Part shown: piece by piece, positions 1 to 64,000 of the stretch
How positions within the stretch are numbered: the first letter of the stretch is position 1
How the letters are laid out: every line of letters begins with the position of its first letter
Origin: a virus
Taxonomy: Duplodnaviria; Caudoviricetes
Direction: 5' to 3' (one strand)
IMG/VR virus record: IMGVR_UViG_3300013113_000816
Location: 1,223-65,222 of that record
Length of the DNA: 64,000 bases
Made by a program: the position numbers and the translations under genes
Notes under the pieces: model-generated
What the model saw: only the letters and a program-made list of their open reading frames with translations
What the model was told of the DNA's origin: nothing
Database searches by the model: none

Positions 1-2
1 AC

Positions 3-203
3 ATTTTAATCAATGGGAAAACAGGTGTAACCGAAGGATATTACACACACTTAACATATGCTTTAAGGGCAGTGTTGAAGAAGCGGTATGTTCCAACAGG
101 AGGTGATGAAAATGTTTATACAATAAAACAATATATTGAAGCAATGCAATTAATGCGCGATGAAATGACGGAATTATTGGTTCCAGCGCATCATAAGCTA
201 TAA
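3..203 (+). CDS. hypothetical protein, 3' part (runs off window start)
   Basis: Manually translated open frame ILINGKTG...VPAHHKL ending in TAA at 201-203. Confidence 0.55.
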   Translation: MLINGKTGVTEGYYTHLTYALRAVLKKRYVPTGGDENVYTIKQYIEAMQLMRDEMTELLVPAHHKL

Positions 204-643
204 TATGCTGTTGGTGGTTCGTACGTAATACATTACTATTAGAATCATCGTCCGTACCTTATACATTACTAGTAAGGTAGGGGTACATACTTCCTATAAT
301 ACACATAGGGGAGTACATAATAATATAATCATAATAATATCATAACATAACATGCTATAACACTGCATAACATATAATGTAATGCTGTAGGCGGGCGGCG
401 GGCGTACGCCGGTATATATGCAATATATCCCATGTGCGCTGATGTCCATATATGCGTGGATACGCCAAGGAAGGAAGTAGATGTATGATCAGTTCAAACC
501 ACCCCTTTCACCACCGACCAAGTATATCCCTATATAATATACCATGGCATTTCCCATTTTGCCCAACCAATGTAAAATCCAAAGGATCCAAAATCGTCTC
601 TTTAACAAATCTTTTTGTATCGAGCAAGGTATATACGAAGGAT

Positions 644-676
644 TTGGTCACCTGGGGAACTTTTCGTATATTTATA
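644..676 (+). promoter_or_regulatory. TTGG-N17-CGTATATT promoter overlapping a TATTTATA motif
   Basis: TTGG at 644-647, CGTATATTTATA at 665-676, directly upstream of ORF 694; the same spacing recurs at six other sites. Confidence 0.65.
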
Positions 677-693
677 CCATATAAAAACACACC

Positions 694-1002
694 ATGGAAG
701 ACTTCAATTTAAGAAAATACTTAAAAGAAAATAAGCTAGTAAAAGAAGACTCTAGAATGTCCACTTTCAAACCGGGTGATATGTATTCGGCTAATTTTGA
801 TTACAAAGGTATGTTAGATTATTTAAGGAACATAGATATGGAAACAGCGGATGTGGAAGAGCTAGAAAAGGTGCATACGTCTTTAGTAGATGTTAATTAT
901 CATGCAGAAGCAAGCGCGTTGTCGTTCTTCATTGATGCTTTAAAAGACCATGACCCAGCTATTCAAGGCTATTATAAGGAGTTAATAAAAACAATAGGAT
1001 AA
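694..1002 (+). CDS. small protein with MxxFNLRKYLxEN leader (putative internal head protein)
   Basis: N-terminus MEDFNLRKYLKENKLVKE resembles the leaders of 36690 and 41767. Confidence 0.75.
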   Translation: MEDFNLRKYLKENKLVKEDSRMSTFKPGDMYSANFDYKGMLDYLRNIDMETADVEELEKVHTSLVDVNYHAEASALSFFIDALKDHDPAIQGYYKELIKTIG

Positions 1003-1104
1003 AAAATCTCTCAATATAGCTGCTTTTTCATAATACTCTTTTTTAACAGCAAATTTTAACATATCCCTTAAAATATCTTCGGTAAGAACTATTTTATCTC
1101 TCAT
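982..1104 (-). CDS. cassette 10: 40-aa protein with UVR (UvrB/C)-like motif
   Basis: Manual translation MRDKIVLTEDILRDMLKFAVKKEYYEKAAILRDFLSYCFY; ATG lies within the 19-nt repeat. Confidence 0.6.
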   Translation of the reverse strand: MRDKIVLTEDILRDMLKFAVKKEYYEKAAILRDFLSYCFY

Positions 1105-1270
1105 CTTTGTTTTGGTTTAAGTACTCTTTCTCTTTTTCTTCATACCATTCTTTATACTCATCTGTACCATTATACATCACCTCCCCTGTATGTAGTTCTA
1201 CAAAGAACCCCATTCCAAAGCTGTGCCCATAATCTTTAATGAATTGTTTGATATAATCTTGTTTACTCAT
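1094..1270 (-). CDS. cassette 9: 58-aa hypothetical protein
   Basis: Manual translation MSKQDYIKQFIKDYGHSFGMG...EYLNQNKDER; ATG lies within the repeat. Confidence 0.7.
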   Translation of the reverse strand: MSKQDYIKQFIKDYGHSFGMGFFVELHTGEVMYNGTDEYKEWYEEKEKEYLNQNKDER

Positions 1271-1448
1271 CTTTGTTTTGGTTTAATAGTAAAAAGGTTT
1301 TATCATTATCAGTTAATTCACTTCTTAATCTAGGAATACCAGCTTTATCATGTTGTTCTTCTGGTGTCCATTTATTCATTCTATAATCATAATTCTTACT
1401 ATGGAATATAATAGACCTTTCTCTCTCAGTTAATTCTTCTTCACTCAT
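1263..1448 (-). CDS. cassette 8: 61-aa hypothetical protein
   Basis: ORF track; starts in a repeat and ends LNQNKDE by reading through the next repeat. Confidence 0.7.
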   Translation of the reverse strand: MSEEELTERERSIIFHSKNYDYRMNKWTPEEQHDKAGIPRLRSELTDNDKTFLLLNQNKDE

Positions 1449-1729
1449 CTTTGTTTTGGTTTATTTATTTCATCTATCACTTTATAAAATTCTTTTTCCG
1501 CCTTTTCCAATCTTTTTAAATGTATTTTATATTCATCTTTATCTATCAACTTAGGGTTAATACATTCCACTCTACTTTCACCTTTTATAGGTACGAAATA
1601 GGATAAATGTTCATCCTTATCAGAACTAATTTTTTTTACTACTTCTTCTATAAAAGTTGGTATCTCAGTGTTAATCAAATTACCGGTGTCTATATAATGC
1701 ACTAAAATTAATTTATCTTTATTCATCAT
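1445..1729 (-). CDS. cassette 7: 94-aa hypothetical protein
   Basis: ORF track; ends KPKQR at the TGA of the next repeat (ATGA overlap). Confidence 0.75.
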   Translation of the reverse strand: MMNKDKLILVHYIDTGNLINTEIPTFIEEVVKKISSDKDEHLSYFVPIKGESRVECINPKLIDKDEYKIHLKRLEKAEKEFYKVIDEINKPKQR

Positions 1730-1931
1730 CTTTGTTTTGGTTTAATTTATGGTGTAACATATTTCTTAATTTATTCACCTCTGTCATTTTTACTCTCCCA
1801 AAATCTTCACAATAGTAATTCTCTTTAACACTCATCCCATTATCAGCTTGGGTTTTCAATTGAGTCCAATAATCATATATTAAATCTACTAATTCAGATT
1901 TGTCTAATTGGTTTAATTCTTCTTTACTCAT
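1719..1931 (-). CDS. cassette 6: 70-aa hypothetical protein
   Basis: ORF track; ends LNQNKDDE. Confidence 0.7.
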   Translation of the reverse strand: MSKEELNQLDKSELVDLIYDYWTQLKTQADNGMSVKENYYCEDFGRVKMTEVNKLRNMLHHKLNQNKDDE

Positions 1932-2017
1932 CTTTGTTTTGGTTTAATTATTTCTATAATAACAATTAATGTTAAATTAATACAAGTTATTAATAATAAT
2001 ATCTCAGTTAGACTCAT
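1928..2017 (-). CDS. cassette 5: 29-aa hydrophobic peptide
   Basis: Manual translation MSLTEILLLITCINLTLIVIIEIIKPKQR, running exactly from one repeat to the next. Confidence 0.6.
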   Translation of the reverse strand: MSLTEILLLITCINLTLIVIIEIIKPKQR

Positions 2018-2029
2018 CTTTGTTTTGGT

Positions 2030-2311
2030 TTAATTCTTTAAGAGATTAACAAATCTATAACAATGAGCAAAATAATCCCTTCCAGTATGAGAATTAACCT
2101 CATCAGTTCTGTTTAACAATACATTTAAAAACAATGCCGATAAATGATGATAATATTTTCTAGCATAATATTCATCATCACCATCAAATTTAAGTTGTTC
2201 AATCAATTCTATGTTACTATATTTTTTACCATTGGAAAACTCATACACCAACTTATCAACTAGTTTGTTGCCTTTGTCCAAATAATCATATTCTTTTTCT
2301 CTAGTTTTCAT
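2030..2311 (-). CDS. cassette 4: 93-aa hypothetical protein
   Basis: ORF track; the stop is the TAA at the start of the next repeat. Confidence 0.75.
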   Translation of the reverse strand: MKTREKEYDYLDKGNKLVDKLVYEFSNGKKYSNIELIEQLKFDGDDEYYARKYYHHLSALFLNVLLNRTDEVNSHTGRDYFAHCYRFVNLLKN

Positions 2312-2462
2312 CTTCTTTTGGTTTTAAGTTATCAGATAGTATTTTTTGTATATCCTTGTCCATAGATAATTCATACATAATATCTATTTCTTTATCTGTT
2401 GGGTTAGGTAATTTAAGCAATAACCCATATAACTTTTTCTTAGCTTCAATTATTTCTCTCAT
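2301..2462 (-). CDS. cassette 3: 53-aa hypothetical protein
   Basis: Manual translation MREIIEAKKKLYGLLLKLPNPTDKEIDIMYELSMDKDIQKILSDNLKPKEDEN. Confidence 0.65.
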   Translation of the reverse strand: MREIIEAKKKLYGLLLKLPNPTDKEIDIMYELSMDKDIQKILSDNLKPKEDEN

Positions 2463-2481
2463 CTTTGTTTTGGTTTATTTT

Positions 2482-2586
2482 TCATATTATAATTAATGTA
2501 TATATTATTACAGAACAAGCAATTAATGTTCCTATAATATGTAACCCCTTCTGTAACTTATTTAATTTATTCCAATCCTCTATCAT
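2482..2586 (-). CDS. cassette 2: 34-aa membrane peptide
   Basis: Manual translation MIEDWNKLNKLQKGLHIIGTLIACSVIIYTLIII. Confidence 0.6.
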   Translation of the reverse strand: MIEDWNKLNKLQKGLHIIGTLIACSVIIYTLIII

Positions 2587-2598
2587 CTTTGTTTTGTT

Positions 2599-2715
2599 TT
2601 ATAGAACAGCACTTAAAACACTAGCTATTATTCCTATAATAATGAATAACCAAGTTAATTGTTCATGTGATTGTTCTGATTCTTTTTTTACTTGTGTTTT
2701 TGTTTTAAACTTCAT
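2599..2715 (-). CDS. cassette 1: 38-aa membrane peptide
   Basis: Manual translation MKFKTKTQVKKESEQSHEQLTWLFIIIGIIASVLSAVL; the stop is the TAA of the next repeat. Confidence 0.6.
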   Translation of the reverse strand: MKFKTKTQVKKESEQSHEQLTWLFIIIGIIASVLSAVL

Positions 2716-2730
2716 CTTTGTTTTGGCGTC

Positions 2731-2759
2731 AATATACGAAAGAAATATGGGATTTCCAA
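2731..2759 (-). promoter_or_regulatory. TTGG-N17-CGTATATT promoter driving the cassette array
   Basis: Minus strand reads TTGG aaatcccatatttcttt CGTATATT gacg CCAAAACAAAGATG, leading straight into the first repeat. Confidence 0.7.
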
Positions 2760-2792
2760 GTTATTCCCAAAAAAACGTATATACGTAAGAAA

Positions 2793-2825
2793 TTGGTTAC
2801 CTGAAGGGCCTTTCGTATATTTATA
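2793..2825 (+). promoter_or_regulatory. TTGG-N17-CGTATATT / TATTTATA promoter for the MKKSEL cluster
   Basis: TTGG at 2793-2796, CGTATATTTATA at 2814-2825; divergent from the array promoter. Confidence 0.65.
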
Positions 2826-2839
2826 ATAAATTATATTCA

Positions 2840-3067
2840 ATGAAAAAATCAGAACTAAGGAAAATTATCAAAGAGGAAATTTTGAAAGAATCACTTCAAT
2901 TTACCCCGGAGGAGAAAAAAGAAGGCCAACAAATGGAAATGAAAGTAAATGTTCTATCTACCATAGATGAATTAAACCAGTTTCTGAATGGTAATGTAAC
3001 CGCTGAGGGATTGAAAGATGCTTTAGAAAGTATGATTTATAAACTAAATAGATTAAATTATAAATAA
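2840..3067 (+). CDS. MKKSEL-leader small protein 1 (putative internal head protein)
   Basis: MKKSELRKIIKEEILKE leader followed by a unique body. Confidence 0.8.
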   Translation: MKKSELRKIIKEEILKESLQFTPEEKKEGQQMEMKVNVLSTIDELNQFLNGNVTAEGLKDALESMIYKLNRLNYK

Positions 3068-3312
3068 TGAAAAAATCAGAATTAAGAAAATTAATTAAAG
3101 AGGAATTAAAATCTGTAAATGAAGGAATTGAAAATAAAATTCCCGGAATGAGAGATTTCTTATTATTTAAATCCATTATGGATACTCGAACTATAAAACG
3201 TGCTGATGATGAAGATCAACGTAGATGGGCTGAGGTTACTGAGGAATTAGATGATACCTTAACGCGTTGGATGGATTTGTTGTTAGAATTAGATAAAATA
3301 TACCCATCATGA
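3067..3312 (+). CDS. MKKSEL-leader small protein 2
   Basis: MKKSELRKLIKEELKSVNE; TAATG coupling to the previous gene. Confidence 0.8.
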   Translation: MKKSELRKLIKEELKSVNEGIENKIPGMRDFLLFKSIMDTRTIKRADDEDQRRWAEVTEELDDTLTRWMDLLLELDKIYPS

Positions 3313-3530
3313 AAAGATCACAACTAAGACAAATAATCAAAGAAGAAATCTCAAAAGAATTAAAGGAAGGCGCTTTAATGGACCAGGGTGGTTGGGATTA
3401 TAACTTAATGGACCAGATAGAGGATAAAGTTGAGGAATTAAACTCAATAATTGGGAAATATGATAATGAGGAGATTATTAATTTAATAAATGAAATTATT
3501 AGAGATCTTGAACAGCTGAAAAATAAATAA
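3309..3530 (+). CDS. MKKSEL-leader small protein 3
   Basis: MKRSQLRQIIKEEISKELKE; ATGA coupling. Confidence 0.8.
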   Translation: MKRSQLRQIIKEEISKELKEGALMDQGGWDYNLMDQIEDKVEELNSIIGKYDNEEIINLINEIIRDLEQLKNK

Positions 3531-3805
3531 TGAAAAAATCTGAATTAAAACGTATTATCAAAGAAGAAATTTCCAAGGTATTAAAAGAAAATACTATGGA
3601 AATAAAACCCGGAATTAACCTAAAAGGGAATGATGGTAACTTATATACAGTCCTAAAAGCGGGTAATCCTCAAACCCCACACCTCATTAACAATGTAGTT
3701 GCATTAATGAGATTTAATGATGATGAAATTGTTTATTTCCCTCAAGATTTCGGTAGATATTTAGAAATAGACCAATTTTGGGATCATTTTGAACAAACTA
3801 GATAA
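3530..3805 (+). CDS. MKKSEL-leader small protein 4
   Basis: MKKSELKRIIKEEISKVLKE. Confidence 0.8.
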   Translation: MKKSELKRIIKEEISKVLKENTMEIKPGINLKGNDGNLYTVLKAGNPQTPHLINNVVALMRFNDDEIVYFPQDFGRYLEIDQFWDHFEQTR

Positions 3806-3807
3806 TT

Positions 3808-4128
3808 ATGAAAAAATCACAACTAAGAAAAATCATTAGAGAAGAACTTAAAGGAGCACTAAATGAAGGTATTAACCCTTTAAAACATCATTTCTTAAAT
3901 TTACAATTAGATCTTAGACAAGAACTTATTAATAAATTAAAGGGTATGGATACCCAAGCATATATTGCAACTATTGAAAAATTGATTAATGAAGAGGGTT
4001 GGAATATTGGAAATCCTGAGGATGGTAGAGAGGTGTATTTATATATCCAAGGGATGGATGATCAAAAAGTTGAGGCTGCATTAGAAAGTGAAGCCCTTAT
4101 AAGAGGATACGGTACACATATTAGATAA
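3808..4128 (+). CDS. MKKSEL-leader small protein 5
   Basis: MKKSQLRKIIREELKGALNE. Confidence 0.8.
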   Translation: MKKSQLRKIIREELKGALNEGINPLKHHFLNLQLDLRQELINKLKGMDTQAYIATIEKLINEEGWNIGNPEDGREVYLYIQGMDDQKVEAALESEALIRGYGTHIR

Positions 4129-4136
4129 AATAAATT

Positions 4137-4448
4137 ATGAAAAGATCACAACTAAGGAAAATCATCAAAGAAGAACTTAGTAAATCTATTGTTGAAAATG
4201 AACAGTGGAGTGCAGGTGATGTAAGTGAAATTATGAGGCAATTATTGTTAACTCAAAAAACATTGAGAAATGGTGCTTCTCATATGGAGAGATTAATTGA
4301 AGTATTAGGTAAGTATGTTAATAAACCCCAAGGAGATAAATTAGCAGGTATGGTTCCTGATAACTACCAGGTAATTGATATTCTTAATAAAATGGAGAAT
4401 TTAAATAAAGGTCTTCATGCTATGTTCCCACATTTAAATAAAAAATGA
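4137..4448 (+). CDS. MKKSEL-leader small protein 6
   Basis: MKRSQLRKIIKEELSKSIVENE. Confidence 0.8.
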   Translation: MKRSQLRKIIKEELSKSIVENEQWSAGDVSEIMRQLLLTQKTLRNGASHMERLIEVLGKYVNKPQGDKLAGMVPDNYQVIDILNKMENLNKGLHAMFPHLNKK

Positions 4449-4621
4449 CTCACAACGAATTAATATGCTACATACAAGGGGTTTTAGATGCTCATCGTAA
4501 AATCAAAATTGAAGTAAGTAAAACTACTAAAATTGAAGATTTAGAAAGTGGGGAGATTTGTGAGAGGTTGATAGAAAAGGCAATAGAAAAATATAGAGAA
4601 AACCCCTCTCCCAAAGCTTAA
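4445..4621 (+). CDS. 58-aa hypothetical protein
   Basis: Manual translation MTHNELICYIQGVLDAHRK...ENPSPKA; ATGA-coupled to the previous gene. Confidence 0.6.
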   Translation: MTHNELICYIQGVLDAHRKIKIEVSKTTKIEDLESGEICERLIEKAIEKYRENPSPKA

Positions 4622-4715
4622 TCCCGAATATCTGTCGATTTATCATGCTTATCCCAAGATACTTTGGAATTAGTAAAGTTCCTTAGTATATTATCCATAT
4701 TTATAACAAATAATT

Positions 4716-6287
4716 ATGGAAACAAATTCAAAAAAATACAGCTTTTACACTTTAATAATAATCCTTTTAGCAATGTTTATTGGTGGGTATCAAACTTGCG
4801 CCCAACCAACAGTAACCCTCATGCCTGTTGATGGGAATTGGTATACTTGGACTGTTGATGATGGAATCTTATATGATGATGGGGATGTAGGTGGAAATTA
4901 TACTAATAATGGTTTAGGAGCATTAACAATATATCCTACAGACCAAACCAGTGATAAAATTTATTTAAGATTTGTTGAATTTAGAGTTGAAAACCATTCA
5001 TCTTGTAATTACGATTATTTAGAAGTTTATGATGGAGATGATTTTACTACGTTAATTGGTAAATATTGTGGTACAGATTTACCAGATGTTGTTCAATCAA
5101 CACATCCAACAGGAGCCGTTACATTATTATGGTCTTCAGACTTTTCAGTTACAGATGCAGGATTTAAAATAGATGTTAGTGTAATAGATCCATTATGGAC
5201 TATTGAATTGGGAGATAGAAATTCTCAATCAACAGACGGCAGAGTACCATCATATGGTTATTATGATTATTCATGGTCTGGTTTAATGTGGGGTCAAGCA
5301 GATATGGGAGTTCCTATTATAATAGAGAGCATTTCATTTGATGTGGTAAATGATATTGATTTAACTATGAACAATCAAAAAATATATTTAGCACATACCT
5401 CTGCTAATATGTTTCCTGATGGAATAGAACCCACAGATGGTAGTGGCCCATGGACAGATTGGACATTGGTGTATGCGGGAGATATTAAATGGGTTCAAGG
5501 ATGGAATACTATTACATTAGATGCTCCTTTTGTTTATAATGGGTTAGAAGGATTATTAGTTAAAACTGTAAATGAAGATGGTTCATGGGTAAGTGCATAC
5601 CCTCAATATAGATACACTTCTAGAGCAAATACAGTTGTATATAATTATGCTGATGGAGCATTTCCAGGACCATCAGGGTTTAGAAATTCTTTAAGACCTA
5701 ATATGAGGTTTGGATTTGGAGGGGGTGGAGCTTTACCTATTGTTTTAATGTCGTTTACAGGAGAAGTTAATGATAATAATAATGTTAATTTAAATTGGGT
5801 TGTTGCATCTCAAGTAAATAATGATTATTTCACTATTGAAAGAAGTTTAGATTGTAGGGAATGGGAAGTTGTTGATAATATTAATGGAGCAGGAAATAAT
5901 AATATGGAAATGAGTTATAATTTAGTAGACCATAATCCCCATCTTGGATTATCTTATTATAGATTATCACAAACTGATTATGATGGGAAATTTGAAGTAT
6001 TCAACCCAATATCAGTAGAAGTTTCAAATGAACACACTGTTGGTTTACATATAGTCCCTAATCCAGCAATTGATAATATACATTTAGAATTAGTTTATCC
6101 AAATGACCACCCAATAAACCATGATGTAAAAATATATAATTCAAAAGGTGAAGAAGTGTATAAAATGTTTTATATAGGTGAATTAGAAGAATTTAATATA
6201 AACATACAGAAATTTGTCCCCGGATATTATATAGTAAGATCAAAAAGTGATAATTTAAATGGTGAAGGTAAATTTATAAAGAAATAA
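4716..6287 (+). CDS. secreted protein: signal peptide, CUB domain and T9SS type-A-like C-terminal region
   Basis: Hydrophobic N-terminus; CUB-like CNYDYLEVYDG..IGKYCG..WSSDFSVTDAGF; ALPIVLMSF..NNDYFTIERS..SYYRLSQTDYDG; C-terminal IVPNPA..PGYYIV..KFIKK typical of Por secretion tails. Confidence 0.8.
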   Translation: METNSKKYSFYTLIIILLAMFIGGYQTCAQPTVTLMPVDGNWYTWTVDDGILYDDGDVGGNYTNNGLGALTIYPTDQTSDKIYLRFVEFRVENHSSCNYDYLEVYDGDDFTTLIGKYCGTDLPDVVQSTHPTGAVTLLWSSDFSVTDAGFKIDVSVIDPLWTIELGDRNSQSTDGRVPSYGYYDYSWSGLMWGQADMGVPIIIESISFDVVNDIDLTMNNQKIYLAHTSANMFPDGIEPTDGSGPWTDWTLVYAGDIKWVQGWNTITLDAPFVYNGLEGLLVKTVNEDGSWVSAYPQYRYTSRANTVVYNYADGAFPGPSGFRNSLRPNMRFGFGGGGALPIVLMSFTGEVNDNNNVNLNWVVASQVNNDYFTIERSLDCREWEVVDNINGAGNNNMEMSYNLVDHNPHLGLSYYRLSQTDYDGKFEVFNPISVEVSNEHTVGLHIVPNPAIDNIHLELVYPNDHPINHDVKIYNSKGEEVYKMFYIGELEEFNINIQKFVPGYYIVRSKSDNLNGEGKFIKK

Positions 6288-6667
6288 TGGAAATAAAAGC
6301 CTTAGGGAATAAACCCTATGTTAAATTAGATAAAGAAAATTGTACCCTAACTATTAAAGGTAAATCATACCCTGAACACCCCTCAACTTTTTATAATCCT
6401 ATCCTAGAAGAATTGGAAAAATGCTCAGAATATATGGAAGGGGCGGTTATAACCATTGACTTAGCATTAGAAATTATGAATTCTGTTTCTACTAAATATA
6501 TTTACCATATGATTAAAAAAATAGATGGGTCTGCTAGAAATCTTGTTATCAATTGGTATTATGAAGAAGATGATGATGATATGAAAGAAGAGGGTTCTTT
6601 ATTTAGAAATGCTTTCCCTAATTCAAAGTTTAACATAATTTTTGTAGAGGATTTGATGGAGATATGA
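6287..6667 (+). CDS. DUF1987 / SiaC-like protein
   Basis: PYVKLD..LTIKGKSYPE..FYNPI..NSVSTK..INWYYEEDDDDMKEEG pattern. Confidence 0.7.
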   Translation: MEIKALGNKPYVKLDKENCTLTIKGKSYPEHPSTFYNPILEELEKCSEYMEGAVITIDLALEIMNSVSTKYIYHMIKKIDGSARNLVINWYYEEDDDDMKEEGSLFRNAFPNSKFNIIFVEDLMEI

Positions 6668-7050
6668 TAGGTTTTGTTGTTTTAATTGTTGCCTCTATTT
6701 TACTCTATCTATTACTTCCAATAGTTTCTATTTTTATGATTATTAAATATCTCTTTACAGGGGATAAAAGGATGATGTCTGTTTGGTTTTGGCGTACAGC
6801 TAGAGAAATTGATGTATTTGCTAATGTAAATGGAGCAGAATTTTTTGATGCTATTTTTATTAGAGATGGGGGGTATAAATTTGGTAATCCTAAAGAAACC
6901 ATCTCTTCCGTGATTGGAAAAAATCAAAGAGATAATACATTATCCATAGCAGGTCAAATATTAAGGTGGATGTTAGATAGAATAGATCAAGACCATTGTT
7001 TAAACTCCATCAATTCTCAAGCCACTAATACTAAAAAAGACACGCATTAA
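6664..7050 (+). CDS. phage membrane protein
   Basis: N-terminal TM segment; FGNPKETISSVIGKN..LDRIDQDHCLNSI. Confidence 0.7.
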   Translation: MIGFVVLIVASILLYLLLPIVSIFMIIKYLFTGDKRMMSVWFWRTAREIDVFANVNGAEFFDAIFIRDGGYKFGNPKETISSVIGKNQRDNTLSIAGQILRWMLDRIDQDHCLNSINSQATNTKKDTH

Positions 7051-7175
7051 CAGCATTTAACGCGCATTTACTGCATTATCACGCGATATTGGCATATATC
7101 GTGGATATTGCGTAATATGCGTTGATTTTCGCACAAAAGTAATTAACATTCTCTTGTCTTTCCTGCGCAGGAGAC

Positions 7176-7204
7176 TTGGAGTCCCAGGAAATCTTTCGTA
7201 TATT
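7176..7204 (+). promoter_or_regulatory. TTGG-N17-CGTATATT promoter
   Basis: TTGG at 7176-7179 and CGTATATT at 7197-7204, upstream of the DUF932 gene. Confidence 0.65.
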
Positions 7205-7244
7205 TACGGACGTAAATAAGAAATAATAATAAAAAATAAAGTAT

Positions 7245-8051
7245 ATGTTAGATTTAAGTAAAGTAGAATTTTTAAGTGATGAGCAAATTAAAGAACAAGC
7301 ACCTTCAGTGTTTACTCAAAAGCCATCAAAAGAAGTTTCAAAACATTACACTCACATTCCTACAACTAAAGTTATCAATGATATGAGAACACTAGGTTGG
7401 GATGTTGTTGATGCTAAGCAAGTTGCTGCTCGTACAAGCTCAACAAGAGGTGTTCAGAAACATTTAGTTGTATTTAGGAATCCTGATGTTGTCATTAATG
7501 GAAATGATGGTGATACAGTTTTTCCACAAATTTTGTTAACAAATAGTCATGATGGTAAAAATAGTTTTACTTTCACTGCGGGATTGTTTAGAATGGTTTG
7601 TGAAAATGGTTTGGTTATTTCGGAAACTCAATTTGAAGATGTTAAAATGAGACATATGGGTTATTCATTTGAGGAATTGCAAGTTCAAATTAGAGAAATG
7701 GTTGAGAAATTACCATTAACTGTTGAGTCAATGAATAAAATGAAATCCATAGATTTAGAACAAGAAAAAGCTGTTGATTTTGCTAAAAAAGCTCTTGGAA
7801 CTCGATTTACAAAGGATGAATTGAAGAGAATTAAAATTGATGTTATTGAATTATTAAACCCAGTTCGTGAAGAAGATTGTGGAAATGATTTATGGTCAAT
7901 TTTTAATGTAGTTCAAGAAAAAATCATTGAAGGTGATTTTGAATATTCAATTGGGAGTAAAGTTCGTAAAGCTCGTCAAATTAAAAATTTCAAACAAGAC
8001 CAAAAGATCAATAAAGAATTATTTGATTTAGCGTTAGAGTACGTTTCATAA
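7245..8051 (+). CDS. DUF932/DUF945 family protein
   Basis: PQILLTNSHDGKNSF..AGLFRMVCENGLV..LWSIFNVVQE. Confidence 0.85.
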   Translation: MLDLSKVEFLSDEQIKEQAPSVFTQKPSKEVSKHYTHIPTTKVINDMRTLGWDVVDAKQVAARTSSTRGVQKHLVVFRNPDVVINGNDGDTVFPQILLTNSHDGKNSFTFTAGLFRMVCENGLVISETQFEDVKMRHMGYSFEELQVQIREMVEKLPLTVESMNKMKSIDLEQEKAVDFAKKALGTRFTKDELKRIKIDVIELLNPVREEDCGNDLWSIFNVVQEKIIEGDFEYSIGSKVRKARQIKNFKQDQKINKELFDLALEYVS

Positions 8052-8074
8052 TAGAATTAAATTTCAAATAGTAC

Positions 8075-8101
8075 AAGCTCCCAAATGGGAGCTTTTTTTT
8101 T
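8075..8101 (+). terminator. intrinsic terminator
   Basis: AAGCTCCC-AAAT-GGGAGCTT hairpin followed by a T run. Confidence 0.85.
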
Positions 8102-8142
8102 CTTAATATAATTTGCCATACTAAAATATTTTTTTAATATTT

Positions 8143-8601
8143 ATGGGCATGGACATTAACCGTATATTCAATTTATTCAATCCTGATGATGACTTTAGAT
8201 CTCCAACTAAGCAAGAGTCTGGGGTAGATTTCCAATTTGAGGAATTTAAAACTACTCCTCCTTATTACATAGGAATGTTTGAAAAAATGATCTTAAACCA
8301 TAATAATGTCAGGAACCAAGTAGTTAAATTATTCCAGAAATCAAATGAAGAATTTAATCTTCATGAAATTGAAGAAGCTGGAGAATTTATGGCTTATAAT
8401 AGAGCTTGGGAGTACATTAAAGATTGTGAATTAGATGACCAATGTTGGAAAGAAAGTTTATTACTTAGAAATAGTGATTACTTAATTACTGCATTAAAAT
8501 TGGCAACCCATTACTTTGAAGGTTATGAAGAATACGAGAAATGCGCCTTTCTTAACAAAATCCAACTTTTTCTTGAAGATAATTTGGCTCCCGAATCCTA
8601 A
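8143..8601 (+). CDS. hypothetical protein with C-terminal UVR-like motif
   Basis: ORF track; YFEGYEEYEKCAFL. Confidence 0.7.
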   Translation: MGMDINRIFNLFNPDDDFRSPTKQESGVDFQFEEFKTTPPYYIGMFEKMILNHNNVRNQVVKLFQKSNEEFNLHEIEEAGEFMAYNRAWEYIKDCELDDQCWKESLLLRNSDYLITALKLATHYFEGYEEYEKCAFLNKIQLFLEDNLAPES

Positions 8602-8713
8602 ATTAGTACATTATGGATACGGGTTTGTTAGAAACCCCAAAACGTATAAATAAAAAAACGTGACCCGGTGATAGGGTTACCACAGTGGGTTAAGATTAAC
8701 TAATAGATAATTT

Positions 8714-8881
8714 ATGAGAAATAAACAATTGGCACAAAATCGCCTCCAAAAACTGAATGGTTTACTAAAAAAGCTTGACATGAATATTCACAGAGGTGGT
8801 AGTAAAGAAGAAATTAACTCCACTCAGAGAGAAATTAATCAAATCGTTCAAGATTTAAGTGATATAATAGAAAGAGAATAA
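8714..8881 (+). CDS. 55-aa coiled-coil protein
   Basis: Manual translation MRNKQLAQNRLQKLNG...DLSDIIERE; TAATG-coupled to the HD gene. Confidence 0.65.
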   Translation: MRNKQLAQNRLQKLNGLLKKLDMNIHRGGSKEEINSTQREINQIVQDLSDIIERE

Positions 8882-9642
8882 TGGAATTAACAGCAGAGCA
8901 AATACAATCTAATTGGGAAAAATTTATAGGCTATATTAACACCTATATTTCAGACCCTAGAAAAGACCAACTCCTAAAGTTTTATAAAAAACATGAAGAA
9001 GAAATCATGTTAATGCCTGCTTCCCATAAAAAGGCATACCATAATGCTTTTCCAGGGGGATATGTTGATCATGTTAATCGAGTTATAGAAGGTGCTTTAG
9101 AAATTAATAAGGTATGGTATAACTTTGGAGCAGAACAAAACTATACAATCGAAGAACTTGTATTCTCAGCTATTAATCATGATTTAGGTAAAATGGGAGA
9201 AGAAGATAACTATGCACATCAACCCTCAACTGATGAATGGAGAAAAAAGAATTTGGGTGAAATGTATAAGTTTAATAATTCAATTGCTTATATGTCAGTT
9301 CCTGAACGATCCATTAAACTTTTAGTTGATAACGATATTAAATTAACCCAGAATGAATGGTTATCTATTCGTTTACATGATGGGTTATATGATCCAGCAA
9401 ATGAACCTTATTTAAAAAACTATATGCCAGAGTTAAAACCTCGAACTTCTCTCGTATTTATAATTCATCAAGCAGATTTAATGGCATCAAGAATAGAATT
9501 CGAAAAAGAATGGTTACCAAAATTTGGTAAGGAAGACAAACCAAAGAACAATTTCAAAGTAAACAACAAAACCAACTCAAAAAATAAAGCACTCAGCTCA
9601 ATTAAAAGTGAGGGGTTAAAAAGCATGTTAGATAATTTATGA
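8881..9642 (+). CDS. HD-domain phosphohydrolase
   Basis: PAS..YHNAFPGGYVDH, NHDLGK, HDG and HQAD metal-binding motifs. Confidence 0.85.
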   Translation: MELTAEQIQSNWEKFIGYINTYISDPRKDQLLKFYKKHEEEIMLMPASHKKAYHNAFPGGYVDHVNRVIEGALEINKVWYNFGAEQNYTIEELVFSAINHDLGKMGEEDNYAHQPSTDEWRKKNLGEMYKFNNSIAYMSVPERSIKLLVDNDIKLTQNEWLSIRLHDGLYDPANEPYLKNYMPELKPRTSLVFIIHQADLMASRIEFEKEWLPKFGKEDKPKNNFKVNNKTNSKNKALSSIKSEGLKSMLDNL

Positions 9643-9923
9643 TTACTATAACCATTATTTCCGTTTTATCGGTTTTAGTCGTGATATTTGGTTTCACGAC
9701 TTTTAATCTCCTCAAGAAGAATGAAAAACAAGAGGACATTCTTGTTGGGTATCTTGAATACCTTGATAGAATTTCTAAAGTAATAGAAGCCTCAGATAAA
9801 AAATTAAAAGAAATAGACCACAGCGGAGTATTTAAATCAGATGATGAAGTGGGTCAGTTCTTCAAATCAGTACAAGAAATTCAAAAAATATTAAACGATT
9901 TTAAAGTAAAAAGATTAAAGTGA
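9639..9923 (+). CDS. membrane-anchored hypothetical protein
   Basis: N-terminal TM segment; FKSDDEVGQFF. Confidence 0.7.
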   Translation: MITITIISVLSVLVVIFGFTTFNLLKKNEKQEDILVGYLEYLDRISKVIEASDKKLKEIDHSGVFKSDDEVGQFFKSVQEIQKILNDFKVKRLK

Positions 9924-10651
9924 TTGTGGCAAAAAAACGAAGACCTAAATCTAAAAACTACTTCACTAAAGACACTGAAGCAGCTATAGTTAGATATAAC
10001 AATGAACCTAACCCTGAGGTTAGGAGTGATATTTACAGGGATGAAATTCATTATCCCTTTTTTAAACTAACAGAAAATATAATCCATACATTTAAGTTTT
10101 ATTATACTGAAGTAGATAATATAGAACATTTACAACACGAGATAATAACATTTTTATTAACCAAAATGCATTTATTCAACCCAGACAAAGGGGCTAAAGC
10201 ATATTCATATTTTGGTACTATAGTTAAGAATTGGCTTATAATATATAACAACAAAAACTATTCAAAACGATTAAAATCAGCACCAGTAGATGATTTATAT
10301 AAGGATGAAACCTATTCTTATAATTTAGAAGATGAAAGAATAGTAGATAATTTATCTCATTTTATAGATAATTACATTAAATACGTTGAGGAAAATTTTG
10401 AAGATTTTTTTCCAAAAGGAAACGATGCTAAAATAGCAGACGCCATACTAGAATTATTTAGAAAAAGAGAAAGTATAGAAATATTTAACAAAAAAGCTTT
10501 ATATATTTATATTAGGGAAATAATGGCTACTAACGGGTTAGAAGTAAAAACACCCAAGATTACAAAAATAGCAAATAAGTTATATGATTTATTTAAAGGA
10601 AGTTATATATTTTACTTAGAGACAGGATATATTGATTTTGAAAAAAATTAA
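9920..10651 (+). CDS. phage late sigma factor (T4 gp55-like)
   Basis: Region-2-like FNPDKGAKAYSYFGTIVKN; NYFTKDTEAAI; lies before the structural genes. Confidence 0.65.
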   Translation: MIVAKKRRPKSKNYFTKDTEAAIVRYNNEPNPEVRSDIYRDEIHYPFFKLTENIIHTFKFYYTEVDNIEHLQHEIITFLLTKMHLFNPDKGAKAYSYFGTIVKNWLIIYNNKNYSKRLKSAPVDDLYKDETYSYNLEDERIVDNLSHFIDNYIKYVEENFEDFFPKGNDAKIADAILELFRKRESIEIFNKKALYIYIREIMATNGLEVKTPKITKIANKLYDLFKGSYIFYLETGYIDFEKN

Positions 10652-10687
10652 TTTTTCATATTTATAACCAACAAAAACCCCATAAAT

Positions 10688-11047
10688 ATGAGTCACTTAG
10701 AAAAAAAAGTCTTTGGGAAAAAAACATATTCAAGTTTACTCAAAGAAATATACGACAATCAAAAGAAAAAAGAAGACCAAATATCTGCTTTAATTTCTGA
10801 ATTAAAACCTCTAGTACAGGACATAGGAGATGCTACTTTAATTGTACCCTTAATTAAAGAGTATATGGAATTAGGTATTAAAAATGATGAAGCACTTATA
10901 AAAGTAGCTACTATATTTCAAAGAATATTTGCTAACGAAGGTAATGAAGATAATGGGTTTGGAATTTCTGAAGAAGAAAAAGAACAACTTCTAAATGATA
11001 TAAAAAGCTTACAATTACCACCTAAAAAAGAGGAGGAAGAAGAATAA
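10688..11047 (+). CDS. conserved hypothetical phage protein
   Basis: ORF track; preceded by TATTTATA at 10659. Confidence 0.7.
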   Translation: MSHLEKKVFGKKTYSSLLKEIYDNQKKKEDQISALISELKPLVQDIGDATLIVPLIKEYMELGIKNDEALIKVATIFQRIFANEGNEDNGFGISEEEKEQLLNDIKSLQLPPKKEEEEE

Positions 11048-12360
11048 TGGTTATGTTTGATAAAGGACTATCATCAAATTCAATACCACCCGCGGGGAAG
11101 GGTTATGATACGGGAAATTCAGACCTAAATAACATACTATCTGTTCTTAGGGAGGAGATTCAAATTGGTAGGGTTACTGATATTATATTAAACAGTAATT
11201 ACCCGAATATTGAAGAATATGGGGGGTTGAATGGTATTGGGACTATTTTTTTTGAATTAAATACCTTTAAACCTGTAGGAGGTAATGCTATAGCCAAACC
11301 CTTTTTCCCACAAATCTCATCATATCCCTTAGTAGATGAACTTGTTTTATTATTTAAATTACCTAATAATAAAATAGGCAATATCCCATCTAATGAGGTC
11401 TATTACTACATTAATATGTTTAGTGTATGGAATCACCCCCACCATAATGCCTATCCTAACCTAAATGGTCAGGGCAAAAATTTACCACCCCAACAGCAAA
11501 AAACATACCAACAAACAGAAGTAGGTTCTACTCGAAAAACAGGGGGGGTTAATGATGATACCACAGAAACTATATCACCAAAATTTAATAGTCCCATAAA
11601 CCCAAGTCAAGCTACTTTTGAGGAAAGATCCAATATACACCCCCTATTACCCTTTGCTGGAGATGTTATTTACCAAGGAAGGTGGGGAAATAGTATAAGA
11701 TTTGGAAGTACGGCAAAACCAACACTTACAGATTCTTTAAATGAATGGTCTGAAACAGGTACAAATGGTGATCCTATTACTATCATTAGAAATGGTCAAT
11801 CCCCCGAAGAATCAAATGAAGGTTGGGTCCCTATAACTGAAAACATCAATACTGATATTTCTTCAATTTGGCAAACATCAACTCAAAAAATCCCAATAGA
11901 AACTATAAATAATGAATTTACTTCATACAACGAATCTCCTGAATTACCTAATTTATATGAAAAACCCCAAATCATAATTAATTCTGATAGGTTAGTTTTT
12001 AATGCCAAAACAGACCATGTATTAATAAGTGGTGAAAAATCAGTATTCCTAGGGGCAAATTCATCTCTAAATTTTAATGCAGGTAAAAATGTTGTTGTGG
12101 AATGTAGTGATATAAAATTAGGTGATAAATCAGCAACTGAACCTCTAATTTTGGGTGATATTTTTTTAAAAAATTTAGATGTAGTTTTAACCAAATTAGA
12201 CCATTTATGTACTCAATTATCTGTAGATCAGATATGGCCAGCAGGAGCTCCTGTTGCTAATGGAGGTGTAATTACAGTAGCTACTAGTTTAAAATTGGAT
12301 ATTGCAAATTTCAAAGCTAATATGGGTAGTTATAAATCTCAAGTAAGTAAAACTAAATAA
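11047..12360 (+). CDS. baseplate hub / spike protein (gp5-like)
   Basis: OB-fold-like N-terminus (YPLVDELV), GDVIYQGRWGNSIRFGS, beta-strand repeats and EPLILGD tail; upstream of the gp25-like gene. Confidence 0.6.
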   Translation: MVMFDKGLSSNSIPPAGKGYDTGNSDLNNILSVLREEIQIGRVTDIILNSNYPNIEEYGGLNGIGTIFFELNTFKPVGGNAIAKPFFPQISSYPLVDELVLLFKLPNNKIGNIPSNEVYYYINMFSVWNHPHHNAYPNLNGQGKNLPPQQQKTYQQTEVGSTRKTGGVNDDTTETISPKFNSPINPSQATFEERSNIHPLLPFAGDVIYQGRWGNSIRFGSTAKPTLTDSLNEWSETGTNGDPITIIRNGQSPEESNEGWVPITENINTDISSIWQTSTQKIPIETINNEFTSYNESPELPNLYEKPQIIINSDRLVFNAKTDHVLISGEKSVFLGANSSLNFNAGKNVVVECSDIKLGDKSATEPLILGDIFLKNLDVVLTKLDHLCTQLSVDQIWPAGAPVANGGVITVATSLKLDIANFKANMGSYKSQVSKTK

Positions 12361-12362
12361 AT

Positions 12363-13691
12363 ATGCCATCATTTCAAGGAATAAATTTAGAAGGGGATTA
12401 TATATCACTTAATGATCTAAACCCAATATCCCAAAATTATGTTAGGAAATTTAATGGTTTAGTTCTTATAAGAGAAAAAATAGTAGACGATAAAAGAGTA
12501 ACAGGTACTTTATGGTATAAAGAAGAAGTTGTTGGTTTTACCGTTGAAGACCTCCCTAGAAAACTCAAAATAGATAAAGTAACAGCAATAGAATCTAACC
12601 TAAATTTCTCTCCAGATTCTACCCTTCCCCCTGATAAAGGAGCCTATTATATAGTTTTGGATACTACGAGTAATACTAATTTAATGGAGAGTTATGTTAA
12701 ATTTCCTCTTGATCCTAGAAGGAAATTTCAAAACCCTGGGGTATTCCCTAGAGTTGGTACCGATCCTAGAGGAATTAAAATGGAATCTTCAAGTGGTAAT
12801 TTAGATTTTGATGGGATAAGAATTCATAGGGGTACTTCCGAAGGTTGGTCTGAGGGGTGTTTAATTTACTCAAGTGTAAGAAAGGCCAATGGTACAGTAA
12901 AAAAAGATTTACCAATAAATTTTGCATTAACTAAATTTATATATAATAATAATATTGAGAGAATTGTTTATATTGATGAATTTTCACTTTCAACCCAATC
13001 TGTATTTAAAATTACTGGTACTGTGGTAGATTCTTCAACATTACAACCAATACCATTTCCAACAGTAAAATATATTCCTCAATATATTCCACCTATTAAT
13101 AATGAAGAAACCCCCCCTGATCTTATAGATATGTACAAAGCAGAACCCGTATCGGGTGAAGGGAATGGTAAGGGTGAATTTTCTATCGAAATTCCTTCTG
13201 TTAGTGAATACTTAAGTATAAACGGTCCAAATTCATCATTATTAATTACTAACTCAAAGTTACTAGTTACCATCTCAGCCCCCGATTATGAAGTAATTGA
13301 AGTTACTCCATTAAAAGCAGATGGAACTTTTAGATCTAATTTGGGGGTTGTAAAAATCCCAAATATTGAGGTAGCAAGAAGAGAAGCAAATTTAAAAGTT
13401 AATGAAATTAATGATGAGCAGCTAAAACTTCTTCAAGAAAGCAGGCAAAAAAAACAATTTATTGAAATTCAAACAGAAAAACTTTTAAGCACTATAAAAG
13501 GAAAATTAACCCCCTTTATTATCAACCAAATAGCAGATTTAGGGGTTCCTGATCCTATTGGTTTACTTAAAAGTACAAAAGACTTCCAAAAGAAAGCAGA
13601 AAGATATGAAAAAAGGGAAAAAAGGAAAATGGAAAATAACAATAATGAGGGACTAGCTAATGAACCTCTTTCAAATAATGAAACAGTATAA
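12363..13691 (+). CDS. DUF5675-like domain protein with carboxypeptidase-regulatory-like domain
   Basis: TGTL..FTVED..GIRIHRG..SEGCLI, then ITGTVVDSSTLQPIP. Confidence 0.55.
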   Translation: MPSFQGINLEGDYISLNDLNPISQNYVRKFNGLVLIREKIVDDKRVTGTLWYKEEVVGFTVEDLPRKLKIDKVTAIESNLNFSPDSTLPPDKGAYYIVLDTTSNTNLMESYVKFPLDPRRKFQNPGVFPRVGTDPRGIKMESSSGNLDFDGIRIHRGTSEGWSEGCLIYSSVRKANGTVKKDLPINFALTKFIYNNNIERIVYIDEFSLSTQSVFKITGTVVDSSTLQPIPFPTVKYIPQYIPPINNEETPPDLIDMYKAEPVSGEGNGKGEFSIEIPSVSEYLSINGPNSSLLITNSKLLVTISAPDYEVIEVTPLKADGTFRSNLGVVKIPNIEVARREANLKVNEINDEQLKLLQESRQKKQFIEIQTEKLLSTIKGKLTPFIINQIADLGVPDPIGLLKSTKDFQKKAERYEKREKRKMENNNNEGLANEPLSNNETV

Positions 13692-13693
13692 AA

Positions 13694-14446
13694 ATGTTAG
13701 ACCCAAAAATAGTTAAAGAAATACAACCCACTATTACACAAAAACTAAAACCTCCTAAGGATGTAGAGGGTCTTAATAAACTTATAAAAAAGAAAAATAA
13801 GGTAACTAAACAACTAAATAATCTTTATAAGGGAATTGAAACATTAGAAACAGCTATCAATATCCCAAAACAAATAATAGAAACTTCTGAAAAATCAATC
13901 CCTATACTTAAAGCATCAATTCAAGCTGTTGCCTTTATTCCATCAACAGTTACTACCCCCATCCCAGTAGGTCCTATTCTTATTGCTAAAGATGCTATAA
14001 AAGTGTTAGAGGATCTTATTGATGTTTCAAAGGGTAAAGCAGGTGCAGGTACATTCCAATTAACCTTTCTAAAAACAGAATTAAGTAAAATAATCGATTT
14101 ATTAGGAGTATTAGATTTATTAATCCAATCCAGTGCTAAAGAATTAAGTAATAGTAATGGAGGAGATGAAATATCTATTCAAGAATCAGTATCAAAAGAA
14201 TTATTAGATTCAACCCAAAACCAATCAAACCAATTATCCCCCGTTGTTACTAATGTAAATGGTTTTGAAATGGGGGTTGTAACTGTGGGAGAAAATACAG
14301 GGAATGATTTAAGAAGAAGACAAGCGGTAGCTAGAAATTCCCAAGGGATAATAATGCTGCAAGGAGATCCTTCCTACAGTTCTAACGATCAAATTTTGAT
14401 TGACGAGTTAGTTTATTATATTCAACAGAATAAATTAAAAGCATAA
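13694..14446 (+). CDS. hypothetical baseplate-region protein
   Basis: ORF track and gene context. Confidence 0.65.
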   Translation: MLDPKIVKEIQPTITQKLKPPKDVEGLNKLIKKKNKVTKQLNNLYKGIETLETAINIPKQIIETSEKSIPILKASIQAVAFIPSTVTTPIPVGPILIAKDAIKVLEDLIDVSKGKAGAGTFQLTFLKTELSKIIDLLGVLDLLIQSSAKELSNSNGGDEISIQESVSKELLDSTQNQSNQLSPVVTNVNGFEMGVVTVGENTGNDLRRRQAVARNSQGIIMLQGDPSYSSNDQILIDELVYYIQQNKLKA

Positions 14447-14473
14447 TAATATAATATTTATAAAAAACATAGT

Positions 14474-14806
14474 ATGAAAGCAAACGAATTAAAAAAAATG
14501 ATTAAGGAAGCAGTTAAAGAAGCTATCCAAGATGAATTAAAAGAGATTCTATTAGAAGCTGTTAAAGCTCCTAAACAGGTTGTAAATGAGAGCAAAAACA
14601 TAAGTTCCCCTACCCCTACACCCCAAATATCATCTACTGAAACGAGGCAGAAGTATATGGATGTGTTAGGAGAAACAGCTTTAAATTTTACAAGTAAAGA
14701 TGTAAAAAGATTTAACCCCCAAGGTGCAGGAGACACCACTTCCCCAAATGGAAGTTTACCTGAAGGAGAATTAGGAATGGACCAAATAATGAATTTAATG
14801 AAGTAG
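14474..14806 (+). CDS. protein with MKxxELKKMIKE leader
   Basis: MKANELKKMIKEAVKEAIQDELKEILLE; TATTTATA at 14455. Confidence 0.75.
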   Translation: MKANELKKMIKEAVKEAIQDELKEILLEAVKAPKQVVNESKNISSPTPTPQISSTETRQKYMDVLGETALNFTSKDVKRFNPQGAGDTTSPNGSLPEGELGMDQIMNLMK

Positions 14807-14809
14807 ATA

Positions 14810-15217
14810 ATGGCATTTGAGGCACAACAAATATATCCTATTGATTTTAATAACAGCGCTGCTGTAGGGATAAATTTACCTTTAACTTTTCCTACTGCCT
14901 TTAACCCAAATTTTTCTACAAAAGACGCAATAAGAAATAATCTGATTAACTATTTTCTAACAGAACCAGGGGAAATACCTTTAAATCCTCTATTTGGTGG
15001 GGGTTTAAGATCATTTATATTTGAACAGATTACAACAGATAATTTAGATTTTTTAAAAGAAAGAATTCAAAACCAATTAGAGAGATACTTTCCTGATATA
15101 TCTGTGGGAAATTTAAAAGTATCAAGACAAGAAGATAATAACCAAATAAACATATCACTAACTTATAGTGTTGTAAATACTAATATAAGTGGTGAAGTTG
15201 AATTTAATTTTGTATAA
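14810..15217 (+). CDS. baseplate wedge subunit (gp25-like)
   Basis: AIRNNLINYFLTEPGEIPLNPLFGGGLRSFIFEQ. Confidence 0.85.
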   Translation: MAFEAQQIYPIDFNNSAAVGINLPLTFPTAFNPNFSTKDAIRNNLINYFLTEPGEIPLNPLFGGGLRSFIFEQITTDNLDFLKERIQNQLERYFPDISVGNLKVSRQEDNNQINISLTYSVVNTNISGEVEFNFV

Positions 15218-17082
15218 TGGCCACAGTAGATAGAGACGTAAAATATTTAAATAGAGACTTTTCTGATATTAGAGCAAGGTTAATAGAATTTTCCAAAACC
15301 TATTTCCCAAACACTTATAATGATTTTTCCCCTACATCACCAGGAATGATGTTTATGGAACAAGCATCTTACGTTAGTGATGTAATGTCCTTTTATTTAG
15401 ATAACCAATTACAAGAAACATTTACCCAATTTGCTAGACAAACAGACAATTTATATGAATTAGCTTATATGTTTGGTTATAAACCTAAAGCAACAGGTGC
15501 CGCCCAAACTATTCTTGATTTTTACCAACTCCTCCCTTCTATACCAGATGGAATAGGGGGGTATATTCCTGATTTTTCATATTCATTAACTATAGGTGAA
15601 AATACTCAAATTGAATCTTCTCTAAACCCCGAAACCATATTTCTTGTTGAGGATAAAATAGATTTTTCCACCTCAAGTTCTCTAAACCCCACAGAAATAT
15701 CAGTCTATCAGGTTACATCCCAAGTTCCTACCTATTTTTTGTTAAAAAAATCCATAAATTCCATTTCTGCTACTATCAATGAAAAAACATTTACTTTTAC
15801 TTCCCCATCCCCATTCACAACAATTGATATAAAGGGTAAAAACCTTATAGGGGTATTAGATATAGTAGATTCTGATGGTAATATTTGGTATGAAGTAGAT
15901 TATTTAGCCCAAGAAATGGTTTATGATAATATTAAAAATACTAATGTTAATGATCCTAATAATGTAGCAGATGTTGGGGATGTTCCTTATTTACTCCAAT
16001 TAAAAAAAGTTCAAAGAAGATTTGCTACTCGTTTGACATCTGAAACAAACCTCCAAATCCAATTTGGATCTGGTAATCCTAATGATGTAGATGAAATAGT
16101 AACTCCCAACCCTAATAATGTGGGTATAGGTTTACCTTTTGAAAAAGATAAATTAACCACTGCTTATTCACCTACAAATTTTCTATTTTCAGATACTTAC
16201 GGCATTTCCCCATCCTCTACTACTCTTACTGTAAGGTACTTAACAGGAGGGGGGGTTGAATCAAACGTACCATCAGGGGATTTAACTACTATTTCTAATT
16301 TAAATAACATTACATTTAACAACCCAACCTTAAATAATGCTACTTCAAACTATGTTTTTGATTCGTTAGCTGTAAACAATCCTCAAGCTGCTGATGGGGG
16401 TCAAGCGGGTGATACAACAGAAGAAATTAGACAAAACACTATATCATCCATTGCTTCCCAACAAAGATCAGTTACTCTAGATGATTACATGGTAAGAGCT
16501 TTAAGCATGCCCCCTGAATATGGAACAGTAGCTAAAGCATATATAGAAAAACCTAAATTAACAGATGAGCAAGTTTCAACCATTGAAACTTTAAACTTAT
16601 GGGTTTTATCTCAAAATTCTTTAGGCCAGTTTGCTACACCCTCCCAAACCCTAAAGAAAAATTTAAGAACCTATTTATCACAATATAGAATAATAGGAGA
16701 CAATATTGAAATAAGAAATGCTTTCATTATTAACATAGCAGTAGATTTTGAAATCATAGTATTACCTAATTATAACAATAATGATGTTATATTATCCTGT
16801 ATTAACTCATTAAAATCATATTTCACCAGAGATAAATGGCAAATAAACCAACCCATTTTAATTAGAAATTTATATGTAATGTTAGATAAAATATTAGGGG
16901 TCCAAACAATAAAGGACATTAAGATTATGAACAAGGCGGGGATTACAAAGGGTTATTCTCAATATTCATATGATATTGATTCTGCAACCCAAAATCAAGT
17001 AATTTACCCTTCATTAGACCCAAGTATTTTCGAAGTTAAATTCCCTGATACTGATATTAAAGGAAGAGTAGTACCATTATAA
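15217..17082 (+). CDS. baseplate wedge subunit (gp6 / baseplate J-like)
   Basis: NRDFSDIR..YNDFS..SYVSDVMSFYLDNQ; QRSVTLDDY. Confidence 0.8.
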   Translation: MATVDRDVKYLNRDFSDIRARLIEFSKTYFPNTYNDFSPTSPGMMFMEQASYVSDVMSFYLDNQLQETFTQFARQTDNLYELAYMFGYKPKATGAAQTILDFYQLLPSIPDGIGGYIPDFSYSLTIGENTQIESSLNPETIFLVEDKIDFSTSSSLNPTEISVYQVTSQVPTYFLLKKSINSISATINEKTFTFTSPSPFTTIDIKGKNLIGVLDIVDSDGNIWYEVDYLAQEMVYDNIKNTNVNDPNNVADVGDVPYLLQLKKVQRRFATRLTSETNLQIQFGSGNPNDVDEIVTPNPNNVGIGLPFEKDKLTTAYSPTNFLFSDTYGISPSSTTLTVRYLTGGGVESNVPSGDLTTISNLNNITFNNPTLNNATSNYVFDSLAVNNPQAADGGQAGDTTEEIRQNTISSIASQQRSVTLDDYMVRALSMPPEYGTVAKAYIEKPKLTDEQVSTIETLNLWVLSQNSLGQFATPSQTLKKNLRTYLSQYRIIGDNIEIRNAFIINIAVDFEIIVLPNYNNNDVILSCINSLKSYFTRDKWQINQPILIRNLYVMLDKILGVQTIKDIKIMNKAGITKGYSQYSYDIDSATQNQVIYPSLDPSIFEVKFPDTDIKGRVVPL

Positions 17083-17094
17083 AAAATAAAAAAT

Positions 17095-17484
17095 ATGCCA
17101 ACATTCACACAAAACAATGGGCAAAAATTACCCAAAAAGATAACATCCCTAATAGATTCTTTTAATAAAACCAATCTAGATGTAGAAGATCCAAGAATCG
17201 ATGGTGGTCCTAATAGGACTAATTCTTCCAATATTCCCACAGGTCAATATTTAAATATTGGTACTCATAATATTACTGATGAAGAGGGGGAAGTTACTTT
17301 AAAAGAAAAGGATGGGAAAAATTTAATAACCCAACTTAACAGATGGACCCCTAATAATACTTATTTAGATTCCAAAGATTGGGAAAATAAATTCCCTAAC
17401 CCCCCAAGTAATAATCCCCCTAAAATAGATTTATTAAAACCCCTTCAAAATTTATTTAATTCTAATGGTAAAACCCAACATTAA
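17095..17484 (+). CDS. hypothetical protein
   Basis: ORF track. Confidence 0.6.
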   Translation: MPTFTQNNGQKLPKKITSLIDSFNKTNLDVEDPRIDGGPNRTNSSNIPTGQYLNIGTHNITDEEGEVTLKEKDGKNLITQLNRWTPNNTYLDSKDWENKFPNPPSNNPPKIDLLKPLQNLFNSNGKTQH

Positions 17485-17504
17485 TATTATAACAAAATAA
17501 AATT

Positions 17505-18671
17505 ATGGCTGTATATAAATTATTCCCATATAAAGACACAACATTATATTCATTTTATCCTAATATGAATACAGGGATAGATGCTATATCTCAAATTTCT
17601 AATTTAAATTTTGCTGTAGATACTAACCCACAAGCAGCAAGATTTCTAACAGAATTTGTTCAATCTGAAATTGAAGATGTTATTAATAATAAAATTGGGA
17701 CAAAACAATGGGATGTTGATTTTAGATCTTATATAGCAGCAGCCCAGGGTATAGTTGAATCAACTGATTTATCTGTCCATCCCTTAGCTCAATTTTGGTA
17801 TAATGGGACAGGAACTTATTTAGATCAACCTTTAACTACTGATGGTGCTTCTTGGTATTCACCAAATTTCCTAAATTCAATTGCTTGGTCTTCAAGTGGT
17901 ACTGATTCTACTAATCATTATGTTACAAGTTCATATAATCCTACTTATGTAGCTGCTGGAGGTGGTTCTTGGTACCATAGTGGTTCAGATGGAACTTTAT
18001 ATGCTATAACTCAATCATTTGATACTAGAAGTGAAAAAGATTTAAAAGTAGGAGTTAAAACCATTGTATCCAATTGGTATAGTAGTTCTTTAGGGGTTGA
18101 CTCTTCAGCTTCATTACCTAATTATGGGTTTATAACAAAATGGGAAAATACAGTTGAATTTAATACAAACACACAAATTCAACCTGTAATGCAATTTTAT
18201 AGTGTTGATACTAATACAATATACCCTCCTGAATTACAATTTAAATGGAAAGATTATACCACAATATTAACAGGATCAGCAACATCAAGTATTATTTCAA
18301 CAACTAATTTAATATCCTCATTAGCTGAAAACCCTGGTACTTTTACACCCTCCTCAGTTAATAGATTTAGATTTAATGTAGCACCTAAATATCCAGTTAA
18401 AGTATGGGCTACAGCATCTCAATTTACAGGCACCAATTATTTACCGACTGCTTCATATTATGCTATAAAAGATTTGGATACCAATGAATTTGTTGTAGAT
18501 TTCGATACCACATATACACAATTAAGTTCTGATAGTAATGGAAATTATTTTGATGTATATATGAATGGGTTAGAACCTGAAAGATATTATAAAGTATTAA
18601 TTAAGACTATTATTAATGGTTCTACACTTGTATTAGATGATGATTATTATTTTAAAGTAATTAATGGATAA
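17505..18671 (+). CDS. virion structural protein (baseplate region)
   Basis: ORF track; Ser/Thr-rich and beta-like; gene context. Confidence 0.65.
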   Translation: MAVYKLFPYKDTTLYSFYPNMNTGIDAISQISNLNFAVDTNPQAARFLTEFVQSEIEDVINNKIGTKQWDVDFRSYIAAAQGIVESTDLSVHPLAQFWYNGTGTYLDQPLTTDGASWYSPNFLNSIAWSSSGTDSTNHYVTSSYNPTYVAAGGGSWYHSGSDGTLYAITQSFDTRSEKDLKVGVKTIVSNWYSSSLGVDSSASLPNYGFITKWENTVEFNTNTQIQPVMQFYSVDTNTIYPPELQFKWKDYTTILTGSATSSIISTTNLISSLAENPGTFTPSSVNRFRFNVAPKYPVKVWATASQFTGTNYLPTASYYAIKDLDTNEFVVDFDTTYTQLSSDSNGNYFDVYMNGLEPERYYKVLIKTIINGSTLVLDDDYYFKVING

Positions 18672-19015
18672 TGGCTAGACAAAATCTTAAATTTAGTAAA
18701 GATGTTTTTGATAAGAGACAATATGAAAAAACTATAGACACCTCTTTTACTCAATTAGGGGTAAAACCAATCCAAGAGCAAATAAATGAACAACCCTCAA
18801 TTCAAGAATTTTTTGATATGTACAATCAATTATTCTATGAAATTAATGAATTAGGACCTACTAATTCCCATGAATATTTAATTAAAACAAGTAGTGAATA
18901 TATAGCTTTTGATGAAAATAATGAGGTTATAGAAGCACTTCAAAATGAAATAGCCCAATTAAGAGAAGAATTATTAGAAGCACAACAACAATCAAATCAA
19001 ATTAAAAGTTCATAA
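18671..19015 (+). CDS. hypothetical structural protein
   Basis: ORF track; coupled to the previous gene. Confidence 0.65.
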   Translation: MARQNLKFSKDVFDKRQYEKTIDTSFTQLGVKPIQEQINEQPSIQEFFDMYNQLFYEINELGPTNSHEYLIKTSSEYIAFDENNEVIEALQNEIAQLREELLEAQQQSNQIKSS

Positions 19016-19027
19016 CCCAATTGATCT

Positions 19028-22000
19028 ATGCCTATTACTCCAAATAACCCAACAACTAATATTCAACTCCAATCGTATTCACCCCAGGATGAAAATTTAG
19101 TTACTATTTCTAATATCCCTACATCATTGGGTGATTCTAGTTATATTGAATTTTTGGTATATGACAGTAATCAATCTTTATTAAAATACGTTACCAACTA
19201 TAATAAGTATACAATTCTAAATAATACCATAGACCCAAATTTAGAACTTAATACAACTTCTTCCCAACCCCTTATAACAAGCTTTACTTATGACCCTGAA
19301 AGAGATGTTAGATCTTTATACTCCACAGGAGAATATATATCCTCTTATAACTTTTTAACCAAACAGATAGGTGACCCCAATACTAATCTCTTTATCTCTG
19401 AAATCTCCTCAGATAGAACCGAAATAAGATTAGATAGTAATATTTTATCTAATTTAGATATAGTTGAACAAACTAATAATTTCATTCAATTTAGAGACCT
19501 TAGTACTTACTTTGTAGATTTTTATTTAAATTTCGGTGATAATAATTTAATAATTGCCAATAACATTAAATTGGAAAATGAGGGTACCAATGACCCCACA
19601 GTTGTTATTAAATTATATGAATCCCTACCCCCTCAATTCCAATTAAAAAATGAATTATGGATTGTTACTACTTTTAGCAATCCTGTAAGTTATAAGGTAA
19701 GTTACCCACCAACCCCTATTACAATAAGGGATTTTACCCCTTTACAAGGCCCCAATTTTAATTTACCTGTAAAAGACCAAATAAATAATTCCTCCCAAAA
19801 TTTATCTTATACAGATTTAATATCAGGGGCTCCTACTAGTTCATTAAACCAATTAAATAGTTTAATGGATTCAAGTTCTATATCTATTAGTGTTGATTAT
19901 ACTACTTTTAATAATTTTATAAATTTTAGTTCAGCTAAAACAAGATTAGAAAACTTTTACTATAAATCAAGCTTAATAGAACAACACTCCTCCTCTATTT
20001 CTGATTTAACAGATGTTACTAGTTCTGCAACTAGCATAACAATTTTAGAAAATAAAATAGGAGATATTATAAAGAATTTTGATGGGTTTGAATATTTCCT
20101 TTACTATGACAGTGGTTCTATTTATTCATGGCCTAAAACAACAACAGAACCCCCTTATTTATTAGCTAAAACTGGAAGTTTAGAGGCTTTAACATGGTTT
20201 GGTAGTGATATAGAAACAAGTCCCTATTATGGGGGTAGAATATATTCTGCTTCAAAATATGATAATGACAATAAAGATTATCTATATAAAACAGTTCCTG
20301 AATATTTAAGAATAGATCCTGCTAATCAACCATATGAACTATTTGTTGATATGGTTGCTCAATATTATGATAATGTTTGGTTATATACTAAAGACATTAC
20401 TCAAAAATATAATGCTGATAATAGGTTAGATTTTGGTGTATCTAAAGATTTAGTAGCAGATGCTATTAGAGATTTTGGTGTAAAATTGTACCAAAATAAT
20501 TTTTCTAAAGATGATTTATACACCGCATTTTTAGGATTAACACCTAAAGGAGCATTATTTCCATTCCCCGAAATAACAAGTTCATTACCTGCTCCCACTG
20601 GATTTGAATATGTTGATACATTAATATCTGCTTCAAATGATATTATCCCTTTAGATGATGTTAATAAATCCTTATATAAAAGAATTTACCACAATATTCC
20701 TTATTTGCTTAAATCAAAAGGAACAATTGCAGGATTACGAGCATTAATAACTTCATATGGCATACCTGATACTATACTTAAAATCGCTGAATTTGGTGGT
20801 AAAGATAAGGTAAACGAAAACGATTGGGATTATTACTTTAATAAATTTAATTATGCATTTGATACGCAAGGAACAAATTATTTAAGTACACCTTGGGTAA
20901 TTAATTTTAGCAGATTTCTAGGAGGGATTGGAAGAAATGCTAGAACTATTCAACTTAGATTTAAAGCCGAAGACTCCCCACCTACTAATTACTCTCAGTC
21001 TTTATGGAATCTAGATAATGGGGTTTCATCCCAATCATCTATTGTTTTAGAATACACAGGTTCAGGTTTAACTAGTGGTTCATATAGTGGTTCAATAAAA
21101 GATCCTTATTATCAATATGGCACTTTAAAGTATATAAATTCTATAGGTGAATCTTCTAGTATTTATTTACCATTTTTTGATGGTGGGTGGTGGTCAGTAA
21201 TGGCGACTGTAGATTCTAATGATTCTGCTTCTATATATTCTGGAAATAAAGTTTACAATGGTAATGATGGTACATCTTTAGGATACTATAATTCAGGATC
21301 AAAAGTTGTAGCAGCAGGATGGAATCAAACATTAGCTACTTCATATTTTGCTAATTCATATACAGGTTATTCAAACTTTTCAGGTTCATTACAAGAAATA
21401 AGATATTATGCTCCTACAATAAGTGAAAGTGTATTCAAAGACTATATAATGAATCCTTTATCTATTGAAGGTAATTCAATAAATTCTTCCCCAAATGAGT
21501 TAGTATTTAGAGCAAGTTTAGGGAGTGAATTAAATACTTCTAATACACTCACAGGAACTTCAATCCATCCTAAAGTAACAGGATCTTGGATTGTATCTTC
21601 ATCATTTGCAGGAAATAGTACTTACACATTTAATGATACTGCTTCATATGTACCTAATACAGAATATTACTTTTTAGATCAATTCCCTGCAGGTATAAAA
21701 AATAGAATTACTGATAAAATTAGGTATGAAAATAATGTAGTACCAACAGGAGATACTTTATCTGCTTTTAGAAGAGTAACTCAAAATACTGAGGCAAGTG
21801 CTTCATATACTGAAAATATAAACTTATTAGAGGTAGCATTTTCACCTCAAAATGAAATTAACGATGATATTATATCACAATTAGGTTATTTTAACATAGG
21901 AGATTATATAGGTGACCCAAGACAAAGATCTTCATCTTTAGAATATTACCCTGATTTAAATAATTTAAGTGAAGAATACTTTAAAAAGTATATTAAAAAT

Positions 22001-24190
22001 TATGATTTAGTAGATTTTGTTAGGTTAATAAAATTCTTTGATAATTCATTATTCAAGATGATTAAGGATTTTGTTCCTGCAAGAACAAGTTTAGCATCTG
22101 GAATTGTAATTAAACAGCATTTATTAGAAAGAAATAAATACCCACAACCCCAAGTAACCCATAGCAATCATTATTTTACAGGTTCAGTTACATCTCATCA
22201 ATTATGGGACCCCGCAATTTCATCTAGTTATATTTCATCATCAAAAATAGAATCATTTAGTGGTGGTCCTGGAGGGATGATGAACCTATATAATAATATA
22301 TCTACTTCCCCATCTGGCACTTTGGGAGTAGGCCCTGATAATAGATTTAATTTAACTCAAAGTTGGAGTGAAACTTTTACTAATTTATCAGGTTCAGTAA
22401 CTAAATTAAATGATTCACAACATGAATTTTATGATGGTGAATTCAGTGGATCTTGTTTATTAGTTACAAATGGGGAATTAAATGATGAATGTGATTGGGT
22501 TAAAAACCAACCCACAACAGCAGTTCCTTATTATGCTATAAGATATTATGAATTTGGTACCCCTACTTGGATTTTATCAAATTGGTTAAGTAATTATAAT
22601 GAACCTCTCCCAGGTTATATTTCATTACTTGAAACTAGAGATAGTTCTGAAACTCCAATTGTCCAAATAAGAGATATAAAAATCCCCAAAATTGATAGTA
22701 ATGGTATAGACCAAACCCCATCATTAGAAAACTTAACTACACTAATAATCCCAGACTCCTCGGGTAATGTAACTTTTACTATTAATTCAATATCCGAACA
22801 TCAAAATTATTTTTATTATAGTGTAACTGCAAATCCATCTAGTTTTCAACCCACTCTTTATGGAGATTTAAATTATGATTTTACGGGGTCTATGACTAAC
22901 AATCTTATTACTATACCCACTTTTAACCAATATTCTCATTTCCCAATTGTTTCCTCTGAAAAAGACACTGCTAATTTATATGATACCTCTACTCAAAAAT
23001 ATTTCTTCAAAACAGCAGCTCAAAAAGATATATTTGTTCAACTCTCAGGAAGTATAGATTGTAATACTTTAGGTGGTCTCTCCTCAATAAAATTTGGTAT
23101 TTTTTCCATTCCTAAAAACCATATTTATAATAACATCTTTTCAGATGTGGAACCTTATTTAATAGTATCTTCTTCTGATTATGTTCAAGGTTCTGGCCCT
23201 AATGCCCCTATTGATATTACGGGTAGTAATTTTACTTGGGCAGGGGAAGATATTCAAATATTAGGATTTACTGATGGAACACTTGGGGGAGATGTTTCAT
23301 TCAACTCCTCAACTAGCTTTTTTATTACTTCCTCAGCAGCTACAGCTACCTCTAGTGTTGAATCTATCCCAGAACCTTATTTAACCCAAAATTTTAATGG
23401 TTCTGACTGTGATATATTACAAGGTTCAATTGAAGGTGAAAGACCAAACCCCTTCCTACAAGATTTAGATTATCAAACATCACAAACTGTACCTGTTAAT
23501 ATTCAAGCAGTAGTAAGTGATAGTGCTACTAAAGCAACAGTACCTGAATCTAATTATACTCAATTAACTTCTACCAACATAAAATATGACGGAAGTAAAA
23601 ATCAAAGTAAACAAATTAATCAATGGACTAAAGAAACAGTACTAACAGATTTTTCCCAATCATTTAATATAGGAACTTATGGTAAAACTTCACCCATAGA
23701 AGCAGGAGGATCTTATGTATTATTCTTTTATAATAATTACACTGATAACTTAAGTAATGGGAAATTTTTAAATTATGTAACCCCTGACTATTTAATCAAC
23801 TCCAGTGGGGATCTTATAGAAATTGGGAATGATTCTGATAATAGAGCATTATTAAATCAAGCTTTCACTACAACTTCTACTCTCCCCTCTTCTCAGGGTT
23901 GGTTTGGGCAGATAGATGATCCAACCCAATATATAGGGCAATTATTTAAACCCGGGCTATATGACAAGGGATTATTTATAGGTAATGTTATTGATTGGAG
24001 TTTATTTGCTGCAGAAAATTATATTGTATTTCCATCTACCGGAAGTTATTTACCCTATACCACTCTTTCCAATACTGGGTCTGGAATAATATATCCTGCT
24101 GATATTCTTTATACACCTTCAAAGGATTTACCTTCTCAAGCATTTCAAATTTTATTAGACAATAATATTATAACACAGGATACACCATAA
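19028..24190 (+). CDS. large baseplate/tail structural protein (1720 aa)
   Basis: YLLKSKGTIAGLRALITSYGIP (wedge-like); LamG-like GSLQEIRYY; Ser-rich C-terminal half. Confidence 0.65.
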   Translation: MPITPNNPTTNIQLQSYSPQDENLVTISNIPTSLGDSSYIEFLVYDSNQSLLKYVTNYNKYTILNNTIDPNLELNTTSSQPLITSFTYDPERDVRSLYSTGEYISSYNFLTKQIGDPNTNLFISEISSDRTEIRLDSNILSNLDIVEQTNNFIQFRDLSTYFVDFYLNFGDNNLIIANNIKLENEGTNDPTVVIKLYESLPPQFQLKNELWIVTTFSNPVSYKVSYPPTPITIRDFTPLQGPNFNLPVKDQINNSSQNLSYTDLISGAPTSSLNQLNSLMDSSSISISVDYTTFNNFINFSSAKTRLENFYYKSSLIEQHSSSISDLTDVTSSATSITILENKIGDIIKNFDGFEYFLYYDSGSIYSWPKTTTEPPYLLAKTGSLEALTWFGSDIETSPYYGGRIYSASKYDNDNKDYLYKTVPEYLRIDPANQPYELFVDMVAQYYDNVWLYTKDITQKYNADNRLDFGVSKDLVADAIRDFGVKLYQNNFSKDDLYTAFLGLTPKGALFPFPEITSSLPAPTGFEYVDTLISASNDIIPLDDVNKSLYKRIYHNIPYLLKSKGTIAGLRALITSYGIPDTILKIAEFGGKDKVNENDWDYYFNKFNYAFDTQGTNYLSTPWVINFSRFLGGIGRNARTIQLRFKAEDSPPTNYSQSLWNLDNGVSSQSSIVLEYTGSGLTSGSYSGSIKDPYYQYGTLKYINSIGESSSIYLPFFDGGWWSVMATVDSNDSASIYSGNKVYNGNDGTSLGYYNSGSKVVAAGWNQTLATSYFANSYTGYSNFSGSLQEIRYYAPTISESVFKDYIMNPLSIEGNSINSSPNELVFRASLGSELNTSNTLTGTSIHPKVTGSWIVSSSFAGNSTYTFNDTASYVPNTEYYFLDQFPAGIKNRITDKIRYENNVVPTGDTLSAFRRVTQNTEASASYTENINLLEVAFSPQNEINDDIISQLGYFNIGDYIGDPRQRSSSLEYYPDLNNLSEEYFKKYIKNYDLVDFVRLIKFFDNSLFKMIKDFVPARTSLASGIVIKQHLLERNKYPQPQVTHSNHYFTGSVTSHQLWDPAISSSYISSSKIESFSGGPGGMMNLYNNISTSPSGTLGVGPDNRFNLTQSWSETFTNLSGSVTKLNDSQHEFYDGEFSGSCLLVTNGELNDECDWVKNQPTTAVPYYAIRYYEFGTPTWILSNWLSNYNEPLPGYISLLETRDSSETPIVQIRDIKIPKIDSNGIDQTPSLENLTTLIIPDSSGNVTFTINSISEHQNYFYYSVTANPSSFQPTLYGDLNYDFTGSMTNNLITIPTFNQYSHFPIVSSEKDTANLYDTSTQKYFFKTAAQKDIFVQLSGSIDCNTLGGLSSIKFGIFSIPKNHIYNNIFSDVEPYLIVSSSDYVQGSGPNAPIDITGSNFTWAGEDIQILGFTDGTLGGDVSFNSSTSFFITSSAATATSSVESIPEPYLTQNFNGSDCDILQGSIEGERPNPFLQDLDYQTSQTVPVNIQAVVSDSATKATVPESNYTQLTSTNIKYDGSKNQSKQINQWTKETVLTDFSQSFNIGTYGKTSPIEAGGSYVLFFYNNYTDNLSNGKFLNYVTPDYLINSSGDLIEIGNDSDNRALLNQAFTTTSTLPSSQGWFGQIDDPTQYIGQLFKPGLYDKGLFIGNVIDWSLFAAENYIVFPSTGSYLPYTTLSNTGSGIIYPADILYTPSKDLPSQAFQILLDNNIITQDTP

Positions 24191-24262
24191 TTAAAACAAT
24201 TTAAAAATAACGTGACACAAAAACAACTAGTACGTATATTTATAACATATAATTAAAATCAA

Positions 24263-24925
24263 ATGGGATATTTAAACAATCAAGTAATAACAGTAGACGC
24301 TATCTTAACTAAAAAAGGTAGACAATTATTAGCTCAAAACGATGGTTCATTCAGAATCACACAATTTGCATTAGCAGATGATGAAATAGATTATACACTT
24401 TATAATCCAACACACCCTTCAGGTTCTGCTTATTATGGTCAAGCAATTGATAATATGCCTTTATTAGAGGCATTTCCAGATGAATCACAAATAATGAAGT
24501 ATAAATTAGCTACTCTACCCAGAGGAACAGCTAAATTACCTGTATTAGATATTGGATATGCAGGGATAACATTACAACAAGGAGCTTCACTATCAGTAAC
24601 CCCTCAAACATTAAATTATTTAGGCAATTCTACAGCATTTGAAACTTCAGGATACACAGCAACCATAGCAGATGTTAGAACAATGGCTACATTTAATGGA
24701 GTTGGGATTCAATCAACAGCAGCTAATACCCAAAATGCTACCTCTACTACTACTTTAGGAACAAATGTTTCTTCAACAGTAATAGGTTCTCAAATTAATT
24801 TAAGAGCAACAACTGTTAATACCTTATTTGGTTCAAATACCTCTTTAAATACAACAATTACCTTTGTAGGATTAGATAGTGGTGCCAGAATAACTATACC
24901 AGTAACTATAAACAAAGTATCATAA
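24263..24925 (+). CDS. tail/baseplate structural protein
   Basis: DAILTKKGRQLLA..ITQFALADDEIDY; TATTTATA at 24237. Confidence 0.65.
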   Translation: MGYLNNQVITVDAILTKKGRQLLAQNDGSFRITQFALADDEIDYTLYNPTHPSGSAYYGQAIDNMPLLEAFPDESQIMKYKLATLPRGTAKLPVLDIGYAGITLQQGASLSVTPQTLNYLGNSTAFETSGYTATIADVRTMATFNGVGIQSTAANTQNATSTTTLGTNVSSTVIGSQINLRATTVNTLFGSNTSLNTTITFVGLDSGARITIPVTINKVS

Positions 24926-24935
24926 AATATAAAAT

Positions 24936-25946
24936 ATGTCATTTAAAAGATTAGACGCTGAAGATTTTGTAGTAAGCGCAGACGCAGTTCAATCAGTAGC
25001 GTGGTCAACAGGAGCACCCACCTTAACGGAATTTTATACCTCATCTGTACAAGCAGCGGGCTCTTCAGGAAATTATTATTTAAGTATTTACCAAACGGCC
25101 TCAGATGATTCTACGGCAGCAGTTCAATTTGATATTACTTATGGGAATTTAAAAGGGAGTGGAAGTACAGCTTATAATACAGGTTTAACCCAATACACCC
25201 CATCGTCTACTGTTTATGGTCAATATAGATCATTAGTATTAGAAGATGAAAACTCCTCATTCACATTTGGTGATGGAACAAACACACTAATCTCAGAAGA
25301 TTTTTGGGCGCTTTCAATTGAAAGATCAAGATATAAGGAAAAATTATTCCCTGGAACTTTTAATATAAATCTTTCAGGTTCAGGTGGAATTATTCAATTA
25401 ACCGATAATTCAAATGATGTATTAACCCAAACTTTTATAGGCACAACTAGAGTACTTCAAATAGTATCAGGTTCAAATGGAAGTGCTTATGATACTACAG
25501 GATATGTAGCGGATTCAGGTTCATATGGTTTATTCCTACCAGACATAGGAACTATTTTATTAAACCCATATGCGATAAATGAATCTATCAGTGTAACTCC
25601 TAATAGAGCTAGTGGTGTTGCAAATGGGGAAAATAATGCTACTTTATATGATGCCATAGTAGATGGAGCTTCATTTCAATTAAACGCTGAAGAAACAATT
25701 ACCTCTGATTATGTATTTGTTAGATCAAGAAATGCTGAATTTAACTACTCAGAAAATCCATCATTTATCTCAGGTTCAACAGGAGAAGTAATATACACAC
25801 AGTTTATAAATAGTCCTCAAGTATATGTTACTACAGTTGGAATGTATAATGATGCCAACGAATTAGTAGCAGTAGCAAAACTTTCAAAACCTTTACTTAA
25901 AGATTTCACCAAAGAATCATTAATTAGGGTTAAATTAGATTTTTAA
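24936..25946 (+). CDS. tail structural protein (fibre-attachment-like C-terminus)
   Basis: YVTTVGMYNDANELVAVAKLSKP; paralogue of 25952. Confidence 0.65.
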   Translation: MSFKRLDAEDFVVSADAVQSVAWSTGAPTLTEFYTSSVQAAGSSGNYYLSIYQTASDDSTAAVQFDITYGNLKGSGSTAYNTGLTQYTPSSTVYGQYRSLVLEDENSSFTFGDGTNTLISEDFWALSIERSRYKEKLFPGTFNINLSGSGGIIQLTDNSNDVLTQTFIGTTRVLQIVSGSNGSAYDTTGYVADSGSYGLFLPDIGTILLNPYAINESISVTPNRASGVANGENNATLYDAIVDGASFQLNAEETITSDYVFVRSRNAEFNYSENPSFISGSTGEVIYTQFINSPQVYVTTVGMYNDANELVAVAKLSKPLLKDFTKESLIRVKLDF

Positions 25947-25951
25947 AATGA

Positions 25952-26926
25952 ATGAGTACTTACAAGCCATTTATCACATCGGATGTAGTAGTAACTCCAT
26001 TTAAGGTAAATAAATCATTTACTTTCACTGGCGCAAGTGAATTTACATCCTCAAATGTTGGTATAGATAGGTTTTTTGGGAAAAACATTCAATCAACTTT
26101 ATTTGTATCTGGTTCAAACCCAACAGGGCAAATTTCAACACAAAATCAAGAATTAGTTTATGATTCTGTAAAACAACTTTACTATTCAAATTATTTACTT
26201 GGAGAAGATGGTTCTCCTGCTTTTACTGCTTCATTTAATATTGATGGAACTATAACAGGGGAGGGTGGGACAAAACAACCAATGTATTATAATTATCTGA
26301 ATAATACTTTAGATGCTAATAGATTATTTCCCACTGCTTCTAATGATAGAATAGGAGTAATTTCTATACCCTCCAATTTATTTGGTGAATTCATTAAACC
26401 AGGAACATTTGAATATGTTTATACAGGGTCTATTTTATCAGGATGTTTTTATGATGATGAAAATGGAAATCTATTTAAAGATGGAGCTAAAGTAGGAGAT
26501 ATAATTTACCAACACGGTATGATAGTTTTAACTTCCTTTGGAACATCAATTACAGGGAGTGTTTATGGTTCTGCCCTATATGGTACTGGAGTTTATTCTG
26601 TTGCGGGGGCTCAAGAATTAGATGATGTTATTTCTTCTAATAATGTAACCTGCTCATTCCAAAGTACAACTACAATTTATGAATCACAATATAAATGTAC
26701 CCTAAGAGAAAATGAATTTAACTTTTCCAACAACCCCTCAGTTATATCAGGTTCATCAACAGGTACAGTATATGACTTTGTAACTGGATCTTATTTTCAA
26801 CCTTATGTTACAACAGTGGGTTTATATAATAATGCAAACCAATTAATAGCAGTAGGAAAACTAGCTCAACCCTTACAAAGTTCAAATACTACTGACACTT
26901 CAATACTAGTTAACTTAGATTTATAA
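25952..26926 (+). CDS. tail structural protein (paralogue of 24936)
   Basis: EFNFSNNPS..YVTTVGLYNNANQLIAVGKLAQP. Confidence 0.65.
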   Translation: MSTYKPFITSDVVVTPFKVNKSFTFTGASEFTSSNVGIDRFFGKNIQSTLFVSGSNPTGQISTQNQELVYDSVKQLYYSNYLLGEDGSPAFTASFNIDGTITGEGGTKQPMYYNYLNNTLDANRLFPTASNDRIGVISIPSNLFGEFIKPGTFEYVYTGSILSGCFYDDENGNLFKDGAKVGDIIYQHGMIVLTSFGTSITGSVYGSALYGTGVYSVAGAQELDDVISSNNVTCSFQSTTTIYESQYKCTLRENEFNFSNNPSVISGSSTGTVYDFVTGSYFQPYVTTVGLYNNANQLIAVGKLAQPLQSSNTTDTSILVNLDL

Positions 26927-26937
26927 TATTTATTACC

Positions 26938-27915
26938 ATGGCAAAAACATTATCTAAAACAGGAATAACCACATCAAGCACAATTGAATCATGGCATGTG
27001 TCTCAATCAGTAGACGCTTTAACAGGAACAGATGCTTATGATGTTACAATTTCAGGTTCATTATCCCTTCCTGGATCTACTGCTTCTGGTAGTTTTATAG
27101 GTGATGGGTCAGGTTTAACAGGAATAACAGCTGAGTGGGATGGGAGCCATAATGGGAATGCTTCAATTACAGGTTCATTAACTGTAACGAGTAATGTAAG
27201 TTCAAGTAGTAATTTATTTGGTGATAGAATTTTTGCCACTAGTTATGTAGCAACTCCTACACTACAAAGTAGCACATCAGATACAGTTTTAATTGATGAC
27301 AATCTTAATGTTAATGGTAATATAACAGCATCAGGGCATGTATCTTCAAGTGCAACATCAACAGCTTCATTTGGGACTTATTTAGGGGATGGTTCACAAT
27401 TAACTGGGGTAACTAGTGAATGGGATGGTACTCGAAATGGCAACGCTGAAATTACAGGCTCTTTAATTGTAACAAGTGATATAAGTTCAAGTGGGGATTT
27501 ATACAGTATAGGTTTAATCACCTCCGGAAGTAGAATTCGTAGATATAGGACAATAACTCTGGATGATAGTAATTTTAATTCTTCCCCTTCGCAACAAATC
27601 CAAAATGATGATGATGTTATATTAATTATTGATAATACAACTTTACTACCATCTGCTGGTACAGGTTCATTAGGTGTTTCAAATTTCTTTAACCAACCTG
27701 CAGGCAGGTGTGTTGAACTAGTAAAAATCAAAGATGGTAGTGGTGGTGGAATTATATTAAAAGGAGTGAGTATGGCCAATCCTGATGCCTTATATTTAAA
27801 TGATTCTTCACAATCCGGGGGTACAAGAACAATTTGTAGTAATGTAGGTGAAAGTATTATACTTATGTCTTATGGTCTATCAGATACTGGAAGTGCTTGG
27901 GGTAATGGGTATTGA
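26938..27915 (+). CDS. Ser/Gly-rich tail fibre-like protein
   Basis: Repeated GDGSxLTG and EWDG..ITGSL modules, partly shared with 60352. Confidence 0.6.
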   Translation: MAKTLSKTGITTSSTIESWHVSQSVDALTGTDAYDVTISGSLSLPGSTASGSFIGDGSGLTGITAEWDGSHNGNASITGSLTVTSNVSSSSNLFGDRIFATSYVATPTLQSSTSDTVLIDDNLNVNGNITASGHVSSSATSTASFGTYLGDGSQLTGVTSEWDGTRNGNAEITGSLIVTSDISSSGDLYSIGLITSGSRIRRYRTITLDDSNFNSSPSQQIQNDDDVILIIDNTTLLPSAGTGSLGVSNFFNQPAGRCVELVKIKDGSGGGIILKGVSMANPDALYLNDSSQSGGTRTICSNVGESIILMSYGLSDTGSAWGNGY

Positions 27916-28247
27916 TTTTGGATCTAATTAATAAAAAAGTACACATTTCTAAATCCCCAATACATGGTTGGGGGGTATTTTCTGAACAAGAATATAAAAA
28001 AGGAGATATTATTTTAGAGTCTCCTTTAACATTAATCCCCATAGGAGAAAGTTTACCACCTTCATTATTACCTTTTAATTTCTCTTCAAAAGGAAAAATG
28101 TTTATTGTGTTAGGTATCCCCTCATTTATTAATTCTTCTAATTCCCCTAATGTTGAATACAATATAAACCACGAAGAAATGATAATTAGAATTATATCCT
28201 TACAAGACATAAAATCTAACATTGAATTAACCTTAAAATATATCTAA
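27912..28247 (+). CDS. SET-domain protein (degenerate NHS motif)
   Basis: KSPIHGWGVF..KKGDIILE..FINSSNSPN..QDIKSNIELTLKY; TTG start. Confidence 0.65.
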   Translation: MILDLINKKVHISKSPIHGWGVFSEQEYKKGDIILESPLTLIPIGESLPPSLLPFNFSSKGKMFIVLGIPSFINSSNSPNVEYNINHEEMIIRIISLQDIKSNIELTLKYI

Positions 28248-28250
28248 TTT

Positions 28251-28703
28251 ATGGTCTGGCATTATAACGGAAAAGAAATAACAGATATTTCCCAATTCCC
28301 TAAAAATACCTTTGGATTCGTCTATAAAATAGAACACACTCCCTCAGGTAAATCTTATATAGGTAAAAAAGTACTACAGTTTAATCGTAAAGTTAAGGTT
28401 ACTAAAAAGGATTTATTATTATATGAAGGTGTTAAGGGTAGGAAACCAACCCACAAGCGTGTTATTAAGGAATCAGATTGGTTAACTTATTATGGTTCAA
28501 ATAAAGTATTATTAGAATTATTTAAAAAAGATTCCATAGAAAACTTTGAACGTTATATTATAAAATTAGCACCAAGTAAAAAATTACTCACATATTACGA
28601 AACCCAATATCAATTTATGTATCAAGTACTAGAAAAACCTGATATGTTCTTTAATGATAATATATTAGGGAAGTTCTTTAAGAAAGATTTTGAATCTCGA
28701 TAG
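28251..28703 (+). CDS. GIY-YIG (Seg-like) nuclease-domain protein
   Basis: GFVYKI..GKSYIGKK..SDWLTYYGS. Confidence 0.7.
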   Translation: MVWHYNGKEITDISQFPKNTFGFVYKIEHTPSGKSYIGKKVLQFNRKVKVTKKDLLLYEGVKGRKPTHKRVIKESDWLTYYGSNKVLLELFKKDSIENFERYIIKLAPSKKLLTYYETQYQFMYQVLEKPDMFFNDNILGKFFKKDFESR

Positions 28704-28725
28704 AGGATTCGTATATTTACCCTGT

Positions 28726-29652
28726 ATGATAAACGAACTATTAGTTAACCTAGTTGACTCTGTTTTAGGTGTTGGTAAAAGAACATCAAGAGGTAATCAA
28801 GCTTACCATTGCCCCTTCTGTAACCATTCTAAACCAAAACTAGAAATTAACTTTACTAAAAACAAAAAAGGTTATAACCCATGGCATTGTTGGGTGTGTA
28901 ATACTAAGGGAAAAACAGTAAAAACTCTATTCAATAAGGTAAAGGCATCCCCCGAAAAATTTCAAGAATTATTCAAATTAGTTAAAACAAAAGATGCTGT
29001 AGAAGAAGTAATAGAATCTAAAGATGTTAAATTACCTGATAATTTTAAAACTATCATAGGAAATAAAGACCTTACTGCTAAACAAGCATACAAATATTTA
29101 AGGAAAAGAAATTTAACTGATGATGATATTTTAAAATATAATATAGGTTATTGTGATTATGGTAAATATAGAAATATGATAATTATACCTTCCTATGATT
29201 GTAATGGTAAATTAAATTATTTTGTTTCACGTTCATTTGAAAAGGATGCCTTTATAAAATATAGGAATCCTGATTGTTCAAGAGATATAATCCCATTTGA
29301 ATTATTTATAAATTTTGATTTACCCTTAATATTATGTGAGGGTGCATTTGATGCAATTGCAATTAAAAGAAATGCTATACCATTATTAGGTAAAAATATC
29401 CAATCTAATTTACTTAAAAAGATAGTTAAATCAACAGTAGAAAAAATTTACATAGCTCTAGATACAGACGCTATTAAACAGGCTTTAAAACATTGTGAAT
29501 ATTTAATAAACCAAGGTAAAGAAGTATACCTTGTTGAATTAGAAGGAAAAGATCCAAGTGAGATGGGATTTAAAAATTTCACCAAACTAATTCAAAATAC
29601 TTTACCATTGGATGAATATCAACTAATGGAAAAGAAACTTTCATTAATATGA
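28726..29652 (+). CDS. DNA primase (Zn finger plus TOPRIM)
   Basis: CPFC..H..CWVC, LCEGAFDA, IALDTDA, KDPSEMG; the ATG at 28726 after a promoter-like CGTATATTTA is preferred over the TTG at 28690. Confidence 0.85.
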   Translation: MINELLVNLVDSVLGVGKRTSRGNQAYHCPFCNHSKPKLEINFTKNKKGYNPWHCWVCNTKGKTVKTLFNKVKASPEKFQELFKLVKTKDAVEEVIESKDVKLPDNFKTIIGNKDLTAKQAYKYLRKRNLTDDDILKYNIGYCDYGKYRNMIIIPSYDCNGKLNYFVSRSFEKDAFIKYRNPDCSRDIIPFELFINFDLPLILCEGAFDAIAIKRNAIPLLGKNIQSNLLKKIVKSTVEKIYIALDTDAIKQALKHCEYLINQGKEVYLVELEGKDPSEMGFKNFTKLIQNTLPLDEYQLMEKKLSLI

Positions 29653-30410
29653 AAACCAAAAAGAAGTATAATAGGATATTACAAATATCTGACGATGCAC
29701 AACAAATAACTCTCCCTGATGCTAGGTATTATAAGCGAAATGGGGAATATTACCCTTCAATAACTTACGTTTTAAGTTGTTACCCAAAAGGAAAACATTT
29801 TCAAGATTGGCTCAAAAAAGTAGGATACTCAGCTGATTACATAGTTAAAAAAGCAGGTGAGGATGGGACTTTAGTTCATGAAATGATAGAAGATTATTTA
29901 AATGGGAAAGAATTAAATTTTATGGAAAATGGAATCCCAATGTACGATCCTAATATTTGGCAAGGATTCCTAAGATTTGTAGAATGGTGGGAAACCTATA
30001 AACCCACACTATTAGAAACCGAAGTTCATTTATTTTCAGACAAAATTAAAGTAGCAGGTACCTGTGATTTGGTTTGTGAGATTGATGGTGAAGTTTGGGT
30101 TATAGATTTTAAATTTTCAAATAACCTACAAACGACTTATGAATTACAAACAGCAATTTATTCTGAATGTTATTCTGAATGTTTTGGTAAAATGCCTGAT
30201 AGACAAGGTATTTTATGGTTAAAATCATCAAAGCGTGGTCCTAAAGAAGGTAAAATACAAGGTAAAGGATGGGAACTTTTTGAATCAAAACGCACACATG
30301 AAGAAAATTTAGACATATTTAAAACTGTTAAAAAATTATTTGATTTAGAAAACCCAAAACATAAACCAACCTTTACTGAATTTAAAACTAAAGTTAAGAG
30401 AGAAATATAG
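29649..30410 (+). CDS. PD-(D/E)XK exonuclease
   Basis: YPSIT, GTLVH, E..L..AGTCDL..IDFK, LQTAIY. Confidence 0.8.
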   Translation: MKTKKKYNRILQISDDAQQITLPDARYYKRNGEYYPSITYVLSCYPKGKHFQDWLKKVGYSADYIVKKAGEDGTLVHEMIEDYLNGKELNFMENGIPMYDPNIWQGFLRFVEWWETYKPTLLETEVHLFSDKIKVAGTCDLVCEIDGEVWVIDFKFSNNLQTTYELQTAIYSECYSECFGKMPDRQGILWLKSSKRGPKEGKIQGKGWELFESKRTHEENLDIFKTVKKLFDLENPKHKPTFTEFKTKVKREI

Positions 30411-30421
30411 TATTTATAACT

Positions 30422-31216
30422 ATGATAAAATTAAGAGATTTGCTTTTAGAAGTACAAGGTAAACCCAAAGCCCTTATCTTAGCTGGAGCTCCTGGAGCGG
30501 GTAAAGGGTATATTTTAAGGGGTTTAGATTTAGGAGGATTAAAAACCTTTAATATAGATGATACCTTCATAGATTTATTAAGACAATCAAATGTATCATT
30601 AGATTTAAAATCCCATGGACCTGAAGAAAGAAGTGCTGCTGCTAAAGCAATGGCTGTTGCTTCTCGAAAACATAAAAAAGAATTAATCCCAAATGCAATA
30701 GCAAATCAAGAACCATTTATTTTAGATGGAACAGCAGCTTCACAAAAAAACACTTTAAAATTAAAGGGCGAATTAGAAGCAGCAGGTTATGATGTTTTTA
30801 TGTTGTATGTTTATACTGATTTAGAAAGATCTTTAAAACAAAATCAGAATAGATTTGAAAAATCAGGTGGTAAAGATAGGAGTTTACAACCCGCAATTGT
30901 AATGTCTACATGGAATTCAGTTACTAAAAATTTCGAACCTTATCAACAAGCATTTGGTAAAAATTTCGTCTCAGTAGCCAATACAGGAGAGGCAATGACT
31001 GACTTAGAACAAATAATAACAAAGTATTTAGACCCATTTAAACCACAAAATACTAAACCTAAAACAGAAAAAGAAAAAATACGTTCAAGAGCTAAAAAAG
31101 AAGAAACAAACAAACAAATACAAGATTTATTAAATTCAAACCACTTACAGAATATAATCAAGTCATCAGTATCAAAAGACGAAGCTCAAACACAAATATC
31201 TAACTTTTTAAAATGA
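30422..31216 (+). CDS. P-loop kinase (AAA_33 / zeta / PNK-like) with MIKLRDLLLE leader
   Basis: Walker A GAPGAGKG, NIDD, ILDGT, lid-like ERSLKQNQNR. Confidence 0.75.
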   Translation: MIKLRDLLLEVQGKPKALILAGAPGAGKGYILRGLDLGGLKTFNIDDTFIDLLRQSNVSLDLKSHGPEERSAAAKAMAVASRKHKKELIPNAIANQEPFILDGTAASQKNTLKLKGELEAAGYDVFMLYVYTDLERSLKQNQNRFEKSGGKDRSLQPAIVMSTWNSVTKNFEPYQQAFGKNFVSVANTGEAMTDLEQIITKYLDPFKPQNTKPKTEKEKIRSRAKKEETNKQIQDLLNSNHLQNIIKSSVSKDEAQTQISNFLK

Positions 31217-34200
31217 ACGGACTAAGTGAATTTTTAATAGACAGTATGGTTAAAGAACAAACCACTGCTTTATTTGGTGGGGGTTTTAAACCACCTACTA
31301 AGGGGCATTTAGAAGTTGTCTTACAAGGTTTAAGTGAAAATCCTAAAGTAAATAAGCTTATTATAGCTGTAGGTAAAAAAAATAGAGGGGGAGTAACCCA
31401 AGACCAATCAGTTCAAATATGGGAAGTTTATAAAAGACTTATACCTGTTGAAACTGAAATCATTCCTGTAATATCACCATTTAATTTTTATAAAAAATTC
31501 CTAAAAGAAAATAAAGAAGATAATGTTTATGTTTTTATAGGTGCAAGAAAAAATAATAAAAAAGATATTATTGATATAAAGGAAAGATCCAAATTTGTAA
31601 AAAGATATAGTGATAATGTAATCCCAAAAGGAGTATTAACTGAAAACATTGATAGTGGTACTAATTCAAGAAAACTATTTAAAGAAAATTTAGAAAAATT
31701 TTATGATACTTTACCAATAGATTTAACTGAAGATGAAAAATTCCAAGTCCATCTTATTTTAGAAGGTGAGAAATTACAAAAGTATGTAGATAAAGTTAAA
31801 GGGGGTTTTAAAAAATTTATCCAATCTTTAAAACAAGAAAAACAAGAAACTAAAGATGCCTTTAAATTATTAGTCCAATCTGTAAAAGGTAAAAAACAAT
31901 TATCTAAAGAAGAAAAAAAAGAAATAGGTAATCAAATGAAAGATGTTCTTAAAGTAGCAGGGTTTACAGCTGCTTCTGTATTACCTGGAGGGGTTATATA
32001 CTTAATGTTATCAAGAATACCTGCCTTAAAAAAATCATTAACACCTTCTGCTTTTATAAATGAAGCTTCTGAAGATAAAATTTTATATGCTTTTGATTTA
32101 GATGACACTTTAATCACTTCAAAATCAAATGTTATAGTTACTAACCCTGAACAAGGAACATTTAAATTAACACCTGCTGAATATGCCTTATATGAACCAG
32201 GACCAAATGATGAATTAGATTTTTCAGAATTTAAATATTTAAAAAGTCCAAAAGTAATTAAAGACAATTTTGAATTATTTTCCAAAATATTAGAAAAATC
32301 ATCCCAATTATCAGGTGCCAAAACAATTATATTAACCGCTAGACAACCTGAAGTAGCTACTGATGTAGAGGCATTTCTAGAAAAAAAGAATTTACCTCAA
32401 ATAACTTTACATGCTGTAGGTAGTTCTGACCCAAATGAAAAATTAGAAGTAATAAAAGATTACATTAATCAAGGATTTAATAAAATTAGATTTTATGATG
32501 ATTCTCCTAAAAATGTAGAATCTATAAGATCTATAGATATACCTGGAGTGGATGTTATTTCTAAATTAGTTAAACATGGTCCATTAGGTGAAGTTTTATT
32601 AAGAGAAGCAATGGTAAATGAAGAAAAATTAGATCTTAATTTACCTGAAGATATTCTTCATCTTTATAGAGCATTTATAAAAAATGGGAAAAAATTATAT
32701 GTTGTTGGAGGTGCAGTAAGAGATGCTCTTTTAGGTAAGGACCCTAAAGATTATGACTTAGCTACAGATGCAACTCCAGATGAAGTACTAGCAATAGCTG
32801 AAAAAGAAGGATTAAAAACTTTAGAAATAGGAAAACAATTTGGTGTTGTAATGGTAAATGGTCATGAAATAGCTACTTTTAGAAAAGATATAGGCAAAGG
32901 TAGAAGACCAGATTCAGTAGAATACACTGATATTGAAGGTGATGTTAATAGAAGAGATTTAACTATTAATGCCTTATTTTATGATATAGATAAGGGTGAA
33001 GTAGTTGATTTAGTAGGTGGGGTTCAAGATTTAAAAGATAGAAAAATTAGAACTGTAGGTAAAGCTTCTGAGCGATTTGAAGAAGATGCCTTACGTAAAT
33101 TAAGAGCATTAAGATTTCATGGTCAAACAGGAGGAGAATTAGGTAAAGAAACATTACAAGCTTTAAAAGATAACCCATCACTTGAAGGTGTAAGTGGAGA
33201 AAGAATTAGAGATGAATTCCTTAAAGGACTCAAAAAAGCTATATCAACTAAAAAATATTTAGAAACAGCAGATGGATTGGGTTATTTAAATCAAATCCTT
33301 CCTAATTTAACAATTACAACACCTTACATAGATGAGGAAGATTATATTGTTTTACTTGCTTACCTTTTAAAACAAAATTCACCATCTCAAATTGTTAAAC
33401 AATTAAATCAATTAAAATACTCTGGGGAAGAAGCTAAACAAATCAGTTTCTTAGCTTCATTAGCTAATTTTACCCCAAATCAAATACAATCATATAAAAA
33501 ATTCCAAAAAATATCAGGTGTAACTGATGAACAAATAAATAAAATAGGAAATTTAGTAGGTAAAGATTTTACTAAATTTTTAAATTTTGAATTAAGTGTA
33601 AGGGGCAATGAGGCACCCTCAGGTTTAAAAGGACCAGAAATAGGAGATTGGGTAAATAAACAAGAAATTTCAAATTATCAATCATTAAATGAGGATAATG
33701 ACCCATTCGGTTTGGTGCGATTAGTAAATGAAGTAATAGGAGAGGATGAGTTTGATTATACCCCACATATAGATTCTTTAAATGGTTATATGGAAGATAA
33801 GGGAATGAATGTAACTCCTCTACCTAGTTTAGTATTTATACATGACGATGTAGATAACGCGCAAGATGTTATGGGCAAAACAGCGTTTTACAACCCAAAT
33901 AAACGCGAAATAGTTTTATACACGTTATACCGCCACCCCAAAGATGTTCTGCGTTCATATGCGCATGAGATGATTCACCATATCCAAAACTTAGAAGATA
34001 GATTAGGTAACATAACTACAACAGATACAAGAGAAGATGACCATTTAACAGATATAGAAAGGGAAGCCTATACAGATGGAAATCTTGCATTTAGAAAATG
34101 GACAGAAACATTAACTGAGAGTCAAAAGTCTACTCTATCTCTTAAAGATAGTTTTGAACCACAAAAAGAAAATTATAAATTTGATTGCAACTGTGGTTGA
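31213..34200 (+). CDS. multidomain protein: cytidylyltransferase-like, LETM1-like, HAD, class II tRNA nucleotidyltransferase and HExxH peptidase-like domains
   Basis: FGGGFKPPTKGH; KDVLK..VLPGG; FDLDDTL..LTAR..FYDDS; VGGAVRD..DYDLATD..RRDLTINAL..EDALR..SGERIRDE; AHEMIHH..EREAY. Confidence 0.85.
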   Translation: MNGLSEFLIDSMVKEQTTALFGGGFKPPTKGHLEVVLQGLSENPKVNKLIIAVGKKNRGGVTQDQSVQIWEVYKRLIPVETEIIPVISPFNFYKKFLKENKEDNVYVFIGARKNNKKDIIDIKERSKFVKRYSDNVIPKGVLTENIDSGTNSRKLFKENLEKFYDTLPIDLTEDEKFQVHLILEGEKLQKYVDKVKGGFKKFIQSLKQEKQETKDAFKLLVQSVKGKKQLSKEEKKEIGNQMKDVLKVAGFTAASVLPGGVIYLMLSRIPALKKSLTPSAFINEASEDKILYAFDLDDTLITSKSNVIVTNPEQGTFKLTPAEYALYEPGPNDELDFSEFKYLKSPKVIKDNFELFSKILEKSSQLSGAKTIILTARQPEVATDVEAFLEKKNLPQITLHAVGSSDPNEKLEVIKDYINQGFNKIRFYDDSPKNVESIRSIDIPGVDVISKLVKHGPLGEVLLREAMVNEEKLDLNLPEDILHLYRAFIKNGKKLYVVGGAVRDALLGKDPKDYDLATDATPDEVLAIAEKEGLKTLEIGKQFGVVMVNGHEIATFRKDIGKGRRPDSVEYTDIEGDVNRRDLTINALFYDIDKGEVVDLVGGVQDLKDRKIRTVGKASERFEEDALRKLRALRFHGQTGGELGKETLQALKDNPSLEGVSGERIRDEFLKGLKKAISTKKYLETADGLGYLNQILPNLTITTPYIDEEDYIVLLAYLLKQNSPSQIVKQLNQLKYSGEEAKQISFLASLANFTPNQIQSYKKFQKISGVTDEQINKIGNLVGKDFTKFLNFELSVRGNEAPSGLKGPEIGDWVNKQEISNYQSLNEDNDPFGLVRLVNEVIGEDEFDYTPHIDSLNGYMEDKGMNVTPLPSLVFIHDDVDNAQDVMGKTAFYNPNKREIVLYTLYRHPKDVLRSYAHEMIHHIQNLEDRLGNITTTDTREDDHLTDIEREAYTDGNLAFRKWTETLTESQKSTLSLKDSFEPQKENYKFDCNCG

Positions 34201-34717
34201 TTTAACAGAGATATATCAAGAAATTTTAGAAGAAGTTCCAACCCAATATAAGTTATATTGTGACATGGATGGTGTGTTGTGTGATTTTGATGAAAGATTT
34301 AAAAAATATTCTAATGGAATGCCACCTAGAGAATATGAACGAAAATATGGAAAAGAAAAATTTTGGGACTTAATAGATGTCCAAACAGGTTTAAAATTTT
34401 GGGTTGGTATGCCTTGGATGCCTGATGGAAAAGAGTTATGGGATTATATTAAACCTTATAATCCTACTTTACTTTCAGCTCCATCATATAATAACAACTC
34501 TCGTTTAGGAAAACGACTATGGGTTAGAAATAACATACCAGGAACAAAGTTGATTTTGGCTAGTAGAGCTAATAAAGTAAACTATTCAAATGAAAACTCA
34601 ATACTTATTGATGATATGCCCCGAACCATTGAAGAATGGGAGAGTGGGGGAGGTATAGGAATCCTGCATACCTCGGCTGCTTCTACTATAGAGCAACTAA
34701 AACAGCTGGGATTATAA
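34193..34717 (+). CDS. 5'(3')-deoxyribonucleotidase-like HAD phosphatase
   Basis: YCDMDGVLCDF, LLSAP, LIDD; GTG start at 34193 preferred (MVDLTEIYQEILEE). Confidence 0.8.
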   Translation: MVDLTEIYQEILEEVPTQYKLYCDMDGVLCDFDERFKKYSNGMPPREYERKYGKEKFWDLIDVQTGLKFWVGMPWMPDGKELWDYIKPYNPTLLSAPSYNNNSRLGKRLWVRNNIPGTKLILASRANKVNYSNENSILIDDMPRTIEEWESGGGIGILHTSAASTIEQLKQLGL

Positions 34718-34737
34718 TATTAATTAAAATCTAAATT

Positions 34738-34893
34738 ATGGAAAATTTAAAGATGATTATTAATTCCTCATGGTTCAGAGCTGCATTAGCAGGTGGTTGT
34801 GCTGTCGCACTATTTACGACAGGCAACATCCTTTATGCAGGTATAGCTATAGGAATTGGTGTAAGAGAGTTATTACTGGCTTTTAAAAGTTAA
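34738..34893 (+). CDS. 51-aa membrane protein
   Basis: Manual translation MENLKMIINSSWFRAALAGGCAVALFTTGNILYAGIAIGIGVRELLLAFKS. Confidence 0.65.
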   Translation: MENLKMIINSSWFRAALAGGCAVALFTTGNILYAGIAIGIGVRELLLAFKS

Positions 34894-34951
34894 AATAAGT
34901 TTATATAAGAAGTTATATTAACTTAATTATTAACAAGAAAAAACAGAAATC

Positions 34952-35179
34952 ATGAAAGAAGTAATGGACAAAATTACATCAACGTTAGGTTGGTTAACAA
35001 CAATTATGTTATCATTTGTATCCTTAAGCATATTAGCTGAGGTTATTTTTGGTCACGACATATTTGGAACAAACGTAGTAGCTAATATCATGGAGATTAT
35101 TAAATCTCTAGGTGATGGTGGGTTTGTAGGGTTAATCGCCTTAATTATCTTGATTCAATTATTCCACAAAAAAGGATAA
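34952..35179 (+). CDS. small two-TM membrane protein (holin candidate)
   Basis: Two hydrophobic segments; GFVGLIALIIL. Confidence 0.6.
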   Translation: MKEVMDKITSTLGWLTTIMLSFVSLSILAEVIFGHDIFGTNVVANIMEIIKSLGDGGFVGLIALIILIQLFHKKG

Positions 35180-35195
35180 TTTAATTTAAGTAACA

Positions 35196-35333
35196 ATGGC
35201 AAAAGGTATTAATTTACTTAGTTACCGAAAAAAACAAAAGAGGAAAAGACCTGGAGTTCACGCTAAAACAAAAACTTCAAGGTCTAAATCCTCTTTGTTT
35301 TATAAAAAAAAATATAGAGGTCAAGGAAAATGA
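35196..35333 (+). CDS. 45-aa basic protein ending YRGQGK
   Basis: Manual translation MAKGINLLSYRKKQKRKRPGVHAKTKTSRSKSSLFYKKKYRGQGK; ATGA-coupled to the next gene. Confidence 0.7.
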   Translation: MAKGINLLSYRKKQKRKRPGVHAKTKTSRSKSSLFYKKKYRGQGK

Positions 35334-35902
35334 AGGATAACATATTAAAAAAAGAATTTAATAAAAAAGATGTTACGCGTCTGAGAAACCTAGTTAAAGG
35401 AAAAAGTTCTGAACGTACCGGACAGGGTATAGGTTACACTAAAAAGGAAGAATTTCATAAAGAAGGAGATATTTGGGAAGAAAATGGTAGAAAATGGACA
35501 ATTAAGGATGGTATAAAAGAAAATATCACTAAGTTAGACAAATATAAAAAAGCTAATGTTCCCTTATTCTGCCCATCCTGTAATCAGGTAATGAATAAAC
35601 AATTAGATTCTAACTACTATAGAGCTCATGGTCAATGTTTAAATTGTACTACCAAATTTGAAACAGAATTAAAATTAAATGGTACTTGGGAAGAACATAA
35701 AAATTCTACCCATAATAAAGAAATTGATAAATTAATAGAAGAATATAAAGCTTTCATGAAGGAAAAATTAAATGAAAGTAATGATGGGTTTATAACAGAG
35801 TCCGGTGAAGTTGAAAAATGGGTAGGTGGAATTAATAAGGACCGAGCTGAAGAAGCTTTAAAGGAAGGAATTGAATATTTAAAATCATTAAAAAAGCAAT
35901 GA
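35330..35902 (+). CDS. Zn-ribbon protein
   Basis: CPSC..CLNC. Confidence 0.7.
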   Translation: MKDNILKKEFNKKDVTRLRNLVKGKSSERTGQGIGYTKKEEFHKEGDIWEENGRKWTIKDGIKENITKLDKYKKANVPLFCPSCNQVMNKQLDSNYYRAHGQCLNCTTKFETELKLNGTWEEHKNSTHNKEIDKLIEEYKAFMKEKLNESNDGFITESGEVEKWVGGINKDRAEEALKEGIEYLKSLKKQ

Positions 35903-35983
35903 AATATGTTTTTTCTATTACTTTCCCATACCCTATTTATATTTATAAATAAGACATTATAATACAATAAAAAACAAATTAAT

Positions 35984-36319
35984 ATGGATGATGCATCTAT
36001 AATCACTATTCTAACAGCATTAGTTGCTGCTTTAGGAATTAAAGAAATTTGGAACATTTGGAAGAAAAAAATCGACAATTCCCACAAAAAATCCATGCAA
36101 AAACAAAAATCTCTAGACACACTCTCAGCTCAAGTTATTGAAGAATTAAAAATCAAAATTGGCGAACTTGAAGAAAAAATAGATGATTTAATTGAGAAAA
36201 ATAAACAATGTGCTATTAAGTTAGCCCGATTAGAAGAAAGATTAACATTGTCTGCAAAAAAAAACGCGGGGAGAAAAAAAACTAGAACAGAAAACGGAAC
36301 TAAAAAAATTAAAAAATAA
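35984..36319 (+). CDS. TM plus coiled-coil protein (holin-like candidate)
   Basis: N-terminal TM, coiled coil and basic tail. Confidence 0.65.
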   Translation: MDDASIITILTALVAALGIKEIWNIWKKKIDNSHKKSMQKQKSLDTLSAQVIEELKIKIGELEEKIDDLIEKNKQCAIKLARLEERLTLSAKKNAGRKKTRTENGTKKIKK

Positions 36320-36630
36320 TGGATAATTTTGATACACATAAGTGGTTTAAAAAACAGTATTTAGAAGAAGCTAATATTAATGAAGGTAAAGAACATTCTT
36401 CAACTGTTGAAGCTCATGAATTATTAGAAATGATTAAGGATGGATTAGATGACTTACAACCTGGTAATGATTTAATTATAAGAGTTAATATTAATGATGA
36501 AGGTGATGATGTTGCTGATTTGTACCTAAATCACTTATATGATGTAGAATTTGAAACTTTAGGAAATGATACCACCAACCCAGATGAAGACGTTAATTGG
36601 ATGAGGGAAGGTAAAATGAAAAAAAAATAA
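36319..36630 (+). CDS. acidic protein with MDNFD leader
   Basis: MDNFDTHKWFKKQYLEEANINE. Confidence 0.7.
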   Translation: MDNFDTHKWFKKQYLEEANINEGKEHSSTVEAHELLEMIKDGLDDLQPGNDLIIRVNINDEGDDVADLYLNHLYDVEFETLGNDTTNPDEDVNWMREGKMKKK

Positions 36631-36689
36631 ATCCAAATATAAACAATAACAAACAACCACATATTTATCATATATAATAAACAATTAAA

Positions 36690-37295
36690 ATGGAAAACAA
36701 AGAATTTAATTTAAGAAACTATCTTTATAAAAACCCTTTATTAGAAAAAGAAGATACTAAAAAAGGAAATGAAGAAGAACAAGAGCATGAAGAAGGAGCT
36801 ATTAGAGATGATAGAGACCATATTGATGCTTTAGATGCTGATGCTGAAGCAGACGAAAAAAAGCTGAAAAAACTTAAAAAGGATAAAAAAGAAGATGTTA
36901 AAGAATCTGCTTTAAGAAAAGCAATCCAAAATGAAATCTTTTCCATTTTAAAAGAAGCTGAAGAAGAAGATGTTGACGTAGACAAAGAAGTTGATGTTGA
37001 TGTTGAAGATACTGAAGAAGTAGATGTAGATGTGGATAGAGAAGTTGATATAGATGATGAATCTGCTGAGTCTGAAATTGAAGTTGATTCTGAACTAGCG
37101 GGTGAAGACGCTGATGTTGCTGCTGTTTTAGGTCTATTAACTAAAGCCCAAGAAGAAGCAGAAGCATTAGGTGATGAAAAATTACTTGATCAGATTGGGA
37201 ATACAATTACTTACTACACTAGAGCTCATGTTGTTAAATCAACTGAAACTAGAGCAGTAGCAGAAAATAAAAGGTTTACAAGAAGAAGAAAATAA
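36690..37295 (+). CDS. acidic putative internal/core protein carrying both leader types
   Basis: EFNLRNYLYKNPLLE and internal ESALRKAIQNEIFSILKE. Confidence 0.75.
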   Translation: MENKEFNLRNYLYKNPLLEKEDTKKGNEEEQEHEEGAIRDDRDHIDALDADAEADEKKLKKLKKDKKEDVKESALRKAIQNEIFSILKEAEEEDVDVDKEVDVDVEDTEEVDVDVDREVDIDDESAESEIEVDSELAGEDADVAAVLGLLTKAQEEAEALGDEKLLDQIGNTITYYTRAHVVKSTETRAVAENKRFTRRRK

Positions 37296-37313
37296 TATCA
37301 AACAAAATACGTT

Positions 37314-37484
37314 ATGAACACAAATGAAATTTATATGCAAATGGCCGAGTTATGGACTGAATTCTCAACTGAGCATTCAAAAACTAGTAAAGCAGCTCAC
37401 GGTCGAGCAAGAAGTGCTGCTACTAAAATAAAAAAATTAATTGCTGAGTATAAAAGAACCTCAGTAGCTGAAGACAAAGCATAA
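37314..37484 (+). CDS. histone H1-like (Hc1-type) small protein
   Basis: Manual translation ..TSKAAHGRARSAATKIKKLIAEYKRTSVAEDKA resembles the KAAxxRARK..K..R..S core of Hc1-like proteins. Confidence 0.65.
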   Translation: MNTNEIYMQMAELWTEFSTEHSKTSKAAHGRARSAATKIKKLIAEYKRTSVAEDKA

Positions 37485-37488
37485 TGAA

Positions 37489-39978
37489 ATGGGTAAATCT
37501 CTTCTTAAAAATCGCATTAAGAAAATCTTAAATGAAGCTCTTACCCCCGACCAAGTATCCCAAGTAGAAGACAAATACAACTCAATTTATTCAGGCATGT
37601 TGAAGGGCAATAAAAAAAAGCTTATGAAATATGTCGATCCAAAATTTAAAAGGCCAAACCCTGATGCAATGGCTATGGGTAGGGCTATTAATTTAGTTAA
37701 AAAGGATAGTGATAAAGAAGAAGTTAATGAAGCTAAGTATCCTGAATACACAGTAACAAAAGATGATTGGAAAAAATCAAAATATCCATTTGAAAAACTA
37801 AAAAATAGTGAATTCAAAATTAAAATAGCAGGAGAAGGTGATGATAGAAAATATTTGTTTTTTTGGAAGGAAGATGGTGAAGGTGATTGGGAAGCAGGAA
37901 ACATGAAAAGACAATTAAGAAGTGCTTTAACTGCCATAGCTAAAAGAAAACTACCTATTAAAGAAGATGAAATGATAAATGAATATTCCTTTGAATGGAA
38001 CAAAGCTAGAGCGGGTAGAATTATGAAGGATTTATTTGGACCTGATTTTGAATTTGATTACACATATAAACTTGAAGGTGATAGGATTATAATTCATCCT
38101 GAAGGATATAATGATGATGGTACTTTATTTGATATGAAAGATGTTCATAAAGAAAAAATTATAAGAACATTTCGAGATAAAATGCCAAGTGCTAATGCAA
38201 AACCTAACATGGGTGGAGGGATAACAGTACATTTAAAAGAATCAGTAAATGAAAATGAAATGAGTACAAAAATACCTTTTGTAATAGACCTGGGAGAGGA
38301 TATATCTAGAGCTAATTATAAAAAAGTAATGTTGAAATTAGATTCAATGGGTTACAAAGGATGGTATCAATTAGCTATGAATGTGAGAGATAAATTATTA
38401 GTTAATAGGCTTGGTAGAAAACCAATAATACACTTTTACCCTGGATTTAGATATCTAATATTAGGCCCAATAGGAGAAATCCCAGAAAAAGAGATAAATC
38501 ATAACAATGAACTTATAGAAAAATATTCATCATTAGAAGTAGTTCCTTTTGAAGATTTTCTTAATGAATCAGTTAATGAAAATGAAGCTCCTGTAAAAGT
38601 AGGAGATAAATTAAAAATGGCTTACCAAGGAAGTACTGTACGTGATAAAACAGGTGTAGTAACCTCAGTATCAGATGATATGGCTCAAGTTGATTTTGGT
38701 GGGGGAGATGTTTATGGTATTTTATTTAGTAGAATTAAAGGAAATGAAATTATGAAAGAAGATTTAATTAAAGAAGCATCATGGGATGAAATAGCAATGG
38801 AGAAATATGGTGTAAAATATGATAAATTAAATCATCTAGAACAGGAATGGGTTCGTGATAAAATGGATAAGGATAGAGGAGTAATGGAAGAAGTCACTTC
38901 AGTTAATGAACGACTTTCCTCAATGGTAAGAGAAGTTTATTCTGAAAAGCAAAGAAAATGGGCATGTGCTCAAGACGATCCCAAATTTGATGAAATGTGT
39001 AAAGACACAGCAATATCAAAAAAGAAATTAGAAGAATACTTTATGTTAATGAACCCCTCTAAGAAAAGAGGAGGAGGAAAAAATTACCCATCAGAATATT
39101 TAGGTGTACTTGCTCATTATCAACATAGTGTATTAAAAATTCCAAGACATAAAAGAGCAAAAGCTACAGTAGGAGCAGATATGCATGATCGTTATGGTCA
39201 AGAAGTTTGGGATATTATAAGTAATAATTATCCTACATTAGGTTTAGACCCAACCCCACCTTCTAATTGGAAAGATACAGCTAGATTATTAGCTGGTAAA
39301 TTTAAAGAAGCAGATTTAAGTTATTATAGAGATCTTAAAAAACCTTTTTTAAATGAAGGAAAAACATCAACTGTTAGCAAATCGAGAGCCAAATCATCAC
39401 TTAAACAAATGTTAAAAGGTAAACGTGATGATGGAATGGGTAAACCTACATTAAAAGCTGTACTGGCAATTGATAAGGATGGTAAAGAAACTGAAGTAAA
39501 AAAATTAGAAGACTTTGATAAGTTTGAAAAAGGAACTAAATTCGCATTAAAAGAAACAACTATGAATAACGATAGACTAACTGAATTAATAAAAGCAGCC
39601 TTAAAAGGACCAGTTAAAGAAGATAAATCCAAATTAGAAGAGATAGGTAAAGTGAAATGGCAAGGTGAATTATTAGATAAACTTAAAATTTATTTTAAAA
39701 TAGCTTATGAAACAGGGTTAGAATCATTAGGGTCATATGATGATTTTGAGGAAGAATTTTGGAATAGAAATAAGGATGACATGCTTTATAAATTACACAA
39801 TTTAAATGAATCCTACATGATGGATACTGATAGTAATGCAAACACTGCAGTATTACAAGTTTTAAGTATTTTAAAACATGCAGATATAGATGGTGAAACT
39901 ATGCAATATATTTTAGAAGAATTAGGGATGGATGAACAAATGTGGAAACAATTAAATGTTAAATACGGAACACCGTGA
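37489..39978 (+). CDS. 829-aa modular protein punctuated by [ILV]-x-E sites (putative internal polyprotein)
   Basis: Leader LLKNRIKKILNE; EVNE, MINE, ESVNENE twice, LIKE, FLNE, ALKE and LNE between dissimilar segments. Confidence 0.7.
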   Translation: MGKSLLKNRIKKILNEALTPDQVSQVEDKYNSIYSGMLKGNKKKLMKYVDPKFKRPNPDAMAMGRAINLVKKDSDKEEVNEAKYPEYTVTKDDWKKSKYPFEKLKNSEFKIKIAGEGDDRKYLFFWKEDGEGDWEAGNMKRQLRSALTAIAKRKLPIKEDEMINEYSFEWNKARAGRIMKDLFGPDFEFDYTYKLEGDRIIIHPEGYNDDGTLFDMKDVHKEKIIRTFRDKMPSANAKPNMGGGITVHLKESVNENEMSTKIPFVIDLGEDISRANYKKVMLKLDSMGYKGWYQLAMNVRDKLLVNRLGRKPIIHFYPGFRYLILGPIGEIPEKEINHNNELIEKYSSLEVVPFEDFLNESVNENEAPVKVGDKLKMAYQGSTVRDKTGVVTSVSDDMAQVDFGGGDVYGILFSRIKGNEIMKEDLIKEASWDEIAMEKYGVKYDKLNHLEQEWVRDKMDKDRGVMEEVTSVNERLSSMVREVYSEKQRKWACAQDDPKFDEMCKDTAISKKKLEEYFMLMNPSKKRGGGKNYPSEYLGVLAHYQHSVLKIPRHKRAKATVGADMHDRYGQEVWDIISNNYPTLGLDPTPPSNWKDTARLLAGKFKEADLSYYRDLKKPFLNEGKTSTVSKSRAKSSLKQMLKGKRDDGMGKPTLKAVLAIDKDGKETEVKKLEDFDKFEKGTKFALKETTMNNDRLTELIKAALKGPVKEDKSKLEEIGKVKWQGELLDKLKIYFKIAYETGLESLGSYDDFEEEFWNRNKDDMLYKLHNLNESYMMDTDSNANTAVLQVLSILKHADIDGETMQYILEELGMDEQMWKQLNVKYGTP

Positions 39979-40457
39979 CAATAGAAGAATTAAAAGAACG
40001 AATTAAAGGATTAGCTCTTGAAGTAATAAGCGACAGAAAAAAAGCTGAAATAGCTGCTGTTGAGTATGATGAATTGACTAAATTTCCTGAGTTAAAAAAG
40101 GTTATAGTAACCCTTTTAACAGCGGATTTTAATTCATTTGTAGCCTCTATTGATTGGGTTGCTCCTCGTCCTACTACATTTAGAATTAACTTAAAAAACG
40201 ATGAAGAATTCTATTTAATATGGATGAATAGAAGTTGGATAGCTCAAGTAGAAGGAAAAAAATATTATTTACTTAACTTACCTGAAGAAGAACGTGCTGT
40301 TGAAGCAATTGCTCGTATATTAAGATATGGCCCTGTAGCAGGAGAAGAGGAAGCAGAAGAAGGATTTGATGTGGGTGGTGAAGCCGGTGGTGAAGAAGCA
40401 GGTGGTGGTGAAGAAATAGATGTAGATATAGAAGACACAACAGATATAGAAGTATAA
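39975..40457 (+). CDS. hypothetical protein with acidic tail
   Basis: GTG start; EELKERIKGLALE leader; IDWVAPRPTTFRI. Confidence 0.7.
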   Translation: MTIEELKERIKGLALEVISDRKKAEIAAVEYDELTKFPELKKVIVTLLTADFNSFVASIDWVAPRPTTFRINLKNDEEFYLIWMNRSWIAQVEGKKYYLLNLPEEERAVEAIARILRYGPVAGEEEAEEGFDVGGEAGGEEAGGGEEIDVDIEDTTDIEV

Positions 40458-40463
40458 AATGAA

Positions 40464-41630
40464 ATGGATGTTTTAGATAAGTTTTTTATAAAATACTCAT
40501 ATAAATTTCCCAAAGGATATCCTGACTTAAAAGACAAGCGGGATATTTTGTTGTTGGAGAGTATATTGGAAGAGCTTGATGTTAATATTAAATTAAATGA
40601 AGCAAACCTTTCGGGTAGGACAACAAATTATAGCCAACCCACAGGAGCTTTTTACAAGTATGTTGAGCTAAATGATAGTTCTGATATTATGGATTTTGAA
40701 ACAGAAAGGGATGCTCCTATTTTTGATACTGAATCTTTTAAAATAGTAGACAATTTAAGTAAAGGAGAAAAATTTAAAATCTTAGATAATAAAGAATCAG
40801 ATTTAACAAAAAAAGGCCCTTCATATTATACACGTATAGAGTATAAAGGTAAAGAATACTTAATTAAATTAACAGACATATTAAAACCCACAGGAAAACA
40901 AGTTGATTTTATAGATGTTAACTTAGACATTAAAACTAAAGAAAACGTTTTTAATAATTTTAAGGCGGGTCATGGGCAAGAAAAAGACATAGTAAAACTT
41001 TTATTTGATACATCCGGAGAAAATTATGAATTTACTTATGAAGGTAAACAATATGAAATAGAAAGATTAGGAGCACCAACATTTTCAGGTAAAGGTAACC
41101 CTAAAACCGATGTATTTATTAAATTAGATAAACCTATTAGCCCATATGGAGATGATTTAAAGGTTAGTTTAAAGGCTGCTAATGCTACTTTTGTAGAAAA
41201 TTGGATGTTACCTTCAAGATTTGAACAAATATTAGGGTTAGAAGATGGAAGAGAAATAATTTTAGATTTTCATAAAAAATTACAAGAGGGTAAAATAGGA
41301 ACTCGAAGTCCATATATGTACTGGTTTATAAAAACAAAACCCTATAATTCAGATTATGAGTTAAATAGAGAACAAGAATTTGAAGCATACTCTGGAGCAA
41401 ATAAATTTGGACCTGATTCTGAAGCTACAGCTAATGTCTATTTTAAAGGTAAAGTACCTAACACCATTGAAAACTTTATAAAAGATTTAAGACCCATTAG
41501 TGAATTAGATGCGGATATAGGTTTACACCTTAGAGGGTATGCTAAAGGGGGAAATGCTGCTTGTTATTTAATGGATGATAATAAAGAATGGTTAATTAAT
41601 CCTACTTGGAAAGATAAATTTAACATTTAA
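40464..41630 (+). CDS. protein with N-terminal leader and PD-(D/E)XK restriction-endonuclease-like domain
   Basis: SYKFPKGYPD..LLESILEE..KLNE, then GHGQE..PKTDVFI..KVSLK. Confidence 0.55.
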   Translation: MDVLDKFFIKYSYKFPKGYPDLKDKRDILLLESILEELDVNIKLNEANLSGRTTNYSQPTGAFYKYVELNDSSDIMDFETERDAPIFDTESFKIVDNLSKGEKFKILDNKESDLTKKGPSYYTRIEYKGKEYLIKLTDILKPTGKQVDFIDVNLDIKTKENVFNNFKAGHGQEKDIVKLLFDTSGENYEFTYEGKQYEIERLGAPTFSGKGNPKTDVFIKLDKPISPYGDDLKVSLKAANATFVENWMLPSRFEQILGLEDGREIILDFHKKLQEGKIGTRSPYMYWFIKTKPYNSDYELNREQEFEAYSGANKFGPDSEATANVYFKGKVPNTIENFIKDLRPISELDADIGLHLRGYAKGGNAACYLMDDNKEWLINPTWKDKFNI

Positions 41631-41641
41631 TATTTATAACC

Positions 41642-41767
41642 ATGAAAGAATCACTTACATCATATACACGTTTAAGAGAACTAATAAAAGAGTCATTATT
41701 GGTACAACCTAAAAAAGGATGTGGGTGTGGATGTACTAAATGTAAGGAAAAAGCTAATAAAAAATAA
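41642..41767 (+). CDS. 41-aa Cys-rich protein with LRELIKE leader
   Basis: Manual translation MKESLTSYTRLRELIKESLLVQPKKGCGCGCTKCKEKANKK; TATTTATA at 41631; TAATG-coupled. Confidence 0.6.
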   Translation: MKESLTSYTRLRELIKESLLVQPKKGCGCGCTKCKEKANKK

Positions 41768-42309
41768 TGGATAATTTCGATTTAAGAAAATATCTAGCTG
41801 AAAATGCTCTTTTAAGTGAAGAAGACATCGATGATGAATTTATTGATTTAGCTAATGATTTAGCTGATGAAATAGAGGATGAATTAGAAGACCAAAAAAT
41901 AAATGAAGCTGTTGGAGTTGTTGGAATAATAGGTTTAATTTTATTATCTAATACTGTTGCTTTAATGCTTTCTAGATTTGCTAAAAAACAATTTACTAAA
42001 AGAGATTGGGGAAAAGGAGAAAAAGCAGCCAAAGCTATTGAAGATTTTGCCCACAAAAATGAAAAAGCATTTAAAGCCCCAATTAAAAGAGTTGTAGGTA
42101 TCTTTACCAAAAATGAAAAATGGAAAAACACAATCTCAGAAATCTTATATGCTTTAATCATATTAATGATGGCAGGTCAAGCAGGAGGAGAAGCAGTTAA
42201 TTATTTGAAAAGAGCAGGATGGTTAAAAGGAGGATTATACTCATTAAAATCATTTGTTAAGGGAAAAGAAGTGCATGATATAATAAAAACTGTAGTAACA
42301 GATATATAA
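41767..42309 (+). CDS. protein with MDNFDLRKYLAEN leader and TM segments
   Basis: Leader, KINE, then hydrophobic AVGVVGIIGLILL. Confidence 0.75.
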   Translation: MDNFDLRKYLAENALLSEEDIDDEFIDLANDLADEIEDELEDQKINEAVGVVGIIGLILLSNTVALMLSRFAKKQFTKRDWGKGEKAAKAIEDFAHKNEKAFKAPIKRVVGIFTKNEKWKNTISEILYALIILMMAGQAGGEAVNYLKRAGWLKGGLYSLKSFVKGKEVHDIIKTVVTDI

Positions 42310-42346
42310 TAATATTTTTTAACGTATTTATAATAAATAAAATGAA

Positions 42347-42976
42347 ATGAAAAGATCAGAATTTAGAAATCTCATTAAAAGAGAGCTTATTAAAGAAGCT
42401 AAAGGAACTTCATATGAGTCAAAATTAGCTGAAATTGAAAAACAAGGACAAATTACTACCTTAGAAGCTAAAATCGATGCTTTAGCAGAAATGATTGAAG
42501 CCAAAAACAGTAGATTAAGTTTAGTTAGTGAAGATGAAAATCTTTCTGAACTCATTGATAAGAAAAAAATCAAAGAGATGCAAAAAGAAATCAAGCTTTT
42601 AGAAAAAACTAAATTGAAACTTGAAAAACTCTATGAAAAAAAGAGTGGTGGTAAGAAAAAAGATGTAGTAACAGATGATCCATCAGATGAAGATATGGAT
42701 CACCAAGATGCACTTGATAAAGCCTCAGAAGAAGGATCTACAGAATTTATAGACGAAGGTACTGATTCAACTTATGAAGAAGATGGTAATGACTCCGTAA
42801 ATGAAGATTTTGATGATGTTGTTGATGATATCATGGATCAAGGAAAATCAAGAGAAGATGCTGAAAACATAGCAGGAGCAATAAATCGTGATCATGTAGG
42901 TAATTACAGACAAGAAGAATCAATATCAGAATTTAATTTAAGAGAATATTTAGCAGATAATAATCTAACAAAATAA
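42347..42976 (+). CDS. acidic protein with MKRSEFRNLIK leader
   Basis: N-terminal leader and C-terminal EFNLREYLADN motif. Confidence 0.75.
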   Translation: MKRSEFRNLIKRELIKEAKGTSYESKLAEIEKQGQITTLEAKIDALAEMIEAKNSRLSLVSEDENLSELIDKKKIKEMQKEIKLLEKTKLKLEKLYEKKSGGKKKDVVTDDPSDEDMDHQDALDKASEEGSTEFIDEGTDSTYEEDGNDSVNEDFDDVVDDIMDQGKSREDAENIAGAINRDHVGNYRQEESISEFNLREYLADNNLTK

Positions 42977-43027
42977 AAACATACAGACTGATTCATAGCC
43001 AGTCGATTTAAAAAATATTTAGGAGCT

Positions 43028-43060
43028 GTGGCCCATCCTTTGGATGGGTCACTTTTTTTT
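43028..43060 (+). terminator. intrinsic terminator overlapping a TTGG-N17-CGTATATT promoter
   Basis: GTGGCCCATCC-TTT-GGATGGGTCAC followed by T8; TTGG at 43040 and CGTATATT at 43061. Confidence 0.8.
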
Positions 43061-43090
43061 CGTATATTAACACCAAAACTAAATTAGTAA

Positions 43091-44446
43091 ATGGATAAAA
43101 TAGTAATTGTAGGAGCAGGAGTAGCAGGAATAAACGCAGCTACAAAATTAGTAGACAACAATTTTAAAGGCCAAATCACAATTATTGATATGGGTAAAGA
43201 CCCATACAATAGAAAACCTGAAGAAGTAATGACAGGTTTTTTAGGAGCAGGAGGATGGTCAGATGGTAAATTAACTTATCATACTGAAGTAGGTGGTCAA
43301 TTATCAAAATATTGTGGTGAAGATAAAGCTATGGAATTATTTGATCAAGTTATAGCTAACTTTAAACGATTCCACCCTAAACCAGAAGAAGTACAATGTT
43401 CTGATCCTCAAGCAGAACCTGATTTTATTAAACCATATTTTGGTTTAAAATTATTTCCTGTATGGCATGTTGGTACAGATTATTTACATGAAATAGGAAA
43501 AAATTGGTATGATTATTTAGTTGAAAAGGGTGTTAACTTTATATGGGAAACTAAAGTTACTGATATTGATTTTAAAAATCAAATAATATCAGCCACATCT
43601 CCAACTTCATGGGGTCTTGAGGGTAGTTATGATACACTTATATTTGGTGTAGGCAAATCAGGAATTGATTTTGGTAAAAAATTAGCAGAACAATATGAAT
43701 TACCAACCGAACCCAAAGCAGTACAAATAGGAGTTAGATTTGAAGCACCACAACACCATTTCCAAAAATTAATTGATATTAGTTATGATTTTAAATTATA
43801 TAGAAAATTTGAAGATAAAGGTGTTTCATTAAGATCATTTTGTACTAATAATAATGCAGCTTATGTAGCAGCTGAACATACCTATGGAGATTATAGTTAC
43901 AATGGACACGCTAAAAAAGATGAAGCATATCGTAACGATATGACTAATTTTGGCATATTAATGGAAATTAGAGGTATAGATAAACCATTTGATTGGTCAA
44001 GAGAAGCAGTAAAAAAATTACAAAAGAATGGTAAAGGTACATTTTATTCACCTTATTTTAATAGGGTACCTTCTACAACATCTGAAGGAGATTATGTAAA
44101 AGTAGAAGTAGTAAATAGTATGTTATCATTATATGAGGCATTAGGTGATTATGCCTTTTATATAGAAGATTTTATTGAGGATATGAAAGAAGTATTTCCA
44201 ACATTAGGTGATGATTGGGGGATTTATATGCCTGAAGTAAAATATTTATCACCTGAACCACTGGTTAATTATAAAAACTTATCTTTAACTAAATTCCCAA
44301 ATGTTCACTTTGTAGGTGATGCTTTAAGTGCAAGGGGAATCACAGTATCAGGTGCACAAGGAATTTACGTAATAGAAAACATGATAGAAAATGATGCCTA
44401 TATGAAATATAGAACATTTAATTTAAATAAAAAACAACAAATATGA
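43091..44446 (+). CDS. FAD-dependent oxidoreductase (COG2509-like)
   Basis: IVGAGVAG, GAGGWSDGKL, IGVRFE, RSFCTN, PEVKY, GDA..RGI. Confidence 0.85.
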   Translation: MDKIVIVGAGVAGINAATKLVDNNFKGQITIIDMGKDPYNRKPEEVMTGFLGAGGWSDGKLTYHTEVGGQLSKYCGEDKAMELFDQVIANFKRFHPKPEEVQCSDPQAEPDFIKPYFGLKLFPVWHVGTDYLHEIGKNWYDYLVEKGVNFIWETKVTDIDFKNQIISATSPTSWGLEGSYDTLIFGVGKSGIDFGKKLAEQYELPTEPKAVQIGVRFEAPQHHFQKLIDISYDFKLYRKFEDKGVSLRSFCTNNNAAYVAAEHTYGDYSYNGHAKKDEAYRNDMTNFGILMEIRGIDKPFDWSREAVKKLQKNGKGTFYSPYFNRVPSTTSEGDYVKVEVVNSMLSLYEALGDYAFYIEDFIEDMKEVFPTLGDDWGIYMPEVKYLSPEPLVNYKNLSLTKFPNVHFVGDALSARGITVSGAQGIYVIENMIENDAYMKYRTFNLNKKQQI

Positions 44447-44718
44447 GCAAGAAAGAGAAATTTTACGAATACAAAAAGATTAAAGTAAAAGGTGCTTTAC
44501 ATTACTTATTTAGAGAAGATGAAAGTAAAAATTGGCTCCATCATAATACTGAAGGACCCGCTATTGAACCCATTGATTCTAATGATAGAAGCATTTCTAA
44601 AAAGTACTATCTTTTTGGGTTTGAAAAAACAAGAGATGAGTTTAAAGAATATCAACAAAGCAAAGAAGGTTTACCTTGGTATAAAAATCCTTCAATGAAA
44701 GCAGTAGCAAGATTTTAA
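44443..44718 (+). CDS. hypothetical protein (LHxxxGPAIE motif)
   Basis: WLHHNTEGPAIEP..YYLFG. Confidence 0.7.
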   Translation: MSKKEKFYEYKKIKVKGALHYLFREDESKNWLHHNTEGPAIEPIDSNDRSISKKYYLFGFEKTRDEFKEYQQSKEGLPWYKNPSMKAVARF

Positions 44719-44721
44719 ATT

Positions 44722-45261
44722 ATGAAAATAGGTTTTTGTGGAACAATGAGTGTAGGTAAAACTACATTAGTAAATGAATTAAAAAAATTTCCTGAATTTA
44801 AAGATTATACTTTTAGAACAGAACGTTCTAAATATTTAAGAGATTTAGGTATTCCTTTAAATACTGATTCAACATTAAATGGACAAACAGTGTTTTTAGC
44901 TGAAAGAGCAGCTGAATTACTTCAAGAAAATATAATAACTGATAGAACTGTTATTGATGTTATGGCTTTCACTAGTTTAGCAGATTCAATTGACTATCCA
45001 GAATTAGATGATTTTGAAAACCTTGCTTCAAGGTTTATTGAAGATTATGATTATATATTTTATGTATCACCTGAAGGGGTTGACATTGAAGATAATGGAG
45101 TTAGAGAAACAGATGCTAAATATAGAGATTTAGTAGACTTTAGTATAAACAAATTTTTAGATAGATATAGTTGGAAAATAAAAAATCTAATTAAATTAAA
45201 AGGCACTACTGAAGAACGTATAGAATCATTTAAAGAGGCACTTCTCCCCCAGTATTTATAA
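44722..45261 (+). CDS. AAA_28 / NadR-type P-loop nucleotide kinase
   Basis: GTMSVGKTT, TDRTVID, EDNGVR. Confidence 0.8.
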   Translation: MKIGFCGTMSVGKTTLVNELKKFPEFKDYTFRTERSKYLRDLGIPLNTDSTLNGQTVFLAERAAELLQENIITDRTVIDVMAFTSLADSIDYPELDDFENLASRFIEDYDYIFYVSPEGVDIEDNGVRETDAKYRDLVDFSINKFLDRYSWKIKNLIKLKGTTEERIESFKEALLPQYL

Positions 45262-45276
45262 TAAAAATATTTGATA

Positions 45277-46152
45277 ATGAAAAAATCACAACTTAAAGAA
45301 GCTATCAAAAACGAAATTAGATCTGTACTATCAGAAAATGATTATGATAAAGGTATGGAATTGTCTTATATTAAAGATCATGGGGAAAAAGATGGAATAG
45401 CTGCCATAGGTAGAAATATAAACATGTTTGGGCCTCCTAAACTTAAAAGTGTAGCAGAAATTCAAACTTATGTTGAAGCATTTGGAGATGGTGTTGAAGA
45501 AGAAGGTAGGAGAATTTCTCATAAAATGGGAATAGCTATGAGAGGTGGAGGAGATGAAGAAGCACTTTCAGGACTAATTGGATTAAAGGAAATCCTTAAT
45601 CCTGAAGTTCACAAAATGGTTAACAACCTTATTAGAAAAATAGCTAAAATGTATGGATATGAAGAAAGAAACGCAGTATATGCTATTAAGCAAGCCATAA
45701 GTGATTGGGAAGATGAACCAGGTCAAGTAGCATTACCCCCATTAAGAGAAGGTACTTGGAGTTCTGGAACTTATAATGAAATTGGTAGATTTATAAATGA
45801 TTTAAAAAGACTTAAAAATGATTATTATAACATAGTAGGTAGTGATGATGTTTTTAATGGTTTAGACCAAGCTGAAAGTGCTGCCGAAGAAATGATGGTG
45901 AATGCTCCTGAAAACAGATCAGATATTACTGAAGATGAAGAACCAACATCTGCAGAAGTAAAAAAAGAAAAAAGCATAGCTGCTGAAAAAGAAGCTGCTC
46001 TTAAAGCGCAAAAAGCTTTAAAAGATCTTAAATCTAAAATGAAGAAAAAAGCTAAAGAATACAAAGAAGCTGAAGGTGATGCTAAAGAAAAAATAAAAGC
46101 TGAATTAAAGAAAATGACAGCTGAAAAGAAAAAACTTGAAAAAGATACTTAA
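45277..46152 (+). CDS. MKKSQL-leader modular protein
   Basis: MKKSQLKEAIKNEIRSVLSE (second ATG); internal GLKE, PLRE and DITE sites. Confidence 0.75.
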   Translation: MKKSQLKEAIKNEIRSVLSENDYDKGMELSYIKDHGEKDGIAAIGRNINMFGPPKLKSVAEIQTYVEAFGDGVEEEGRRISHKMGIAMRGGGDEEALSGLIGLKEILNPEVHKMVNNLIRKIAKMYGYEERNAVYAIKQAISDWEDEPGQVALPPLREGTWSSGTYNEIGRFINDLKRLKNDYYNIVGSDDVFNGLDQAESAAEEMMVNAPENRSDITEDEEPTSAEVKKEKSIAAEKEAALKAQKALKDLKSKMKKKAKEYKEAEGDAKEKIKAELKKMTAEKKKLEKDT

Positions 46153-46516
46153 TAATATACAATTAGTTTTTATAGTAATACTGGCAATTGCCTTGGTTTT
46201 AAGTTTATTATTTAGACCTTCAATACCCATTGATACTTATGAGGAAGAAATTAAAGCTCTAAAAACTCAAAATAAACAGTTATTATTATCAAATGATAGT
46301 ATAAATAATATTAATAATAAGTTACAAAAAGAAATTAACACTATACTCTATGCTATTGATAGCACAAAAGTTATCCTAAAAGAAACCGAAAATAAATTAG
46401 CAGAGTTAGAGAAAAAAAGAAATGAAATACCTGGTATCATTAACGATATGGATAGTGATGATATTACCAATAACATCTCAGACTATCTCAAGAGGAGAAG
46501 TAAAGGAGATAATTAA
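46136..46516 (+). CDS. TM plus coiled-coil protein (i-spanin-like candidate)
   Basis: N-terminal TM and long coiled coil; overlaps the next gene. Confidence 0.55.
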   Translation: MKKILNNIQLVFIVILAIALVLSLLFRPSIPIDTYEEEIKALKTQNKQLLLSNDSINNINNKLQKEINTILYAIDSTKVILKETENKLAELEKKRNEIPGIINDMDSDDITNNISDYLKRRSKGDN

Positions 46517-46880
46517 TAGTGATGGTGATACTTTAATCCTAATGAATTTAGAAGATGCTAGAATTGTATTAAGCGATCTTTTGGAATATGAGATTGTTGA
46601 TAGTCTTCTTACAGTTTATAAAGAAAAAGATTCATTAAACACAAATACTATAACTTTACAAAAAGATGTTATAGTTAAACTTACCCAAAAATCTCAAAAC
46701 CAACAATCAATAATAGATAATTTTGAACAAATTTTATCTAATAAGGATATTGAACTTGATATAAAAAATCAAGTTATTGAAAAACAACAAAAAGAAATTC
46801 GAAAACAAAAAAGATTAAAAGTTATTGGTTTTATTGGTTCCATTGTATTACCTATAATAACATTAATTGCCTTAATTTAG
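46422..46880 (+). CDS. signal peptide, coiled coil and C-terminal TM protein
   Basis: ORF track; 95-nt overlap with 46136. Confidence 0.6.
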   Translation: MKYLVSLTIWIVMILPITSQTISRGEVKEIINSDGDTLILMNLEDARIVLSDLLEYEIVDSLLTVYKEKDSLNTNTITLQKDVIVKLTQKSQNQQSIIDNFEQILSNKDIELDIKNQVIEKQQKEIRKQKRLKVIGFIGSIVLPIITLIALI

Positions 46881-48461
46881 ATGAGTGACATAAAAAAAGT
46901 AATAAGACAAGAATATCTTAAATGTGCTTCTGACCCAGTCCATTTTATGAGAAAGTACTGTTTTATCCAACACCCACAAAGAGGCAGAATTCAATTTAAT
47001 TTATTCCCATTTCAAGAAAAAGTATTAACTTTATTTCAAGATAATCCTTACTCATTAATCCTAAAATCAAGACAGTTGGGAATGTCTACCTTATCTGCTG
47101 GATACTCTTTATGGTTAATGTTATTTCATAAGGATAAAAATATACTTTGTATAGCAACAAAACAGGAAACAGCAAAAAATATGGTTACAAAGGTAAAATT
47201 CATGTATGAAAATTTACCTTCTTGGCTTAAAATTAATGCTGATGAAAATAATAAACTAAACCTAAGATTAAGAAATGGATCCCAAATTAAAGCAACCTCA
47301 GCAGCTTCAGATGCAGGTAGATCAGAAGCAGTATCTTTACTAATAATAGATGAGGCAGCTTTCATTGAAAATATAGGTGAAATATGGGCTTCAGCTCAGC
47401 AAACACTAGCTACTGGGGGTGGTTGTATTGCATTATCTACTCCTTATGGTACAGGAAATTGGTTTCATCAAACTTGGGTTAGAGCAGAAAATAAAGAAAA
47501 TGATTTTCTACCTATTAAATTACCTTGGTTTGTGCATCCAGAAAGAGACCAAGCATGGAGAGATAGACAAGATGAATTACTAGGTGATCCTAGAATGGCA
47601 GCCCAAGAATGTGATTGTGATTTCTCAACTTCTGGTGATGTAGTGTTTTATCCTGAGTATATGGAGTATTATGAAAAAACATTTATTAAAGAGCCTTTGG
47701 AGAGGCGAGGGGCAGATCGTAATTTGTGGATATGGGAACCATGTGATTATTCAAGAAATTATATGGTTGTAGCTGATGTAGCTAGAGGAGATGGAAAAGA
47801 CCACTCGGCATTTCATATTATTGATATAGAAAATAATGTGCAAGTTGGGGAATATAAAGGACAATTAGGAACAAAAGAATATGGGCATTTATTAGTAGGC
47901 ATAGCAACTGAATATAACGAAGCTTTATTAGTAATAGAAAACAATAGTATAGGATGGTCAACAATACAAACAGTAATAGATAGAGGATATCAAAATCTTT
48001 ATTATTCACCTAAAAGTGGAGAAGTAAGGGCTGATTCATACTTTGACCAATATATGGATACATCTAAAATGGTAGCAGGATTTACAATGTCATCAAGAGT
48101 TAGACCTATGGTAGTAGGTAAATTTCAGGAATATATTGGAGATAAAGGTGTTACATTTTATTCTAAAAGATTACTAGAAGAAATGAGAACATTTATTTGG
48201 AGGAATGGAAGACCAGAAGCCCAATCGGGGTATAATGATGATTTAGTAATGTCTTTTGGTGTTGCTATGTATATGAGAGATACAGCATTTAGGTTTAAAC
48301 AACATGGAGTTGATTTGACTAAAAGTATGTTAAATGGAATTTCAACAAATAAAACAACATATACTGGAGTTTATACTCCCCCAGGACAGCAAAAAGAAAA
48401 CCCATGGAAAATAGATAATCCTTATTCTGGTGGGGAGGAAGACATTAGGTGGCTTCTATAA
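46881..48461 (+). CDS. terL: terminase large subunit
   Basis: LKSRQLGMST (Walker A), LLIIDEAAF (Walker B), STPYG, ADVARGDG and NDDLVM nuclease motifs. Confidence 0.95.
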   Translation: MSDIKKVIRQEYLKCASDPVHFMRKYCFIQHPQRGRIQFNLFPFQEKVLTLFQDNPYSLILKSRQLGMSTLSAGYSLWLMLFHKDKNILCIATKQETAKNMVTKVKFMYENLPSWLKINADENNKLNLRLRNGSQIKATSAASDAGRSEAVSLLIIDEAAFIENIGEIWASAQQTLATGGGCIALSTPYGTGNWFHQTWVRAENKENDFLPIKLPWFVHPERDQAWRDRQDELLGDPRMAAQECDCDFSTSGDVVFYPEYMEYYEKTFIKEPLERRGADRNLWIWEPCDYSRNYMVVADVARGDGKDHSAFHIIDIENNVQVGEYKGQLGTKEYGHLLVGIATEYNEALLVIENNSIGWSTIQTVIDRGYQNLYYSPKSGEVRADSYFDQYMDTSKMVAGFTMSSRVRPMVVGKFQEYIGDKGVTFYSKRLLEEMRTFIWRNGRPEAQSGYNDDLVMSFGVAMYMRDTAFRFKQHGVDLTKSMLNGISTNKTTYTGVYTPPGQQKENPWKIDNPYSGGEEDIRWLL

Positions 48462-48482
48462 TATTTATAACAATATATAACA

Positions 48483-50375
48483 ATGGCAGATAAAAGACTA
48501 TTTTCAAGATTAAGAAGACTATTTTCAACTGATGTAGTTATTCGTAACCAAGGTGGAAACCAATTAAAGGTTATGGATGTAAATAAAATCCAACAATCAG
48601 GTGAATATGAAACCAATTCATTAGTAGATAGGTTTAATAGAGTTTACACTAACTCCCCAACTTCTTTATATGGGTATCAAAGTAATTTTAATTACCAAAC
48701 CTTAAGACCTCAATTATATTCAGAATATGATTCAATGGATACAGATGCAATTATAGCTTCTGCTTTAGATATTATAGCTGATGAAAGTACTTTAAAGAAT
48801 GATATGGGGGAAGTACTTCAAATAAGAAGCTCTGATGAAAATATACAAAAAATATTATATAACCTGTTTTATGATGTCTTAAATATTGAATTCAATCTTT
48901 GGCCTTGGATTCGTAATATGTGTAAATATGGAGATTTCTTTTTAAAATTAGAAATTGCTGAAAAGTTTGGGGTCTATAATGTTATACCATACAATGCTTT
49001 TCACATCGAAAGGTTAGAAGGACAAGATCCTGAAAACCCAAATGATATCCAATATGGGTTTGACCCTGAAGGAGTATCCACAGGTGGTTATGGTTTTTAT
49101 AATGTACCGGGGGCTAATGATGTAAATCAAAACACTGTTATATTTGATAATTATGAAATGGCCCATTTTAGATTACTTACAGACACTAACTTCTTACCTT
49201 ATGGTAGATCTTATATAGAACCAGCACGTAAGTTGTTTAAACAATACACTCTAATGGAAGATGCTATGTTGATACATAGAATAGTTAGAGCGCCTGAAAA
49301 ACGCATATTCTATATGAATGTAGGGAATATACCACCTGCTGAAGTAGAAAACTTTATGCAAAAGACTATTTCTAAAATGAAACGTACTCCATATGTTGAC
49401 CAACAAACAGGAGAATATAATCTTAAATATAACATGCAAAACATGCTTGAAGATTATTACATTCCAGTTAGGGGTAATGATACAGCTACTAAAATAGATA
49501 CTGCAGCAGGATTACAATATGATGGAATAGCTGATGTAGAATATTTAAGAGACAAATTATTTGCTGCTTTAAAAGTACCTAAAGCATTTATGGGTTATGA
49601 TGAAAATACAGAGGGTAAAGCTACATTAGCAGCCCAAGATATTAGGTTTGCTCGTACAATAGAAAGAATTCAAAGAATAGTAGTTTCTGAGTTAACAAAA
49701 ATAGCATTAGTTCATTTATATACTCAAGGTTATAAAGATGAAAATCTAACTAATTTTGAATTATCAATGACTACTCCTTCAATAATATATGATCAAGAAA
49801 GAGTAGCATTAATGACTGAAAAGATGACTTTATCCAATGAAATGAAAGATTCCAACCTATTCCCTACAGATTGGATTTATGAAAACATCTGGCATTTTAG
49901 TCAAGATCAATATGATGAGTATAGAGCTTTAATCCAACAAGACGCTAAACGTAAATTTAGATTAGCCCAAATAGAAGCTGAAGGTAATGACCCACAAGAA
50001 ACAGGAAAATCATATGGTACACCTCATGATTTAGCTTCATTATATGGGATAGGAAGAACACAATCTGATCCATCTAATGTTCCTGATGGTTATGATGAGA
50101 AAGTTCCTTTAGGTAGAAAAAAAGAATCAAATACTGATAGAGGGAAACAAGAAAATGCTTTTGGTAAAGATCCATTAGGGAAAAACGGCATGAAAAAAGA
50201 TTATAACGATAGCAAGGGATTAAAAACAAACTTTAAAGGTGGTTCTCCTTTAGCTTTAGAGACAAAAAATATGTTAAAAAAAGTTCCTAGACCTCCTAAA
50301 ACAGGAAAACAACTAGTTTTTGAGAAAGAAAATAAGGGAGATAGCTTATTAGACGAATCTCAATTGCACGATTAA
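48483..50375 (+). CDS. portal protein (T4 gp20-like)
   Basis: LMEDAMLIHRIVRAPEKRIFY..GN..EDYYIP.RG..LFAALKVPK. Confidence 0.95.
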   Translation: MADKRLFSRLRRLFSTDVVIRNQGGNQLKVMDVNKIQQSGEYETNSLVDRFNRVYTNSPTSLYGYQSNFNYQTLRPQLYSEYDSMDTDAIIASALDIIADESTLKNDMGEVLQIRSSDENIQKILYNLFYDVLNIEFNLWPWIRNMCKYGDFFLKLEIAEKFGVYNVIPYNAFHIERLEGQDPENPNDIQYGFDPEGVSTGGYGFYNVPGANDVNQNTVIFDNYEMAHFRLLTDTNFLPYGRSYIEPARKLFKQYTLMEDAMLIHRIVRAPEKRIFYMNVGNIPPAEVENFMQKTISKMKRTPYVDQQTGEYNLKYNMQNMLEDYYIPVRGNDTATKIDTAAGLQYDGIADVEYLRDKLFAALKVPKAFMGYDENTEGKATLAAQDIRFARTIERIQRIVVSELTKIALVHLYTQGYKDENLTNFELSMTTPSIIYDQERVALMTEKMTLSNEMKDSNLFPTDWIYENIWHFSQDQYDEYRALIQQDAKRKFRLAQIEAEGNDPQETGKSYGTPHDLASLYGIGRTQSDPSNVPDGYDEKVPLGRKKESNTDRGKQENAFGKDPLGKNGMKKDYNDSKGLKTNFKGGSPLALETKNMLKKVPRPPKTGKQLVFEKENKGDSLLDESQLHD

Positions 50376-50415
50376 TAGATTTTTATATATTTATAAATAA
50401 ACCAAAGCCTAAGGA

Positions 50416-51270
50416 ATGAATATAAAACATTCAAAGTACAAGAATTCTGGTATACTTTTTGAATTACTAGTACGACAAATAACAGCTGATACCCTTGATG
50501 GAAAGGACTCTCCAGCTAGAAAAATATTAAAAGAGTATTTTGTAAAAACAGAATTAGGGAAAGAGTATAAGTTATATGAAACCTTATCAAAGAAAACAAA
50601 TTTAACAGAAGCTAAAGCAAATACTGTTTTATCTACTTTGTTAGAATCCTCAAAACAATTAAATAGAAGTTCTTTAAGAAGACAGAAATATAATTTAATT
50701 AAAGAAATTAAAAATCATTATGATGTTAATAAATTCTTTAGACATAAACTTCCTAACTATAAGTCTCAAGCAGCTTTATATACTCTAATTGAAATAAAAG
50801 CTAATCCTAACCTTAATAATATTAAACATGAAATTAGCAATAAAATTACAATTTTAGAACATCTAGCATCACCTGAAGTTAAGGAAGAAGTTAAACAAAC
50901 AGTTTTAGAAGAATTTAAAAATTACGATAAGGATTTAAAAACACTAACTTATAAAGTTTTATTAGAGAAATTTAATGGTAAGTATGATAATTTAATCCCT
51001 GAACAAAAAGTAATATTAAAGGAATTAATTACTTCTATTGACAATACCCCAAGATTAAAAGAATTTTACAATTGTAAAGTAAATGAAATAAAAACTACCC
51101 TAACAGAACTTAATTCCAAAGTTAAAGATAAAACAGTTCAAATTAAAATAAATGAAGTAGTTAAAATTCTTCCCACGATAGATAAAACATCAAAAGTTAA
51201 AGATGATGACTTAATAAATTTGTTGCAATATTATGATTTAATTGAAGAATTAGAAACTACTCATGTATAG
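50416..51270 (+). CDS. conserved head-module protein
   Basis: KHSKYKNSGILFELLVRQIT; lies between portal and protease. Confidence 0.7.
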   Translation: MNIKHSKYKNSGILFELLVRQITADTLDGKDSPARKILKEYFVKTELGKEYKLYETLSKKTNLTEAKANTVLSTLLESSKQLNRSSLRRQKYNLIKEIKNHYDVNKFFRHKLPNYKSQAALYTLIEIKANPNLNNIKHEISNKITILEHLASPEVKEEVKQTVLEEFKNYDKDLKTLTYKVLLEKFNGKYDNLIPEQKVILKELITSIDNTPRLKEFYNCKVNEIKTTLTELNSKVKDKTVQIKINEVVKILPTIDKTSKVKDDDLINLLQYYDLIEELETTHV

Positions 51271-52549
51271 ATTTAAGTTAAAAGAAAATAACAAATTCAA
51301 AGTTGGTGATGTAAAAATCAAAGGGGGTAAAAAATCCACAGTAACTGATATTAATCCTGTAACAGGTACTGTTACTTGGGATTTAGAAGATGTAGGTGCA
51401 TTTGATACTGTTTATAAAACTTTTGATAAACTAAACCAATTAGTAAAAAAATTAGAAAGTGAAGGTGAAGCTGAAGCAGATCCAACAATTGATTCCATTG
51501 CAGATCAAGTAAAGAATCTATTTAACAAATACCGAACTCATATTAGAAAAAATTACCCTGAAGCTTATGAAAGAGTTTTAATGGTAAAAGAAGATCTTTC
51601 AATAAAAGGTAAAAAGGTAAAAAGAATTAATAAAAACAATAGTAATAATCCTGAAGATTACACAGTTGAATACGAAGATGGAACATCAGAACCCTATGTA
51701 GATACATTAGAAGAATCACTTGATGAAGGTACATTCCATGGTCCTAGAGAAATTGCAATTTATGATGGCCCAGATGGAGAAACATATATTGAAAAAAGAG
51801 GTCTTGGTTATTATGGATATAATAATAGTTTTGATTTTGAAGCTGAAGACAAAGCAGAATTAAAACATAAATTAAATTCATGGGGGTATAGATTAGTAGC
51901 AGGTTCTATTGATGAATCAATTGATGAAGGTGAAGGTGATGAAATGGCTAAAACATATATTAAGTATGCGGAAGATGGTGATTTAAGTGGTGTTGAGTTT
52001 TCTGTATCCGACAATGCGATAACGATATATCAAGAAACTGAAGAGTGGGATGGGGATGATGAAGATGAAGAGCCTACCAAATATAAAGTTTGGAGAGAAA
52101 GCACCAATCCTTCTCTATGGAGTAAATTAAAGGAGATTGCACTACTACATAAGAATCCAGATTCTTTAGATGAAGAAGAAGGTATAGGATATATGACACC
52201 CAAAGCTTTTGATAAAAATAAAAAGTCTACAGGAGCTCCTAATATTTATTACTATAAATTAGGATATAAACCTGTACCTAAAAAAATTAAAGGATCAGGT
52301 TTAGAAGTAAAACAATTATTTGAAAAAGAGGAATTAACTGAATATAGTGATTTCCAACAAAAAAGAATTAGTGTATTTGATGAAGTAGAAGAGAAAATAA
52401 ATACCCTATCCCCACTTTTATCAAATGCCAAAAGTAATACAGCTGAATATTACAATGAAAATCCTGGTTCATATGCTATAGTTTATTCAACAGATATGAT
52501 AAATGAATTATTGGATGATATAACAGAATTATTAAAACAAGAAGAATGA
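51263..52549 (+). CDS. modular acidic head-module protein
   Basis: Segments separated by ESLDE, ESIDE and DSLDE; GYMTPKAF. Confidence 0.7.
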   Translation: MYRFKLKENNKFKVGDVKIKGGKKSTVTDINPVTGTVTWDLEDVGAFDTVYKTFDKLNQLVKKLESEGEAEADPTIDSIADQVKNLFNKYRTHIRKNYPEAYERVLMVKEDLSIKGKKVKRINKNNSNNPEDYTVEYEDGTSEPYVDTLEESLDEGTFHGPREIAIYDGPDGETYIEKRGLGYYGYNNSFDFEAEDKAELKHKLNSWGYRLVAGSIDESIDEGEGDEMAKTYIKYAEDGDLSGVEFSVSDNAITIYQETEEWDGDDEDEEPTKYKVWRESTNPSLWSKLKEIALLHKNPDSLDEEEGIGYMTPKAFDKNKKSTGAPNIYYYKLGYKPVPKKIKGSGLEVKQLFEKEELTEYSDFQQKRISVFDEVEEKINTLSPLLSNAKSNTAEYYNENPGSYAIVYSTDMINELLDDITELLKQEE

Positions 52550-53496
52550 AAAGGACATTAACCGAACAATATGGATTAATTAAAAAAGGAAAAGGTCATA
52601 AAGATGTTTTCCTTAAAGAAGCTAAAAAATTATACCCCAATTTAATTAGACAGGGAGCTGCCTTTAATGAGGCATCAACTATTCTTAAACAAAAGAATAT
52701 CATCAATGAAAATTTTGTTGGTATGTCCCCAATTAATAATCCTTTTGGTAAAAAGAAAAAAGAAGGATACGAAACTGCTTTTGAAAACTTTATTAAAGAA
52801 GCAGCTGAAGCTAAAGCTGAAGAGAAAAAAGTATCAAAAGAAGTAGAAGAAGACCAATCTAAAGGATATGACACCGCAGATAAAAAAGATCCTAACAATA
52901 TGATCTTTGGTCAAATTCAAATGGGTTATTATAATGAATTAAAAAATCCTAAAAACGCTGATAAAACAGAACAAGAAATTAAAGACATTGTATTCAAGAA
53001 TTTAGCTAAAGATCCTATTTATTATACTACAAACGGTCAATTTGGAGAAGAAGATTTAGGTTATACTGATGAAGCACCTAGTTTAGGTGAACCTGAAGAA
53101 CCAAAAGGTGAATATAAATCATCAGGTTATGGTAAACTTAAAGAACATTCAATTTCAATAGCAGGTGGTATTGTAACTGGTGGTGGGTTTGTAGGCACTA
53201 ATTATATGGATTATTTTGGGTTAAATGAAGCAGAAGACGATAAAGAGGATACTGAAAAAATTAAAACCGATTTAGAAGACATTAAAAAATCATCTGAAGA
53301 AATAGCAGCAATAGAAATGTTTGAAGAAGATGGTGTTAATGAAGAATTAGTAGCAGATTCTACAGAAGATGCTATAATCGATGTAGTTGAAGAATTATAT
53401 GATGATTTAGGTAATGTTGATGAAGTAATGGATCATATGAGAAAAGCTTTAGAAAGTGCTGAACAAAGTTTAAGATTAAAATACGGAGATTATTAA
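52546..53496 (+). CDS. acidic head-module protein
   Basis: IVFKNLAKDPIYY; INE, IKE, LKE, LNE and VNE sites. Confidence 0.7.
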   Translation: MKRTLTEQYGLIKKGKGHKDVFLKEAKKLYPNLIRQGAAFNEASTILKQKNIINENFVGMSPINNPFGKKKKEGYETAFENFIKEAAEAKAEEKKVSKEVEEDQSKGYDTADKKDPNNMIFGQIQMGYYNELKNPKNADKTEQEIKDIVFKNLAKDPIYYTTNGQFGEEDLGYTDEAPSLGEPEEPKGEYKSSGYGKLKEHSISIAGGIVTGGGFVGTNYMDYFGLNEAEDDKEDTEKIKTDLEDIKKSSEEIAAIEMFEEDGVNEELVADSTEDAIIDVVEELYDDLGNVDEVMDHMRKALESAEQSLRLKYGDY

Positions 53497-53497
53497 G

Positions 53498-54100
53498 ATG
53501 AAACAAGTACTTATAGAAACCCAATTATTCAAACCAACCCCAATTAGTTTAACTGAGGGTAAAGTATCTGAAAGAGGTAACCCTATAGTTGAAGGTATTT
53601 TAGCTACAGCTGAAGTAAAAAATGGTAATGGTAGATATTATTCAAAAGATCTTTGGGAGCGAGAAATTGATAAGTACAAAGAAATAGTTGAAGACAACAG
53701 AGCAGTAGGTGAATTAGACCACCCTGAATCATCTGTTGTTAATTTAAAAAATGTATCACATAACATAAAAGATATGTGGTGGGATGGAGATAATGTAATG
53801 GGTAAAATTGAAATATTACCTACCCCATCTGGAAATATATTAAAAGCATTAATCGAAAATGGAATTACTTGTGGTGTATCTTCTCGTGGAATGGGTTCTT
53901 TAGAACAAAATGGTGAACTAATGGAAGTTCAAGATGATTTTGAATTATTATGTTGGGATTTTGTTTCAACCCCCTCCAATCCAGGCTCATACATGAAAAC
54001 ACTTAAAGAAGGAAAAGAAAATATTATTAACCCGTACAATAAAATTAACACAATAGTAACAGAAATATTATGTGCTAATGGTAATTGCCCATTATTTTAA
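53498..54100 (+). CDS. prohead core protease (T4 gp21-like)
   Basis: KNGNGRYY, GELDHP, VSHNI, GVSSRGMGS, WDFVSTPS. Confidence 0.95.
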   Translation: MKQVLIETQLFKPTPISLTEGKVSERGNPIVEGILATAEVKNGNGRYYSKDLWEREIDKYKEIVEDNRAVGELDHPESSVVNLKNVSHNIKDMWWDGDNVMGKIEILPTPSGNILKALIENGITCGVSSRGMGSLEQNGELMEVQDDFELLCWDFVSTPSNPGSYMKTLKEGKENIINPYNKINTIVTEILCANGNCPLF

Positions 54101-54244
54101 TAATTTTCTGCGACTTTTAAGAATTCCCATATACGTATAACTGTAAATATGCCATTACCCTCATTTATATGGCATTGAAGATAATAAAATTCTATTACGT
54201 TTCATAATAAACGTACTTTCCCAACAAATTAAAATTTAGGAAAA

Positions 54245-55294
54245 ATGGCAAAACGAGATATCCTCAAAGAGGCTATTGCTGATGCTAAAGCCGTTAAAGA
54301 AGTTGCAATTGCAAACGCTAAGGCAGCACTTGAAGAAGCTTTTACTCCAAAACTTAAATCTATGCTTGCTGCAAAGATTCAAGAAATGGATGAAGTTGAA
54401 GACATGCGTCATAAAGATGACAAAGGTCCAGACAGAGGTGCTGAAAGAAAATCTTTAGATTCAGAACCAAGATACAACAAAAAGAAAGATCTTGATGAAG
54501 AAAAAGAAGATATGGATGAAGAAATCAATTTAGACGAAATCTTAGCAGAACTAGAAAAAGAAACACTTAACGAAGAAGAAGAAGTAGAAGCTGAAGAAGA
54601 AGTTGAAGTCGAAGACGAAACTGAAACTGAAGAAGAAACGGACACAGAAGAAGAAAGTGTTGATATCGAAGATATGACTGATGAAGACTTAAAAATATTC
54701 ATTGAAGACGTTATTGGAGATATGGTTGCAGCAGGTGAATTAGAAGCCGGAGAAGGCTTTGAAGCCGAAGGTGAAGAAGTTGAAGTTGAAGATGATGAAG
54801 AATTAGATATTGAAATTGAAGATGATGAAACTGAAGAAGTTGAAATCGCTGAAACAAATGATAATTTTAAATCATTAAACGAAAAACTTAAGAACGAAAA
54901 ACGGTCTAAAACCAGAGCGATAGCTGAAGTTAAACGATTAAGGAGGGGGTTAAAAGAAGCATATGCTACTATTAAAACCCAAGGATCTACCTTAAGTGAA
55001 GTAAAATTGTTAAATGCAAAGTTACTTTATACAAATAAGATCTTTAAAGCGAAAAGCTTAACAGAAAATGAAAAAATTAAAGTATTGAGTTCATTTGATA
55101 AAGCAACAACTGTTAAAGAATCAAAATTGATTTTCGAGACATTAAGTGAGGGACTTAAGTCTAAAAGAACACCAATTAGAGAATCTTTAGGTAGTGCTTC
55201 CAAAGCAACTGGAAACTTTAAGAAAACTAAAAACCCAATTATTAAAACTGATCCCATGGTGGCTAGGTTTCAAAAATTGGCAGGTTTAAAATAA
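54245..55294 (+). CDS. prohead scaffolding/core protein
   Basis: Very acidic coiled coil; LLNAKLLY; ends RFQKLAGL; lies between protease and capsid genes. Confidence 0.8.
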   Translation: MAKRDILKEAIADAKAVKEVAIANAKAALEEAFTPKLKSMLAAKIQEMDEVEDMRHKDDKGPDRGAERKSLDSEPRYNKKKDLDEEKEDMDEEINLDEILAELEKETLNEEEEVEAEEEVEVEDETETEEETDTEEESVDIEDMTDEDLKIFIEDVIGDMVAAGELEAGEGFEAEGEEVEVEDDEELDIEIEDDETEEVEIAETNDNFKSLNEKLKNEKRSKTRAIAEVKRLRRGLKEAYATIKTQGSTLSEVKLLNAKLLYTNKIFKAKSLTENEKIKVLSSFDKATTVKESKLIFETLSEGLKSKRTPIRESLGSASKATGNFKKTKNPIIKTDPMVARFQKLAGLK

Positions 55295-55324
55295 ATTAAT
55301 AATTAAAAACTTAAATTAAAAAAA

Positions 55325-56995
55325 ATGAGTCAATTAAATTCACTTTTAGAAAGCTCTGCAAAAGGTTGGAAAAACCTTCAGAGTGATGCCGCTAGATTAG
55401 CTGGCAAATGGGAGAGAACAGGACTATTAGAAGGTTTAGGTAGCGAAGTTCACAAGAACAATATGTCAATGATTCTTGAAAACCAAGCTAAGCAACTTGT
55501 AGTTGAAGCAAATGCCACTAATCAAGGTGGTGCTACGTTTACAGCAGGACAAGGTGCTCAGTGGGCTGGTGTAGCCCTTCCATTGGTAAGAAAAGTATTT
55601 GGACAAATTGCTTCTAAAGAATTTGTTTCAGTTCAACCAATGAACTTACCTTCTGGTCTAGTATTCTTCCTCGATTTCCAATATGGTTCGGATAAGGAAC
55701 TTAACCAAGGACCTGCTGGAGATGTTTATTCAAGCCCTGCTTCTATGTATGGTAATACTGATCCAGGTGCAGGAGTTGATCCTTCAGATGGTTTATATGG
55801 TGCTGGAAGATTTGCTTACTCAGTAAATCAATTCTCAGCTTCTGCTACTACTACTGTAGCTACTGCTTCTTGGCAACAATTAGATTATAAAGCTGAATTA
55901 TCAGCTTCTGTTGCTGCCGGAGATTATACATCTGTATCTATTCCTGCTTCTAGTTTAACTAGACCTGATACAAAAGGTGTTAGAGCATTTACTCTATCTT
56001 CAGGTTCAGCTACTAATCCAAATGCTGCTTCATTAGCAAACTTACTTCCTGAATACACTGAATATGATGGAACTGACATATATTTTATATTTTCAGGTTC
56101 AGTAGGTGGTGCTAATATACCAACAGCTGCTGGAGATGGTATTGTATTATACAACCAACAACCAACTGATAATCACAGAGGTGATTTTGAAGATGCTTCA
56201 GGTGCGGGTTACCCAAACAATGCAAGCAATACAACACTATCAATTCCACAAATTGATGTGAAAATGAAATCAGAAGCAATTGTTGCTAAAACTAGAAAGT
56301 TAAAAGCACAATGGACTCCTGAATTTGCTCAAGATTTGAATGCTTACCAAAGCTTAGATGCTGAGGCAGAGTTAACTTCAATCATGAGTGAATACATTTC
56401 ATTAGAGATTGATCTTGAAATTATAGATATGCTTATTGCAGATGCATCAGCTGCTGATGAATACTGGAATGCGCAAAATAACCAATCATTAAATTCTGGT
56501 AAAACTGGATATGATGACTTGGCTTTCTTCAACACTCAAGGTCAGTGGTTCCAAACTTTAGGAACTAAAATGCAAAAGGTATCTAACAAAATTCACCAAA
56601 AGACCCTTAGAGGTGGTGCTAATTTTGCTATGATTTCTCCTTCAGTTGCTACTATCATAGAATCAATCCCAGGATTTGCTTCTAATGCTGATGGTGATGC
56701 ATCTAAGAATAAATTTGCATTTGGTATCCAGAAAATGGGACAAATGAATAGTAGATATGATGTATATAAAAACCCTTATATGACTGAAAACGTTATATTA
56801 ATGGGTTACAGAGGAAACCAGTTCCTAGAAACAGGTGCTGTATTTGCTCCATACATTCCACTTATAATGACTCCTCTAGTATACGATCCAGACACTTTCA
56901 CACCAAGAAAAGGTCTATTAACTCGTTATGCTAAGAAGATGATCAGACCTGAATTCTACGGAAGAGTATTTGTTAGCAACTTAGCTACAGTATAA
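55325..56995 (+). CDS. major capsid protein (T4 gp23-like)
   Basis: LENQ, LPLVRKV, VQPMNLPSG, AKTRKLKAQWTPEFAQDL, APYIPL, TRYA. Confidence 0.95.
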   Translation: MSQLNSLLESSAKGWKNLQSDAARLAGKWERTGLLEGLGSEVHKNNMSMILENQAKQLVVEANATNQGGATFTAGQGAQWAGVALPLVRKVFGQIASKEFVSVQPMNLPSGLVFFLDFQYGSDKELNQGPAGDVYSSPASMYGNTDPGAGVDPSDGLYGAGRFAYSVNQFSASATTTVATASWQQLDYKAELSASVAAGDYTSVSIPASSLTRPDTKGVRAFTLSSGSATNPNAASLANLLPEYTEYDGTDIYFIFSGSVGGANIPTAAGDGIVLYNQQPTDNHRGDFEDASGAGYPNNASNTTLSIPQIDVKMKSEAIVAKTRKLKAQWTPEFAQDLNAYQSLDAEAELTSIMSEYISLEIDLEIIDMLIADASAADEYWNAQNNQSLNSGKTGYDDLAFFNTQGQWFQTLGTKMQKVSNKIHQKTLRGGANFAMISPSVATIIESIPGFASNADGDASKNKFAFGIQKMGQMNSRYDVYKNPYMTENVILMGYRGNQFLETGAVFAPYIPLIMTPLVYDPDTFTPRKGLLTRYAKKMIRPEFYGRVFVSNLATV

Positions 56996-57021
56996 GATAC
57001 ACTTTTAGTATAATTAAAATT

Positions 57022-57052
57022 AAGACCTGGCTTTTTAGTCAGGTCTTTTTTT
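57022..57052 (+). terminator. intrinsic terminator after the major capsid gene
   Basis: AAGACCTGGCT-TTTT-AGTCAGGTCTT followed by a T run. Confidence 0.85.
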
Positions 57053-57089
57053 GTTTTAATTTAATTTTTTAGTATTTATAATAAAAACT

Positions 57090-57515
57090 ATGGCTGATTT
57101 CACCCTTTTATTAAAAGAACGAGTAATGCTGGAAGGCACCGAAAGAGGAACAGATTACAATCTAACAATTAAAAATATTGAAAACATTGATAATAGAATT
57201 GTTACTGTACCTTCAGGCAGTGAAACTACTATTTTTAAATATAGTAATAACCCAGGAGCAGGTACTTTCTCTTCAGGAAGTTTTAAATATGGAAGAATAT
57301 CTAATTATTCAACCACAGTACCTTTAAATTTAAAAGTATCATCTTCTTCTGAATTATTAAATTTTTCAATAGCTGCAGGAGGGACATTTATGCTTTCAAC
57401 AAGTGAAATAACAGGTAGTTTAACAAATACTTTTACTTATGATGAAATAGCTTCAGTTTCAGTGGAACCCTCAGGCAGTAGTGCTAAAGTAGAATATTTT
57501 ATAGCAACAACTTAA
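57090..57515 (+). CDS. virion structural protein
   Basis: ORF track; TATTTATA at 57073. Confidence 0.65.
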   Translation: MADFTLLLKERVMLEGTERGTDYNLTIKNIENIDNRIVTVPSGSETTIFKYSNNPGAGTFSSGSFKYGRISNYSTTVPLNLKVSSSSELLNFSIAAGGTFMLSTSEITGSLTNTFTYDEIASVSVEPSGSSAKVEYFIATT

Positions 57516-57525
57516 TTAATATATT

Positions 57526-58671
57526 ATGAATATACCTATTTGGACAGGAACATCAACCTTTGCCGTGGGTCAAACCCCATTTGGCTTTTATGATAATGAT
57601 TTAGATTTTCAAACTGATGCTGATAAAGTAGCTGATTTTTGTGCTCGAAGATTAGGATATCCTTTGGCAGATGTAGAATTACAATCTGGTTCATTTTATA
57701 CTGCTTTTGAAGAAGCAATTACTATATATGGGAATGAATTATATGCTTATAAAATAAGAGAAAATTATTTATCCTTAGAAGGAGCATCAAGTAACACCTC
57801 AGCAAATAATCAATTAATAACTCCAAATCTTGCTTCAATAGTAAGAATCTCAGAACAATATGGAGTAGAAGCAGGAGTAGGTGGTAATGTAACTTGGTAT
57901 TCAGGTTCATTAGCTTTAACAGCAGGCCAACAAACTTATAATATGAATGCTTGGGCTGATGCTAATGCTAATTTAGCAGCTAATGATTCAATAGAAGTTA
58001 AAAGAATCTTTTATGAAGCACCCCCTGCAATCACAAGATATTTTGATCCTTATGCAGGAACAGGAACAGGAATGATAGATTTAATGGATTCATTTGGTTG
58101 GGGTTCTTATTCACCTGCAATCAATTTCTTGATGATGCCTATAAATTATGATCTTCAAGTAATGCAAGCTATTGAATTTAACGACCAAATTAGAAGGTCA
58201 AATTATTCATTTGAATTAGTAAATAACAATTTAAAAATATTCCCTATACCTAATTCTACAGGAAATTTACATTTTGAATACATCAAAAAATCAGAAAGGA
58301 ATAATCCCTATTCTAATGGTTCTGATTTGATAACAAATGTAGCAGAAGTTCCCTTTGATAACCCCAATTATAATATTATAAATTCAATAGGAAGACAATG
58401 GATATTTGAAATGACATTAGCAATAGCAAAAGAAATGTTAGGGTATATTAGAGGTAAATATTCAACAATACCAATCCCAGATGCTGATGTAACATTAAAT
58501 CAATCTGATTTATTATCATCGGCAACAGCTGATAGAGAAGCTTTAATAGAAAGATTAAGAGCGTATTTTGATGAAACCTCAAGAAGCAGTTTATTAGAAA
58601 GAAAAGCAAATGAAAACGACTTTTTACAAAAAGAATTAAATAAAGTTCCATACACAATTTACATAGGATAA
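57526..58671 (+). CDS. neck / head-tail adaptor protein (gp13-like)
   Basis: RRLGYPLADVEL..AKEMLGYIRGKY..IP..VTLN. Confidence 0.7.
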   Translation: MNIPIWTGTSTFAVGQTPFGFYDNDLDFQTDADKVADFCARRLGYPLADVELQSGSFYTAFEEAITIYGNELYAYKIRENYLSLEGASSNTSANNQLITPNLASIVRISEQYGVEAGVGGNVTWYSGSLALTAGQQTYNMNAWADANANLAANDSIEVKRIFYEAPPAITRYFDPYAGTGTGMIDLMDSFGWGSYSPAINFLMMPINYDLQVMQAIEFNDQIRRSNYSFELVNNNLKIFPIPNSTGNLHFEYIKKSERNNPYSNGSDLITNVAEVPFDNPNYNIINSIGRQWIFEMTLAIAKEMLGYIRGKYSTIPIPDADVTLNQSDLLSSATADREALIERLRAYFDETSRSSLLERKANENDFLQKELNKVPYTIYIG

Positions 58672-58672
58672 T

Positions 58673-59236
58673 ATGGCGTTATATGGGGGTCAAAGAGATA
58701 TAAGTTTATTTAGACACATCAACCGAGAGTTGATGGGGGATATTGTTTCCCAAGAATGTGTTTATTATAAATTAAAACTTGAACAAACCAAAGTAAACCT
58801 TTATGGTGAATCCGCGGGGGCTAAGTATTACTATGATGGAGTTATATTAACTTGTCTGGTTCAAAGATCACCCCAAGAATATCCTGATGATGAATTTGGG
58901 GTACAATTTAATCAAACAATTGATTTTAAATTTTTAAGGGATGATTTATTAATAAGTGAAGAAGATTTTAATAAAAACTTTGACCAAGGAGATTATTTTG
59001 GGGCTAATTTAGTTCCTCAAGTAGGGGATATTATAATGTATTATGAAGGATACTATGAAGTAGATGATGTAATAGGTAACCAATATTTTACAGGTAAAGA
59101 TCCTGATTATGATTATTCCCCAAATCCTATCAACCCAGGGTTGGGTAATTTTGGTAGTGATTTATCTATAATATGTAAAACACACTATACTCCTGCTGAT
59201 AAGGTACAAATAGAGAAAGGAAGAATAAATGGCTAA
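58673..59236 (+). CDS. neck / head closure protein (gp14-like)
   Basis: NLYGE..PQVGDII..YYEV; follows the gp13-like gene. Confidence 0.6.
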   Translation: MALYGGQRDISLFRHINRELMGDIVSQECVYYKLKLEQTKVNLYGESAGAKYYYDGVILTCLVQRSPQEYPDDEFGVQFNQTIDFKFLRDDLLISEEDFNKNFDQGDYFGANLVPQVGDIIMYYEGYYEVDDVIGNQYFTGKDPDYDYSPNPINPGLGNFGSDLSIICKTHYTPADKVQIEKGRING

Positions 59237-60326
59237 AAATTATAGAAAACCAAGACCAAAATCCCAAAAGGAAATTTCAAAGGCCCTACAAACTCCTTAT
59301 GATGCAAAACAAGGAAATCCTAATGATGCTGAAGAAGGAGCCCAATTTTCACCAACAAATCAAGCTAATGTTGATTTTAACAGATCAACTAAAATGTCCT
59401 TTAAGGGGGATACTGTTAAACCCTTTACAGTAGGAATAAAAGACATTGATGAGTCTATAATGTATTATTTTGATAATGTTATTAGACCCTATGTAATACA
59501 AAATGGAGAAAGAATAGCTGTACCTGTAATTTATGGTTCTCCTGAAAGATGGAAATCAGTGCAAAAGGATGGTTATTATAGAGATAAAAAAGGGGCAATA
59601 ATGAATCCTATTATAATGTTTAAAAGAGATTCATTAGAAAGAAATAGATCATTAGGTAAAAAATTAGATGCCAATAACCCTAATTTATACACGTCATGGC
59701 AAAAAGTTTATGATCCTAAAAATTTCTATAGCAATTTTAATTTATTAAATAATAGTATTCCAACAAAGCAGTTCATAGCTAATGTAGTTCCTGATTATGT
59801 TACTTTAACTTATAGTTGTATAGTGCAAACATATTATGTAGAACAATTAAATAAAATAGTAGAAGCAATAAATTATGCTGCTGATTCATATTGGGGTAAT
59901 CCTGAAAGATTTAAATTTAAAGCTAATATAGATAGCTTTACAACAGTTACTGAATTGGTTCAAAGTAAGGATAGAAGTGTTAGAAGTAATTTTAATATAA
60001 AAATGCATGGGTATATTATTCCTGATATTGTTCAAAAAGATACAGCAGCTATAAAAAAATATAATGATAAATCAAAAATAATTTTCCAAATAGAAACAAC
60101 TTCAGATGCTAATAGATATGAAGCAAATCCTGAAGTAACAGATGATGGTAGAAGCAGAGCAACTCAAGGAGGGGGAAGTGTTACTTTATCAACCCCACCT
60201 GCATCCTTTCCTTCTACACCAACTAGTCCTTCTTTAATATCATTAAATGATTTACCAACATCAGATCCAGGTGTAGTAGGTGTTTTATGGAATAATGGAG
60301 GAGTACCAACAGTATCTACTGGTTAA
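59229..60326 (+). CDS. tail terminator / sheath stabiliser (gp15-like)
   Basis: VPVIYGSPERW..P.IMFKR..PDYVTLTY. Confidence 0.6.
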   Translation: MAKNYRKPRPKSQKEISKALQTPYDAKQGNPNDAEEGAQFSPTNQANVDFNRSTKMSFKGDTVKPFTVGIKDIDESIMYYFDNVIRPYVIQNGERIAVPVIYGSPERWKSVQKDGYYRDKKGAIMNPIIMFKRDSLERNRSLGKKLDANNPNLYTSWQKVYDPKNFYSNFNLLNNSIPTKQFIANVVPDYVTLTYSCIVQTYYVEQLNKIVEAINYAADSYWGNPERFKFKANIDSFTTVTELVQSKDRSVRSNFNIKMHGYIIPDIVQKDTAAIKKYNDKSKIIFQIETTSDANRYEANPEVTDDGRSRATQGGGSVTLSTPPASFPSTPTSPSLISLNDLPTSDPGVVGVLWNNGGVPTVSTG

Positions 60327-60351
60327 TATTTATAATAAAAAAAGAAATTAA

Positions 60352-62136
60352 ATGCCTAGTAACGTTAGATTTGCAGATCAATTATCAGTAAGTGCTTTTG
60401 GAAATATCCAAGGTAATGCTATTTCTGCTTCATATGCTGAATCATCTTCTTTTGCAAGTTATGCAACTTCTGCTTCTTATGCTATTTCTGCATCTCATGA
60501 AATTGTTAAAGAAGTTTCATCAAGCCATGCTGATACTGCTTCATTTGCACAAAGTGGAGATGGTGTATTCAGTGGTTCATTTAGTGGGAGCTTTGAAGGA
60601 AATGGTTCAGGTCTAACAGACATACCTGCTTCGGGTATAGTAGGACTTAATCTATCGCAAATAGCATCAGGTTCAGCAACTGCGTCAATTTCACCCAATG
60701 GTGGGTTATATGTTAATACAAATATAACATCATCTAATAATATAGCGGGTAAAGCATTTTATATAAAAGATGGTGGGTTAACTAGCGAAGCTTTAGGCGC
60801 AGTTCCTATGAACAGCCAATTAAATATAGCTAGTTCTACAAATTACAATAAAATATTTATAAATAATTCCACTTCTAATGCTAAGATAACAACATATGGT
60901 GATGTATCTTCAAGTGCAGCTTCAACAGCATCTTTTGGAACTTATTTAGGAGATGGTTCCCAGTTATCAGGTATATCAACTACACCATTTCCCTTCTCAG
61001 GTTCAGCAGTTATAACAGGATCATTAACTGTAACAGGATCATCAGGTACAACTGTGTTTTTAGTAGGACCCACAAACAATGAATACTTACAACTCGGTAG
61101 CAATGCAAATAATCGAATCGAATTATCCATATCCGCTGATCCCCTAGACGATCCAGACAAGTATTACATATCATATCAAGGGAGTGATGCAAATACCGCA
61201 ACTTTAGGTTTGGGAGCATCTGAAGTTCAAATTGGGGATATTGAAGGTCACTTAAATCAAGTAACTCTCGACATTAATTCTCAAACACCTTCATTTAATT
61301 TTGTTGGAGCTCCAATAACAGCATCTAATAACTTTTCATCAAGCATTTCATCAACAGCTTCATTCGGAACTTATTTAGGAGATGGTTCACAATTAACAGG
61401 AATAATTTCATCATCTTATGCAATATCTGCTTCATACGCAGTAAGTGCATCTCATGAAATAATTAAGGAAGTATCTTCCAGTTACGCTGATACTGCTTCA
61501 TTTGCACAAAGTGGAAACGGAACATTCTCAGGCTCATTCTCAGGAAGCTATGTTGGAGACGGAAGTGGTTTAACAGGTGTAGACCCCTTCCCATTCTCAG
61601 GTTCAGCAGTAATAACAGGAAGTTTAGTAGTATCAGGATCAAGCAAACCTGTAGAAGTAATTGGAAGTGGTTCAACAGTATTTAGTGTAGTAGGAAGTTT
61701 AGGAGAATTATTTGCTATAGACGATGTTTTATCAGGTTCATTATTAGTAATAAACGATTCTTCTGGAATCCCACAATTTGAAGTATTCTCAGATGGTAGA
61801 ACTCTAATAGGAGCAGACCCTCGTTCATTATATACTACTGCGACTATAAGCGCAACAGCAGCTGCTACATCGGAATCCATATATTCATTGAGTACTAGTT
61901 CATATGACGGTGTATTCTTTGATTATACCATAAGTTCTGCATCAAATGCACGAGCAGGAAATATAATGTCAATATGGAATGGGGGTAGTTTAGTTTACAC
62001 AGAAAATACTACAACTGATATAGGATCAACAACAGGAGTTAATTTTGATGTTATAATTTCCCAATCACAAGCACAACTAATTTCAGTAACAGATACTGCA
62101 GGATGGAAAATTAAAACAACAATAAGATCAATATAA
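60352..62136 (+). CDS. Ser/Gly-rich tail fibre-like protein with internal duplication
   Basis: SASHEI.KEVSSS.ADTASFAQSG, ASFGTYLGDGSQL and PFPFSGSAVITGSL each occur twice. Confidence 0.65.
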   Translation: MPSNVRFADQLSVSAFGNIQGNAISASYAESSSFASYATSASYAISASHEIVKEVSSSHADTASFAQSGDGVFSGSFSGSFEGNGSGLTDIPASGIVGLNLSQIASGSATASISPNGGLYVNTNITSSNNIAGKAFYIKDGGLTSEALGAVPMNSQLNIASSTNYNKIFINNSTSNAKITTYGDVSSSAASTASFGTYLGDGSQLSGISTTPFPFSGSAVITGSLTVTGSSGTTVFLVGPTNNEYLQLGSNANNRIELSISADPLDDPDKYYISYQGSDANTATLGLGASEVQIGDIEGHLNQVTLDINSQTPSFNFVGAPITASNNFSSSISSTASFGTYLGDGSQLTGIISSSYAISASYAVSASHEIIKEVSSSYADTASFAQSGNGTFSGSFSGSYVGDGSGLTGVDPFPFSGSAVITGSLVVSGSSKPVEVIGSGSTVFSVVGSLGELFAIDDVLSGSLLVINDSSGIPQFEVFSDGRTLIGADPRSLYTTATISATAAATSESIYSLSTSSYDGVFFDYTISSASNARAGNIMSIWNGGSLVYTENTTTDIGSTTGVNFDVIISQSQAQLISVTDTAGWKIKTTIRSI

Positions 62137-62140
62137 TGTT

Positions 62141-62863
62141 ATGGGAATACGAAGAGGAGAAATATCAACTCCCATAGTAGCAGATGGGTTAATCTTTAAC
62201 ATGGATGCTGCCAATAGAGCAAGTTATCCTAAAACAGGAACTACTGCTACTGATACTATTAATAATATAACCGGAACTCTTACCAATGGAACTGTATATG
62301 ACTCTGATGGAGGAGGGGTTTTTTATTATGGCGGAGGAGATGAATATATTACACTTTCAACATCATTATTAACTTATGTAAGTAACGTAAGCCAATTTAC
62401 TATAGGTCAATGGGCAAAGCCCAAGAATGGCAGTGATTTTATGACATTAGGTCATGTAGATACCCACCCATATGCAAGAGTTAATCTTGGCACCTGGAAC
62501 AATGGAAATATTATTTATAATATAGGACAAACTGGAGGTACTACAGGCCAAGCAATATATAAAGCATATTCTAATTGGGATAATTGGTCATATTGGGTTT
62601 GCACATTTGATAAGTCTCTGGGAAGCAAAGCAGAAAGATTGAGAGGATATATTGATGGAGTTGACCCAGGAGGCTGGACTGATTATGGAGCAGATGGATC
62701 TTATAATACAGGAACTATTACTAATTTTGATTTAGGATATGTAGGTCAGTATGGAGCATATAGTTATGGATATCAAGGCCCAGTCCACATCTACAACCGC
62801 GCCTTATCAGCAAACGAAGTCCTACACAACTATAACGCATTAAAAGGGAGGTTTGGATTATGA
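62141..62863 (+). CDS. LamG / concanavalin A-like protein
   Basis: DAANRASYP..FTIGQW..IYNRALSANEVLHNYNALKGRFGL. Confidence 0.75.
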   Translation: MGIRRGEISTPIVADGLIFNMDAANRASYPKTGTTATDTINNITGTLTNGTVYDSDGGGVFYYGGGDEYITLSTSLLTYVSNVSQFTIGQWAKPKNGSDFMTLGHVDTHPYARVNLGTWNNGNIIYNIGQTGGTTGQAIYKAYSNWDNWSYWVCTFDKSLGSKAERLRGYIDGVDPGGWTDYGADGSYNTGTITNFDLGYVGQYGAYSYGYQGPVHIYNRALSANEVLHNYNALKGRFGL

Positions 62864-63507
62864 GCGGACGAGTAGGACCATTACCACCTTCATTTTTAAA
62901 CACATACTCATTAGATTTTGATGGGATTGATGATGTTGTTACATTAAATTCAACAGTTTCTTTTGCAAGTGAATATAGTTTATCTATATGGGTAAATCCA
63001 ACAGTATTAAACAATAATCAGGTTATTTTGGGTAATGGTTCAAGTTCAAACAACTGGATTAGATTATCTTCTTCTAGTCAAATTACTTGGAAAATAGGTT
63101 CAAGTACTGCTAATATTTCAGATGTTGGAAATAATTTAGTAGATGGTGTTTGGCAACATTTATTATTTTATAGAGATAGCTCAAATAATATAGGTATTTT
63201 TAGAAACGGTGCTGCTTTTGGAAGTACGACAATAACTGGACAAACCCAAGAATTAATCACTATTGGAAAAAGAGGTAACATTGAATATTCAGGATTAATT
63301 GATAATGTTTCTTTCTTTTCCTCAGATCAAAGTAGTAATATTTCTACTATATATAATGGAGGTGTACCTGGAGATTTAACAAGTCTATCCCCTTCAGGAT
63401 GGTGGAGATTCAATGAAGGATCAGGTACAACTGCTATAGATTCTGGAACAGGTGGAAACAATGGTACTATTAATGGAGCAACTTATTCAACTGATGTACC
63501 AACTTAA
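62860..63507 (+). CDS. LamG-domain protein
   Basis: SLDFDGIDD..SIWVNP..WQHL..GLIDNV..WWRFNEGSG. Confidence 0.75.
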   Translation: MSGRVGPLPPSFLNTYSLDFDGIDDVVTLNSTVSFASEYSLSIWVNPTVLNNNQVILGNGSSSNNWIRLSSSSQITWKIGSSTANISDVGNNLVDGVWQHLLFYRDSSNNIGIFRNGAAFGSTTITGQTQELITIGKRGNIEYSGLIDNVSFFSSDQSSNISTIYNGGVPGDLTSLSPSGWWRFNEGSGTTAIDSGTGGNNGTINGATYSTDVPT

Positions 63508-63519
63508 AAAAAGAAAATT

Positions 63520-63927
63520 ATGAGATTTGGACCATTAATTGGAGGAACACCACCTCAACCTACACCTGAACAGTTTACAGCTCCTACAAACACTGGCATT
63601 AATATGACAGTTGCAGTTAATGCTGGTGGAGTATTAAATACTCCTTACGCAGGAGGCGAATTAGGTGCATTTTATGATTTAAACAATGATGGAAACCTTC
63701 AGTGTGTTGGGCTATCAACTATACTAACTGGCTTTTTTAGCTTGGCGCTTTGGGGAGACAATGGGGCTACTCCTGAAAAAGATGGTTTAGATCTTGGTGA
63801 TGTTCCTATATTTGCTATACTAGATGGGGGAGTAGTTTATTTATTTGAACCATCGCCTGCTTTTAGTGGGTATGTAGACAACGGTATAGTTATTATAACA
63901 AACGGGACTGTTAGTCCTTTAGTGTAA
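63520..63927 (+). CDS. hypothetical beta-rich protein
   Basis: NTGINMTVA..ELGAF..QCVG..ALWGD..EKDGL. Confidence 0.6.
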   Translation: MRFGPLIGGTPPQPTPEQFTAPTNTGINMTVAVNAGGVLNTPYAGGELGAFYDLNNDGNLQCVGLSTILTGFFSLALWGDNGATPEKDGLDLGDVPIFAILDGGVVYLFEPSPAFSGYVDNGIVIITNGTVSPLV

Positions 63928-64000
63928 ATAATAACATAAGTTAAATGAAATAAAAACAACAGATATACCAACTTAATTATTTTTTAACATATTTATAATA

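Follow-up and report, generated by a model that had tools for sequence, protein, structure and literature searches.

Why should ten small unrelated genes, standing in a row on one strand of a phage genome, all begin within the same 19-nt sequence? The locus was analyzed in a window of 64,000 nt, i.e. the whole stretch of DNA studied here, which corresponds to positions 1,223 to 65,222 of IMG/VR record IMGVR_UViG_3300013113_000816 (Caudoviricetes). The repeated sequence is called the joint and the ORF that it opens a cassette (c1 to c10, in the direction of reading). We propose that the joint is a translation restart joint which also acts as a crossover point for cassette exchange, a reading to which we give about two chances in three.

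The array and the region ahead of it

A motif search of the window identified seven exact copies of TAAACCAAAACAAAGATGA, one copy with a single mismatch and one with three (Table 1). Nine matches with at most three mismatches are to be compared with 0.16 expected, and none of 100 shuffles reached nine. The tenth copy is an indel variant, TAAAACCAAAAGAAGATGA. All ten occupy the minus strand within 982-2759, and their ATGs are 86 to 294 nt apart. The joint is organized as follows: a TAA, a 12-nt A-rich leader and an ATGA, after which GTAA, GTGA or GTAG is usual. These counts match those of the earlier note, which had described ten copies, seven exact and three variant, each giving the ATG of an unrelated ORF of 29 to 94 aa. 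In an all-against-all blastp comparison, the nine cassettes lying behind joints with at most three mismatches formed nine separate families, no two of them alike. With one mismatch allowed, the 17-mer version of the joint was found 8 times in the 65,222-nt record, always within the array, for a control of 0. A search of the main texts in a library of papers with strings of the joint gave no relevant match, unrelated papers at most.

The only intergenic space before the array is the 109-nt region that precedes joint 1. It is identical in contig L251 and 82.6% conserved in G006, a relative otherwise about 70% alike. A perfect 12-nt inverted pair, CTTTCGTATATT, is present at 2731-2742 (minus) and 2810-2821 (plus). 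A sigma-70-like match, TTGGAA-17-TATATT, agrees with 9 of the 12 consensus positions, such matches being no commoner than chance in the region (18 found for 17.2 expected); none was found within joints. The Bacteroidota promoter pattern TTTG..TAnnTTTG is not enriched and is absent near the array. By its position and conservation this region is the putative promoter of the array. Other repeated upstream words in the window are TATTTATAA and, again, CTTTCGTATATT. Scans of the left 5 kb for tRNA and Rfam families found nothing.

Table 1. Features of the array. For each cassette, the higher coordinate is the first base of the ATG supplied by its joint.
Feature	Coordinates	Strand	Description	Remark
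Region ahead of array	2731-2839	-	divergent region, sole non-coding gap before c1	putative promoter
Joint 1	2712-2730	-	variant GACGCCAAAACAAAGATGA, no TAA, no gene upstream	3 mismatches
c1	2599-2715	-	38 aa, hydrophobic C-terminal stretch, ends at TAA of joint 2	unchanged in L251
Joint 2	2583-2601	-	1 mismatch	divergence point of 99.7%-identical contig L251
c2	2482-2586	-	34 aa, hydrophobic; stop 7 nt before TAA of joint	also in 210-kb record G002
Joint 3	2459-2477	-	exact	
c3	2301-2462	-	53 aa, read-through of variant joint 4, tail ..KPKEDEN	
Joint 4	2308-2326	-	indel variant TAAAACCAAAAGAAGATGA	similar variants in G002, L251
c4	2030-2311	-	93 aa, ends at TAA of joint 5	also found beside other neighbours in L266 and in one contig of run X5
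Joint 5	2014-2032	-	exact	
c5	1928-2017	-	29 aa, hydrophobic, ends at ATGA overlap, tail ..KPKQR	
Joint 6	1928-1946	-	exact	
c6	1719-1931	-	70 aa, read-through tail ..LNQNKDDE	
Joint 7	1726-1744	-	exact	
c7	1445-1729	-	94 aa, ends at ATGA overlap, joint-encoded tail ..NKPKQR	conserved phage family
Joint 8	1445-1463	-	exact	
c8	1263-1448	-	61 aa, read-through tail ..LNQNKDE	87.6% nt relative in L026
Joint 9	1267-1285	-	exact	
c9	1094-1270	-	58 aa, read-through tail ..LNQNKDER	
Joint 10	1101-1119	-	exact	
c10	982-1104	-	40 aa, last cassette of the array	overlaps end of convergent plus-strand ORF 694-1002

Start codon, stop codons and initiation context

The distribution of starts and stops around the joint was analyzed across IMG/VR, where at least 118 stretches have small-gene arrays headed by the exact 17-mer. 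Its ATG opens an ORF of at least 25 aa in 88% of 72 copies from single-copy loci and in 96% of 136 copies from multi-copy loci, compared to 0% and 3% for the other two frames. For 220 pairs of consecutive joints, 149 of the ORFs lying upstream have their stop at most 60 nt from the next ATG. The stops are distributed as follows: 28 at the TAA (-15), 38 at the aTGA, 66 in the third frame (47 of them at +5), 6 elsewhere inside the joint and 11 shortly upstream. The two bases after ATGAGT are AA in 86, GA in 13 and AG in 8 of 221 joints, and each of these combinations gives the third-frame stop. Among 221 exact joints, 69% have stops in all three frames between -15 and +11; the value is 52% for 114 variant joints and 2% for the 66 ordinary genes of this phage.

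The array itself follows the same rule, as the earlier note had recognized: the upstream gene is closed whatever its frame, at the TAA for c1 and c4, at the ATGA for c5 and c7, by read-through for c6, c8 and c9, and by read-through of a variant for c3; c2 alone stops earlier. The family of c7 ends in ..NKPKQR here and in ..NQNKDEN in L267, tails that correspond to the two frames in which the joint is read through. Joints of other sequence but of the same stop-start-stop layout are present in other phage groups; one of them, AATAGAAAGTTATGA(A/G)TAA, also contains, on our reading, stops in all three frames. The joint is, by its sequence, a frame-independent stop and start junction.

The phage has T4-type terminase, portal, head and baseplate proteins, and its terminase shares 59% identity with that of Flavobacterium phage immuto. 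A T9SS sorting domain was found above the Pfam cut-off in one of its proteins, and likewise in three of five other joint-bearing records. An SD-like word precedes 8 of the 66 genes, compared to 12.5% in controls. The host is probably a marine Bacteroidota bacterium in which Shine-Dalgarno (SD) sites are not used in initiation. In F. johnsoniae, A at -3, -6, -12 and -13 were measured as positive determinants of initiation (PMC6847099); the joint carries A at all four positions and no SD. It also resembles the Kozak-like A-rich regions described there for Bacteroidia by its low secondary structure and by the lack of a second AUG nearby: joints are predicted to be unpaired at 0.75, versus 0.56 for all 19-nt windows and 0.52 for 40 other AUGs. 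The Bacteroidia rule, as presented in the same source, is nevertheless a statistical preference over all genes, whereas the joint is one exact sequence, with fixed C and G, in front of one class of phage genes only.

Several observations concern the products of the cassettes. The c7 family includes 21 loci, with 11 invariant columns and an invariant motif RVECINPK, and the differences between c8 and its relative are mostly synonymous in the conserved half (counted by eye). Cassettes therefore look like real genes, which speaks against the idea of the earlier note that any DNA placed between repeats is translated. No Pfam family was found above cut-off for seven cassettes (c3, c4 and c6 to c10), c10 giving a weak UVR-motif match below it, and PHROGs gave only weak matches, for two of nine cassettes (E 0.005-0.007). 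The predicted structure of c7 has a pLDDT of 85.5 and no fold match at E <= 0.001 in PDB or BFVD; its best matches are a complex I subunit and DinI (E 0.02-0.07). A protein atlas search produced no usable match, and a protein homology search one relative of c4.

Spread of the joint and exchange of cassettes

Phages that carry the joint include some of 125-380 kb, and their terminases are 27-36% identical to that of the present phage. Among cultured phages (50,697 records), blastn with two joint-containing stretches gave chance-level partial matches only. The genome of immuto, the nearest relative in culture, contains two joint matches at three mismatches, versus three for the control, and the Tenacibaculum phage PTm1 contains none; growth on Flavobacteriia thus does not depend on the joint. 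No metagenome contig matched a 25-nt pattern taken from the array's head, and the left-flank ORF, used as a query for closer relatives, retrieved N-terminal look-alikes only.

Comparison of joint-bearing contigs, all assembled from short-read metagenomes, provides several cases in which a cassette has changed neighbours. Contig L251 is 99.69% identical to our phage over 9,974 nt, shares the control region and c1, and has other cassettes from joint 2 onwards. Cassette c2 is 93% identical at the nucleotide level to its counterpart in G002 over 2459-2601, that is from joint to joint, and the terminases of the two phages are about 35% identical. Cassette c4 is 98.7% identical in L266 over 2013-2324, with different neighbours on both sides. 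Cassette c5 is unchanged, between unlike flanks, in contigs of X5 and of the RNA-library run X19; these run comparisons concern assembled contigs, from which neither transcript ends nor translation can be read and whose uncovered parts are uninformative. In the syntenic relative G006 both flanks of the array are kept and the content between them is wholly different.

Among 351 internal ends of homology, 44% fall within 5 nt of a joint, compared to 3% of random places. A breakpoint was observed for 132 joints out of 392 and, among other gene starts, for 51 out of 1,602. Some of these apparent exchanges may be assembly errors, since contigs could be joined chimerically at a repeat of 19-31 nt. 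Much of the cassette order is inherited: for 97 pairs of homologous cassettes, the upstream neighbour is the same in 15 of 25 comparable cases and the downstream neighbour in 15 of 34. The proposal of the earlier note that cassettes are added, lost and shuffled at the repeat is borne out by L251, by c2, c4 and c8, which recur elsewhere between joints, and by the breakpoints. Contig 'skips' from one joint to another, considered as deletions or circles, had sides of 21-32 nt that derive from the repeat itself and were not counted.

The joint variant moves with the downstream cassette at joint 2 of L251 but not for c4 in L266. Since variants are variably linked to cassettes, crossovers would have occurred at differing places inside the joint, as in homologous exchange. 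For the RecA family, three of five records have a below-cut-off match in an ORF of 337-384 aa; such matches are no more than hints of UvsX-like recombinases.

Readings of the joint and known systems

Under the restart and crossover reading, the joint would belong to the transcript of a single operon, read leftwards and made of small accessory genes, placed in a hyperplastic region of a T4-like phage and presumably expressed early. At the RNA level, the upstream frame, whichever of the three it is, would be closed within about 15 nt of the next AUG; this AUG would be offered in an A-rich, unstructured context favouring initiation in hosts without SD, and translation of each cassette would follow by restart or coupling. 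On the DNA side, because the joint is identical among unrelated cassettes and distant phages of the same host group, it would serve as a short homology through which ordinary, not site-specific, recombination, possibly by phage enzymes, gains, loses or exchanges whole genes in register. A further step, which we consider tentatively and with the odds somewhat against it, is that selection has shaped the joint into a 'plug standard' for a common gene pool: the layout of three-frame stops and start would result from frequent re-joining in arbitrary frames among unrelated Bacteroidota phages, pools would keep their own joint 'dialects' of the same layout, and exchange would proceed without a dedicated recombinase, through translation restart and short homology.

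The A-rich rule does not account for every fixed base. Positions -5, -10 and -11 are C and position -1 is G in 86-96% of 339 copies, frequencies biased by the way in which the loci were found, and G at -1 occurs in only 5% of the other genes of the phage. As these bases are unexplained by the rule, something else may read the joint. A dedicated factor (translational repressor or activator, RNA endonuclease or small RNA) could recognize it and impose a common timing, shuffling being a by-product; T4 RegA is an example of a phage-encoded translational regulator. The confinement of the motif to one gene class and to one region per genome would fit such a factor, and a host or phage factor is proposed for the analogous repeats of cluster K mycobacteriophages (PMC3203893). 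We nevertheless consider it unlikely. No candidate was found, the RegA family (PF01818) giving no match in five records in a search run without positive control; a phage-encoded reader would need to be shared too, since the joint is common to phages whose terminases are 27-36% identical; and the existence of other joint sequences with the same layout fits an arbitrary shared linker better than a conserved reader.

Phage-specific promoters are typically short, exactly repeated sequences ahead of genes. Each joint might in the same way serve as promoter, or mark the start of transcription, for an RNA polymerase or sigma factor specific to the phage, every cassette then having its own transcript with a very short leader, and the window does contain other repeated upstream words. 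This is quite improbable: the ATG has a fixed place inside the repeat, the three-frame stops are part of it, and the ORFs lying upstream reach into the joint or are read through it, which leaves a terminator no space. A contig from the RNA library also spans both joints of c5, a weak argument, contigs not being single transcripts and DNA carry-over being possible.

The earlier note had called the array integron-like or CRISPR-like. As in integrons, a row of unrelated, apparently promoterless cassettes stands behind a single non-coding gap, and cassettes move as repeat-bounded units, which would suit a recombinase recognizing the repeat, with cassettes inserted or excised in circular form. Integrons differ by an adjacent tyrosine integrase (IntI) and by attC sites, imperfect inverted repeats folding into hairpins at the ends of cassettes; the joint is at the 5' end of each gene and holds its start codon. 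No tyrosine integrase (PF00589) was found in six joint-bearing records, i.e. the record of this phage (41% complete) and five others (one rated 100% complete), for 14 matches in 14 control genomes. Of the five inverted pairs found in 900-2850, none is at a joint, and no joint forms a hairpin. Crossovers vary in position inside the joint, and a start codon with three-frame stops inside the repeat points to a translational role. A site-specific system is thus highly improbable. A CRISPR array consists of regular repeats and short non-coding spacers of uniform length; here the 'spacers' are genes of 86-294 nt, each ORF starting inside the repeat, and no Cas-like protein was found among 10 large proteins scanned. 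Finally, that the joint is an ordinary genome-wide initiation context, as its adenines, which fit the Bacteroidia rule, might suggest, or the leftover of a tandem duplication of one gene start, can practically be dismissed: none of the window's 66 other genes has the motif, which contradicts the refuting condition of the earlier note that the 19-mer be such a genome-wide motif; 18 of the 19 joint copies of G002 lie within 12 kb of its 210 kb; no cellular genome among the matches listed showed an array, all 80 being single copies over unrelated taxa; and the ten ORFs are unrelated.

If the restart and crossover reading is correct, large marine phages trade single accessory genes by means of a connector that ensures expression wherever the gene lands and needs no promoter, SD site or dedicated recombinase. 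This would help to explain the fast turnover of phage 'ORFan' regions and would offer a natural setting in which to test how start codons are chosen by bacteria that ignore SD sites; the joint might also supply a compact scarless linker for operon building in Bacteroidota. As to annotation, the six to ten real mini-genes of an array can easily escape notice, and the tails ..KPKQR and ..NQNKDE are by-products of the joint.

Two further known systems are close to the joint. Like the joint, the start-associated sequences (SAS and ESAS) of cluster K mycobacteriophages (PMC3203893) are short asymmetric repeats of one orientation, located just before the starts of non-structural genes that belong to differing families. 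Both kinds of repeat are conserved from one subgroup to another, missing from the genomes of hosts and suspected to function in translation initiation, the upstream stop being sometimes inside the repeat. SAS are 13-bp sequences, GGGATAGGAGCCC, with an SD core, placed 3-7 bp from the start and spread over half a genome, whereas the joint has no SD, has a fixed spacing that includes the ATG, forms tight mini-gene arrays and marks exchange points. The PeSLs (promoter-early stem-loops) of the T4-type phages RB49, phi1, PST and nt-1 (PMC2839356, PMC4122927) are, like the joint, short conserved elements between small non-essential ORFs of hyperplastic regions. For both, the indels and replacements that distinguish close relatives end inside the element, which is explained by homologous recombination between copies; mini-circles have been shown for PeSLs. 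A PeSL is a transcriptional unit, with a sigma-70-like promoter and a terminator stem-loop. The joint, of 19-24 nt, has neither promoter nor stem and is common to phages with only distantly similar terminases (27-36%); as it holds a start codon and three-frame stops, it would act, if at all, in translation. The best reading by analogy is that the joint resembles PeSLs in its working, but at the level of translation.

The joint and the cassettes behind it

The window spans bases 1223-65222 of an IMG/VR virus record of 65,222 nt (CheckV completeness 41%), and its T4-type proteins include terminase, portal, major head and baseplate wedge. The joint, i.e. the 19-mer TAAACCAAAACAAAGATGA, is laid out as a TAA, a 12-nt A-rich leader, ATGA and often GTAA; positions in it are counted from the ATG. 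It is present on the minus strand in seven exact copies, one copy with one mismatch and one with three (chance expectation 0.16), and a tenth copy is an indel variant. The 17-mer core has no copy outside the array in the record. Each ORF of the array (29-94 aa, cassettes c1 to c10) has its ATG inside its own joint copy, and all-against-all comparison of the ORFs behind the nine copies with at most three mismatches gave nine families. Upstream, c1 and c4 terminate at the TAA of the joint, c5 and c7 at the ATGA overlap; c3, c6, c8 and c9 read through it in the third frame for a few codons, and c2 stops 7 nt before the TAA. The earlier note's description of a repeat that supplies the ATGs of unrelated ORFs and closes the upstream genes is right in all checkable details. 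The feature is real and striking.

The way in which the joint closes upstream genes was analyzed over all loci. In 149 of 220 consecutive joint pairs, the stop of the upstream ORF lies at most 60 nt from the next ATG: 28 at TAA(-15), 38 at aTGA, 66 in the third frame (47 at +5), 6 elsewhere within the joint and 11 shortly upstream. All three frames are used by the upstream ORFs that end at joints. Of 221 exact joints, 69% have stops in all three frames within -15 to +11; for 114 variants the share is 52%, and for the 66 ordinary genes of the window only 2%. The two bases following ATGAGT are AA, GA or AG, each of which completes a stop in the third frame, a pattern suggesting that what is kept is the stop rather than a particular residue. 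The c7 protein, which ends in NKPKQR in the window and in NQNKDEN in another locus (L267), and whose relatives in phages lacking the joint have unrelated ends, illustrates how such tails arise as by-products of the joint. Together with L267-L287, c7 makes up a family of small proteins from large phages, marked by the invariant motif RVECINPK. Its AlphaFold model is confident (pLDDT 85.5, beta-alpha-beta-beta-alpha) and gave no significant fold match.

Several other features of the window were recorded. Beside the array, six tandem small genes have near-identical starts (MKKSELRK(I/L)IKEE..), with about 40 nt of similar DNA, and then diverge; these starts are a second type of shared gene start, in this case a coding one. 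A non-coding stretch of about 500 nt, with GC-rich parts and repeated GTAC-containing units, is 72-76% conserved in the syntenic relative G006 and had no match in tRNA and Rfam scans; it may act as an origin or as some other cis element. The word TATTTATAA, which recalls the T4 word TATAAATA, is a candidate late promoter: the window holds 25 copies against 7.65 expected, a number reached by 0 of 100 shuffles, and 20 of the 25 are on the plus strand. Inspection of upstream sequences often placed it directly upstream of plus-strand structural genes, and the minus-strand array has none. The 12-mer CTTTCGTATATT lies 15-40 nt ahead of the first gene in several units, and forms a perfect inverted pair within the divergent gap before the array. 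It is a candidate for a different class of promoter element; with two mismatches allowed, its 18 occurrences do not exceed chance (13.9).

Coordinates of features in the window
Feature	Position	Strand	Remark
Seven exact copies of TAAACCAAAACAAAGATGA	between 2730 and 1101	-	
Tenth joint copy	2308-2326	-	indel variant
c2, joint to joint	2459-2601		compared with 210-kb record
c4, matched region	2013-2324		compared with L266
c7	1445-1729	-	
Non-coding stretch	190-700		
Six tandem small genes	2840-4448	+	
523-aa protein	4716-6287	+	CUB and T9SS domains
SiaC-family protein	6287-6667	+	100.7 bits; directly behind the CUB/T9SS protein
995-aa protein	31213-34200	+	tRNA nucleotidyltransferase and polynucleotide-kinase-like parts combined (PHROGs)
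TATTTATAA, examples	2818-2826, 4698-4706, 45253-45261, 57073-57081, 60327-60335		
CTTTCGTATATT	2731-2742	-	
CTTTCGTATATT	2810-2821, 7193-7204	+	
CTTTCGTATATT, one mismatch	661-672, 43057-43068	+	

Exchange of cassettes at the joints

A contig from another metagenome (L251) is 99.69% identical to the record across 9,974 nt and has the control region ahead of c1, and c1 itself, in common with it; from joint 2 onward it carries three other cassettes up to its end. From joint to joint, c2 is 93% identical to a cassette of a 210-kb phage record, where the flanking joints are different variants, and c4 is 98.7% identical to a cassette of L266 surrounded by other cassettes. Ahead of the L266 cassettes lie putative replication-like genes, identified by eye. 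A relative of c8 is found in L026 at 87.6%, with four synonymous and one non-synonymous differences counted from the alignment of the conserved half. In contigs of other studies c4 and c5 are unchanged but have unlike flanks. G006, at about 70% nucleotide identity, keeps both flanks of the array and has between them 1.9 kb of different genes with only two joints.

Of 351 internal ends of matches (at least 85% identity) across all loci, 44% lie at most 5 nt from a joint, versus 3% of random places. Breakpoints coincide with 132 of 392 joints, versus 51 of 1,602 other gene starts of these loci. For the 97 homologous cassette pairs, the upstream neighbour is the same in 15 of 25 comparable cases and the downstream neighbour in 15 of 34, a retention that speaks against free shuffling. 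Joint variants accompany the downstream cassette in some cases and not in others, as expected if crossovers occurred at varying points of the short homology. All these comparisons concern contigs assembled from short metagenome reads. A repeat of 19-31 nt might produce chimeras in such contigs, and some of the single exchanges may be of this kind. Identical arrays across independent metagenomes (L025/L048/L085; L060/L072) and the intrinsic three-frame layout argue that the arrays are real.

Distribution, host and initiation context

At least 118 IMG/VR stretches contain the 17-mer, many with 3-16 copies each. Among the matches listed, an ORF of 25 aa or longer starts at the joint ATG in 88% of copies at single-copy loci (n=72) and 96% at multi-copy loci (n=136), versus 0% and 3% for the other two frames. 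With at most three mismatches, 339 joints were counted in 119 sequences; their 311 ORFs of at least 20 aa group into 212 families, of which 156 have a single member. The joint profile ATGAGTAAA, which is biased by the way the loci were collected, is conserved between -15 and +3, with weaker conservation as far as +8. The terminases of five large joint-bearing records (125-380 kb) are only 27-36% identical to that of the window. In the 210-kb record the stretch from 46 to 58 kb holds 18 of 19 joint copies, and nearly all genes of this row are headed by the joint or a variant. Each of the 80 matches listed from cellular genomes, which belong to unrelated taxa, has a single copy. The joint is therefore neither a genome-wide initiation motif, which the earlier note had allowed for, nor a host motif, nor bound to one phage lineage. 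It is absent from the nearest cultured relative, Flavobacterium phage immuto, and from Tenacibaculum phage PTm1; blastn comparison of two joint-containing stretches with 50,697 phage records returned only noise, and a lookup by sequence string did not find it in the searched literature.

The window terminase shares 59.4% identity with its counterpart in immuto and 51.7% with the one in a Microcystis phage. The 523-aa protein combines a CUB domain with a T9SS C-terminal sorting domain above the Pfam cut-off (31 bits, cut-off 27), and the sorting domain recurs in 3 of 5 other joint-bearing records and 0 of 14 control genomes. Domain and terminase matches point to a probable T9SS-bearing Bacteroidota host, most likely marine Flavobacteriia. 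Upstream regions of the 66 plus-strand genes are A-rich (G 5-12%) and show no Shine-Dalgarno enrichment (SD-like word in 8/66, versus 12.5% of intragenic controls). In Flavobacterium johnsoniae, A at -3, -6, -12 and -13 is reported to raise initiation (PMC6847099). Each of these four positions is an A in the joint. According to a local folding model of the putative operon RNA, the unpaired probability predicted for the ten joints is 0.75, compared with 0.56 across all 19-nt windows and 0.52 at 40 other AUGs. Adenines and predicted low structure fit the joint as a putative initiation region; the A-rich rule does not account for the fixed bases C-5, C-10, C-11 and G-1.

Comparison with known systems

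A dedicated factor may recognise the joint. A RegA search, run without a positive control, was negative, and another phage group has a different joint with the same layout: AATAGAAAGTTATGA(A/G)TAA, in 3-5 copies per locus on the plus strand of L269, L270, L271 and L272, reads as stop-start-stop with stops in three frames. The same layout in a different sequence favours the joint as a probably arbitrary shared linker rather than one universal signal. A repeated gene-start joint, AAATATAGTTATGGCA, also occurs twice in G006 (L263, 1017 and 1614).

The earlier note had likened the array to an integron or CRISPR. Its proposal that cassettes move at the repeat holds for L251, c2 and c4; the classification does not. 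The array is not an integron: searches of the record and of five larger joint-bearing records, one of which is complete, found no tyrosine integrase; no inverted repeat was found at the joints of the array; and joint variants travel inconstantly, as crossovers at variable points would predict. CRISPR arrays differ in anatomy.

The joint works in recombination like the promoter-early stem-loops of T4-type phages, but has neither of their defining parts, promoter and stem-loop. It is placed similarly to the start-associated sequences of cluster K mycobacteriophages, but lacks their defining sequence and Shine-Dalgarno core. We rate the joint as kin of the recombination linkers of phage hyperplastic regions and of start-associated sequences.
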